Under the pieces are notes generated by a model that was not told where the DNA came from, searched no databases, and worked only from the letters and a program-made list of their open reading frames with translations. The position numbers were made by a program, and so were the translations under genes. Of a stretch of 64,000 nt of DNA, positions 1-64,000 are shown piece after piece. Each line of letters begins with the position of its first letter. Positions within the stretch are counted from its first letter, which is position 1. Location of the stretch: positions 57,476,642-57,540,641 of the forward strand of contig NC_068984.1 in the NCBI RefSeq assembly GCF_001194135.2, written 5' to 3'. This DNA is from Octopus bimaculoides (lineage: Eukaryota).

Positions 1-114
1 TCCAATGTTGGTAAAACTCACCAGTTCAACAGTAACCAGGCCCGAACCAATGTAATTAATGAGATAATCTCTGCTGAGAGAGAATATGTTCACCAGTTGG
101 ATGATGTTTTACAA
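1..114 (+). CDS. ARHGEF9: Collybistin/Asef-family RhoGEF, first visible exon (start of DH domain; 5'-truncated by window edge)
   Basis: Frame 1 reads SNVGKTHQFNSNQARTNVINEIISAEREYVHQLDDVLQ, then donor GTAAGT at 115. Resembles the DH start of collybistin/Asef (RxNVINEIxxxERxY). Symbol denotes the ARHGEF9/ARHGEF4/SPATA13 family; exact orthology not resolvable here. Confidence 0.88.
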
Positions 115-873
115 GTAAGTTAACCAATGCATTGTTTAAGACTTGATCCATTTTGGGGGAGTTAAGCCTACCACTTCAGTGTTACTACCTTGCTAAGCAT
201 CAAGTGCACTGTTTAAATCTCTTGATAAAGAAACTAACAAAGCTTGTAGTAACCAACTAAACTTTGCAGTGTTTGTCAAAGCTTCCAATTACCAAGTAAT
301 GATTTATTGATTATGAATGTGGTGAATTGGTAGATTCATTAGAGTGTTTCACAAAATAACTTGTAGCATTTCTTCTACCACAAATTCCACTGTGGTCAAC
401 CTTGTCTTTCATCTCTCCAAGGTTGATAAAATAAAGAACCAGCCAAGTACTACTAACCACCTCCTCCAAAATTTCAAAATTCCAATACTAGAAGCAATTA
501 TTGACCAATTTTATAAACTTCTAAATGTGGTTATAACATGCAGTTAATTCATTGAATAATTATTACAATTGATTTATCCTCCACGCTAATAAAAATAACT
601 TGTCAGTTGCTTGACTGCTTTTGGTGATCAAAAATATTTGTTGTATTAATTCTGGTACTTGACTAGTACTTATTGATTGTAATAACTCCTGAAAGACAAA
701 GGCAAAAATCAATCTCAGTGGGATTTAAATAGATCTGGGACCTTGATTAAATACCACAAGGTATTTTGTCTAACACAAAAGCTTTGGTATGTGATTGTGA
801 TGACTAGATACAACATTATGTACATCTGGTTTCATCTCTCATTAATTTACATGGTTTTTGTTCTCTCTCTCAA

Positions 874-911
<38 letters not shown>

Positions 912-1176
912 GAGAACTCGTTTCTTTTCTTTCTGTCACTCTTAATTCTGATATTCTCAAATTTATTTTCACTGTTTGAGTTAGAGATAATTCTGAAATA
1001 ATTTATACAGCTACTTTGTCGTTCAGTTTAACACTACCATCTGGCTCTTGAGAGTTTTTAAGTAGGTGCCATTTGAACCAGGCTTTCAAATATAAGTTTC
1101 TGGTATTTTAATTTGTCTAAAGAATAGTTTGTTTACTAAAACAAAGTTGTTAAAAATAATTATTCATTCTACACTA

Positions 1177-1430
1177 TATGCGTGTGTGTGTGTGTGTATA
1201 TATATACATATGTATATATAAGTATGTGTGTATTGTGTGTGTATGTATATACATGCATGCATGTGTGCATACGTGCATGTGTGCGTATGTATATACATGC
1301 ATGTGTGCATATGTACATACATGCATGTGTGCATATGTACATACATGCATGTGTACATATGTATATGTATATATATGAATGTGTGTGTATATACATGCAT
1401 GTGTATGCATTATATGCAAGTGTGTGTATG

Positions 1431-1465
<35 letters not shown>

Positions 1466-1520
1466 ACGTATATATATGCATGTGTGTGTATGTATATACA
1501 TGCATGTGTGTGTATGTATA
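1177..1520. repeat. Compound (GT/AT/GCAT) microsatellite
   Basis: Low-complexity dinucleotide/tetranucleotide array; it generates the spurious Y/V/C/M/H/T ORFs. Confidence 0.95.
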
Positions 1521-1521
1521 T

Positions 1522-2440
1522 TCTACTACATATGTAGGAAATTCTGTCAGTGGGTGTGTCTGTGGAGTTGTTAGCTAACTCCTCCGACATTGTTTTATCA
1601 ATTTTGATGAAACTTGACACATGAGTGGAACTCATGTCTGGAAACCTCATAGCATACTCAGATTGTTGAAAAAAAATCGATAATAGGGCCCCTGGAAGGG
1701 ATTTTTATATTTATCTAACATATTTTGTTTTAAAAGCCAAGGGAAATAACCCATTCACCCCTGGAAGGGATCCTTATATATAGCAAAGGGAAATAACCCA
1801 ATCATTTTCCTAAATTATTTGGTATAAATCAAACTGAGTAAGCTTATTTCTTAGTATTTGAACTGTTTGAATTATTTTCGCAATTTATCCAGTATAACCC
1901 TTAAATAAGTAAATAGTATTTTCCTAAACAATAGATCCATTTATTTCAGTTAGTGACTTATTCACGAATATACCAACACTAGCACTGCTGAGGGTAATAT
2001 TCTCTGGGGACATACAAAAGTCCTTTTCAGAGTTATTTATTTTGAATTGTTATTATCTCATATCTGATTAGCCTGTTATTACATAACATGCTTCAGGATT
2101 TTAGTATACATACCTTATTAGTATTTCCTCCTATGTTCTATATACTCTGGGAATGCATTAAAGTCCTTTCCATAGCTACTTTATTTGAATTCTTACTATC
2201 AGGTAACTAATTTCATGTTATTACATAACCGACTTCACAATTTGAGTATTCATAACCTATTGGGAATTCCTAAAAACAAGATCCTGTCTAAGACAGTTTG
2301 GTATTCTCTGTAAATGCACAAAGACCATTTTAAGGGTTACATACTTTGTATTGTTGTTATTGGATTAGCGAAACAATTATGAGAATGGAACCAAGGGATA
2401 AGCCCCACTTTCCCAGGAATTACTGGGTACATCAGCTAGT
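1522..2440 (+). mobile_element. Non-autonomous Helitron/Helentron-like element
   Basis: 5' TCTACTA start, ATCAATTTTGATGAAACTT core motif, internal direct repeats (CCCCTGGAAGGGAT, AAGGGAAATAACCC), 3' hairpin CCCAG-gaatta-CTGGG (2412-2427) followed by CTAG|T (2436-2440). Confidence 0.6.
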
Positions 2441-2511
2441 ATGTATGTGTATATATGTATATATATAAATAATGTATGAACTGTTTACTTTTATATTGTT
2501 TTGCTTTTTAG

Positions 2512-2688
2512 GGTTATGTTGTTCAAGCCAAGAAAAGGCCAGACATGTTTCCAGACGACAAGATTTCTACCATTTTCGGCAATTTGGAGGATATATACAC
2601 TTTTTCTAAAAAGTTCTTCAAAAGTCTTGAAGTCAGTCTCAAAGATGACTTACACCAAAGTGAAGTGGGTCATTGTTTTATTGAACAT
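2512..2688 (+). CDS. ARHGEF9: RhoGEF exon (DH domain)
   Basis: ttttag|GGT...CAT|gtaagt; 177 nt, phase 0/0; GYVVQAKKRPDMFPDDKISTIFGNLEDIYTFSKKFFKSLEVSLKDDLHQSEVGHCFIEH. Confidence 0.93.
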
Positions 2689-2887
2689 GTAAGTAACTCA
2701 GCAGTCTTTGAAGTGCTAATTATTTTGATAAACACCTTAACCCTTTTGATACCAACCTGCCTGAGATTATTCCTTGTTCTGTAATACAAACTTCCTGTTT
2801 TAAAGTGATCTAAATTAGGAATTTCAATTTGTGTTCTAAACGCCAGCTTAAGATTTTGGGAGATTACATGTACTCCAGTGTTCAAAT

Positions 2888-3018
2888 GGTACTTACTTTA
2901 TCAACCCCCAAAAGGATGAAAGACAAAGTCAACCTCAGCAGAATTTGAATTCCGAATATCAAGCCTAAAGAAATGCCACTAAGCATTTTGTCCAGTGTGC
3001 TAACAATTCTGCCAGCTC
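2888..3018 (+). repeat. Dispersed SINE/LINE-tail repeat (ggtact..tttatc.accc..aaaggatgaaag.caaagtcaacctc..cagaatttgaa)
   Basis: Further copies at ~10020-10161, ~17536-17662 and ~29620-29712 (-). Confidence 0.75.
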
Positions 3019-3167
3019 CTTGCTGTATACTAACTTAATAATGACAGTTATTTTACTAAATTCTTCATTGTTTTCAAAATTATGAAGCAGAAGTAATGTA
3101 TTTCAACAAAAATAAGGTAACAAAAGGGTTAAAGCATAAGACAGTCTGAATTATAATTAACTTTTTA

Positions 3168-4036
3168 GGATGAGGATAGCTGTGTGAAAAAGTGCCACAC
3201 CCTAGCAGTTGAGGAGAACCTGTGGAAGAGGTAGACCCAGGAAGACCTTGGATGAGGTGGTGAAGCACGACCTTCAAACATTAGGCCTCACCGAGACAAT
3301 GACTAGTGACTGAGACGTTTGGAAATATGCTGTGTATGAGAAGACCCAGAAAGCCAAGTGAGAGCATAACCTATGACCTTTGCCAGGGGTGTAGCCAGCC
3401 CACTTATGCATACCTTTCCTTCATTGTACACTAAACTCTGCTTGCGAAGACCTGTTGAGGCAAGTGAAATCAAATCGAACCAAATTCTACGACTGGCACC
3501 CATGCCAACATCGTCTCCTTCATTGGACACTAAATTCTGCTTGCAAAGACCTGTTGGGGCAAGTGAAATCAAAATTGAACGCAAATTCAATGACTGGCAC
3601 CCGTGCCAATGGAGCACTAACAGCACCGTTCGAGCGTGATCATTGCCAGAGCAGCTATCTGGCTTCCATGCCGGTGGCATGTAAAAAGCACCATTTGAGC
3701 GTGATTGTTACCAGCATCGCCTTACTGGCACATGAAAAAACATTCGAGTAAGGTCGTTGCCAGTGCCGCTGGACTGGCCCCTGTGCAGGTGGCATGTAAA
3801 AAAACACCATTTGAGCGTGGCCATTGCCAGTACCGCCTGATTGGCCCTCGTGCCAGTGGCACATAAAAGTACCCACTATACTCTTGGAGTGGTTGGCATT
3901 AGGAAGGGCATCCAGCTGTAGAAACTCTGCCAGATCAGATTGGAGCCTGGTGCAGCCATCTAGTTTGCCAGTCCTCAGTCAAATCGTCCAACCCATGCTA
4001 GCATGGAAAGCAGACGTTAAACGATGATGATGATGA
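3168..4036 (+). mobile_element. 5'-truncated RTE-clade LINE 3' end with tandem-repeat-rich 3' UTR
   Basis: Decayed C-terminus EDSCVKKCHTLAVEG.CGRGRPRKT.DEVVKHDL..LGL (RGRPRKxW-type RTE tail, with frameshifts), two ~88-bp and several ~75-bp tandem units, and a terminal ...catgctagcatggaaagcagacgttaaac(gat)n. Confidence 0.8.
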
Positions 4037-4867
4037 TTATATCTGGTTAATGTTAAAGCAATTTGGGTGGCCAACATATTCTGTCACCAGTTTAACACCA
4101 TAACCTGGCAATTGAGGGTTTTTAAGTGGGGGTCCATTTGAAACACATCTCGAGTTGTAGGATAACCTGTGAGTTATACATTTCACATTTTTTTTCTACA
4201 GCTGTCTTAAGAGGTCGTCTGAGTTGCATTCTCTCCTCTAAAAATTTGAAAATTCTGTTTAAGTTAATAGAAGCTTAAGTTTTATAATGTGACCATTAAT
4301 AAATTTCATTGAACATGATTGATTGATTGAATAATGTTAAACACTTAAAACTGGAAATTTAGGTTACTCAGGAACAATAAATCAGATTACTGTGAGTAGC
4401 GATTATTGTGATTAAGTCTGGAGTGGACAAAGCAAATTACAATGAATTAAACATAGAAAATCATTTTGATACAAGTAACTTGTTGAAATTTGCCTAGTGA
4501 TGTTTATTTAGTGATTTACAGAATGTTATAGTAAATGTTTTTTCTAAGAGCTGTAGTACAAATGGTAGTCCATTTGGAGTACATTGTATTTCCGCAAGAA
4601 TGGTGGAATGGTTGGCGGCATATTGAAAGGTTTGTTGTTAGTTAATACAAGTTTAAAATGTTGTTTCTTTTTAAGTAAAAGCAGTAAATAGGAGATTGGT
4701 ATGTTGAGGGAAGGAGATTGGGCAATCAAAAATTAGTTTTAAAATCTATTTCCTTTACATGGAGATATGGTAGACTGCCAACACCCTCAATAATATGTTA
4801 TTCTTTTAAAGATACTTAATGACAGTGGAAATAGTGCCAATTTGAATCAAAGCACTTTTTGGTGTGC

Positions 4868-4918
<51 letters not shown>

Positions 4919-5243
4919 AAGTTAGTGTTTTTAATAATGTTATTAAAAGCAAGTAACATTCATTGGGAAAAGATTTGACGTATGAGTTAAATGTAAATAA
5001 TCTATTAGACAGAATTGCTGTGACTTCAAAGTTTTGTTGGCAATTCCTTGTTAGACTCGCTAATGAACCTTTGACGGTGAAATTGAAAAATGTATTCTTT
5101 CTAATCTTTCTGTCTAATAAATTGTGTGTGTGTATGTGTATATATATGTATGTATGTATGTATATATATCTACAAAAGTCATTTTAAGATCCACAAAGTC
5201 ATAGAGAGGTATTTGATAACTTCCAAATCAGATGTGCAATCTA

Positions 5244-5370
5244 CAGGGTGTCCACAAGGTCTGGGTATATGGAGTAAATAAAATCATAACATAAACAATC
5301 AAATATAAGAAATAATAATTTCTTAAAATATGTGTTAATCCCCATGTACCCAGACTTTGTGGACACCCTG
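5244..5370. mobile_element. Tc1/mariner MITE
   Basis: TA-flanked 24-bp TIRs CAGGGTGTCCACAAGGTCTGGGTA / TACCCAGACTTTGTGGACACCCTG (one mismatch). Confidence 0.85.
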
Positions 5371-5985
5371 TATGTGAGTGCCTTTTCAGAACACCGTCTT
5401 GTTTAAAAAGCCACATCAGATGCCATGATGGTTCTAAGGTGTAGGTACAGGAGGTGGTCAAACTCTGCATAAGGAGTAGACAACCACCATATATATATAT
5501 ATATATGTGTGTGTATTTATACACACACATACATACACACATTATTTCTTCTCTTTTAGATCTTCTCATGTGTACATGAGTGCATAGTTTTTCTAAACAT
5601 ATATATTCATGCATTTACATTTAGGACCTAAGAAAAGAAGTTATCAAATACCTCTGTATGACTTTGTGCCATGTTATATGGTCTTTCTGCTACTATATTA
5701 AAACATGCCATTCTTGAGAATTTGCTTGCTCCAGTTTCAATATGCTTGAATTGACCCTAAACTCCATCTTATCTTCAAAGCCACACTGAATATTGCATGC
5801 AATCTCTCTTTTCAGAACCTTCTTACCTATGGAACTTTTTTCTCAAACTGCAAATTAACTGATGCAATATTACTTAGTCCCTTGCACCAGAAAAAAGCCC
5901 AATGCAATAGTAATGAAAAGTAATGATAAAAATTTTTTTTTTTTTTTGGAGTTTCTAAAAGATATGTTTGTATATTGTATTACAG

Positions 5986-6090
5986 AGGAAAGGTTTTGAA
6001 ATATATTCAGATTACTGCAACAATCACCCTCATGCCTGTGATCAGTTGAAAGAATTGTGTAAAAACAAGCGATATCGACATTTCTTCGAG
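5986..6090 (+). CDS. ARHGEF9: RhoGEF exon (DH domain)
   Basis: tacag|AGG...GAG|gtaagg; 105 nt; [35 protein letters not shown] (YSxYCNNH motif). Confidence 0.93.
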
Positions 6091-9000
6091 GTAAGGTGTT
6101 AAACATTCATTATTTCTTTTGGTTCATTTAGTGCTACATTCAATGTTACAGTGGAAGTATTACTGGAGCATTGGTGGGTTTGTAGTAGTGAAGGTTACTA
6201 TTGATTGAAGCTAAACTTGGCATAGATTATTTCAGCATAGATTCTTGAGTATGACAGCCACTGTATAGGGATATGCTGGAGTTTATTTTAGTTTCATAAC
6301 ATTAAATGGTTGGAAATAGCAATACTGGTTTGTATTCATGGGAGAATTTGAACTCATTGTTGCAAGGTAATGAAACAGTTGTTAGTTGTACAATTATTGT
6401 AGTGAAAATATTAGCATCCACATTAAGATATTCACTTAGCGATGGAACTTGTGCATAGTGAACTCAGTGTATCTTTAATCAAAGCCTAAATCCAGTAAGA
6501 AGATGAGCTGAGATAATTTCAAGTGCTGTAGTCTGAGATTTAATACTTGTGGGATTACTGCAAGTCCATGAGAGTGGAATTCAGTATTGCAAGCTAACAA
6601 AATGCTCATCGATTTCCTAGTTTAATAAATAGTTCCTGTCCTGTGTTATCAATTTACAGCTAGGTGAACTGAGCCAGTTGAGAGTTAATTATTTCGGTTA
6701 CTGACACATTTCAATGGACAATGTTACTAACTGTGCATGAAGAAAAGGGGGACACTAAAGCTTACAAACTGATATTCTAAATGTTGCCAATTGTGACCCA
6801 CTGGAATTAGAAATATAAATTAAAACTGCTTTCCTTTTATCTGTTATGAAGTATTCTTGTTTGGATAATTTTACGAAATTGGTTAGTCCTGTATGGTACC
6901 CACAACTGCTTCTCAGATTCTCTGCCAGAAAGAATTTACTATCTCTTTTACATTATAAAACTGAAATCAAAGTAACACCATGCAGCAGATTTATGTTTTG
7001 TAGAAGGTGTATTCGTTTTAATCCATATCATTGATATGTCAATGATCCTGAGGGCTGGGTTTTATTTTCTCTTCCTGCAGTGTTAAGTAGTTGAGAGAGA
7101 AATCTCCTTCTGGCCAGTACATTTCTCTGTTGGAGGTAGATTTTCTTGCAGTTGTGATTGAATTCTATTCTAAAAGTGAACAGAATACTCCACAATTCCA
7201 CAGTACTATTGTGGTACCTACTTGAAACTAAGTGAACTTGATTGCCTTGACAACTGACAGAGTGCAATGTGGGTCTCTGGATACAAACTACCAACTTCTC
7301 CTCTATTGTCACAGCTCTCTGCACACTTTTTTAATAATATATCAGGTTCTACTTTTATCAGTCCCAGTAAGATATAATTTCAAGACACGGTATTTAGTCT
7401 CTTGACGTTTTGTTTGTGCTGATCACCAGTTTTGTCAAAGTCAGAAAAGGTCATGACCTGAACTTTTTTAACATACCTATCACTGATCATAGTTATTCAA
7501 TATGTATCAGTTGAATATACAGTTAGAGAGAAAATTGGTCTCCGGAAAGGGCTATTAATCAAAGCTACATGTTCTTCCCATTGAGAATTGTAAGATGTGC
7601 TTACATTATAAGAATTTAGAAACTTCAAGAGATATTAAGTAAATTATTTTTAACCGTGAAACTCAAAATAATAGTGCATAGAATATTAGATTAAAATACC
7701 TGTTGGGCAGCCTTCAGCTTTTTTCCATCCAAGAGATTTTCAACCCAATATCCAACATCCTATCATTCATAGCTTTATTTATTTCAAGTTACACTGATAA
7801 AAATAATTTACTTCATATCTCTCAAAGTTACTTAATTATTATGCAAACATTTAAAAAGTAGAGCTTTTTTTTTTTTTAAATAGTTGCTATTTCATTTGTC
7901 TTTCTGTTTCCATTTCCCCATAGTTCTTTGTTTTTTCACTATCTCTCTCTTTCTCCCTCTCTCCCACAATTTTTTTTTTTTTTTTTTTTACTCACCATCT
8001 CTCTACCTATTCAATGCATACATATATTGTATTTGAAAGAGGAATGGTTGTTGAATTCATTCTGACACCTTGGATGCCTTCAGCAGAGTCCACTTTGTTG
8101 CAAGCATCTGGACCAGATTTTATGTTTGCAAATGTCTCCCTGCCATCCACCAGTCTTGGAGGCCCTATGATGGAGGATGGGCACTGCCTTCCTTCCTGAC
8201 TAAAAGATAAGAATAAAAAAAACTGTCTGTGTACTATTTAAAAGTAATTTTGTGCCGTTTAGCTGCAACAGATACTTGTGATCATAAAATATTCTTGGCT
8301 TATATTTTGCTAGGAAAACAAATAATAAAGAATTTTATTTTTTCAATTACTTTTTTTTTTTGTTTTTCTCTATTGCTGTCAAAAGCTAAAAATTAACACG
8401 ATGTTTTGGCAGTTTCATTAAAATAGAATTTCTTATGTCAATCTCCTTTGCTGCATTTACCTACTAAGAATTGTACTAAAGTGATGTAATCAATTTCATT
8501 CATTGGTGTCTACTTAGTTCTTTTGCTCACATGTTTGGTGCTGTGTACCTGCTACATATGCATACTCATACAGTCTAGATAGCATCTGAGATTAAAGAAC
8601 AAACCTCTCCTTGAGATATGTATAATTTTTATGTCTTTCCTACTGCTACAACAGAAGTCTGTTCCTTTCAGCTTACTGACTCTATACACCCCTTGTCTTA
8701 TGCACCCATCTATCTTTCTCTCATCAAACCCATCATTGCTTATCCCTTCTCAGACCCAATACTAAATATTTTGCTAACTAACTCTTTCTTTCCCTAAAAT
8801 ACATCACTTTTGTTTATATATTTTTCACAACCAAAACACTTATTTCATTCCTTTATGTAATAAATTCTAGTGGACCTATTAAAAAGGTTCAAGTACAGTT
8901 AGCTTCATTTTCAGACTAATTAACCCTTTAATTTGTAAAACTTATTTGACACTTTTTAGTTTTTGTGTGATATCTTTGCATCAGAGCTTAAAGAATCAAA

Positions 9001-9346
9001 TAAAAGTAACTTTTGGTAGTGGTAGATATACATTTAAGCTTTACCATGAAATGAAGATATTTAAACTAACATTGTTGAAAAATCTTCTCAATATATCTCA
9101 TGGTAATATACTTGAAAATATGTTTCTTTTTACAGGCTCGATGTCCTCTTTATCTCCTTATCTCCTGCTTTTTTTCTGAATGTATTTCTTGCTTAATGAC
9201 ATACCTTTTCAACCAATATACATATATATATACACACACACATATATATACACACACATACATGTATACACACACATATTTGATATCCCTTCTCTTCTTC
9301 CCTATCTATCTCCTCTCAATTTTTGTTCTTTGGTATTATCTTCCAG

Positions 9347-9604
9347 GGTTGCCGCTTACTACAAGACATGAAACAGATACCATTAGAAGGATTCTTACTC
9401 ACCCCAGTACAGAAAATTTGCAAGTATCCATTACAGTTGGCTGAACTTCTAAAATATACATCAACCTCCCACCCAGATTATCATGATGTCTGTGAGGCTC
9501 TAGATGCTATGAAGAAGATAGCTTGCCTTATTAATGAGAGAAAACGAAGAATGGAAAGTATTGAGAAAATAGCTGAATGGCAGGCAACAGTCGAAGACTG
9601 GGAG
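9347..9604 (+). CDS. ARHGEF9: RhoGEF exon (DH C-terminal half)
   Basis: ttccag|GGT...GAG|gtaaga; 258 nt; [38 protein letters not shown]...[25 protein letters not shown], the canonical DH signature of this family. Confidence 0.96.
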
Positions 9605-11522
9605 GTAAGAGTTCCTCTTGACTATTCTTTATTTGACGACTTCTTTACTATGATAACCACACATTTATTTTGTGGTTTCTGTTACAATACAAGTTTACTG
9701 CGTTATATGATGTTCAAGTGCAGTGTATGCATATTATAGAAGTTAGGTGTAGTGGTTTAGGTATTAGGCATAAATCTTGATGCATTTACTTCTAGGTTAG
9801 GCATGGGCAAAAGTTTTTTTCTGTAGTGGGCCTAATAGAATACAGTTCATCATAAATCAGGTCACACCACTGAAAGAATAATTGAAACGTCATATGTAGA
9901 GCAGTGTACTTTTTGTCATAATACATAAAAATTTGAGTGAATAAGAGAAATAATGGTTTCAAATTTTGGCACAAGGCCAACAATTTCAGATGAGGGGTCC
10001 AAGTTGATTACATCAGCTCCAGTACTCAACGTGTACTTATTTTATTGAGCTAGAAAGGATGAAAAGTAAAGTCAACCTCCGTGGAATTTGAACTCAGAAC
10101 ATAAAGGTGGATGGAATGCCTCTAAGTATTTTGCCCAGTGTGCTGACAATTCTGCCAGCTCAAAAATTGTTCAAATTAATGGAATCACGCTTAAATATAA
10201 TGTTACAGAATATTGGTACAAAAATAGTTTTGTGTTTTTAGGGACATGACATTTTGCATGTGATATAAAAACACATAATGGGCCACATGCACCTGAATAC
10301 TGTGTGTTACTCGTATCTGGTCTAGATATTTAGTGAGACATAGTTGGTAATTAGTTATAGTTTAAGATGGAAAGAATGACAGAGGGGAGCCATTATTAAA
10401 ACATTAATGATGTACACCAAACATTCTATACATTTACATATCCATAATGCTGAATCTCCAATCAAATTTACAGATTTCAGTTGCCTGTTCCTATGCATTA
10501 AGTCTACCCAAGTAGAGATGACTAGAGACACTCGACACCAATACAGTGATCAGTTTCATTTTTTTGACATTAAAAAAATAGAAGCAAAGATCAGGTGGAT
10601 ATGGTATTGGGCTATCACTTCAGTAGCCTTGAGCTCAACAGGTCTGACTGCAGGTGGTGTTATGTTGCACTCACCTCTATACACTTCAATACATTATGCT
10701 ATTATATCATTGCTACTTTTACAATAGAGGGAGAGATATAGTAAATTCTGGCATAAATTGATCATAATAAGTAGAGGTACAAAACCAAATATTTTAGTGT
10801 ATGCAATCTAGTGGCCTCCTGTCTCTCGTGCCTCCATCAATCTATCATTTTCAGCAAACTTCATATATATTTGAAATTGCTTCATTTTATTTTTCTTCTT
10901 AAGGAATTTTTCAAGTGTTATATAACTTAATTAAATTGGATCTCTAGGTGAAGATTTGAGCTGCTAGCATACTTTTTTGCTGAAGAGGTTTTTTTAATGA
11001 ATCATTTTGGAAATGTGAAGTGAGTTTTTCATTCTGCAGTGCAAGAGTTATTTAACTCATTTTTACACAATTAATTATTTTAAAGTATTTGATTTATTGT
11101 GTTTAACAACTTTGAATTTTTTCCATCAATTCAAAGTTTCTGCCCCACCAGAATTTGTAATAGGTTCGTAACCCATTAGAATAGTAGTTTAGTAAAAGAG
11201 ATCTTGTTCTCACTATGTACTTTTTACATTACTGCAGCAGACATCAGTTACATTTAGTTTATATTACAAAAGTTGGTTCTATCTGTGTATATGTTTTCCC
11301 ATATGTGTATCCACAAGAATGCAGCTTGCGTGAGAAAGTCAATGAGATATTTAGTGACAGATGAAGTGGGGAGAAGTGCTGTGGCACTTTGCAACCTTCG
11401 TTGAATTTTGTGCTGGTGAATTTTAAAGAATAATTTTTTGAGCTGCGTAGCAGCGGTTTCAGTATTTACGTGTTTTGATTGTGTTTTCTCTTCTCGTAAG
11501 AGAGGAGACGGCCGGTTAAGGA

Positions 11523-12389
11523 ATGTCTGAAGACAGTTATTCAAACATGTCTTCGTCCGAGGAGGAGTTGCGGGAGGCTGTGAAAAGAATGGACCAAATG
11601 CTGACAGCAGGGAACAGGAATTTTGCTGATGCAGCAAGGTGTAAGGAGACGGAACTGAACATCGGCAAACTAGGAAAGTATAAAAGTGAAATGACACGAG
11701 ACGGGTTCGAAGTGAAGCTGAAGCCCCCGCAAGAAGTAAAAGACGGGATAAGGGAGAAAACGATAAGTTATCGAACATATTCGATAAATAAGGGAAAAAT
11801 TGATGTCGTCACGACAGAGAAAATAGAACAGGCGTTGAGGCAGATTTGGGATGATATAACATACCTGGCTAGCGGTTCCACTTTTGGAACAGTAGAAGTA
11901 AAGTTCCGGAATGCATCAGCAGCAAGGAAACATGCAGCTTCAACAATTCGAAGTGAAGAAGTGGTGCTGTTGCCCACGTATAGAGGCAGGAGAGCGACAA
12001 GAATCACGGTAGAAGGAATCCCACCAGAGATTGATGTGTTCAGGGTGGCAGATGCGGTCCTCCGTGGTAATGAGGACAACATAGTAGTGCTCCAGGCCAA
12101 GAAAAAAGACTGCGTTAACTGGAGAGGTCAGCAATTGGAGATGATAGTCCAAGGGTCAAAAGAAACGGTAGAAAAGATTACAGAGTCTATAACCATGGAT
12201 GAAATAACTATGACTGTTAGGGTGGAAGGAAGAGTTCCACGGTGCTTCAAATGTGGCCTGAAGGGACACATAAGAGCGAACTGCCCTACACCACCCAAAA
12301 TGGTAGAGGAGAGACGGCCTCCACCACAAGAGAGGACACAAGAAGTGGAAAAGGAAACCCCAGAAGATAAGGAATGGGAAACGGCCTGA
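11523..12389 (+). CDS. LINE ORF1/Gag-like nucleic-acid chaperone (RRM-like region + CCHC zinc knuckle), 288 aa
   Basis: CFKCGLKGHIRANC (C-x2-C-x4-H-x4-C); upstream ITVEGIPPEI and TVEVKF segments are RRM-like as in L1/Tx1-type ORF1 proteins (by eye); purine-rich, GC-elevated coding strand. Confidence 0.82.
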   Translation: MSEDSYSNMSSSEEELREAVKRMDQMLTAGNRNFADAARCKETELNIGKLGKYKSEMTRDGFEVKLKPPQEVKDGIREKTISYRTYSINKGKIDVVTTEKIEQALRQIWDDITYLASGSTFGTVEVKFRNASAARKHAASTIRSEEVVLLPTYRGRRATRITVEGIPPEIDVFRVADAVLRGNEDNIVVLQAKKKDCVNWRGQQLEMIVQGSKETVEKITESITMDEITMTVRVEGRVPRCFKCGLKGHIRANCPTPPKMVEERRPPPQERTQEVEKETPEDKEWETA

Positions 12390-12843
12390 GGAGGAAAAAA
12401 AGGAAAAGAAAGTAAGTAATTGTGAACCCCAACCCAGCCAGGGCCCATCCGCTCCCTTGCCACCTCACCCTACCCATACAGACACCAAACCTACCCAATC
12501 CCCTCCAACAAGAAAACAGAAAAAAATAAACACACACGATGAAAATAAGATTTCCCCTCCCCCTGTTTGTTTTGCTTGCGTTCTGTATGAGAACGCGGGA
12601 GATGACATGTTTAAAAGGTTGAACGATTGGAAGGATATGGTGGAAGTAGAATTCGTAGATGATGATGGTGAGACTACGATGTGTTATTTGGTAAACAAAG
12701 AACAATGGGAAATAGTAAAAAAGAATGATAAAGGCATTGATTGGTGGAAAGTCATCGGCAATAGAGGCAAGTTGCCGAAAAGGACTAATTATACTGAACT
12801 AAAAGAGGACTATGGAATTGAACTGCTAGATTTAAGGCATTGA
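12307..12843 (+). pseudogene. Out-of-frame (+1) continuation of the ORF1-like protein: Lys/Glu- and Pro-rich linker plus unknown ~85-aa C-terminal domain
   Basis: Frame 1 is stop-free from 12307 to 12843 and overlaps the end of ORF1; the track ORF 12457..12843 starts at a TTG inside it. Confidence 0.6.
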
Positions 12844-13809
12844 AGGACAAAACGGTATCAATGTAACCACTCGATGTCGGGGGGTCGAGTGAGCATTTCG
12901 CCTCATTATATCATCTTTTTCATAATTCATTCTTTTCTTTTATTTTGTTTCTTTCTTTATACCTCCATTTTATAATTCTAGTTCCCTGATTGTGTTTGTC
13001 CCCTTCTATGTTTAGCCCCTCGTGGGTAATAAAAAAAAAAAACTTTGCAACCTTGCATGTTTTCATCGCTGTTGTAGAGAAATGAAATAAAGTTGTAGAA
13101 GATAAAATAAAAACAAAATAAAAAATAACTTTGGTGGTTCCTTTAAAATGAATGGAATAGCACATAGAAATATCATTTATGCACTGATAATTTAGAGTTC
13201 TATTGAGAAACTTGTCAGCTCAACTGTAATTAATAATACCTTTCTATGTTTATCCAGTATTGTTATTGTTTTAGATTGCTTAACAACCACTAATCTGTGT
13301 GGTATCTTCTGTACTAGCTGTATAGTTTGGTTAAACTCTAAATCAAATCTCTTATCTCAATTCATATCTCATTAAATACTTGGATTATATATTTTAATAT
13401 TGGTAATGATATTTTAACAAGAGTTTTGGAGATCCATAGAAAAGAATTTAACAAAATCCAACACACTTAAGAACCTGATTTCTTGATTGTGTCATTCTAG
13501 ATTATATTTTGATATCTAGCAGTTCTTAATTGACTCTTTCTCATATCGAGTTAACTTTTAATGTAACAGATAGTTGTTGTTGTTTAGCCCCATGCAGACC
13601 TATGATCAGAGAAATTCCACCCATAAACATATATTTCTTTCTCTGCCAAGGTATAGTTTCTGTAGAGTTATTTCATATGTCCTTCCTTTTTAAGAGAGGT
13701 GTTATTTAAGGTAGATTTCTAGCAAGTCCTGTAACTAGTTTAAATCCTTATATTTGGTAGCTCTTTGACATGAAATATTTCGATCCAACAGTTTAATAAT
13801 ATATCTGGG

Positions 13810-13961
13810 CACCAGCATAGCTAGAGAGAAGCAGAGGGGGTGATCCACCCAGGGTGGCACCACTTTTGGGTCTGCTGTAGGCAATATGTATTTTTTGTGG
13901 GGGCCTGGGGCAGCAAGCTGAAGGGCCCTCCCAGGCGGCACACACTCTGGTTACACTAGTG
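13810..13961. mobile_element. hAT-like MITE (~150 bp)
   Basis: Degenerate 17-bp TIRs (caccagcatagctagag / ctctggttacactagtg, 12/17); flanks tatctggg / tagttggg (6/8) may be a decayed 8-bp TSD. Confidence 0.55.
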
Positions 13962-14029
13962 TAGTTGGGATGTACTATTATTTATGTACAAAGATATGTA
14001 CACTGTACTTCTTCAACTTAATTTACAAA

Positions 14030-14303
14030 TCATTGGAAGAGGAATTCAAGGTGGCAGAAGCCAGAGAAGTGGTCCAGTACAGAGACTCTTGTGATCCGAA
14101 GGTGGCTAAAGCAGGGATTCAAGTGAGGATTGGCAGGAAGTGGAGAGCAGGGGATGCAGTTCAAGAAGCAGAGGCAAGGCTGTGCCAAAGGAGACTTGTG
14201 GGAGTGGTCACACAAGGCAGAGCTGGGCTAGGTTCCTTTCCAACTCCCCAAACGAACACCAGCGGGAAGGAAGGGTGCCGCCTTGTTCAGGAGGAGGTGA
14301 CCT
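14030..14303 (+). mobile_element. Fragment of an RLE-type (Hero/NeSL/R2-like) non-LTR retrotransposon ORF
   Basis: SLEEEFKVAEAREVVQYRDSCDPKVAKAGIQVRIGRKWRAGDAVQEAEARL...GVVTQGRAGLG is recognisable as the post-RT region of such elements; followed by (AAT)n. Clade assignment from memory. Confidence 0.7.
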
Positions 14304-17206
14304 GAATAATAATAATAATAATGATAACATCAAAATATACCTTAGGAATGAGAACCTAGGTTCGAAATTTCCCCATGACACCTAATGAAAGCTGGAGGGT
14401 ATATCAGCTGAAACATTGTGTTAACAACAAACAAGATGAGGACAAATATCTATCAAATGTAAATAATATATTTCTGTTAATCTGTCAAGAAGCACCAGAA
14501 TTACTTTTGATGTTGCAACATCATTAAAAATGTCTCCAGTTAATCAGCTTGTATCTTTTTACCTTCTTTACTGAGATAGTTTTAACAACTACCAAAATCT
14601 AATTACAACCATTAAAATTACTGCTGTTTTTTCATATAGATTTAAGACTTTGAAATAGCTGCCAGTCATATCTTGTATTCATTTTATTTTATATTTGTCT
14701 ACAATGTAGCACAAATCTCTAAACTTTCTCGTATTTTAGTGTTAAAAGGTTTTGTTTTTCCATACAACATTAGTTTGTGGCTTTTATATGTATTGTAGAA
14801 TTTTGTAGTGGATTAAGTTCTTTTCATATAGATTTATACTTCACTTGTTATATATATAATACCAACAGAGTGTTCTGTCTGTCATCTGAGAAGATTAAGA
14901 TTTTAAAATTGCAGTTATATTGCTATAGATTTATTTCTAATGTTTCTGAGTGAAAATAAAATGTTTTCCTTTGACTTTTTTTCAAATTTTAAGTTTTAGT
15001 ATTTCCAACTGGGGGAAATACTACTGTATATTTGTGACTGATAAGTCAGTCTGGAAATTAAGTTTGAGATCTAATGTGATATGATTGTCATGATCAAGCT
15101 ACTACATTTTAGTGTTACTAATTTATAGAGACTAAGACTGGCATTCCAATTTAAATCTAGCAATAACTAATATGTTTTCCTTATACAATTTTATTTTATT
15201 TATTCAATTTCAATATATTTAAGTACATAATTAAAGCAAAATTAAACACTTGTTAAGGATAAAGAGATCTATTTCTCAAAGCACTTTTGATACCATCCCA
15301 CCTGAGACTGTCTCTAATTCTATGACAGAAACTTTCTACTTTAATGTGATTTGAACTAAAAGATTCTATCGAAAATTTTTGTTAGTTTATGCTCCAAACA
15401 CCAGCTTAATGATGATAAATTTATTTTACTAAATTCTTTATTTTCAAAATTATTTGAAGCAAAGGCAGTATATTTTAACAGAAATATGGTAACAAAAGCA
15501 TATGCATAGGATTTTGTTCACTATTTTACATCTATTTTTTATATGCTTGTTTAATACCTGGAACTCAGATTTTCCCAGCATGTACAATGTATTCTAAACA
15601 TCATATACTCAGCACCATGTGCAACTATGTAGTAGTTTGTAACTTTCCTTGGATTAATAAAGCAAGAAATAACTGCAAACATTTTGTCATTACATATGTG
15701 ATCTAACTGGTAACAAATAAAGACAGTCTAAGTTAAAAATAGTCCTATGAAGACTATTGTGGTTTAGCTATGAGATAGCTTGATTGAGCAGACCTGGGCA
15801 GCCAAAACATCCCATGTTTATTTTCTCTTGCATTTTATTTAGGAATGTATTATCTGGTGTTTGTCTTTCTATTTTTGAGATAGAATGTGATTTGAGGGAG
15901 GTTTGGCAGCCATTTTTAACAGTTTCCAGTGCATAGATGTCTTTTGATGGTTCATAATATGAAGTAAAAATACAGATTCTTTTTCTTATTAGTGCTTCAA
16001 AACCTAGTTATAAAACACCAGATTGATAAGTGATTTGATACCATGTATTGAAACTAAAGCAATTACATCGTGGAAGATATTTTAATCATTTAAAGAATAC
16101 ACAAAAACATATGTTCACTTCCTACTTATTTCCTGAGATGCCAAAATCTTCATTGCACCTCTGCAATCCCAGTCACTGAGATAATTCCTCTGGAAAATAG
16201 ATATAACATTTTTTGTGTGTTCCGAAATGACTAAAATGACTCTTCCACAATGTAATTGTATCAGATTGATGTTTATTAATTGCACTAGCACATCATCAAA
16301 GACTGTTTGGAGATATGTTTAGCAATAAATTTTAATTTAGCAGTTGAATTTTTGTAGAAAAACAGGGTTTTTTTTAACAGATTATGAAAACATTACAAGT
16401 GAGAGGTGTCAGTTGTTTCTCAAAACAACTGATTATTATAATTTCTGTATTAGAAAGCTCCCTACCTTCTATGGTTACTGAGTCATACTGCTAACTGAAA
16501 TTAATGATACCTCCAGTTGTGGTATTTGAGTACCAATTGGAGACTGACATGTCATCAAATGACAGCCTTTATGTGCCATTGTTTAGCTCTATTGTAAATG
16601 TTATGTTTGGAGAAAATTTTTTACAGATAAACTAAAAAATATAATTTACCATACTCCTCCTTCACTTTTGATAACATGTTGATTTTCATTAGTCATTTCT
16701 TTGTTTCAAAGGATGTTTATTCTAAATGATATTTCTAAACAAAAGGAAATATTCCTTTAAGAAATTCACAAGTTTTGACATTTCTTCTTTCCATTATTCT
16801 CACCTAGTCTGACTAATCACATCATTTAATTGGTTCTTTTATAATTACTTTATCTAGATGTAATTTTACTGAAGTTGGGATTGTGGCAAGGTTCTCTAAA
16901 TGTGGTTAGAATTATACTTTTTCATAAATTATCTTTTGTATTTTTGACAGAGAATATTGATTGAACTTGTCAAGATCTTATCTTTCTTCATTTTGTGAAC
17001 CATATATTCTATCAATTTTAATATGATGCATTTGTTATACAAAAATTTGTTTTTAGATCACATTTATCTATATTGATAAATATGAATATGTTCTAAGGCA
17101 ACAATTTGGCTAAGTCATTAAACCTGTGGTTCTCAACCATTTTTTTTATCTATGTACCCCTTTGTTTACTATTTTATTCTGGTGGATCCCTATAGCAATT
17201 CAATGT

Positions 17207-17435
17207 TTAACCCTTTAGCATTCAAACCGGCCATATCCGGACAAAATATTTAACCTGTTTTATACAGAAACTGACCGAATCTGGCCTCTCACCCCAGCCC
17301 TACCATGTCATTCTAAAACTAAAAAAATCACATCACTGAAATCTCTAAACTACAAGATAATGCATGATTAATTCAAAACAATATAAACAAACAAACATCA
17401 TATTTGAGAGAATAATCCAAACACTAAAGGGTTAA
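17207..17435. mobile_element. piggyBac-like MITE
   Basis: TTAA-CCCTTTAG ... CTAAAGGG-TTAA; related copies at ~38582-38755 and ~59026-59237 (opposite orientation), partial copy near 47170-47310. Confidence 0.8.
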
Positions 17436-17723
17436 AAACTAATTTTATAGATACTTCTTTCAAAATTCCTATTTTGTTATTCAGACATTAACTTGTGTAG
17501 GTTGAGTTATATAAAATGTTAGAGAAAGATACTTTATGGTACTTTATCAACTCTGAAAGGATGAAAGGCAAAGTTGACCTCAGCAGAAGTTGAACTCTGA
17601 ACATAAAGCTGGACAAAATGCCACTAAGTACTTTACTAGATGCAGTAACAATCCTACCAGCTCGCTGTCTTCTCTCTCCTCTAATAATGGTTACTGTAAC
17701 TCATTACACATGCGTGCATGCAT

Positions 17724-17724
<1 letters not shown>

Positions 17725-17782
<58 letters not shown>
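17725..17782. repeat. (CA)n microsatellite
   Basis: Pure CA run of about 29 units. Confidence 0.97.
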
Positions 17783-17786
<4 letters not shown>

Positions 17787-17849
17787 CCCATCACTCTTTA
17801 CATACTGTGATGAATGGCCAAAAATATTGGTTATATGGAAAATAATGTG

Positions 17850-18013
17850 ATAAAGCTGGTCCTTTGAAATACAAGTACTACTTATTTATGCTAGTCAAGT
17901 GGACTGAAGCAATGTGAAATGTCTTGCTCAAGGACACAACACGCTGCCAGGAATCAAACTCACAATCTTACAATCATGAGCCAAATACTCTAACCACTAA
18001 GCCACGCACCCTC
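17850..18013 (-). mobile_element. tRNA-head SINE fragment
   Basis: ...tgtcttgctcaaggacacaac...ggaatcaaactcac...ctctaaccactaagccac is the reverse complement of an A/B-box head; similar copies at ~55700-55838 (-) and ~48100-48215 (+). Confidence 0.7.
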
Positions 18014-18069
18014 ATTAATATATGATAGGAGAAGGGACAGGTTTGTTGAAAAGAGACATAAATATGGTG

Positions 18070-18225
18070 GTGACAAGGTGTCAGAACACATCCTCAAACC
18101 TTTATAATTTGTGGGCTTATATAATGTGGAGAGCTCAGCCACTTGCATATTAATTTCATGAGCAGGTTATTTTGTTGGTCAGATCAACTGGAACCCTTGT
18201 CATCGTAACTGATGGAGTGCCGGTT
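18070..18225 (+). mobile_element. Degenerate 3' fragment of the same SINE family
   Basis: gtggagagctcagccacttgcatattaatttcatgagcagg...gatcaactggaaccc...ggagtgcc matches 18847-18940. Confidence 0.75.
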
Positions 18226-18563
18226 ATCATATATTAACCTCTCAATACCTCACATAAAAGTCCACTCTGTTTTCTCTTCTCCATCTAAGGCAAGGGAGTT
18301 GATGGGGTGGGGGCTCTGTAGTCTTGTGAATTACATTACTACCTCACTAGTGTTAATGCTATGAAAAAAGCACCTAGTGCACTCTGTAAAGTGATTGGAA
18401 TTAGGAAGGGTGTCCAGCTGTTGTAACCATGCCAAAACTGAGATACTGGAGCAAAGCATGGCTTTCTGTACCATTGGATCTTGTCATGGTGAATGCACCT
18501 AGAAAGGAATGTGGGTGTAAAAATGATGTTGATTTGTGTTTATGTATATATATATATACAAAT

Positions 18564-18950
18564 GTGGAGGCGCAATGGCCCAGTGGTTAGGGTAGCGGAC
18601 TCGCTGTCATAGGATCGCGGTTTCGATTCCCAGACCGGGTGTTGAGAGTGTTTATTGAGCGAAAACACCTAAAGCTCCACGAGGCTCCAGCAGGGGATGG
18701 TGGTGAACCCTGCTGTACTTTTTCACTACAACTTTCTCTCACTCTTACTTCCTGTTTCTGTTGTGCCTGTAATTCAAAGGGTCAGCCTTGTCACACTGTG
18801 TCACGCTGAGTATCCCCTAGAACTATGTTAAGGGTACACGTGTCTGTGGAGTGCTCAGCCACTTGCACATTAATTTCACGAGCAGGCTGTTCCGTTGATC
18901 GGATCAACTGGAATCCTCGACGTCGTAAGCGACGGAGTGCAACAACAACA
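18564..18950 (+). mobile_element. Full-length tRNA-derived SINE with 12-bp TSD
   Basis: A-box TGGCCCAGTGG and B-box-like GGTTTCGATTCC; tail ...gtcgtaagcgacggagtgc(aac)n; ATATATACAAAT duplicated at 18552-18563 and 18951-18962. Confidence 0.9.
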
Positions 18951-19554
18951 ATATATACAAATATATGTATGTATATGTTCATCCATTTTACAACTGCTTT
19001 TCTGCCAAGTTGCTAACCCTTTCTTTTTATAAATAGTATGGCTGAGTGGTTAAGGGGCTTGCTTTGCAATCCCTCATTATGTGGTATCTTGAACATATTT
19101 CATTTTCTATAGCCTCATGTTGACCATAACTTATGAAACTGGATAAACAGAAACTTTATAGAAGACTACTGTATGGAGTGTAGCTGTAATTCAAAGGCCC
19201 AGCTTTGTCACTTACTGTTTCCCCTCTAATTCTGCCTAAGAAATTACATTAAAGATACATGCCTTTGTGGAATGCTCAAACAATTACATACTAGCTGGCA
19301 TTTCAATGGATGGAATGCCTATCTTAGTGTTGAATCTTCATTATTGAAGTTGGAGACAAGCATTCAACAGAAAAATGCTGTACCTTTAATGTAATTTCTG
19401 AGGCTGAACCAGAGTTAAACAGTGACAAGGCTGTACCTTTGAATTACAAGTAGAATCCATTTCAACAGATATGCACATCTGCAAATATACAACATGCCAT
19501 TCTACTTCATTCTTATCAGGCTATGAATGACTGGATTTGATATTTACGGCTGGT

Positions 19555-20013
19555 TGTGCCAGTGGCACGTGAAAAGACATTCGAGCTAGATCGCTGCCAG
19601 TGCCGATGGACTGGCCCCTATGCAGGTGACACGTAAAATACACCATTTCGAGCGTGACTATTGATCGTTACCAACGTCGCCTCTCTGGCACTTTTGCCAG
19701 TGGCACATGTAAAGACATTTGAGCGAGATTGTTGCCAGTGCCGATGGACTGGCTCCTGTGCAGGTGGCACGTAAAATACACCATATCGAGCATGGCTGTC
19801 GCCAGTACCACCTGACTGGCCCGCGTGCGGGTGGCACGTAAAAGCACCCACTACACTCTCGGAGTGGTTGGCGTTAGGAAGGGCATCCAGCTGTAGAAAC
19901 TCTGCCAAATCAGATTGGAGCCTGGTGTTGCCTCTTGGTCCACCAGTCCCCAGTCAAATCGTCCAACCCATGCTAGCATGGAAAGCGGATGTTAAACGAC
20001 AATGATGATGATG
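19555..20013 (+). mobile_element. Shorter copy of the same RTE-type 3' UTR/tail
   Basis: High identity to 3620-4036, with tandem ~70-bp units and a (GAT)n tail. Confidence 0.85.
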
Positions 20014-20661
20014 AGGAATGCAGGAACACATGCATCAATCACAGCCCAGTGTGTTTTCATACATGTTGTCTGAGAGGAGAATTTTCTACTAGGACTATTT
20101 CCACAGCAGAAGGTCTTCATATGTTCAAGTGTGCTTAAACATGTTTAATATGACTTTATGCGTGCGCGCGCACACACACACACACACAAACACTTGTGTG
20201 CATAGACAATTGATTTTATCCTGGCATGATTGTAATGCAGAACATTATTGTTCAAAATCCAAATACTGGTCTTTAGGTTAATTAAGCTAAAGAAATATAA
20301 AAAAAAAACATTATGATTCAATGATTCCCCAAATCAAAAAAATAAAACCTGTGTCTTTTAGTGATTGTATTAACACTACATTTCCTAAGTATTTCATTAT
20401 TCAGTCAATTCTTATGATAGGAAATGTGTTATTGTGTTATACTGTATTTATTACATCCTATCACCTCCTAACAGTTAATTACTCCTAGATAGAAGTCCGT
20501 CTACTTGCTTCTAAGATGCAATACTGCCTGCTTTATTCACTGATGTAATCACCTTTCTTTTACTTTCACAACAATGTATTTTATATTTTCTGTAATTTAG
20601 TTTATGCAACTCTTCTTATTTATGAAATATTTTACATCTTGTCACATTTATATCATTTCAG

Positions 20662-20790
20662 GGTCCTGATTTATTAGAAACTAGTTCTGAATTAATTTAT
20701 TCTGGGGAACTAAGTAAAGTTAATTCCAGTGGTTGGACACAGGAACGCTACTTTTTCTTATTTGATCATCAACTTATCTATTGTCGTAAG
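20662..20790 (+). CDS. ARHGEF9: RhoGEF exon (PH domain start)
   Basis: tttcag|GGT...AAG|gtgaga; 129 nt; [43 protein letters not shown]. Not in the ORF track; translated by hand. Confidence 0.93.
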
Positions 20791-21347
20791 GTGAGACACT
20801 ATTCAATTTGTATATTTATTAAACCTTTTTCCAGTTTTTATGCATTTTCTCCATTTATTTATATTGTGTTGAATAGTTATTGTTGTTTTTTAATAACCTT
20901 ATAGCTTTATATATTTCTAAAAGACAAAGTAAATTTTCTTTGAAAATATGCACAGTGGGCAAACACGTTTACATAAAATCTTTTTTTTTTTTTTTTTTTT
21001 TTTTGTAAAAATATGACATGATGTATTTTTTAAAATAAAAATCAAACATAACTTTAAAAATATCTAAAGTTTGCTAAACCTTGTGTTTGATATAGGAGTG
21101 AAAATATTGAAGTTGTAAAGCATCTTCCATTTAGATATTTCTTGGTAAGGAAGGATCTATGTATATATTATTATAAAAGGAATATTAGTTTTCTCCTCAA
21201 TCCCATACCTGAACTTCATAACAAATTTAATGTCTAATAATATATTATCTCTCTAATATATATATATATATAGTTGATGTTTCAAGTATTAGCCTCCAAT
21301 GTAGTCACATCAGAGATATGATATTAATATATATTTTGTCTTTTTAG

Positions 21348-21432
21348 GATCTTTTAAAGAAAAATTCTTTCTCATTTCGAGGAAGAATATATTTAGACCA
21401 CAGTAAAATTTATCCAGTTGTAGATGGAAGAG
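21348..21432 (+). CDS. ARHGEF9: RhoGEF exon (PH domain)
   Basis: tttttag|GAT...AGA G|gtaagc; 85 nt, phase 0/1; DLLKKNSFSFRGRIYLDHSKIYPVVDGR(D). Confidence 0.9.
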
Positions 21433-21695
21433 GTAAGCAAACATTTAATATTGATGGTTACAGTGTGCGTGTGCGTTTGTGTGGCTTGGTTATTCTGTTC
21501 ATTTATTATGCTTAGGTAACTTCTTTTAAATTTGTAAGATTTTTCTTGCATGTTCATATATTTTTATGTAATCATTTAAGGGTTCCTTAACTGCCCAGTC
21601 ATTGTACCCAATAAATTTTTGTTCTTCTGTGCCTATCTTATTCATAAGCATCATATGTTTGTTGATATCCTCATTAGTCTGTCCATTATTTTCAG

Positions 21696-21854
21696 ACCCC
21701 CAGTTTAATGTATATGTGAAAAATGGTTGGAAGCTTCATGACAACAAACGGAACAAATCCTTCTTAGTGTTCAGTAAAAATGCCGTAGAGAAAGATCGAT
21801 GGCTAAAAGCATTTGATGAAGAAAGGAAGAAAGTGAAAAGTGATCAAGAAAATG
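21696..21854 (+). CDS. ARHGEF9: RhoGEF exon (PH domain end)
   Basis: ttttcag|AC...AAT G|gtaaga; 159 nt, phase 1/1; (D)PQFNVYVKNGWKLHDNKRNKSFLVFSKNAVEKDRWLKAFDEERKKVKSDQEN. Confidence 0.92.
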
Positions 21855-23004
21855 GTAAGACACATATTTTTACATTTCTGTTAAGCATTTTTTTTTTTTA
21901 AACAAGTTGTTTTGATATGAATACAAGTCAGTTGCATTATTTCATACTGACTGATCCCTTACTAGAGGTTGGATTTGAGAGAAGTTCATAGTTTTCACGA
22001 TATCTACAACAATGTTTTCAAGGATTCTTTGCAAACTTGAAGTACAATTTTTTTTTTTAATTTGTTATTTGTAGCTTTTGAGTTTTGTTTTACAAACATT
22101 TTCCATATAAAAGTGCCAGTCAGTCTGTAGAACAAGTCGTTGTTTAGCCCCTCTGCTCAGATCAAACAGACCTACAATAAGGTATTCCTGTCATGACCTT
22201 CTCCTTTGTGTCCTTCCATTTTTAATATGGTAAAATAGAATTTAAAGGAAATTTGGCTGTTATTTCTTCCAAGTTGAGCAGCCAATCAGAAGCTCTCTCT
22301 CTTTCGTTGCTTGTGTTGGAGCAAGTGTTTCTCATTGGTGGATGTTCTTCCTAACACCTATTGCTCAACTATAAGGGTGAAATCTATTGTCAGCTAGACA
22401 GATGATGTGTTCTATCCAAGAGCACAATTATATAGCCGTTATGTTTGAAATCATGATTGTGATCAGTTGTGAAGCAACAGTTTAACTGCAGTAGTTATGC
22501 CTCATGTTGATCTAAGTAGTTTTATAAAGCTTAGATGAAACAGGTGAACAAAACAAGTTTTGAAATGATAACCATCACAAAATTTATGAGATATTTCACA
22601 ACTAAATGGCCATAGGCTCCTTCTTGACTTAATATCATTACTGCTTTACTGCTAGGTTGTTCAATTGCATATTGTACAAAGAAAGAAACAAAAAGACTTT
22701 AAAGATAAACGAGGTTAAGTTGCAGGAATTAATTTCAAAGTAATAATTAGTACCCAGGTAAAAAAATAATAATAATAAAAGGCAAAAGCATAGTGAAGAT
22801 AACAACAAAAATAATGAACAAGATAGACAGCTATTGTGGAGAAAGCACTGTGGAGAGAGGGGAAGGGGGACAAAACGTTAACTTATGTATATAACCTTTA
22901 GTCAGTTGAATATGTGTAGCTTTTTCTCATCCTATTTAGGATATCAAGCATACTCTCCATCAGTTGACCTAGTAGCTATGTATATTTTAACCTCTTTCAT
23001 GTAG

Positions 23005-23085
23005 GTTTTACTATTCCACCAAGCTTGCGGAAATCTTGTGCACGAAACAGTTTCAGAACAAAAACACAACCAGAACGGCCAAAAG
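23005..23085 (+). CDS. ARHGEF9: RhoGEF exon (post-PH)
   Basis: atgtag|GT...AAA G|gtaaaa; 81 nt, phase 1/1; (G)FTIPPSLRKSCARNSFRTKTQPERPK; position matches the GFxI segment after the PH domain in this family. Confidence 0.8.
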
Positions 23086-24795
23086 GTAAAATAAAAACTT
23101 CATTCCACTCATTTTTTTTTTTAAATAAAGCATATTTGTAGAAATTTCTAGATGCTAGTTTTAGATGTTTTTTGTTTTTTCTTCATTCTTACCATTTTGG
23201 TTAGCAAGCACGAGAATACAGTTTTGTGCATCAATGCATAGTAGTTCTTCTCTATATTAAAAAATGAAAATATAAAATACCATTCCTCTGATACTCGTGT
23301 CTACTGGTTAAGTTATTGTTTTACCTTCTTTTCCAAAATGCACGGATAACTGTTTTCTTAACACTTTTTTTTTTCTCTCTTTTACTGAAATTCGGATACA
23401 CTGTTTCTTATTTCTACTTCACAATGCCAAGAAGTGTTTCTTTCTTTCTGTTCCTTTTGAATTGATTCCATTGTTTTTGGTTTCAAATTCTGTTTTGTTC
23501 TTCAGTTGCAAGTTTTTCTTTCTCTCCTTTTTTTTTTTCACTTTAATTTTTATTATTTATATTTCATTAATAGTTTTAATGAATTTTTTTTTCTGTGTGC
23601 TCTTATCTACCTAGATTTTAAATAAAATGTACAAAACTATTCTGCTAGCTGAAATGTATCATCATTTTTCGGTCTTAGATGAAGTTATGTAAAACATTCT
23701 TTAAATAAATACAGTATTTTCATGTGGATATAACAATTTACAATTGAAGAAAATAAATCTCCCTCAATGCTCTTTGCACATTGTAATAAACTATACTATC
23801 AAATTCTTAGTAAAATGAAACAAAAATCACTATTGTAATATTAATTAAATGAGAGCAGCATCCAGAATTCACTAAAATTATCTTTCTCCTCCATCCCTTT
23901 CAGTAATAAATCTTAACAAAATTAAAATCTTCCTGTACCCTACATTCGCTAAACTTCATTTAGTTAAAAGTCCTATACCACTTAATTTTAAGTTATGTTT
24001 TCTTATTTGTCATATTATATAATGTGTGTATGTGTATGAATGTATATTCTTTTACTTGTACCAAGTCATTGACTATGACCATGCTGGGACACTTCCTTCT
24101 AAGATATAGTTCATTATATCAGTCTCAGTATTTTTTTTATCAACTTAAGAAGGATGAATGGTAAAGCCAAACTCTTAATGCACATGGGTGTAACAAAATA
24201 CCAGAAAATATTTTGTCTAATGCTTTACCAATTCTTTGCATATATATATGTAAAGAATTGCTTTACACATGCATGCACACTTGTTCATTTCCAAACTTCT
24301 GTGAAAAATGTGTCTGGCCATGGGGAAATATTAACCTTGCTTGGAAACACGTAAGGGCTGGCAACAGGAAGGACAACCAGCTGTAGAAAATTTACCTCAA
24401 CAAATTCCATTTGATCTATGCAAGCATGGAAAAGTAGACATTAAATGGTGATGATGTATAAACTACAGCCAACTCTCAGTTGGACATGACTTGGTGATAT
24501 ATATACCATGCTTTTGCTAATTACTTTAGGTGTCTCTCCATGTCATGAAAAGGCATAAACACTTTTTTCAGCCTTCCTACATCCAAGATATGACAGCTGA
24601 AGGACAATATGATATACCAGCACTATGATGGTAGTTTTTGCTTTTTTCTACGCCAGAGGTATTTGGCTTCAGAGCACAGTAAGCCAGAACAAATATCACA
24701 AAGCATTTTATGCAATTCCCTAATGATTCTTCCAATCAGCTGTTTTAAAAGTGAAAATTATTATGACTTCCCCTTGGAATTTTATTGTAACTGTT

Positions 24796-24998
24796 CATCA
24801 GCATCATCATCATCGTTTAACGTCCGCCTTCCATGCTAGCATGGGTTGGACGATTTGACTAACGCCAACCACTCAGAGAGTGTAGTGGGTGCTTTTACGT
24901 GTCACCCGCACGAAAACGGCCACGCTCGAAATGGTGTCTTTTATGTGCCACCCACACAAGAGCCAGTCCAGGGGCACTGGCAACGATCTCGCTCGAAA
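24796..24998 (-). mobile_element. RTE-type tail copy with internal deletion
   Basis: (CAT)n-cgtttaacgtccgccttccatgctagcatggg...; lacks about 85 bp present in the 51424 copy. Confidence 0.8.
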
Positions 24999-25450
24999 AC
25001 CCAGGAGCTTTGTTGTGTGTGCTCATACACATACATACACACTTGCTTTCATGAATACATGTGTGTTAATACTTTTGGAATACTCCATTTTGATTTTATT
25101 TAATTTTTCTTCTCTTCCTTCCTTTGAATGCCTTCTACATTTCTGATTGATTAACAAATTAGATTTCTGTGTATATGTGTGTGTATATGAGTTCTATCTA
25201 ACCGTACTAGTTATGCATATGTTTTGCATATCACACATTCTGATGCACTTTATTGGTTGAGAATTCAAGATGCTTGCAAACTAGACTTCCCTTTTTGGAA
25301 GTCCAGGGTATTGAATTTTTAGTGTTGGAGTTGGTGAATGAACGGAAGTACGTTAATTGAATAAAAGATTGATAAGAACATTACTATCTGTTCATAGAAT
25401 ATGACAAAAAAAAAAAGTCTTTATGCAAATGTTATGTACTGTGATTTCAG

Positions 25451-25490
25451 GCAAATTCTCTGGATGGTTGTCCCGGAAAACTTCCATATG
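25451..25490 (+). CDS. Candidate alternative 40-nt cassette exon of the RhoGEF (alternative C-terminus GKFSGWLSRKTSI*)
   Basis: Flanked by gatttcag| and |gtaggt; open in the required phase-1 frame. Predicted only; no expression evidence. Confidence 0.4.
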
Positions 25491-25797
25491 GTAGGTTTTT
25501 GCATGCAATATGAGCTGATCATTATTCTAGTGTGTGAAGATGGACGCAATCTTGAGCAGACCTATTGTAAAATTTCTGGTGAGCCTGCTGCTATGAAAGG
25601 CATGCTGCCTGATAACAAAATACTTGCTCAGTTATAGTGTTTATAAATAAACCAAAACGTTGGAACATTTTAAAATCTCTTCTTCACCTTAATCCCCAAT
25701 TTGTTAAATATTTAGAAATGTATGTTGGTGGCAAAATATGTGATTTGATGCTATATAAATTCCAGTTGTGTCCAAAATTGTTTTAGTAGAAAGGAAC

Positions 25798-25847
<50 letters not shown>

Positions 25848-26853
25848 CTAATTTGTATCTATAAATATTAAATTACCTGGAAGGCTAATACTATCAATAA
25901 CATACCAAATAACTAAGTTTAAAAACTAAATTTTCTAAAAGGAAATTAGAGTTTCTTTTGAAATTTACACTGAAATATTTGGTAATAATTGCGTGTGTGT
26001 GTGTGTGTGTGCATACACACCTGCACACACATACACATGTGAAATGTTTTCTATACTTAGCCTTTATAAATAAATAATACAAATTTAAGATATCCAAGGT
26101 AGCATTATTTGAGGTGCTATGGTCAGATTGTTGTTGTAATTGAAGTAGACTGCTTGCTTTAATTTAATACAAGACTTTCTTTGGATTTTTGCTTTTCAAT
26201 TTTTAATTTCCATTTTGTATTTGCTTCCAAATTTAGTTTAATCATAGCTTATTTTTTAGAAATATATTTCCTTTATCTTATTTATATCATCTGTGTTTGA
26301 CTTAACATCATATCTAATTAAAATTTTGAATATTATATACACTTACAAAATTTTATTAAAAAGCAATTTTTTTTTTGAGGGATATTTAAATTTCATGAAA
26401 AATTTCTTTTCTGTTGACAACAGTGCTAATATGGTAAAATGGTTACATGATGTGTTAAATAGATTGAGTTCAAGTTTTCTGTTGCTGTCTTTTTTTCTTT
26501 TTTCTTTTTTTTTTTTTTGGTGTTTCTTCTGAGTTACTAAACAGAGCTCTAACCTCTGCTTAAATCTACATTTTCTGCTGAAATGACTAAGAAATATGCT
26601 TGATAAATGGATTTAACTGAAGTTTTCTGTTGCTGTGTTTCTAATTTCTATAATCAGAGCTTTTTTTAACTCCTGTCTAAATATATCTACACGTTCCATG
26701 TAGACTTAAATATTACTATTTTGTATTGTTTTAATTCGTAATCTTTGTCACTTCATTAGCAATTTGATGTCAGTGAGTGCTATATCTTTTATCTCTTACT
26801 GCAATCATATAATGATTGGATAAGATATGCCCAGTGTGGTTTATATTCATATT

Positions 26854-26885
<32 letters not shown>

Positions 26886-28544
26886 AAAGCTAGAAGTAAG
26901 GTATTTTTGAAGGAACACATTGTTAACTCTCAAGATACTAAAATTAGCTTCCTGATTTGACGTTTAGGTTTCTTATTTATGTTTGATTTTGGTTGAGTTG
27001 TGATAGTTCCACCTAGCTTTCAAATGATTATTCTTCATATATTTCTGTGTACATGAGATCAGGTAACTGCATAAATTAGTGTTAGCATTTTTAACGTAGG
27101 AAGCTAATTAGAAGTAATAATTAATGAAAAAAAAAAAAAATTGGGGATTTATTTTTTTGCAAGTAAAGGAAACAGCTCCTGACAGTTTCCACTTTTATTC
27201 TGGACTTGCTCAGCAAAATGTAGACTTCACATAACTAAAGTAGTCATACATGGTGTAGCAGAGAAAAATAGAATTCTTTAATAAATTATTCAGGAAAAAA
27301 AAAACCATTCACATGAAGAAAAAAGTTACTGCTAACATAATTAATCTCTGAAGCATTAAAAATTTAAATAGACAACATGCTCTTGGATGCAATATATCTG
27401 AATAAAAGATTGGATGATCACAGCTGGAAAGCCAATGTGATCATAGGTCTACTCAAGACTGACAGGGGGTTGGATGACAAAATGACTGGAAGAACTTATC
27501 AGACATCTAAGGCACTTGATCATGAGTATTGTTATGGGGAAACATATAAGACATCATAAAAGAGTAAAGATTATCTTGCTCTTTTACAAGCATTACTTAT
27601 CAAAAGCTGGAAATCAATCAGTTTTTTAAAAAGTGTGTTTGTTTATTTCTGATTTTGGTCCAAGTTATACTATTCATATACTTAACACTCTGTGGAGTGA
27701 AGTATATTAGAGACTTCTCTTAACTTGTTAAATTATTTTGTTAACATTTCAAATGACCTGGTATTTGTCCTCTCATCCTTAGGAAAGCAATGAATTTTAA
27801 ATTAGGACACCTGCCAATGAAGGAACATTTATGTCCTTTTTCAATCTGCTAGAAATAGCTGCCAAATCTTCCATAAATCCATCTAAGGGATATATTGTGT
27901 TGGCCAGTGTAGTTTGTTATATAGAAAAGGATGATATCATCATGGTTTGAATGCTTGTAATCACTGGCTTACTTGAGCTAAACATGAAGCTATGGAATAC
28001 AACCCATGAGATGTAGTTATGTATCTTTATACATCTTGACAGATTTCATTTCTATCAAAGAAAAATAATGTAACATTAATCTTGACTGGTATCACTTTTG
28101 AAGTACTATTAAATTTAAGTGGAGAATGTATTTTATTTTTTTACTGGTTTCAGTTATTGACCTGTGGTAATGTAGGGCACTACTTTCTAGGATTTTTAGT
28201 CAATTATAGTAACCATAGCACTTGTTTCAGTGTTATTTTATTGTTCTATATTATTTCTGATTGGCTAAATTAACATTCTGGACCCAAAATTAGTCTTGTT
28301 TTAGCTGGTTGTGTTGTCAAACAGATACAGACACACATATGAATGTGTATACATGTGTGTACACACATACAGAGATATAGGATGGGTTTGCACTCAGTTT
28401 CTGCCTACCCTATTCCACTCACAAAGCATTGATCAGCCTATGGTTATAGTAGAAGACACTTGCCTAATCTGCTCCAGTGGGAATAAACTTGGAACTATAC
28501 ATATGTGAAGCCAGCTTCTTAAACCACACAACCATTCCTGTACC

Positions 28545-28586
<42 letters not shown>

Positions 28587-29107
28587 NNNNNNNNNNNNNN
28601 NNNNNNNNNNNNNNNNNNNNNNNNNNNNNNNNNNNNNNNNNNNNNNNNNNNNNNNNNNNNNNNNNNNNNNNNNNNNNNNNNNNNNNNNNNNNNNNNNNNN
28701 NNNNNNNNNNNNNNNNNNNNNNNNNNNNNNNNNNNNNNNNNNNNNNNNNNNNNNNNNNNNNNNNNNNNNNNNNNNNNNNNNNNNNNNNNNNNNNNNNNNN
28801 NNNNNNNNNNNNNNNNNNNNNNNNNNNNNNNNNNNNNNNNNNNNNNNNNNNNNNNNNNNNNNNNNNNNNNNNNNNNNNNNNNNNNNNNNNNNNNNNNNNN
28901 NNNNNNNNNNNNNNNNNNNNNNNNNNNNNNNNNNNNNNNNNNNNNNNNNNNNNNNNNNNNNNNNNNNNNNNNNNNNNNNNNNNNNNNNNNNNNNNNNNNN
29001 NNNNNNNNNNNNNNNNNNNNNNNNNNNNNNNNNNNNNNNNNNNNNNNNNNNNNNNNNNNNNNNNNNNNNNNNNNNNNNNNNNNNNNNNNNNNNNNNNNNN
29101 NNNNNNN
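28587..29107. other. Assembly gap flanked by (TA)n
   Basis: N run. Confidence 0.99.
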
Positions 29108-29151
<44 letters not shown>

Positions 29152-31691
29152 TAGAAATGTTCAATAATTCCTTTTCTTTGTTTACATTACAAAGTTATTT
29201 TAAATGCTATAGCAATAAAAAATTAAGTTCAACTTTCCTTTGACCAAGACAGTTAGTCCAAAACCAGCACACATTCCCATTCCATTTAGAGATATATAAA
29301 GGAAAGCAACAAATGGAAATAATTCTCTTTACATTACTAGTCAAATGACTTTATTTCACTTCTTGACTATCTGATATCACAGATGTTTTCAATAGTGAAT
29401 GATGTTATTAGCCTTCTATATCCTATGAGCACTTTGATGAAGGGTCTGTAGTTGTTGCTTGTCTATAATAACTTAACAGATTTATCTAGCTACTATAGGA
29501 TACTCATATCTGTCTGTTGCAGATTACAGGCATTGACCAGCAACAACTACAATCAATAGGATTATTGTTCATTTTGAATTATGTTCTTATTATCAATATT
29601 TGCATTCCTCAAGGTGGTAATCTGGCAGAATTAGCATGCCAGGCAAAATGCTTGGTGACATTTTGTCTGTCTTTACGCTCTGAGTTCAAATTCTGCCGAG
29701 GTTGACTTTGCCTTCTATGTTTTGCAAGTAGTTTAGAATGTCTTAGATGTAAATATATGATCTATTTAAGTCATACACCTTTACACAATGGGTTTTCACA
29801 GTTTCCATCTACTAAATTCCACTAACATAGTATTGGTTAACTGAAAGCTATAATAGAAGACACTTGCTCTTGATACTGTGTAGTAGAATTGAATCTGGAA
29901 CCATGTGACTTGTGAAATGAACTTGTTACAAATATAGTCATTGAAAAGATTAAACTTGCTCTGTTATTAATCATTGTATTACATCAAGCATACATACATT
30001 TATCTCCCAGTGAGATCTTTAATACTTGTCTCTTCAGTCAATGGTTTATTTATGCCCATTCCTTGTGCTTATTTCTAGCTACCCTTAAAATACAAAAGAC
30101 AGTGTAGTTGTGAAGAAGTCTAGAGTTGAATCCCATAACACCCCAGTTTGCTTTTGTTGCTTGGTTATATTTTCAACTTTTCAATGTTATTAAAAAAAAA
30201 TAAAAAGGCAATCCAATTCTTTTCTATTGCCAACTGTCATTTCAATATTTTGAAAGTTTCCACTATGCTGTCATTATACCTGATTAGTTTATTGCTATTT
30301 TAAAAACAACATTTTTAATTGTTTCTCAAAAATGTTTGATAATTTAGTTGTAGGAATAAAATATGTTGAGTGTCATAGACAGCCACACGAACATATCTAC
30401 CATATGGGCCACCTAGTGTGTGAGTTTTGTTAGATACTTTAGATTTTCCCATGAAACATATGCTTCCAATATGTTTTCCATTTCACTCTCAACAGGCAAC
30501 AAATGTAGTTAACTCAAGGAGGTAACACATAATCTATGTCTCCCCCATCTTTCTCCCTCTCATAGTGTCACATTCAATGTATAAAGCACTGCAACAGTCT
30601 CAAAATATTACTGCTAGTGATAATCCAAAATATTGATGCCTAGCATAGATATAAAGGTCTCAGATTTAGAGGCGAGTTGACAGTGTAATGGTATTAATGA
30701 TTTCCCATGACCGGAACAGAAGTGAAAGTTTCAGTCAGGAGTTTATCCCTCCTACTCTACACTGATTACCACACAATAATCACAAGTATCATCGACTTTT
30801 TCTAAATAGAATCAAAAAACAAATACAGACTAAATATTTGCTGTTTCAAGCTCGTTCAGATTTAAATAGTAGTCTTTAGAATGTGAACAAATCATTATCT
30901 TCAAACAGTTTCTGCTAGTTTTACTAGTTTTGAAATAATCTTCTGCACAAATATTTTAATCAATTTTCTGAAAGATTTTTTTTTTTTCATAGCTATATTA
31001 GTACTATGAATGAGTTAACTGTTAACGTTTTAAATGTTAAGTGGTATTATAGACCTCATAAGCACCAATCAGTGTGTTTGCCTTCTTTTGGCCTCAAATT
31101 GATGCTTATAATGTCTATTATTACTATTGATATTCCTACTATTGTTGTTGCTGCTGTACTAAAAACTAACAGTTTTATTTTCTGAAATTGATCCAATATG
31201 TTGTGTTTCTTTACAAACTGATGTGCAAGAATATACCCTATGATATGTAACCATAGCAGACCATCTGTATAGAGTGATGCTATTTAGAGAAAACAGACAC
31301 CATGCTGGTAGTAACAGCTAGACAGTATCTAACACTTGGTTCTTAAAAAGATGTATGCTCTGAATACATTTCTCTCTTATATCTGTGTATGCGCTGTTCA
31401 CAGATGTCTTGTGCATATATTAAATTTTAAATGTGACAATGGATATATCTGAATTTATGCATCTACGCACACTAGCTCATACACACACATACATACAATA
31501 TTGATTTCTTATGTAGACATAGGATTTGTAAGAAAGCTAAAATGAAACTACATGAAGTCCATAACTTCCTCAAGTGCATTAGCAATCAGAATAGAAATAA
31601 AATGGTTACAAGAAATGAAGACTTGATTGCAGACTTAACTTGCCAGGAGCTTACCTTTAATTTATGATAGTTTTACATCTTCCTCTCCAAC

Positions 31692-31723
<32 letters not shown>

Positions 31724-33944
31724 TATATACATACACACACTTTTAAAAGAAACAAATCAATTTAACTTGGAAATACTTTAATTAGATTATTTGATAGAGG
31801 ATCTAATTCTGTATTTCTTTCTCTTTCACATATACATATGCCACCACAATTCTTTCCTAGATAGTGACACATATGCATACACACAACACCACAACCTTTT
31901 TGTTGTTGTCAATCACTCACTTTTTCTACACTGATTTGCTTTATACACAGCATATTCACTGTAATAAACACTGTTTTAGTGGTTAGCATTTTGTCCCACT
32001 TAGAATTAGATCCAGAAGAAAGCAATCTATCACTATGGCACAAATATGTTTTTATTTTACTTTGTATTTTTTTTTTCTGTTTTCTTTTTGTTTTTTTTTT
32101 ACTAGTGTTGTGATATTCCAACTGGAAATATAACTCCTTTTCTTTCAGATAAGACTTTTTTTTTTTTTGAAGTTACTATTTTATTAAACTAGATTGGCAA
32201 CTAAAAAAAAAACAGATTTTTTAGAGGAAAAAGGAAGTTATAGTGTTCATACCTAAAGAGACATCACAGTTACAAATTAACATTGTACAATAGGTTCTGT
32301 CACTGGTTGAAATTGGCCACTACAGTATATAACAACATGATAATAATGGTTTCTCACTTACACAGGGCCAGAAATTGTAAAATGAGATCAGGACCATCTC
32401 ATACACAGCAACCACTAATTCTTTATTTTTAATTAAACCGTAAGAGATAAAAGCCAAAGTTAATCAGTGTAGTGTCTGTACTCAGAATGTAAAAAAAATT
32501 AGATATTTCTTTATCATTTATTTCCCTATATTACCTTGAAAATAATAGTGTAGATGATTCTGTTTTGAGGTGGTCTAGTAATACTATAGATCAGTCACAG
32601 GCAAACTATGGCCTGCAGGACTTTCCCAGTGTCGAATGGTAAACTTTTGTGTAGTTTCCTTTATAATCTCTTTATATAGGAATCTATACTGAGATATAAA
32701 GAAGAATAAATTTTTATCTTTTACAACATTGTGAGTTTACCAAATATTCAACCAATCAAACTTCCAACTTACATTTATAGGTTTTCACCTGGAGTTGAAT
32801 TAAATCAGGAGCGTAAATCATGGTCTACTGTTGTGGCAAGAATAAGTTTGAAACAGTAAAAATTACAAGTGCCAGCAATTGTTGAATGACTGTTACTAAG
32901 ATATTGGTAGGACAAAATATTATAGTATAGAACTGGTTAATTATCTGTAACTTCATTTTAAATATACTGCCTGCTTAACAAAAATGTGGTAACTACTATT
33001 TTCAGGTAGCTGAGCTATATCCAATACACTACTGTTCTAATAACTGACTTTGATATAATTAGAACCTATGGTCTTTTGGACAGTAATTTAGAAGCTTAAC
33101 TACACAACTGTCATGTCATTTTCTTTGTAAAAATTTGCATCACTTGACAAAAATATGGTGGGACAAGTGGGAGGAAGGGCTAAACTTTTGAGTTTATTCA
33201 TGTAGTTGTTGATCCATCTTCCATCATTAGCTTGCCAGAAGGTACATTTTAAGATTTTTGATAATTTTTTTATTTACTTTTTTCCATAATCATGACTAAA
33301 TAAGAAAGGTAACTAAATGTTGTAACGTCATCTTATAGTTGTCACAAGTTTATCTCACAGTCAGTTCATTTGTACTTTCGAAAATGCAAATGTGACTATA
33401 TATTTTAATGATATTTGATGTCATTTGTTTGTGTTATTTTCACCAACATTGTATTCACTGTCAACAAAAGCTGTATTTGGATGTAGTCAAATATAATCAC
33501 TGTCTTAGGTGTGTTTTAAAGTCTACCAGTAATAATCTCACCCTAGATGTCTTATCTCATCACCTTTTGATGTTATTACAACAAATACGTGATAATGTCA
33601 TCTATTCTTAGAGGAATGGTTGTTGTCTTTAATATTTTGTAGATATTTGTGTTGGATTATTTTTAACAATAATAGCTAGCTGTCTTACTGATACTATATA
33701 CACTGATTACTGTATAGTCTCAAATGAAGTTAATTGCTTCATATATACATTTCTCCTTTCTCTCTTTCAACAGCTACATGAATTTTGCATGTTATTAGAA
33801 TAACTCTAGTTAATGAATGATAATAGTCATTAATGCATGTTTTTCTTTTTCTTTTTAATGCTAATTTAATTTATCTAAGAAAATGGAATCTATTTTGATT
33901 TAAGCCCCCTGCCTAAAATATACATATTTCTTCTGCTGGCTGGC

Positions 33945-34095
33945 TTTTCTCTTCTGAGCTTATTCTCTTAGATCTTTTACTTCATTAAATATGTTTTCAG
34001 TCTGTATTCTATACTTCTGGATTTTCTCTTGAGCTTATACTCTTAGATCTTTTACTTCATTAAATATGTTTTCAGTCTGTATTCTATACTTCTGG
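33945..34095 (+). repeat. Two-copy tandem duplication (~75 bp)
   Basis: 33945-34020 and 34022-34095 are nearly identical (gagctta..ctcttagatcttttacttcattaaatatgttttcagtctgtattctatacttctgg). Confidence 0.9.
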
Positions 34096-36218
34096 GTATT
34101 GGTTCTTTGGTGCTTATTGATTGCTATTCAATAATTGCAGCTTAAGCAATTCATAGTATCTTCTGCAGCCTCATTAATATTTTTGATGATTTAATAAAAT
34201 AGAACATAAGAATAAGAGCTGGCGAAGTTGTAAAAATGATACTGACATTATTATTTTCTTCCAGTTTTATCTTGTTCTTGGTTGTATAAAGGTCACACTA
34301 GCATTGTACCACCATCTCTCTCTCTCTTTTTTTTTTTTGTTCCATATATGGATAAGAGCATCAAAAAGAGGCAACTTAGCCTTGAAACTGCAGATATATA
34401 AGTTGGTTGGTCATTACACAGTTTGATAGCTATCAATACTTGGAACTTTGAAAATACTTTTTTGTCTTACAACAGTATACAAATGTTAAATTCCCTGAAC
34501 TGAAAACATAATTTCATGATAACCAGTATCTTTTACATTATTATTGAAATCTTTATTATAGTAAAGATTTTTGGGTTGAGCCATTGGACTACAGCTTTCA
34601 AGGGAACCACCAACAAGGCTTCAGTCAATTATATAATTCCCCACTACTTATTTCATTGATTGTTGAACCACTCTATATATTAAAATTTTTACAAAGTAAA
34701 AGGTTGACTGATTTCAAAGTTTCAGTTTTCCAGCTGTCATCAGGCTGTCTGACAACACTTGATAAGCCAAAACTTTGAAGTCACTGTCAACCTTTTCCTT
34801 GTCAAAATTATGTACTCTGCTAAGAAAGTATTGTGTGATCCTTTATTTTAATGTTAAATTGTTTTTGTCTTGGTCATCTATGTCCAGCTTATTATTTATC
34901 TACCACACAAAATTAAAAAAAAAGATTTTTTAATTAAATGAATCTAGTATTAATAACTTTAATTTAAATGAGTTCAACATATGGTAATTAGTTTTCTGCT
35001 AAATAGAGTTCATAAAAATTTAAACTTCACACTTGTTTCCTCTACCCCTTAGAAGAAAAGTCTCATGTTAAAAAGAAGCTTGTAACAAACAACCATGCTT
35101 CAGCTAATGTTTGCTGTTTATTTGGTAATTATCATTAGTGTTGCCTTATTAATAATCATTTTGTATTAGTGAGGTGTCTCAAACAGGTCTGTTAATTGGT
35201 CAGTTTTTGTCTTAGTGAAAACTATGTTCTCTACTTTAAAGATTTTAAAGGTCAAAGGTCTTTCTCTGTTTCACAAGTGAAATTTTAAGGTTAAATAATA
35301 TTAAAAATATTAAACTGATTATCAGGACATTGTAATCTCAATAAACAACATCGATAATATAGTTTTTAAGTATTTTCCACTCAAATTAATTCAAATAATC
35401 ATAAACATTTATCATGTTTCCTTTAATTTCATCATGAGTGTTATTTCATGTTACTAGATTTGTTTCATTTTGATTTTTGTTTCAACATCATCATTCATTG
35501 AATCAAAGGAGAAAACAACCCCATTACATTCATTTTGAAGTTTATGAATTTACTATTGTATATTTGTCATGTCATGTTATGTCATGTTTGTATGTTATTG
35601 TTATGCTCACTTACATATAATCCCACCAGAATGTTCTCCCAAACAATTTTGTATATCTACCTCTTGTTCTTGTTTAAATTTTTTAAAATAATGTTTTATA
35701 TTAATTCTCAATACAACCATCAATGGAATAAATTTTAGAAATTTTGATGTTCTCTACATTGTTGTAGAAAATGTCTATGGCTGGATTTTTTTTTTTTTTT
35801 TCTTAAGAATGAAACTCATTAGCTAGGCAAACTGAAACAGCAGAAGTTATATACTTTGTCCAGAAGAAAAACAAAAATGTTATGATAAGGTTTGAACTAT
35901 ATGATTTGTAGTCTAGCACCTTAAAGTGGTATTTTGCCTTGCAATAATCGGTATATTTACTTAATTAGTTGCCCTTGTGTAGTATTGTGAAATAAATTTA
36001 CTATTTATGCAACTTTTACATATTTACACTGAAAGCTTGGTAAAGTAAGTGTGCAAGCTTCTATGTGAATACAACTATTAATCTGTTAATTAAATATTTC
36101 AGACTTTTCTTTGTGTCATTCTGTACATACTATTCAATTATCAGTTGGTTATGTATTTTACTGCATATTTATCTTATTAATTTTCTCTGTCTTTTAACTA
36201 TAATATATTTGTTTTCAG

Positions 36219-36406
36219 AAAAATTAATGAAAAAGAATATGCCTATGTCATTTCGTCACCAGCAAGAATTATGGAAAAACCTTCCTGCTCATGCCACACT
36301 TCCTCGAGGCATGACCAATCCTACTACTTTGCTTGAGAGATTACCTCACACAGCAGCAAACAAAAAACGGAACTGGTTTTCTTTTGCTGGCAAGAAAAAG
36401 CGTTGA
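36219..36406 (+). CDS. ARHGEF9: RhoGEF terminal coding exon
   Basis: gttttcag|AA...CGT TGA; phase 1 fits the previous exon; (E)KLMKKNMPMSFRHQQELWKNLPAHATLPRGMTNPTTLLERLPHTAANKKRNWFSFAGKKKR*. The HATLP and KRNWF motifs recall the Asef/collybistin C-terminus. Confidence 0.8.
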
Positions 36407-36444
36407 ATCCAGAAAATAGTTTTGCAATGTGTATATTGCATGTA

Positions 36445-36450
36445 AATAAA
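36445..36450 (+). terminator. Candidate polyadenylation signal of the RhoGEF gene
   Basis: AATAAA about 40 nt after the stop, followed by a genomic A-run at 36470-36495. Confidence 0.4.
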
Positions 36451-36469
36451 ACTCTGATATTTAAAGAAC

Positions 36470-36500
<31 letters not shown>

Positions 36501-36913
36501 CCAAAATCCAAACTTCAAAGAAATAATAATTAAAAAAAAATGGACAAAAAGAAAATGAATGTAAAAGCAAAAGTAAACATACCAGAGTTGTGATCTTCCA
36601 CCAGAACTGGAGTTCTGACTGTGCTTCTCTCTATATAATATTGCATGCCAAGTCATAAATTATATTAAAAAAAAAAAACATTGCTTGGAAGAAATTACAA
36701 CAGATTAGAACAAAATTATGATTTAAAAGATCTAGAAGAGTTCAAAATATTTTGGAATATGTGCTGTTGATTTCTGGCCTTTGAGTGACATGAATTCTAT
36801 AGAGCTTCTTCAAAAGCTCCTGACACCAATTCAGCTACATTGTCATTAGAAACTGAGGACAATTAGAAATTTGAAAATCTGTTTCTGAGGCAAAAAAAAA
36901 AAAAAAAAAAAAA

Positions 36914-37538
36914 NNNNNNNNNNNNNNNNNNNNNNNNNNNNNNNNNNNNNNNNNNNNNNNNNNNNNNNNNNNNNNNNNNNNNNNNNNNNNNNNNNNNNNN
37001 NNNNNNNNNNNNNNNNNNNNNNNNNNNNNNNNNNNNNNNNNNNNNNNNNNNNNNNNNNNNNNNNNNNNNNNNNNNNNNNNNNNNNNNNNNNNNNNNNNNN
37101 NNNNNNNNNNNNNNNNNNNNNNNNNNNNNNNNNNNNNNNNNNNNNNNNNNNNNNNNNNNNNNNNNNNNNNNNNNNNNNNNNNNNNNNNNNNNNNNNNNNN
37201 NNNNNNNNNNNNNNNNNNNNNNNNNNNNNNNNNNNNNNNNNNNNNNNNNNNNNNNNNNNNNNNNNNNNNNNNNNNNNNNNNNNNNNNNNNNNNNNNNNNN
37301 NNNNNNNNNNNNNNNNNNNNNNNNNNNNNNNNNNNNNNNNNNNNNNNNNNNNNNNNNNNNNNNNNNNNNNNNNNNNNNNNNNNNNNNNNNNNNNNNNNNN
37401 NNNNNNNNNNNNNNNNNNNNNNNNNNNNNNNNNNNNNNNNNNNNNNNNNNNNNNNNNNNNNNNNNNNNNNNNNNNNNNNNNNNNNNNNNNNNNNNNNNNN
37501 NNNNNNNNNNNNNNNNNNNNNNNNNNNNNNNNNNNNNN
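36914..37538. other. Assembly gap
   Basis: N run between an A-tract and (TA)n. Confidence 0.99.
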
Positions 37539-37570
<32 letters not shown>

Positions 37571-40500
37571 GAATATTCTGAATGTTACTCCTTTCATAGC
37601 AATATGTTTTCTATATACTACACAAACATTTTTCTATGCGGTAAGCAAAAATCAGGTGTCATTATTTGTTATTTTTCTTTAATCACATTTTATATTTTAA
37701 CAATTATTTATTTTCATTTTTATTTCTTCTCATTGCCCTTAAATATCAAACATGAAAGGTTCTTGACTGAATTAGAACACAACTGCTGATCTTATGGTGC
37801 TGATGAAGAGTTCACAAAAATAAGTAAACAACACAAGTTATTTTTGTGTGTGAACCTGTAAAAATACCTGTTTAATTGATAACAAATGGATTTTCTCTCC
37901 TCCTTTAAATCAATTTTTAATTTATTTTTCTTTCGATGTTTTATGAAAAACTTCTCTCTTCAATACCCCACCCCTTCAGGTATATTTATGAACATAACTA
38001 AGACATGTGCCTTGGCTATCTCTTCCAGTTAACAACTCAGCACAGATTATTATCATTATTCTTATTACTTATATAATTTATTCATTGGCTTGCTCCTCGC
38101 CTTGTGCCCATACGGTAGCGATTGCCGCCTTTCGCGAGCCTAGGGATTTAGAGCTTCCATCGAACGGAAAGCGAAGGGAGATAACTCTCCTACAGTGAGA
38201 ATTGGTCCCTTTTCTTTTTAATTTATATATAATTCTCGTTTAATTTCTGAGCTTCCGTTTCCTTATCTAGTTGTCTGTGATAGTTACTCTTAATACCAAA
38301 AGCATAGACGACAATTTAAAAATATTGTTTGAAGCATTGTTTCAAAAAAAAAAAGAAAATTGATTACCAATGCATTATAAAAACATATAATAGCCTATAA
38401 ACTATATTATTAAAATAATTAGAAGTTTGACATTTCGAGATTAAAATGCTTTAAACCTTTAATGTATAAGCTACATAATGCCATTGATAATAATTTAGAT
38501 TATTCTAGGATGTATTTATTGCAGACATTAAAGTAATAGGTTCTTTCTTGATTAACTGCATGCACAACCAGTTTCAACTTCTTAGCCCTTTAGCATTTAA
38601 AACTGTTTTATGTTCAAGCCAGGTAGATCTGGCCTTTCACACCTACCCTACAATGTCATTCTGAAAATAAAGAGTCACAAGCTACGTGATAATGCATGAT
38701 TAATTCAAAACTGTGTCAATAAATATTACAGTTGACAGGAATCCAAAATGGTTAAATGAAATTAAAGTGACTGAACTTAGAACATCATGTAGTGTTAAAC
38801 ATACTTTCTTTAAATGTTATATTACAATAATTCCTTGGAATTCTGAATGACTAAGAAAATGTCTGATTGAGCATTGCAGTAAAAAAAAAAAAAATTTTTA
38901 ATCATTGTTACCAGGCAAGCTTTCGTAGCATGTATTATTGCCATGCAGGCCACTTCATAATTTAGGTGTGATAATTAGAAGTGTCAACAAAGGGAAATTC
39001 TGTTGACAGAAATCCTTGGACACATCTAATGAATATATGTTTGCCAACTTTTCGTCTTGAGAAGTCTTACATCTATATTGCTTTCTAATGTAGGTACTGA
39101 TTGGTCCAAAATGTAATATACATTTATTTAATCTTACTTACCATCATGTAATATAAGCATAATACATTTTTAAAGATTTCTTGAATAAACTTAAATCATC
39201 AGGGATTCAATTTTTAAAATGTATCTTGCTGTCTGTCTTTTAAATGTTAAGAAAATTCATTTAACAGAGGGAAATAAATCTTAAAAACTTGCTTCACTAA
39301 AAGTGAACATCTTTCCAATTTGCAGTACTTTATTTTCTAGTCTAGTACAGAAATGCATATTACTACCTGTTCAGAAAAGTGATGCCTTTTCAAATCAGTT
39401 TTTATTGTATCTAAAGACAAAGAAAGAACCAGTTTCAGTATAGTTTGATAAACTTTCATATCATAGTATTTATTTGTCAAAACATTTTCTGAAATGCACT
39501 CATCAAAAAGCAAAAAAAATATTGCTTTGTCAACAAAATCATAGCTAATATATATTTTATTCTGCTTTTCTGGCACAAATTTACACCCCCTCCTATTTCA
39601 AAATCAGAATTAAAGCATAAAAAATCCCTTCACAATGAAGTGTAATTAAATTCCACAAAATTATTCCCTTGACAAATTTTATTAAATTTCAGATTCATGT
39701 AAATTTGAATGTTAGGTAGAAATGTAAAAACTTAATGTACAATATTATATAGTTGAACTAGTTTAAAATATGTTCGGCCCCATACCTAGGTAAATGCTTG
39801 TGAAATAATGTAATTTTTTGATAGGGGGAATGTTTTTTTTTTTTTTTTTGTTGTTTCTCTCATATTGTCATTGGCATATATGTCCTTTTTAAATACTATT
39901 TCTTCTAGTTCTTTGTCACTGTGGCTCAGGTTTGTGTTTCATAATTACAGCAAGTGATTATAAGTTTAGTACAAATTGATTATGAGGTAAAAAAAAAAAA
40001 AACTGAAATTTGTTCTGTGACTATATATAACTCAATATATTGTCTATCCAGTATGTCAATTAACAGGCTTGTCATGTTCAATTTGTGCTAAATATCCAGA
40101 ATGCCTCATTTTCCACAAATCACAAAGAATTCTTTTATTCTCCCCACTTCTCTCAAAATGGCCATGTGACTCAACCACCTATCAAATACTTTTTGTAAAA
40201 AAAAAAAATAAAATAAAAATAAATTCATGATCATCTATAACTATTTTGTGTTCTTAAAGTGAAATTTTTTTAAAAGTTAATTGGTAATAGTCATTTAATT
40301 TGTTTGTATAAAACTGGATATCTTTGATATAATTAAAAAGAAAATATTTAATATTTGGGTTTAAACATTGACAATTTTAACAGTGAATCACACATCATTC
40401 TGGACAGAACTGACAAGTTATTTGCTAGATAAGTTTTACTTTGTGTAGGCAGTACTTTAAGCTGTCAGTATTATTTTTTTTTTATTACCTAACTCTAAAA

Positions 40501-42250
40501 ACAAATGAGAACTAAAGATTGAAAAAAAGTTAATGGCATTTAATAGTTGTAAGACAGATCAGGATGAAATGAAAATTCAAAAAATTGAATAATTAAAAAA
40601 AAAAAAAAATTGCTCATTTTAGTCATGGCTGAAGTTGACCTGAAGGCTATTCTGCCTTTCAGTAAAAATTACTGGTTCTTAACTTTTCATACCTTTTTAA
40701 GAATAGTAATGGATATGCATTGAAATTGTGAGATCAACCTGTGAGATTATATATATTAACTGGGATACAGCAATGTATCTAGTACAATGTTCTTACCTTT
40801 GCATGAAATATCGCCTCATATCTTTTAGTATTAACCAATTGAGTTGTTGGAGTATTGCCAACATCCTCATCTTCATGTAAATAGTTCAAAATTTTTTTTA
40901 TTGTTGATAATAAGAAAAAAAGAAGCAATAGTTCAAGGGAGAATACACAGTTGTATTGGCTTTTCTAGGTCCAGAGAAGTGTGTGAGCTAAGAATTGCAA
41001 GCTGAAGAATATACAGTGCTTTTGCAACAGGACTCACAATAACTCTTCAGCTGGTAACAAGGCACTATCAATTTGGCTAGCTGCAATTTATGACATTAAA
41101 TTTAGTTATTGCTCTCTAAATGTATCAAATGAACTTTACACTCCTCTTCTAATAGATAAAATAAAATTTTATGACCTACTTGATAGTTGGTCATGAAGTT
41201 GTTTTATTTAGCAGTTTATGATTTTGTATCCTATTGCAGGTGAGTTCATCATTAATCATTGTCACTAGGAAACAATTCTATTTGCTTCAGCACAACGTAG
41301 TTGATTTAAGGGTGACAAACTTTTGAGAAATCTAAGCCTATAATAGCATACTATCCAAAGGATGATGTACCTCATTTCCTTAATACTACAGCAGAATTAA
41401 TGTAAGTTCTATCGACTCCTGTGGTTTCTGAAGGTGTTGTCCACTGGATTTAAATAAATACCATAAGCCACAAAAAAAAAAAAAATTTAGTCTACTCTTG
41501 GAACATTATAGCAGATCTTATGACATGAAAGATTAGACAAAACAAACAGTACAAAATGTATGTTATTTATTATCATTTATCAACCCCATCATCTTACATA
41601 TTTTTTTACACATTGTTTCAATCTTTTATACCACTTTCAAATCAAAGGCAGAATTCATGTCTTTTTTGTGTGCAATTCTGAGTTATTTAAAGGGAAATAA
41701 TAAAACTTTAGAATTCCATCAACTAAATTTATGATAACCTCAAGGTTAAACTTGATTTATTTTATTCTGTATGTATGTTATTTATTTGACAAAATCATCA
41801 GATATATAACAATCTGGTCAAAACATTGTGGAAACATCAAAGATGTTGAATAATCAAATATTATCTATTTTAGACAAATTTTTGTTTTACATCATTGTGC
41901 TTCTACTTTGAAATATAAGTCTAATTCCCTATTTCCCCTGCCTCCAAAATCTCCACAGCACTATAACAACTGCTACTGCTACTATTATTAACACCTGTTA
42001 TATAAAATGGCAGCAGCAACTACTTTCATGGCAAACAAGATGGTGATAATGTACAGATTTGTTTTTATGAAAATAGGAAATATAAAAAATATAAATCTTG
42101 TTTTGTTGTTATTCTGTTAATCAGATTCGTTTACAGGTGCATGTAATCAACAAAGATGACAATGTTTTCAGGTACACAATCAGCACATAAGCCAGAGTTA
42201 AAACCTTGGACCTGAGCTGAATATTCAAGACCCATTTTCATAGCATAAGT

Positions 42251-42352
42251 TCATGTCTGGCTCAATTTAATATGTTCTAAGCACAATTTTAATCTTTTCA
42301 CAGTTTGCTTTTGACCAAGAAGAGAAATCATTTCTACAACACCAGGCCCTTC
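42251..42352 (-). CDS. EARS2: EARS2 terminal coding exon
   Basis: tttttcag|GAA...ACA TGA; 102 nt; EGPGVVEMISLLGQKQTVKRLKLCLEHIKLSQT* (GPxVxEMxxxLG motif). Confidence 0.93.
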   Translation of the reverse strand, partial: EGPGVVEMISLLGQKQTVKRLKLCLEHIKLSQT

Positions 42353-44137
42353 CTGAAAAAAAGTTTTTACTTTTTAATAATTAGGATATACATACAAATG
42401 AACACATGCAAATATATTTAATATTACTAGAAAATTAGTCCCCTCAAAAATGACTGGCATTTAATGAATGTATTGAAATATTTGATATAGACTTGTAAGA
42501 ATAATTAAATCAGAAGAGAAGGGAGGAGGAAGTTTTGTATAAATTGTCTTAATTTTTTATTGAAATTAAAGCAATAAAAACTTTTAAATAGTTGAATACT
42601 TCTCCATCTTACTGGTGAATTTGCACCATAAAAAGGGACACACATAGTAAAAGTTGATCATATTCATGACTTATACCAAGTAATGTAGAAAAAGTTTGCA
42701 GAGATTATTGCCCTCGGCTCATATGTGAATGATATTGTTCACAAAATCCTTCATTAAATTTATCACTTAACTATATATGTGTATTTGAAATTTTGGTTGA
42801 TTGACTTTTGCAACTTAAGTCTCAAAGATACTAGAACTGAAGAGGGAAAATTTTTCAAATTTTATTGTTACATCTTGATCTATGACATCATTTGCTTGTC
42901 TTTTGTCTCCCTTCCTCCTATACTTTAGTGGGTCAGAAGAGAAATACATTTACAAATAAATACATAACAGTTTATTACAGTATATTCTGCTATAATCCAA
43001 GCATTAATGTTTTAGGCATACTGTTAACTAGAACAGAACTGAAGACAACCTATTGTGTGTAAAACAGGATAGTTGGCTGAGAGAAGCTATGGAAGGAAAT
43101 CATTGGCAAATTCTATTATAGACAAAACATATTGTTAGACAATTGATATTTTGGAATTATATTTGTCTAGTTAGAGGCTTGATCTGAGACACTTTGTTGA
43201 AACTGATGCCAGCTACATTATGAAATAGCAATTTAATAACACACAAAGCTGTTAAATTGACTTTAAAATTATTTCATGCGATGTCTAAATTTTCGTCACA
43301 GCTTCAGTTTGGTTGACACAGTTCCACTGGTTCTTACATGCATATGTGTGTATTTTTATAATCTGCAGTTCAGTAAGGCAGCTACTATACTTCATTTGCT
43401 AAAACTGGGTTCAAATCCTGTGATATGAAAATAAGGATGTGAAATGTATTAAGATTTGTTAAAGTATTACTAACATAGTAATACAAAAGCAGAATAATTT
43501 TATAGGCCTTCAATTTCATAGTCGAAACCATTTAAAACACTTTCTATATACAGTACTTTTTCCAAAATATTATCAATCATTTTATTCATGGACTGTAGTT
43601 ATTTCTATAGTGTGTTCACTTCTTGATATCAAGATAAAAATAACAGCTAAAGATGTCAAGTATATGACAAGAACTGCATTTTCAATTATGTAAAGTTCTC
43701 TTAGATAACTTTACATCATCTTCAATGTCAAATGCTTCAGAAAAAATACATTTTCATGATCACAGTTTTCAAAACGTAACCTTAGAATTTCCATGGATAA
43801 TATCAACATAAATAAAATATACAAAAGTCTAAGCAATGCTGGATCAACTAAATGATGATACTAATTAAGCTAGAAAGCTTGGAAATTTCAGAGAAGTCGA
43901 TTGTTTTGACTTCATAAACACAATCAAATAATGGCTGTCTAAATGTTAGCTTCCTGGAATTTTATTTTTAAACTGTTGAAGAACTTGAAGAGAACCAAGA
44001 CAAATGTCCAAGGTAAAAATGCTATTTTGTATCATTATATTAACCATACTTCAAAAAAATTCTAAGAGATATGATCCCACTGTACATTATATATTCCATA
44101 TAAATATATTTACATTATTTATAAATGGAACACTTAC

Positions 44138-44401
44138 CTTTCTACCACTAATAGAATATCGCAGCAGATGCATGTAAGTTTTAAATTTCAGCTGTAATTC
44201 TATTACATGGTTATGAAGTAATTTTGAAATGGTTTCTGGTTTGAAGTGATTATCAGTCTCTAGTAGTTCAATTGTTGATTCTAACACTTGTTGGCAATTA
44301 CACGAGAAAGAAGACAGATTCTTTATATCATCAAAAGAAGGTGGAACCCAAATGAATTTGAATTCTGGTAAGAGTAAATCCTCAATTCTATTGATTCTCA
44401 C
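44138..44401 (-). CDS. EARS2: EARS2 exon (anticodon-binding domain)
   Basis: ttcttag|GTG...AAG|gtaagt; 264 nt; VRINRIEDLLLPEFKFIWVPPS...KFKTYMHLLRYSISGRK. The 'M' in the ORF track is an internal GTG (Val). Confidence 0.92.
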
Positions 44402-44733
44402 CTAAGAAGAAACAAAATGAATCTTTATTGCAAGTCCAAATTTTGCATCATGTCATAATGCATGTAATTCAATGTCAAGAAACAAACCCATATTACTTAT
44501 GAACAATATGCAACTAAAATCAGTTTTTGCACAATATACTGCTGATTTTTTTACCCCTTGCCAAGAGAAGCTCCACCCATTTGACATCCAACTCTTCCAC
44601 TTTGTACCCACTCAACAAATCATCTTTCAGGCTCTCATTCACAAATAGTTGCCAAGTACAACCTCCCCTCCCCACTTACTACAGCTCCAACTAATCTCCT
44701 CAATGCTTTTCAAGATTTTTATAATGTAAATTT

Positions 44734-44766
<33 letters not shown>

Positions 44767-45779
44767 CATATATATATCATCATCATCAAGACCATTTTAC
44801 ATCTCTTCCATACAAGGATAAGACCTAACAAGTTAGAAGTCTTCCAAATGCCAACCACTTTCCAGAATTTACTGAATGCTTTTTTCCCTCAGACTGGCAT
44901 TAGTGAGGTTGCCAAGTAAAATGCAAGACAAAGAAAATAGAAAAATTCCCTTCAACCGGGTTGGGTTGTAGCAGAGGTGACGAAGTAGCTTTATACCAGG
45001 TGTTGAGAAGCTAAAGTATGACCAGAAATAAGCACAAGAGTCTTACTAAATAAGAGGTACATGGGCACTCCACATAAGAGTGGGTGGGAATAATTGGAAG
45101 GAGATAAAGATGGTGACAAAGTATCAGAGCATACTCTCAAAGTGCAAGAAGGTAAATATAAAAGAGAATATGACCGAGGATCAAGAAAGGAAGGTGGATA
45201 ACTTCATAAGAGTGTGAGAGGAGAGTGACAGATGGCTGGATGTGGGGGTACAAGTGAATGAGGTAAAGGGTGGAGATATGGTCAATGGTAAATATCAGTA
45301 TGGTGGGGAGAAGGTAAAAGAAATAGCTCAGGATAGAGGAGGTGGTAAGTGGAAGTACAGGAAGTGGGGAGAGCAGCAGGATAATAAACTTTACATAGAG
45401 CAAGAAGTGGGAAAATGATGTGTCGGGTGGGAGAGACAGAGATATGTAGTTGTGGTTCTGATGAGTAGCAGAGAAAGATGGAGGGACATTGAGAGTAGAT
45501 AAGAGAGGGTGTTCAAAATGTACTTTATAAGAATGTACACTGTTATTTAAGGGATATTTGGATGTTATTTCTAGCTGGTCAAATGACCACATCAAGTTTT
45601 TAAGGTATCACTTGACCAGCTAAAAATAGCACCCAAGCCCCCATCAAATTAAAGGACATATTGCCTAATGTTGTTCAGGGTACACTCGCTGTAAAAAAGA
45701 AAAGAAGTCTCAGATTCAACACCTAAATCTGCTCAATTAGGGCTGATGTGGGACGAAACAACATCATCAAAAAGTTTAA

Positions 45780-46001
45780 GATCTTTCTGAATTGATGGGC
45801 ACCACTTGTATTCTTAAAGAAACACTTTCAAACTTGGAATACTGGTAGAATGACGTCAGTGATTGATTGAAATTACCGAAATACGACAATTTTTTACATG
45901 AAAACTTCAAATACAAAAATACGAAGTTTGAAAGTGTTCTGGTACCAAAAACTCTACATAAAACATAAATGAAAAGTGGTGCCCGTCAATTCAGAAAGAT
46001 C
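45780..46001. repeat. Inverted-repeat element; family shared with 62637-62830
   Basis: 28-bp inverted repeats 45780-45807 / 45974-46001 (27/28); the interior (gacgtcagtgatt...ggtaccaaaaac.ctacataaaacataaatgaaaa.tggtgccc) recurs at 62637-62830. Confidence 0.75.
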
Positions 46002-46166
46002 CAAAGTTTATATGTAAATTAACTTATAAGAACAATGTAATTTAATGAATTAATAGAATTGTTATTGTATATTGCGAACTGGGTTTTAAAATTGATGAGT
46101 TTTGCAAAAAGTGTTGAAAATATTTGATTGAAAAGATGAGGAAATGAAAAAAAAAAAATTACAAAC

Positions 46167-46233
46167 TTTGGCCCAGTCGACAACTGCTTCTAGATACTGT
46201 TGCAAAGATCTTTCATCATTGTTCTCAATAAAT
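46167..46233 (-). CDS. EARS2: EARS2 exon
   Basis: ttttatag|A TTT...AAA|gtttgt; 67 nt, phase 2/0; FIENNDERSLQQYLEAVVDWAK. Low sequence conservation but restores phase exactly. Confidence 0.78.
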
Positions 46234-46674
46234 CTATAAAATAAACACATAAAATATTGAAAATGACAAACTTAGATGTAATTATGAGACTAACATGTAG
46301 TGTAATACGCTGTCAAGGGAGCCTCAATATGATCATTCAATATGCTGGAAATAGCAACCAAATCTCTCTCAAAATACATCTTACCATCTTTCAAGAAAAA
46401 TGGAAGGACATAGAGATTGATTGAGTGACCTGAAGCTAAACAACAACTAACAAAATCATTTCAAGAGAGAATTGTCTCTCACACATACAGTAACAAGTAA
46501 GTTCTTAAAGACATACCATTTTCCCTGTAGAAAAATCATTACTTTAGTTTCAATGTTATTCTTAGACATAAACTTTGAATTTTTTAAATCAACAGATATA
46601 AAAACCAAAATTACATTATACATAAAACACTGCATTTAGATTTTCATCAATATTGGCATAAGAAAAAAACTTAC

Positions 46675-46832
46675 TTGCTTCCATATTTCTCACTGACAAG
46701 TTTCAAAACTTGCTGTAAAATTTCATGGCGCTCATTTCCTTGGATTTTCTGAATTAGTGTCTCATGGTTAAATCTATCAATTTTATCAAATTCTAGTCGA
46801 CCAGGAGTTTTCTTCAGTCTTTCTAAAGAAAA
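46675..46832 (-). CDS. EARS2: EARS2 exon
   Basis: tttacgatag|TTT...AGC AA|gtaagt; 158 nt, phase 0/2; FSLERLKKTPGRLEFDKIDRFNHETLIQKIQGNERHEILQQVLKLVSEKYGS(K). Confidence 0.88.
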
Positions 46833-48686
46833 CTATCGTAAATAAAAAATTAAATATCAGCAAGAGCTTAAAAGTTCTTAACTTATTCTGAATCAAATGT
46901 TAGATACTAAATAAAAGACATTGGTTTCATTACAATAAACATTAACAAAAATCAGTTGGGAAATCCAGATAAATAATCTTAGCTTAACTAAAAATTTTGC
47001 TTTCTCTTGTGTAACATTCAATTGAATATGATTGTATGAAACAGGAGTTAATGTTTTATATATAAAACCCTTTACAAAGTAAAATTAAGTATATAATTGT
47101 CAAGAAAGCTGAAGGTGTCTTAGCATCACTGAGTAAGACCTTTGTCAGCTGTTCTCCAGGTATTTATTGAACTCTTAAGCATTCAGATTACTCAGTCAAA
47201 TGTAATGCTTATTTATGTTACATTTTTTTAAAATTAATTGTGCATTTATCTTGTAGCTTCAAGATTTCAATAATGTGATTGTTTACTTTTAAAATGACAT
47301 TGTAGGAGAGGTGAAAAACAGATAGAATATTGATTACATCAACTGGAGTTGATGTAATCAACTAGTCCCCACCCCAAAAATTGCAGGCTTTGTACCTTTA
47401 GTAGAAAAGATTGTTATTATTATTATTAAAAATTTGGTTGGCAGGGTGGGATTTTGTTTTTAAAGAAACAGAATCCCTCCTCCCAACTTTTGGAATACGC
47501 ACACCTGCTTGAGTAAAATTTAATGTTATTTACAGGAGAAAACAACAGGTATTCTGTAAAAAACTAATGTGTCTTGAGAAAAAGATTATATAGTAAATAT
47601 TTTGAATTTATTGATGAAAGGTGTAGAATGACAACTATAATTCAACAGGTTTTAGACACAACAAACGTCAGTTTCATGTAGAGTATTGAGTTTTTGAGAG
47701 CCTCTCCAAGCTACACCAGTTGAAGTTGAACTTGGCACTATAAGCTATCAAAACACTTATTAACTATGTTGTGCTGCAGCATACAGCAATGAATCGCACC
47801 ATTCTGCAAGCACCTACTTATTTATACTCAGGAAAAGTAAGCCAATGTTCATATTGATGACAGGACTAACTGTCCAACATTTCATCAACTCAGCCACTTC
47901 TTTTTTTGATAATAAAATTGCTTATAATTCCATTTCACTTTGTATAAGTAGACATAACCACACCACAAGAAAGTTTCATTCTCAATTCCTTTCAAGTGCA
48001 AACTATGATTTGGGTTATTACAATTATAATTAGTAATTATTCTATTTAGATGAAATTAACAACACAGTTTACACATGCACACAAACACTCTTATTCAATG
48101 TGGCCTAGTAGTTAAAGCATTGGGTCTATGATCATAAGATCAATTCATGGACAAGGTGGCACATTGTGTTTTTGAGCAATGCACTTCATTTCACATTGTT
48201 GCGGTCTGTGCAGCATAGTACTGCTGCAGCTGTTTCACCTTCCAGCTGTCACATCCTGGATGTTTCACTGGGTCATGGTTGACTCACCAACCATACAGGG
48301 TATAAGACAACCCCATTAGTGTCAGAGCCACTATAAATTCACCCAGGATATTCTGTAAAGTAATTAGTGAGCAAGCTGGGTCATGGGGCTGACAGAACTG
48401 TTTAGTCTTGTTGAGAACATGACAACTTCTCTTATGTTAGTGCTACCATAAAATGCACCCAGTGTAGAAACCTTTAGGAAGAGTATTCAACCACTGAAAC
48501 TAAGCCAAAAAAGTGTATGAGTGAGATATGGTTCTCCTACTCATTCATAAGAGAAGCAACTCTAAATAAAAATTGACTTGGACTATGACAATCTATTCAA
48601 CCCATACCAGCAGGGAAATGATGAGGCTGATTATTGAAATGAGAGAGATTAAAGTTATAGCAAAATAAATAGAAACTGGAAGTGAC

Positions 48687-48794
48687 CTTGCTGATTAAAT
48701 CCTCAAAAGACATTCCTGCAGTCTGATCAGTTCCAAATCCCCCACCAACATGGCAGATGAAATTAAGGATACTCTCTGGGTAATATCCTTGATC
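48687..48794 (-). CDS. EARS2: EARS2 exon
   Basis: attttcag|GAT...AAG|gtcact (weak donor); 108 nt; DQGYYPESILNFICHVGGGFGTDQTAGMSFEDLISK. Confidence 0.9.
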
Positions 48795-49044
48795 CTGAAA
48801 ATAAAATCACATTAATTAGTGGAATGAAAATTTCGAAATATTTTTTTTTTTAATTAAGAAATTCGTCCATGACTGGAATACTCTATTCTTCACACAATCT
48901 TTTATAGGAATTAACAAATTCTGATGTTATTATGTTGAACATGAGTACCAGTTTTTGATGTCATTGAGTAGTCTTAATTAAGTTTATTTAAGTTGACCCA
49001 TACAAAAAGAAAGCTGCTTGAATACTTGAGAGCATATATATATA

Positions 49045-49265
49045 TGTAAATAATATGTGACAATTATTCGGTAGCCATGATAAAACTCCGAATTTTGGAT
49101 ACCAGGGCTGAAACCCACGCCACCATCTCTTCAGTTATCTGGCCATCGAAGAATAGCATTCTTTGATGGCCAGATAATTGAAGAGATGGCAGCGTGGGTT
49201 TCCGCCCTGGCATCCGAAACTCAGAGTTTTATCATGGCTACCGAATAATTGTCACATTATTTACA
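49045..49265. repeat. Long near-perfect palindrome (foldback; ~110-bp arms, 3-nt loop AGC at 49155-49157)
   Basis: Arms are reverse complements with about 10 differences, mostly transitions. Confidence 0.92.
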
Positions 49266-49879
49266 GATAAATTCCTCTATTTACATAATATTGAGGTCTC
49301 TTTCTTTCTTTTGTTGTCTTACCTTTTCTATCAATATATATATATTCAGCACCCTGGTTATGCTAGATTAGTTGACTAACACTATATATGAACAGAACAT
49401 AGCATTAAGCAGGTGATCACTATTAGATACCAGCTGCAAGATGGTAGAATAACAAGAAACAACAGAGTCCCTTGTAGTATTTAGTTCTGTCTCTGTACAT
49501 GCTAAATTTATCTTCCACCAAGGACAACTTTCACTGTCATCCCCCTGAGGGTAAATACAGCACTTAAACACTTGTCTCTCTAAGAAATAATTATTCTCCA
49601 CCTAGATACAATAAAGTCTATCTTCCCATAAACTTTGAGATGAAAATATACAAAAGCTGAAACAATATATCAGTTCAACTTCAAAATAAAAGGTAGAATC
49701 ATAAAGTTCACAAAAATAAATATCGATACTGATGATGACAGCAACAATAATGATGAAGAAAATACATAGAAAGGCAAAAAAACTCAATCATTTAATGTTT
49801 TTATTAACAATTAAATACATTGAACAATCCTGTTGTTTTGCTTTCAAATCTATTTTCCTCAGCAGGTTGAAAAGCTTTT

Positions 49880-50315
49880 CCAAATATGGACTATTTCATT
49901 ATGAATGATCGCCAACATCTGGCAACTAACTTGATAGACACCTACAAGATTATCCACCATCATTCCAACAACAACTTTAGGTACCTTTTTGAAATCCATG
50001 CCTAACACTCATGAGCATGCTTACAAAATTAAACACAGCACCCATGACTTTCAGAGACATTTTTCCACAATCTGTTGAATAAACTACCTACATCAGTTGT
50101 TAGCTGTCAGGACACTACTTCTTCAAAGCTTACATAGTTCTTGAAATTCGCCAACAACACACCTGTCTCCAACCCCTGTTAATGACTCATTCACTGTTCA
50201 TTTCCTGTGTATTATTCTACATATTGTTCATGTATTTTTGGCTGCTTTCTCTGATGAGCTATAGTGTGCCTGAGCATTGCATACAATAAGTTCATTATTA
50301 TTATTATTATTATTA
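49880..50315 (+). mobile_element. CR1/L2-type LINE 3' end, decayed
   Basis: LIDTYKIIH...HAYKIK...NKLP.SVVSC remnants ending in (TTA)n. Confidence 0.65.
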
Positions 50316-50501
50316 TAAATGGATATCTTATTTAAAACTCTAAACTATTTAACTGTCAGTATTGAGATGACACCACTACATGTCTCCCTGAATTTTAGTG
50401 ATTATCTGTTGCTCTCCAATTGAGTAAAGTGAAATAAATAGAATAATGTACAAAAAATGTTCATTTGGTTCTTTCAGAAACAAAACAAGAAACAAACTTA
50501 C

Positions 50502-50556
50502 TTTAAAGTGTTCTACATGAATGTCTCTTTGTCTCTTTGATAATTTGGCACCATCT
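50502..50556 (-). CDS. EARS2: EARS2 exon (KMSKS-like motif KLSKR)
   Basis: attgtag|A GAT...AAA|gtaagt; 55 nt, phase 2/0; DGAKLSKRQRDIHVEHFK. Confidence 0.95.
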
Positions 50557-51144
50557 CTACAATATAATAAACAGATAAATCAATAGTGAAAGATTTCACT
50601 GAGGCATAACCAAAGGATTGTTCAGCACTAACTTATGTTATTGCCTTTCCCGTGGATGAATTATTTATTCTAATCATTGATGAGTCATTGAATTTCTAAA
50701 CTGTTCTATATTCTTGTGTTAATTACTTATAGAAAGGCCATATAAATCCAATGAACCCAGTCCATGGTAGAAAAGGCATCCAGTTGCAGTATCAGGATAT
50801 ATAAATATGTAGTCAAAAACAAACCCCTTCCTTCTATTCATGCTCCCTAACAAATTAAGTCAAAACTAACAATGTCTCTTAAAGGTGATCACTTCTCTCT
50901 GTGTGATTGTTTAATCTGTCTGTTTGTCTGTCTATATTTCTTTCTATCTTTCTCATTCTCTGTACACACACACACACATATGCATGTCTGATGAACAGTG
51001 TTCTTTTAGATATGTATTAAAAGCATGACTGTGTTAAAGTTTTATCTTTCTTTATCAAGATTTTCTTTATATTTGTATGAGTTCCATGATGCGATTTAGA
51101 ACAGGTGCATCTTACATACAGGCAACTCATCCAATAGGGCAGTA

Positions 51145-51863
51145 ATCTAGTATGTATAAATCACAGCATGTGTGTGTATAATGACTAACTCATACATTTC
51201 CACAATTCTCAACCGATTTTCACCAAACTTTAGACACATTACTTATGTCCCAAGGATGATCATGCACTATAACATTTTGCCCAGAGCTTCCACATAAATG
51301 GACATAGTCTTTTGTGTGTAGGGTCTTCCATACTTTTTTTAATCCTTTTAAAAAAGTGAAAGGATTTTGTCTATTTATTTATTTCTTCTGTCCGCCAGCA
51401 ACTGTGATTAAATTAACTAGGAACATCATCATCATCATCATCATCATCGTTTAACGTCCGCTTTCCATGCTAGCATGGGTTGGACGATTTGACTGAGGAC
51501 TGGTGAAACCGGATGGCAACACCAGGCTCCAGTCTGATTTGGCAGAGTTTCTACAGCTGGATGCCCTTCCTAACGCCAACCACTCAGAGAGTGTAGTGGG
51601 TGCTTTTACGTGTCACCCGCACGAACACTGAACGCATACATTTCCACAATTCTTAACCAATTTTCACTAAACTATACACACTATGTCCCAAGGATGGTCA
51701 TGCACTATAACATTTTGCCCAGAGCTCCTGCATAAATGGACATAGTATTTTTGTAGGTAGGTTCTTCCATACTTTTTTAATCTTTTTATAGGAGTTAAAG
51801 GATTTTGTCTATTTATTTATTATGACTGTCCACCTGTAACATTTATTAAATTGACTAGGAACA
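51145..51863 (+). repeat. Helitron-like element with two ~235-bp tandem core units separated by an RTE tail insertion
   Basis: Units at ~51190-51425 and ~51634-51863 (catacatttccacaattct.aacc.attttcac.aaact...ctaggaaca). Confidence 0.65.
51424..51625 (-). mobile_element. RTE-type tail copy
   Basis: (CAT)8-cgtttaacgtccgctttccatgctagc...; reverse complement of the 3870-4036 tail. Confidence 0.85.
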
Positions 51864-52702
51864 CTGCACGTGATGAATATCCAATACCAAACAATCTTAA
51901 CCTCCATATTTAAACTGCATTAAACTTTGACAAGCTTACCTTTACCTATTCTCAGTTACTTGAAAGATGATGTTCCCAGGCCTCTCTTCTATTTGTTGAT
52001 ACTTTTGTTTACCTACCAATGTGTTGTTTCACTTTAAGGATGCTTATTTACCCATCCATTATGATATTTTGTCTGTTGTCCATTGTTTCAAATGTCTTAG
52101 CATTGTACTTCTAGTCTTTTTTAAACAATCACATATGATTCATTCCATAGAACCAACATTTAAATAAAAGTTTGGGGCGGAGTTATGATGTAAGCACATG
52201 TTAAAACCCCTCATAACTTTTTTATTTTTACAAATGTCTTTCAATTTTGTTTTCTGCATAATGGAATTAATACGATTATGCAACAAAAAAAAAAGAAATT
52301 TTTTTTTAATAAAACTTTTTTTTTTAATTTATGGTTTTAAAATACAGATAGTCTGAATCTACCATTCATTTCTCTTTATAATCTTCAAATAATTTTTTTA
52401 ATACTTTTATGAAAAAAAGTCAAGTGATAGTCTTCACATTTTTTCACATTATCTTGGACTTTATATGTGAAATGCCAGTGACATGCATGTCCAACAACAA
52501 TATTAGCAGACAGACAGCTATACAGTGGTACCATGTATAGTCCAAGTAGACAAAGCCTTCTCTTTAAGAAGAAAAATGAAGTCAGAAGGGTGGTGAAGAA
52601 GTTTTGGATACTTGTGACCATCGTAACTGATGGTGTGCTAGTTTTTTTTATGTGTATATGTGCATGTATAAAGATATAAGCAAAACAATACATATACACC
52701 AA

Positions 52703-52741
<39 letters not shown>

Positions 52742-54075
52742 CTAACCACCTACACTTTTTTCAGCAAAAATAGGGGTAGTTTATCCTGTTTAGGCTATAT
52801 TATTAGCATTATCCTGCGTTTGAGAATTTAAAATCACTTCTTTAACTTTCTAAGACATCTCAACGCTTCTAAAAGCAAACTGCGTTTGTTTGTTTACGTT
52901 TATCGTAATTTGAATTTAACATATATATATATATATATATACATATGTATACAACAAAGCCTAATGGTCACTGTTACCTGACTGGCTCCTCTGCTGGTGG
53001 CATGTAAAAAATGTTTATGTGGTTGTTTCTGACAAGAAATTTCGCTTTCATGTAAAACAAGTCATTATTCATAATATACTCCCAAAACACTTCAATAGCT
53101 CTACTTTGCATTACTTGCAAACTTATATGTTCTATAATCATTAAAGTGCAATGACATCCACAATAACCTCCCTTCAATTTGATTTTCCATTCCTAGGTTA
53201 ATCAGAAACATAGATTGCCATGCTACTCATAAACCTTCATGGTAGTTCAATTATTTGGTGAAAAAAATACCACCAAAGCAACTTAAACCATCCAAAGGAT
53301 GGGTGCATTTGCTAGTTCTAAATAAGAATTGATATAGAGGTAGATGATTCTTTAATGCTGCCATAGTGCTGTTGACACAAAAAATTCATTCAATCCTCAA
53401 TTTAAAAATAATTGATGGGAAAGGACATTAACTATAAAAAGAAGTGTGCAAAATCCCCCAAAATTGCTGGTTATTACTGTTACTGTGTGCCATATGCTTA
53501 AAGACTTAAAAAAGTAACAAAGCTCCATGAGACCCATCCAACCTAAATCCATGTCAGTATGGGTAAACAGAAATAAAATGGTGGGGTGATACTGATGAAG
53601 ATAATGATACATTTGTGAAGTGGTACTTAATATGTTAAATTGTTCTGTATCCATTTATCAACTCATAGTAATACTTCTAATGGTAGTTTTTCTACACAAA
53701 TTTACAACTTGGTAATGTCCAGCATCCTGCTAAGTGAATCAGTTCTGATGGGATACAAATTCACAGCTCATGAATAAGTGACATAACCTATCAAGTAGGT
53801 GCAATGAGATATCACGCAAACTGACAGAAAAGAAGAATTTCATATATTATAGAAATACAGGAACAGTTAAATTACCCCCATAATTCTTTCAAATACCCAA
53901 AATACTCACTAAAAGTAGTAAATAGCTAACAACCTAGGTGACCTAATCAATAGTGGAAGTGGGTTAGGCTAGAAAACTTTAGGGAGCTATTATCTTTGTT
54001 GGCAAAAAGAGGTTTGTCTCTAAGAATGAAGGGAAATAAAGTAAACCATAGTTAAAAGTTATGAATAGTTTCTTA

Positions 54076-54171
<96 letters not shown>

Positions 54172-54360
54172 CTAAAACAAATATAAAATAAATGCTTAAT
54201 GATGATAAATGTGTTACTAAACAAATCCTTTTTCCTTAGACTTAAAAAGTGTGTGCACATGCATGTGCTTTAAACATTTATCTACCATGATTGAAATGTT
54301 AAAACCAACTAGATTATCAAATTAACAAAATTGTATAAGAAAATAACAGATAATGTATAA

Positions 54361-55660
54361 TACACTGAACCACAAAAGAAATGTGTGTGTGACTGTGAAA
54401 TATGTTTTAATTTCATTATGTCAAAGATAAATTTTGATAAAGTCAATTTCTTGGATACACTTTGACCACAGTCTATGTGTCGTCATGTGTTCCGGTAGTG
54501 GGCAGATCCAGCACATCAAGATTGTAGTGTGCAACACGTTCAATACCATGGATGCCCTCCCAAGGTGTTCAAAACGGCCATACACTGTCAGTACATGTGG
54601 TTCACAAAAGCCATTGGCACCTGTGCCCATACCCTGAGGAAAGTTGCCTCCAGTTCCACATGAGCTGTCAGCCTCAGGACCACCTGGTTCAGCCGTTTCT
54701 GGATTTCATCCCACAGGTGTTCAATTGGGTTCAAATCCAGGCTAAGAGTCAGGCACAGCATGGATCTGATGTTGTGCTGACACAGAAAGTCCATGGTGAC
54801 CCTGGTTGTGTGGGATGGAGCATTGTCCTGCTAGAACACATGGCTATGGTGACACATGAAGAAGGGCACGATGTGAGGTTTTAGGATTTGGTCAATGTAG
54901 CGCTGCACTGTGATGCCATTCCCTCTGCCTGCACCAACATTTTAGAACACATGGGACCCAATTCTCTGATTCAGACCTACAGCACCCACAAACCATGATG
55001 CTTTGGCCCCTTGCATCTCTCTCTCCATGACACATGCATCTTTGTAGAAGTCACCCCCTCCTATGCCACACCCTCACTGCCATCCGAGGTGGAAACACAG
55101 TACCAGCTCTCATCAGAGAAGACTATTGACCTCCATTGTTGATGCCGGCAATGTCAGTGCTGTGTAGCCTACTGTAGTTGTATCTGTTGGTGGCAGGCAG
55201 TGAGGACAGGCCCTCAAGCAGGATGATGGCAATGCAGGTTGTTGGTGGCTAGTCAACGTTGTACTGTAACATCGCTGATGGGTTGCTGTCCAGTGCCAAC
55301 GGTTTCATGAGCTGTCATGCTGGCCGGTCTGAAGTGATCACAGAGGTGTTGCAGGTGGATGAAGCAGTCCTGCCTGAACATGGTCACCCAGGGGTGCCCT
55401 CTGCGAGCACACTCTGCAGTGCTGTTGATGTTGTTGTATCGCTGTTGCAGGCAATAGATGGTGCTGACATAAACAATGTAAGCTTTCGCAACAACCAGGG
55501 CACACTACCCTACTTGCAATCGGCTGATTGCTTGTTCTCTCTGTACTGCTGACAATTGGATCATACCTGATGCATCCAAATTACGAATTTCTTGCTGAAC
55601 AACCTATACAGGCAGTTTGTTTATAACAATCAACTGTTTGTGGTATACATTAGCTCACTC
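54361..55660 (-). mobile_element. Decayed Tc1 transposon (transposase pseudogene)
   Basis: Minus strand reads ...WRSIVFSDES... and ...SLDLNPIEHLWDEIQKRL (SPDLNPIE motif), with multiple stops and frameshifts; TA-CACTG terminus at 54361; other terminus uncertain. Confidence 0.85.
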
Positions 55661-55914
55661 CCTCCATTAAATTGACATTGTCTGTACAGGAGCATGGTGT
55701 ACCACACATCAGATGTCAAAATGATCTCAGAGCAATGTGAGATGAAGTGTTTTGCTCAAGAACACAATGCACCACGCAATCCAGGAATCAAAACCATGAT
55801 CTCACAATCATGAGTAAAACACCCTAACTACTAGGCCGTATATATTGCTTTAATTAAAAAAAATTAATGTTGATTTCAAAAAGTTTCAGAAAAGGAATAA
55901 TTGGTTTTCAATTA

Positions 55915-56151
<237 letters not shown>

Positions 56152-57723
56152 TTAAGAAATTAAGCAACATATAAACTGCTTGATAGCAGCCACTTATTGT
56201 AAAAATAGTAGAAAATACTGGGAAAAGCAAACTTGATCTCTTTTTCTGTTTTTTTTTTACATAGTAGTTAAGAGTAAGATGAAACAGTTGAAGAAAACGA
56301 ACACATTTTAATTGAATTTCTAGTTCAAATTAAACTTGGTTAAAGTAATTTATAGTAAGGAGTTATTTTACTTCAATGTTTTTATGAATGTGACAAGTTA
56401 AACATATCATAAGTAATATGATTATCGAGTCCATAAATCATTTATTCTATTGTGTGACTGCAAATTGTTTTGCTTAACATCTAGCTTTCAAATTTGGGTT
56501 GACATGTCAAATATACACTCTAGCCTTTACTTTTTTTTTGTTAAATTCCCATAGATTTCTGTTTTTTTGACAACGCAGATTCTGGTTTTGCCAAAAAGCT
56601 GTTTTCAGAATTCCAATTTACCCTCCAAAAGTTTTGTTTTTAATATGATACAATTTTTTTTTTAATTCCACATAAAATATGATTTTGAAAATAAAATTTT
56701 TTTTCCCCATGTCAATTTTAAAAAATTATGCCCCATCCCACTCTCCTAGCTTTTGGAATACCCACATCCATCCAGATGTTTTTAAATGTGCCTATTCTAT
56801 TGCACATGCATGGATGTCTACTGAAACAGCATACAACATTTAGGAGGCATTAATGTGGTTACTTGACATGGTGCAAATTACAGCAAAATCTTTCAAATAT
56901 TACACATCTACCTTCTCTTTTTTCTTTCCTTCTTTTTTTTTAAAAAAAATATAATTCTTTCAGCTTCCTATATTCCCAACAACAGCGATTCAGATTTTGG
57001 CCTCCAGCTTCAAAAAGTGCAGCATTCTAAAATTTTAGTTTAACCTCCCAGAATTTGTTTTTGACTTCTTTTTCAAAATTTTTTTGAGAATTCCTATTGA
57101 AAAATACAAGTATTACAACTAAACCCTAATCCTATACCCTAACCTTAAACATTAACACTAAATCCTAACTCCTAAATTTTAAAATTGTCTGTTTCCTTTC
57201 ATTTCATAGACATAAGAGATGTGTGGTTAAAGGGAGGTTTGGCTGTTATTTCTAGCATATTGAGCAACGACATTGAGGATTCCCTCATGTCATGTGCTGC
57301 TTATCTTTCAGAAGTCATCTACATAGGCACAAATGAATGGACAAGTTTCAAAATGTCTGGAATGTTGATGTTGAGCAGATTTGGATATTCTGAAAGCCAG
57401 GAAGAGGCAGGGGAAATTTTTTTTAATTAGCTTTAAAAAACTTCTTTTTGAATTGAAATCATTGCATTATTAAATGTGACAGAAAAAATATTTTTTCAAA
57501 ACAAGGACAAAAAAATCAAGAGGATTGGGGTGAGGGGTCAGACTGAAATTGATTTACTGGACAAAATTATAACCTTTATAGGAGTCCATAGAAATTTTTT
57601 TCTTTTTTTAAGGAAGTGGAGTGCTTATTTGACATGTCCACCCAAATTTGGTCCTTAATATTAATACAAATCAATAAAACTGGCATGAGACAAGGATTAC
57701 AGAAATTACCAAAATAAACATAC

Positions 57724-57804
57724 TGGATCACCTTCTACCAAAGCAATATCATTAACAATTGTTCCATGCACAACATCTTCCCATGGAGTTTGATTGAGTT
57801 TTAA
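57724..57804 (-). CDS. EARS2: EARS2 exon
   Basis: tatatag|TTA...CCA|gtatgt; 81 nt; LKLNQTPWEDVVHGTIVNDIALVEGDP. Confidence 0.9.
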
Positions 57805-58074
57805 CTATATAAAATGAAAATATAAACATGAGGAACACAAAATTCTCACAACAGAAAAGATACACAAAATTAAATAGTCAACTAGTTAAGCCCCCACTAC
57901 CTTGCAATCAACATTCAGCCATCTCCTTCTATTCATTGTAGTATGCTGCTATTTAAAGTTGGTAATCGCTCTCCTTCCACCACTCTCTCACATACTCTTT
58001 CCCCCCTGCACCCACCCATCCTGTCTCTTCTGTCATCAATCTCTGCCAATCAACTTCTCAGTATATGCCTAGAG

Positions 58075-58349
58075 CAATGTTTCCCAACCTATTTTCTCCT
58101 GGCACCCACTATAACTTTCCAGAAAAATGTATGCCCCACTGGTGGTTGGGAAAAAAATAACATTTTTAATATTTTATAATTATTTAATAGAAAAGAATCT
58201 ACTGGTAACTTTTTTTTATTAAGTACTGAGTACAAAAGAAGGATATTGACAAAAAAAAAGTGAATCATTTTAATGAAAACACTGCGCCTGGAAACTATGG
58301 CACCATGCCCCACCACAATTTCCCCAGGCCCCCACATTGGGAATTACTG
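58075..58349. mobile_element. hAT MITE with 8-bp TSD
   Basis: TIRs CAATGTTTCCCAA / TTGGGAATTACTG; flanks GCCTAGAG / GGCTAGAG (7/8). Confidence 0.75.
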
Positions 58350-59458
58350 GGCTAGAGTGAATGTGCACTACATACAGCAGTGAGGACTTTCAAGTTTAGA
58401 CAGTACAAAGCAACCTCACTAGTGTTGGTCCCATAATAAAATACACTTTGTAAAGTGGTTGGTGATATGGATATTCATTGGTAGAAAACCAGCCAAAAGT
58501 AACTCAATGCAAGCATGATGTGATCTTCTAATCAATTTAGGAAAACAGTAATTCTAAAGAAGAACTAAGTTGGATCATAACTACTCATCCAACCCATGCT
58601 AGCATGAAAAGTGGGCACATGTTGGATAATGATGATTGTTTACAATAGATTTTTTAAAACGGATTTTTGATTTGGAAAAATAAAACAAAATTGAATAATC
58701 TTGTCCCATCATTCTATGACTTAATAGTGCTTCTAATTAAATTTTATGAAAAATTATAAAAGCTGAACCGATTGATGAAAATATAACAACTTTAAATTAA
58801 ACTGTTTAAGGCCATCACTTAAGCTTTATTTAATTTATAATGATAAATGATGTTCTGATGGAAGACACCCAGAAAGTTCCATACAACAACCAAATATCAG
58901 TAGAATTAAATAAACAAAGAAGAACCATATGGCATATAAGATGCACTTTTTAACAAAAATAATGTCTAAAAAAAAAAAAAATCACTCTAAGTCCTATATG
59001 TGAAATTAAACCTATATTGCATGCTTTAACCATTTTGCATTCAGATTACTTTGTCAAATATGATGCTTTTTTTATTCACATTGTTTTGAGTTAATCATGC
59101 CTTAGCTCATAGTTTCAAGATTTTGATGATCTTAGTTTAGTCTTAGAATGATATTGGAGGGTAGATGTGAAAGGCCAGCTTTGGCCAGTTTGAACATATT
59201 TGAGCTAGATATGGCCAGTTTAAATGCTAAAAGTTAATGCACTAAAAACTTTCTTTTCTAAATAAACACTGCTGAAAATGGGGTGCATCTCTTATGCCAT
59301 ATACCATCAAATATGGTAATTACAGATTAACATATCCAACAAATAAACAAGCTTTAACTGTACATAGATATATAAAAATAGTTTCAAAATTAACAGAATT
59401 ACATAAGAAATTTTCAAGGTACATTTTTTAATATCTGTATGTAATAACTTTTACTCAC

Positions 59459-59629
59459 TTTGAAACGTATGACATATGGAATATTATCTTTCATTTTAGC
59501 ATCAATTTCTTTCTGTGTTAAGTGTCGGCATTTGTTATCATACTTTGGAGTTTCTCCTCTGCTCAGGGCTGCTCTTCTTAGCAGTTCTATTCGCTTATTT
59601 GAACAAAAGCATCGATAAGCACTTCCATT
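59459..59629 (-). CDS. EARS2: EARS2 exon (Zn-binding/acceptor-binding insertion)
   Basis: ttttatag|AAT...AAA|gtgagt; 171 nt; NGSAYRCFCSNKRIELLRRAALSRGETPKYDNKCRHLTQKEIDAKMKDNIPYVIRFK (AYxCFC...YDxxCxH). Confidence 0.94.
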
Positions 59630-59722
59630 CTATAAAAATACAGATTTTTTTCTTTTTAAACTGAGTAATTTTATACATACACATACATAATGTGTATATA
59701 TGTATGTGTATACAACATGCAA

Positions 59723-59797
<75 letters not shown>

Positions 59798-60451
59798 GCC
59801 TGGTATAAATGCCCTGGTAGTCAGGCTATACCCAACACAACCAATCAGTGTGTGACAAAGTGCAGATCATGAATCAAGACCAGACTGAAGTTTAAACCTA
59901 TAAGCTGCTATAAAGCATTTGATATGAAACTTCCAGGCCATCAGTTGTTCCCACAGAACTTATTGGAGCTACTGAACAACAAGATGGATCTCCAGCTCTC
60001 AATGATGAGGGATGAGGATTCAGTGGTTCAATCAACTGACATATGTGCTCATTGAATTAATGTGTTAAGCACTCCACAGATACATGTATTCTTATTGTAA
60101 TTCTCAAACACAGTCAGTGTGACGGTATGCAATAAGGTTATACCTTTGAATTACAGGTTATAATCCATCCATGGCTACAGAAAATAATACTTATCCAAGA
60201 TGCCACACAGTAGAATCAAAGCTAGAATTCATAGTTGTTAAGTAAACTTCTTAACCATATAGTGCCTACATTGAACAACACCACAAAACTAAGTTCAATT
60301 TTGTTTCTTTATGATTTATTTAAGCATATAGAGGATTTTCATTTAAAAGCAATATTTTATTTTCAGATTTTTATCACACAGCTTTTACACTCTTTTTTTG
60401 CACGTTTTGAAAACAGAATTGAATCATTGAATTATAAATAAAAAACTTTAC

Positions 60452-60499
60452 CTCCAAGAGAATTTGTATCTTTTCCCGGTAAATATGACATCTTTCAGA
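60452..60499 (-). CDS. EARS2: Mitochondrial glutamyl-tRNA synthetase, most 5' exon found
   Basis: tttgcag|TCT...GAG|gtaaag; 48 nt; SERCHIYREKIQILLE (follows the PYxQ of GluRS). Confidence 0.8.
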
Positions 60500-60997
60500 C
60501 TGCAAATATAATAAACAAAATCTAAAATTTTTAAAAACATCCATTGATTTTTTGTTTATCATTATCATTAGTGGAGCAACTTTGAAAATAAGGATAGATG
60601 TATTGTTGAAGCAAATGGATTCCTTGTTTGCCACAACTCCTGCTTTCTATTTTCAGCTTAGTATATTTCTACTCAGTCAACATTTATGTGCTTCAATAAC
60701 ACATATATAAAAAAAAGGCACATAGGCACATAAGCGAGAGAGGACACTTTGCTGGGAACAAAGCAACTTCTCTAATGCTGGTGCCATGAGAAAATGCATT
60801 CAGTACTCTGTGTAAAATGGCTGGCAATAGAACGTCCAGCAGTAAAAATCATACCGAATATGGAATATATGAATGAGACATGATCCTTGATCCAAAAGTA
60901 ACTCTGAATAAGAACTAACTCAAACTGTGACAACCCATCCAACCACTTATAGCAAGGAAAAGTGAACTTACAATGATGATGATGATGAACATTAAAA

Positions 60998-61378
60998 CTA
61001 GCGACGGCAGGCGAGAAAAAAAATCTTGCAGAGAAGTGGAGCATCTGTTGACTCTCTGCTCAGATTTCGCAAATGCCGCAGAAATTCTGTGGGGGTCCTG
61101 TCACCGAGCTGCTCGTCTGCCATCAGCTCATTGAATCGGCTGGCGGCAGACCTGGTGGTCCGGTGTAGGATCTCGTTCTTCACCTCGTCATATGTGGCGT
61201 CGTCTTTGGGAGATGTAATTAGGTCTCTAGCCGCTTTTGCAAGCGATGGAGGCAGATTGCAATAAAGCAACTTTAATCTCTTGGACGGCGAGATGTCGTA
61301 GATCTGGAAATAGGCCTCCAATTGAGCGAAATAGACATCAGTATCACCGATGAATGTGGGTAAACCATGCGACATGTC
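60998..61378 (-). mobile_element. Ty3/Gypsy gag N-terminal fragment (truncated, frameshifted at 3' end)
   Basis: MSHGLPTFIGDTDVYFAQLEAYF...YDEVKNEILHRT...LMADEQLGDRTPTEFLRHLRNL matches the 'FAQxEaxF...YxxLKxxIxxR...LGDRxPSxxLRxM' Gypsy gag pattern; no LTR or pol seen. Confidence 0.8.
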
Positions 61379-61647
61379 TACTGGGATGACTCCGTCAAGG
61401 TAGGAAAAGGGAATGGAGAGAAACAATGAAAAACGAAGTCATATGAAATATACAAGAGGCCAAAGAGAAAATTCACCGCTAAAAGAAGACACAATATTTT
61501 TCGTGTTCTTGTTTTGTGTTTTTGTAAGTTACAGTGTGCACAAAAGAGACAGAAAAGAAAATAAAGCTGTACAAAAAATTTTGTTTTGTTTGTGTTTTTT
61601 TTTTCTTCGCGAGGGTTGTTTCTTTGTACTGTCTGTAGAAAAAAAAA

Positions 61648-61820
61648 TATTGGGCATAACTACAGGGTTTTACCCACCAGATTTTGGGAGGTCATAACTT
61701 TCAGAAAAATGAATATTTTTTAATGAAATTTTCTATGCATATAGTAGGGTAAAACCCTGTAGTTATGCCAAATAGACCTCCCAAAGTCTGGGGGGTAAAA
61801 CCCTGTAGTTATGCCAAATA
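61648..61820. mobile_element. MITE with 46-bp TIRs and an extra internal sub-TIR copy
   Basis: 61648-61693 vs 61775-61820 inverted (43/46); additional 28-bp direct copy at 61747-61774. Confidence 0.75.
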
Positions 61821-61912
61821 GGCATTGTTGACCAACCTTACATCGTTGCTGCAAGGAAAAAAAAACAATACAGGCAAAAAAAATGTTATTATTTTTTTTG
61901 TTATATATATGT

Positions 61913-62562
61913 NNNNNNNNNNNNNNNNNNNNNNNNNNNNNNNNNNNNNNNNNNNNNNNNNNNNNNNNNNNNNNNNNNNNNNNNNNNNNNNNNNNNNNNN
62001 NNNNNNNNNNNNNNNNNNNNNNNNNNNNNNNNNNNNNNNNNNNNNNNNNNNNNNNNNNNNNNNNNNNNNNNNNNNNNNNNNNNNNNNNNNNNNNNNNNNN
62101 NNNNNNNNNNNNNNNNNNNNNNNNNNNNNNNNNNNNNNNNNNNNNNNNNNNNNNNNNNNNNNNNNNNNNNNNNNNNNNNNNNNNNNNNNNNNNNNNNNNN
62201 NNNNNNNNNNNNNNNNNNNNNNNNNNNNNNNNNNNNNNNNNNNNNNNNNNNNNNNNNNNNNNNNNNNNNNNNNNNNNNNNNNNNNNNNNNNNNNNNNNNN
62301 NNNNNNNNNNNNNNNNNNNNNNNNNNNNNNNNNNNNNNNNNNNNNNNNNNNNNNNNNNNNNNNNNNNNNNNNNNNNNNNNNNNNNNNNNNNNNNNNNNNN
62401 NNNNNNNNNNNNNNNNNNNNNNNNNNNNNNNNNNNNNNNNNNNNNNNNNNNNNNNNNNNNNNNNNNNNNNNNNNNNNNNNNNNNNNNNNNNNNNNNNNNN
62501 NNNNNNNNNNNNNNNNNNNNNNNNNNNNNNNNNNNNNNNNNNNNNNNNNNNNNNNNNNNNNN
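61913..62562. other. Assembly gap
   Basis: N run. Confidence 0.99.
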
Positions 62563-64000
62563 TAGGGTTAACAGTCTAGTTAGGGTTAGGGGATTAATAC
62601 GATATACACTGTTACAGCGCTAACTGTTTTCAACTGAATAGACGTCAGTGATTAGTAGAAATTATCGAAATAAGACAATTTTTTACATGAAATAAATTCG
62701 AATACAAAAATTTTTTTCTGTTCTATAACACAAAATAGATAAGTATACGAAGTTTCAAAGTCTTTCGGTACCAAAAACACTACATAAAACATAAATGAAA
62801 ACTGGTGCCCCCGTTTTGAAATAGATCCCAATAATTTATTCCTGGTTGGTGTAGAGCCGTTTCATTCCGGGGTGAAACCGGCATGCCGCTATAATACCAA
62901 AGGAAGCTTCGACCACATGTCGGTGGAGAGCTGAGAGATACGTGTTGACACGACGCCTGCTGGATGAATAAGAGAAGGAACGCTATAGCTTTTTTCTCCA
63001 CCTGTTGCATTGTGCATGCGTGCTCGGGTACTACCGCTGGCGGCAAATCCCTTGCACATGAGCAATGGCACTTCCCAAGATGGCGGCCACACGCGCCACT
63101 ACAAACTATAAGCTTTGGGATTACCATAGCAATATAACTTTTTAACGATATATTTTTCACAAAACTTATCTTGAATTTCAGTGGAATGACCCAGGGTTGA
63201 TGTTTTCAGCCACCATGTATCTTTCTGAGCATTAGTCAGTTAGTTCCCATATCAGCACCCAGGTTTGTATATGTATATTTTATGCGTATTAATATCGATG
63301 TAACTTTTATTATATAGCTAACAAGATTATGAAACAGCTGTAAACGAATGGAATAAAAATCTACCCTCTCACTCACTCACTCTCTCTATATATATATATA
63401 TTTAGATAATATAGATATAAAAATAATTATGAACCTGGAACCCAGACCATGGAACTGGATGTGTGATGCGCACGTCATCGTGCATATTTTCGTTGATAAA
63501 TAATGACGATGAAGCGAAGGAATAGATAGTAAGGGAAGTAATTCTTTCTAAATATTTAGAAAAGTTGTTTCCCTTGCACCATACACTAATTTATGCATAA
63601 TCTTAGTATTAGATATTGGGTTTAATTAGAGAAATTAATATCTAATTTGTAAACTTCCAATTTATATTAAAGAATAAAACTTCAGTGTTAAAGAGTGAAC
63701 AAATCTTGGATAGAATAAAAGAAAACCTTTTTAAAAATATACTAGTGATAAAAATATGTACATTTAGAATTTATATCTCCTCACAGATCAACAAATGTTG
63801 TTGTGGCTGTCTACAAAAGTTTCCATCATATTTGAAATATGAGGATAAAAGAACGGTAATTGATATAATCAGAGAGGTTATTCATTACTCGTTACTTCAT
63901 AACGATAGAGGCTGAAAACTTGGGTAACGACAATGAGTACTACAGTAGAGTCCGAAAGTAATCAAAGTGACTCTACTGAGACTGCTCATCGTTTTGAGTT

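Follow-up and report, generated by a model that had tools for sequence, protein, structure and literature searches.

An ORF2-less LINE derivative in Octopus bimaculoides that may descend from a spliced ORF1-only LINE RNA

In our study, a 64-kb stretch of Octopus bimaculoides DNA (the window) was found to contain a 1,643-bp unit, measured between the two copies of a target-site duplication (TSD), that retained the ORF1 of a LINE. The unit is very probably an ORF2-less LINE derivative that was mobilised in trans. Taken as a whole, the reading that we favour, with moderate confidence, is that of a dead retrocopy of a spliced, ORF1-only LINE RNA, inserted by a reverse transcriptase (RT) acting in trans. 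The LINE 3' UTR followed directly, from its first bases on, two bases past the ORF1 stop. The 3.4-kb ORF2 (endonuclease, RT and zinc finger) was missing, and a second, independent copy, from another species, lacked it at this very junction. The features of the unit are given in Table 1.

Table 1. Features of the ORF2-less unit (positions are those of the window).
Feature	Position	Strand	Basis
5' TSD copy, ACTTTGCAACCTT	11386..11398	+	exact 13-mer; LINE-type 5' terminus (CGTT...) starts right after
5' UTR, 124 nt	11399..11522	+	begins at the 5' terminus that is canonical for this LINE clade
ORF1, first 288 codons and premature TGA	11523..12389	+	homologues, AF2 model, Foldseek, zf-CCHC
RRM1, aa 80-153	11760..11981		
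RRM2, aa 156-234	11988..12224		
CCHC knuckle, aa 240-255	12240..12287		
Frameshift zone, A-rich run	12385..12415	+	three-frame translation; relatives read in one frame
CA-rich island	12407..12556		
ORF1 C-terminal part, +1 frame, stop TGA 12841-12843	12416..12843	+	linker similarity to P0012/L003
ORF2-less junction AAG/GACA, cut between 12845 and 12846	12844..12847	+	comparison with full-length relatives
3' UTR, LINE 3' UTR homologue (12844-13027 counted from the ORF1 stop)	12846..13027	+	alignments to L003 and L002
Conserved terminal tail	12993..13027		
AATAAA (13028-13033) merging into A11-12 tail (A-run 13031-13041/42)	13028..13041	+	sequence reading
3' TSD copy	13042..13054	+	exact 13-mer match

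The TSD was exact and occurred only twice in the window, where about 0.22 chance matches are expected even with one mismatch allowed. Its 3' copy directly adjoined the A-run. The exact 13-bp repeat around the 1,643-bp unit, the 124-nt leader, the 3' UTR and the AATAAA fused to an A-tail had been claimed in the initial annotation of this DNA, and all of them were found at the positions given there. The 5' start of the unit, CGTTGAATTTTGTGCTG, aligned with the start of the element L011 (CGTGCGTCG...TTTTTGTGCTGC) and with that of the full-length element L002 ((G)GACGTTACTTTGAC), and the 5' UTR was homologous by alignment to that of the element L003. The 3' UTR aligned with the 3' end of L003 and with the 3' UTR of L002. 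The conserved terminal tail was TTGTCCCCTTCTATGTTTAGCCCCTCGTGGG, and the 3' ends of the relatives were AATAAAGAAAT or AAATAAAATAAAA. The terminal ~45 nt showed 86–88% identity to the 3' tail of L002, to a SINE-like copy in L003 and to the tail of L011. The hallmarks of LINE insertion in the unit were the flanking TSD, the poly(A) signal with its A-tail and the tail common to autonomous elements.

A processed retrocopy of a gag-like host gene, domesticated from a LINE ORF1, would fit the mRNA-like layout (leader, ORF, 3' UTR, AATAAA, A tail and TSD), and octopus genome annotations list several members of the ORF1 family as "uncharacterized protein LOC...". However, the LINE itself had contributed the 5' terminus, the two UTRs and the last 45 nt, the annotated "genes" examined (L003 and L001) were single-exon copies of a transposable element, an intron-containing parent was not seen, and the ORF was frameshifted. 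The domesticated gene, which the initial annotation had kept as an option, is disfavoured because both ends of the unit are LINE ends, and we consider it very improbable.

The 288-aa ORF1 was modelled by AlphaFold (AF2, pLDDT 87.7) with an N-terminal helix (aa 10–29), two beta-alpha-beta-beta-alpha-beta units and a CCHC knuckle, and tandem-RRM proteins ranked at the top of the Foldseek search with this model (IMP3 RRM12, E 8e-6). The single CCHC knuckle scored 20.1 bits in Pfam (zf-CCHC, E 6.5e-4), slightly below the cutoff of 20.8 bits, and was also backed by matches to nucleocapsid knuckles in the PDB and by its conservation among homologues. Transposase_22 had no match in ORF1 in the Pfam domain search. 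A type I ORF1p is defined by at least one RRM and a CCHC zinc knuckle in the classes of Khazina & Weichenrieder, and has been described as consistent with Tx1 (PMC5203782). On its predicted fold, the ORF1 of the window is a type I ORF1p with two RRMs and a CCHC knuckle. The earlier description as an RRM-like and CCHC ORF was right about the ORF and the knuckle, whereas two RRM folds were found in the model and by Foldseek in place of one; the AlphaFold run that had been proposed with it gave an RRM-type fold.

The ORF1 family contained 663 homologues at E ≤ 1e-3, and the named ones were all octopod. Profile matches to ORF1 included P0005 (E 8e-56, locus L002) and P0006 (E 5e-45, locus L001), and both of these loci carry ORF2. 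An ORF1 homologue followed by an ORF2 with APE and RT was found in L001, L002, L004, L015 and L016; this full-length or ORF2-bearing set comprised L002 of O. vulgaris, L001 of O. sinensis and L016 of Argonauta, together with L004 and L015 as partial contigs. The ORF2 of the O. vulgaris, O. sinensis and Argonauta relatives was ~1,100 aa long, with endonuclease, RT and zf-RVT. That of L002 (1131 aa) contained RVT_1 (8e-31), Exo_endo_phos (2e-15) and zf-RVT (5e-9), with human L1 ORF2p as its best PDB match (2.5e-71), and that of L001 was decayed. The closest ORF1s to that of the window were P0001 and P0002 (56–63% identical), which are known as protein only. We provisionally place the ORF1, from sequence similarity, in an octopod L1/Tx1-type LINE clade.

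Previous work reported that L1-Tx1 LINEs were recently active in O. vulgaris, with 13 families and 421 insertions (PMC13282606). The likeness to them lies in the ORF2 of the autonomous relatives, with APE, RT and zf-RVT and similar to L1 ORF2p, and in the type I ORF1p; the difference is that the window element is without ORF2. Only ~200 nt separate the tail from the ORF1 stop, and a tblastn search of the whole window with the ORF2 of a related full-length LINE found no match at E < 1e-4. The element is therefore non-autonomous, in keeping with the earlier statement that it has no RT or endonuclease. On this placement, hundreds of octopod "uncharacterized CCHC proteins" would belong, as ORF1s, to a single diverse LINE clade of L1/Tx1 type.

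Three-frame translation showed that frame 0 ends at the stop at 12387–12389, that frame +2 reads LRRKKRKRK and that frame +1 goes on as VSNCEPQP... and is open for ~178 codons. The relatives crossed this site in a single frame, as in L003 (...SGKRKKRERKKASYNEPQP...) and P0001 (...WETVKRKKNRKRKKV...). The C-terminal part consisted of a P/T-rich linker, encoded by the CA-rich island, and ~90 C-terminal residues. The linker shared 48% identity (E 3e-8) with that of P0012/L003, which is in frame, and the nucleotides of the island were 67–82% identical to L003. For the last ~90 aa, no significant homology was found with the C-terminal domains in other lineages. Judged from the comparison with relatives, ORF1 continues into the +1-frame codons, which encode its C-terminal part and were split off when the A-run acquired one or two frameshifts; the third frame holds the conserved basic motif RRKKRKRK, and two indels are implied by this position. 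The ~150 codons in the +1 frame noted earlier were thus correctly read as an open frame to 12843, but they are not a separate feature. ORF1 is broken, so the window copy is dead and yields no full-length ORF1 protein, and the label "Complete" in the initial annotation was wrong because of the frameshift.

It might be proposed that a programmed +1 ribosomal frameshift at ~12385 keeps the copy functional, with both frames long and open and the shift placed in a slippery A-run. However, one-frame read-through was found in every relative that covers the region (L003/P0012, P0001, P0006, P0022 and the L002 ORF1), and the position of RRKKRKRK in the third frame points to two indels. We consider a programmed shift extremely unlikely.

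Other copies without ORF2 were also found. L003 of O. sinensis is a 1,598-bp ORF2-less element that lies within a SINE and has a TSD of 19 bp (18/19 identical). It was collinear with the window element from the 5' end to the 3' end, and its junction, GAG/GACAGG, was the same as that of the window. L011 of O. bimaculoides is an 898-bp element with the same ends, a 13-bp TSD and a larger internal deletion. The copies found were thus two with the window junction (the window and L003, which differ in species and TSD) and one with another internal deletion. The ORF2-less junction was not found in the Logan contigs examined (L004–L014). The clade appears to yield ORF2-less, trans-mobilised derivatives that are easily mis-annotated as genes, and LOC gene models lie on both L003 and L011.

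The default explanation of a truncated transposable element is that a full-length LINE was inserted here and later lost its ORF2 by a local genomic deletion. Nothing specific was found in favour of this explanation. L003 has the same junction with its own TSD at a non-orthologous O. sinensis site, inside a SINE, which therefore argues against a local deletion in the window, and such a deletion would have had to hit both ORF2 boundaries to within a few bases. A one-off loss at this locus is hardly credible. The initial annotation had considered that other copies might continue into ORF2 and leave this locus as a one-off; the relatives with ORF2 were found to be other subfamilies, and the ORF2-less structure recurs.

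The left side of the junction corresponded to the exon-like AAG/AGG that precedes GTAAGT in the full-length relatives, and the right side to the sequence after an AG past the ORF2 stop (L016 AG/GACATTG and L002 AG/ATCAAAACG). The window junction, AAG/GACAAAACG, matched ...TAAACAG/GACATTG of L016 and ...TAAATGTAG/ATCAAAACG of L002. The segment that is missing from the window extended in the relatives from GTAAGT, 7–50 nt upstream of the ORF2 ATG, to a (Y)AG 4–9 nt past the ORF2 stop. GTAAGT was present at the ORF1/ORF2 boundary in 4/5 full-length lineages, the ORF1s of which were only 19–35% identical, and was replaced by GTAAAT/GTAGGT in Argonauta. The acceptor AG was found at this distance in 3/3 lineages. 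The background of GTAAGT was 0.225 per kb in the cephalopod DNA examined, and where present it was the sole one or one of two per element. Donor and acceptor were read from relatives with ~25–45% ORF1 identity, outside the window's own subfamily. The "spliced LINE RNA" variant is favoured because the junction coincides with the GT...AG-like boundaries of ORF2, and from these comparisons we lean towards splicing as the origin of the ORF2 loss.

Several observations count against splicing. The polypyrimidine tracts of the acceptors were weak, other internal deletions also arise in the clade (L011), and only two copies share the junction, with ORF1 cores just 45% identical. In L001 and L015, GTAAGT overlapped the ORF1 stop codon. 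The conservation of GTAAGT could have another cause, for example a U1-binding site that suppresses premature polyadenylation.

Alternatively, ORF2 may have been lost once, by genomic deletion or by template switching of RT at a microhomology (AAG/G). An ORF1-only master that kept the promoter and the 3' tail would then have evolved as a non-autonomous, self-propagating lineage like HAL1, and the GT...AG would be coincidental. The window and L003 have the junction in common, and also the linker island (67–82% at the nucleotide level), which was unseen in L002, L001 and P0001; this sharing fits a single old ORF1-only lineage. L011 is an internal deletion in the clade that is not splice-like, and HAL1 is a precedent for the repeated origin of such lineages (PMC5753468). 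However, the ORF1 core of the window was no closer to that of L003 (45% identity) than to that of the full-length L002 (42%), so the monophyly of the ORF2-less copies is unsupported, and both endpoints of the deletion lie on splice-consensus positions conserved in the five full-length lineages. We regard such a family as a possible but less probable origin.

In the favoured reading of a spliced RNA, the ORF2 segment would be removed at the RNA level like an intron. The source of the ORF1-only RNA would be a full-length element itself or a spliced retrocopy of earlier date in which the 5' UTR promoter survived. The ORF2 protein of full-length elements would bind this RNA through the LINE 3' tail, and the bound RNA would then be inserted by target-primed reverse transcription. 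Two options of the initial annotation, RT borrowed in trans and a retrocopy of a spliced LINE RNA, are supported by the homology of ORF1 to LINEs with APE and RT, by the LINE ends, by the L003 copy and by the GT...AG-like junction.

A further proposal, which we offer tentatively from the same comparisons, is that ORF2 is a conserved, alternatively spliced intron in the octopod L1/Tx1 clade. The ORF1-only mRNA would then set a high ratio of ORF1p to ORF2p, and the ORF1-only copies would be its retrotransposed by-products, which, with the promoter, ORF1 and the tail recognised by RT retained, could found self-propagating parasitic families. To our knowledge, this strategy, which copia-type LTR elements use, has not been described for any LINE. 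If the splice reading is true, a LINE uncouples the expression of its chaperone and its replicase by splicing, convergent with copia-type LTR elements, and a simple mechanistic route to repeated HAL1-like "half LINEs" is at hand. LINE activity in the octopus brain is under active discussion. The interpretation of LINE RNA and protein signals in octopus depends on which transcripts encode ORF1 alone.

In Drosophila copia and plant Ty1/copia, a pol-spanning intron is removed to give a Gag-only RNA, which raises the Gag:Pol ratio, according to a passage in PMC5580714 (citing Yoshioka 1990). In function, that Gag-only RNA is analogous to the ORF1-only RNA proposed here, whereas copia elements are LTR retrotransposons with another replication mechanism and the octopus RNA is a proposal from sequence. 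The SpIREs of human L1 are retrotransposed spliced LINE RNAs with a TSD and an A tail, and their junction lies where the full-length element has a splice donor and acceptor; splicing within the 5' UTR or between the 5' UTR and ORF1 damages the promoter or ORF1, and they have been described as evolutionary dead ends (PMC5860796). The octopus unit resembles them in its TSD and its A tail and, judged from the splice-like sites of relatives, may do so in its junction, but all of ORF2 would have been excised here, with the 3' tail, ORF1 and the promoter region left intact.

HAL1 arose several times independently, encodes ORF1p only and depends on L1 ORF2p, as summarised in a passage of PMC5753468 (citing Smit 1999 and Bao & Jurka 2010). 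The octopus element shares its layout (5' UTR, ORF1, 3' UTR and tail with a flanking TSD), with ORF1 kept and ORF2 gone. However, HAL1 derives from mammalian L1 and has a type II ORF1p (coiled coil, one RRM and CTD; Transposase_22), whereas the octopus element has a type I ORF1p and has no sequence relationship to HAL1 beyond the LINE superfamily. The octopus ORF2 loss maps to splice-like boundaries, and HAL1 is abundant, whereas the octopus junction is known from two copies. By analogy, the octopus element works like HAL1 but is not HAL1 proper, given its type I ORF1 and octopod host. HeT-A of Drosophila, a non-LTR element of the Jockey clade, encodes only a Gag-like ORF1 protein and depends on RT from elsewhere in trans. 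It is specific to telomeres, where it builds head-to-tail arrays at the ends of chromosomes, and it benefits the host. The octopus copy, in contrast, was dispersed and had a TSD, and it probably lies in an intron.

In our study, the window element was found to be an ORF1-only derivative of an octopod L1/Tx1-type LINE, mobilised in trans, as the initial annotation had in essence proposed. The target-site duplication (TSD) ACTTTGCAACCTT was found exactly twice in the window by sequence search, at 11386-98 and 13042-54, and the 1,643 bp between the two copies agreed with the unit first described. The 124-nt leader, the 288-aa ORF with its CCHC knuckle and the AATAAA fused to an A-tail were likewise present. 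The absence of reverse transcriptase (RT) and endonuclease was borne out, since the ORF2 of a related LINE, used as the query, gave zero matches across the whole window.

Features of the window element, and ORF1/ORF2 boundaries, bases after the ORF2 stop and ORF2-less junctions in related loci (a slash marks the boundary)
Locus	Feature	Position	Sequence or remark
Window	Leader between TSD and ORF		124 nt
Window	ORF	11523-12389	288 codons, with CCHC knuckle
Window	Second long open frame	end at 12843	+1 relative to ORF
Window	UTR, 3' of the +1 frame		~185 nt, then AATAAA
Window	AATAAA	13028-33	runs into 11-12 A's adjoining the 3' repeat
Window	Junction at lost ORF2	12845/12846	...TGAAG/GACAAAACG
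Window (ORF2-less)	ORF2-less junction		...cattgAAG/GACAAAACGG
L003 (ORF2-less)	ORF2-less junction		...aaaagAG/GACAGG
L002	ORF1/ORF2 boundary	GTAAGT at 6054	AAG/GTAAGTgATG
L004	ORF1/ORF2 boundary	GTAAGT at 1850	AAG/GTAAGTcATG
L015	ORF1/ORF2 boundary	GTAAGT at 2063	AGG/GTAAGTaa
L001	ORF1/ORF2 boundary	GTAAGT at 11805	ACA/GTAAGTag
L016	ORF1/ORF2 boundary	11574-11592	AAG/GTAAATcc...AAG/GTAGGT
L002 (full-length)	Bases after ORF2 stop		TAAatgtAG/ATCAAAACG
L016 (full-length)	Bases after ORF2 stop		TAAacAG/GACATTG
L001 (full-length)	Bases after ORF2 stop		TGAttgaaaaAG/G

When 1.8 billion representative proteins were searched by profile, 663 relatives of the window ORF were recovered, including 202 at E<=1e-10, and the named relatives were all octopod (Octopus bimaculoides, O. 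sinensis, O. vulgaris and Argonauta hians). The k-mer homology searches, the second of which was dominated by low-complexity words, gave only 3-4 proteins, from O. bimaculoides and O. sinensis. No contig encoding the exact proteins of the window ORF, P0001 (the closest to its core) or P0022 was on record in exact-protein look-ups, and no related sequence was found in scans of a phage collection and metagenomes. In O. vulgaris (L002), a homologous ORF of 470 aa overlapped the start of a 1,131-aa ORF2 containing Exo_endo_phos, RVT_1 and zf-RVT domains; the best solved-structure match of this ORF2 was human LINE-1 ORF2p (E 2.5e-71), with R2 at 1e-24. The order of ORF1 followed by ORF2 was also present in L001 of O. 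sinensis, where ORF2 is decayed, in L016 of Argonauta and in two short contigs (L004 and L015). The loci of its relatives, with ORF1 and then ORF2, identify the window ORF as an ORF1, and the diverse clade of octopod LINEs to which it belongs is provisionally placed as L1/Tx1-type. Nine Logan contigs (L005-L010, L012-L014) contained decayed ORF1 copies with uninformative junctions. Recent activity of L1-Tx1 families has been reported for O. vulgaris (PMC13282606).

The AlphaFold model of the window ORF, built from a 72-sequence alignment, was confident (pLDDT 87.7) and superseded an AF2 model from a 4-sequence alignment (pLDDT 38.6). The predicted fold contained an N-terminal helix followed by one RRM at aa 80-153, another at aa 156-234 and the knuckle, and tandem-RRM proteins were the best Foldseek matches. 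The product is a type I ORF1p under the published class definition (PMC5203782). Six gene models (P0003, P0041, P0116, P0024, P0060 and P0142) were found to join an ORF1 fragment of the clade to unrelated domains, namely ISXO2-like transposase, C2H2 zinc fingers, WD-repeat-like, LDL-receptor class A and astacin; these chimeric octopus proteins are probably artefacts of annotation, caused by insertions in introns.

The protein P0012, encoded by the second ORF2-less copy (L003, O. sinensis), contained in one unbroken ORF the RRMs, the knuckle, a basic stretch KRKKRERKK and a P/T-rich linker EPQP...TDTKPT...PTRKQK. The window contained the same linker, shifted into the +1 frame, with 48% identity (E 3e-8), and the basic stretch RRKKRKRK lay in the third frame; from these displacements, the A-run of the window copy at 12385-12415 holds one or two indels. 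What is left as a 288-aa ORF is a shortened reading of an ORF1 that was once ~440 aa, and the copy is inactivated by the frameshift. A programmed frameshift, the other way of accounting for the two frames, is unlikely because the relatives all keep one frame. The ~150 codons in the +1 frame, listed initially as a further part of the unit, were confirmed as an open frame to 12843 but not as a separate feature, the linker being displaced ORF1. The last ~90 residues of this frame occupy the position of a conserved C-terminal domain (motif Y..LK..F..DVG) of other lineages; their score against a six-domain C-terminal profile was no better than those of 1,000 shuffles, and the claim of homology was dropped. 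The linker is the sole demonstrably ORF1 part of the +1 frame.

Two further copies without ORF2 were found. The L003 element, 1,598 bp long, was inserted within a SINE with a 19-bp TSD (18/19 identical) and was collinear with the window element from the 5' end to the 3' end, ORF2 being missing at the identical point. The initial annotation had named a one-off local deletion as the contrary case; L003, lacking ORF2 at the same junction in a SINE of O. sinensis, contradicts it. In O. bimaculoides (L011 9774-10671, CM046605.1), an 898-bp element annotated as protein LOC106871568 had LINE 5' and 3' ends like those of the window element and a 13-bp TSD, ACACAACMCAGTT. Its internal deletion differed from that of the window, as ORF1 codon ~215 was joined to the 3' UTR. 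Since both copies lack ORF2 and have their own TSDs, ORF2-less RNAs of the clade have been retrotransposed repeatedly, with an RT that must come in trans.

The ORF1/ORF2 boundary was compared in five full-length lineages whose ORF1s were only 19-35% identical. GTAAGT, with a frequency of 0.225 per kb in the cephalopod DNA compared, was present at the boundary in four of the five, where it was the sole GTAAGT of the element or one of two; the Argonauta locus contained no GTAAGT, and GTAAAT/GTAGGT took its place. The short spacer from the boundary motif up to the ORF2 ATG was strongly pyrimidine-rich in L001, L015 and L016. At the ORF2-less junctions, the left side resembled the exon end before the donor and the right side was the sequence found after the acceptor AG. 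The missing piece thus looks bounded like a GT...AG intron holding the entire ORF2, including its ATG, and with such bounds a spliced LINE RNA is favoured as the source of the window element, as judged from the boundaries of related lineages rather than of its parent subfamily. The acceptors were weak in the full-length relatives. Against splicing, two of the lineages have a GTAAGT that overlaps the stop codon of ORF1, and the motif could serve some other purpose. It is a candidate splice donor, U1-binding site or translation-control element. L011, moreover, is proof that other internal deletions occur in the clade. Microhomology deletion would follow if GGTATCAATG in the window and GTAAGCGATG in L003 were remnants of the ORF2 start (GTAAGTGATG), but the L002 3' UTR (AGTATCAGTGG) aligns better, and this reading is no longer relied on.

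The favoured origin from spliced RNA has a parallel in human SpIREs, retrocopies of spliced LINE RNA (PMC5860796), although here, unlike in SpIREs, the putative intron is ORF2. In outcome, the ORF1-only RNA that we infer from sequence also resembles the spliced RNA of copia that encodes gag alone (PMC5580714). The mammalian HAL1, an ORF1-only L1 derivative, had several separate origins (PMC5753468). The kind of element is therefore already known (HAL1, SpIRE), and a literature search found no description of ORF1-only elements of this type in cephalopods; what is new is that ORF2 appears to have been excised exactly, in a splice-like manner, at signals that the whole clade conserves.

The ORF1 core of the window was 45% identical to that of L003 and 42% identical to that of full-length L002, so the window is no closer to L003 than to L002. 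A CA-rich linker island of 150 nt encoding the P/T-rich peptide (window 12407-12556, L003 10497-10640) showed 67-82% nucleotide identity, above the ~50-60% of the structured ORF1 domains, and was absent from P0001, whose core is closest at 63%. This mosaic of core and island possibly arose from splicing that recurred in separate subfamilies, from an old ORF1-only lineage that underwent recombination, or from constraint at the RNA level.

The window unit begins with CGTT..., a 5' terminus that aligns with those of L011, L002 and L001, the last two being full-length. Its 3' UTR aligned to that of L003 and, more loosely, to the L002 3' UTR right after the ORF2 stop. The last ~45 nt (TTGTCCCCTTCTATGTTTAGCCCCTCGTGGGTAATAAA) were 86-88% identical to the L002 3' end, a tail in L011 and one SINE-like copy in L003. 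Recognition by a LINE RT usually rests on a common 3' tail, and by analogy with other LINE/SINE pairs this tail may be the basis of recognition here. The true 3' end of the L002 LINE was ...GGGTAAATAAAATAAAA; an A25 run considered as its tail was ruled out, as it falls within the 5' UTR. A predicted CCC-N5-GGG hairpin in the 3' region was conserved, but it has only 4 pairs and weak covariation. The octopus SINE body occurred several times per 20 kb (L001, L003, L011 and window 2872-2952, 10001-10100 and 17540-17597). Few SINE copies ended in the ~45-nt LINE-clade tail (L003 6000-6165; tail at L011 9524-9570), so that distinct copies may use distinct LINE partners; a blanket claim that the SINE shares the tail was limited to some copies. 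Three full-length LINE copies were found head to tail in O. vulgaris (L002 4447-20000, OX597840.1) with a period of ~5.28 kb and a 9-nt spacer (…GGGTAAATAAAATAAAA/cactgataa/GGACGTTAC…), the first having both ORFs intact; insertion beside its own 5' end, unequal crossover and assembly artefact are the candidate origins of this array.

A RhoGEF/DH-domain exon (C-terminal part; PF00621, E 4.5e-18) was found at window 9323-9560 (+), ~1.8 kb upstream of the ORF1-only element and in the same orientation. The element probably sits in an intron of this RhoGEF gene, in which case its AATAAA could serve as a premature poly(A) site. A 142-aa ORF at 60998-61426 (-) matched DUF7041 (PF23055, E 9e-11) and looks like a fragment of the gag-like protein of another retroelement. 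The window derives from a draft scaffold with gaps; it has N runs of ~600-700 nt flanked by TA-type microsatellites (~28470-29160, ~36900-37560 and ~61900-62570), and a long imperfect CA/TA-rich microsatellite was present at 1174-1650.
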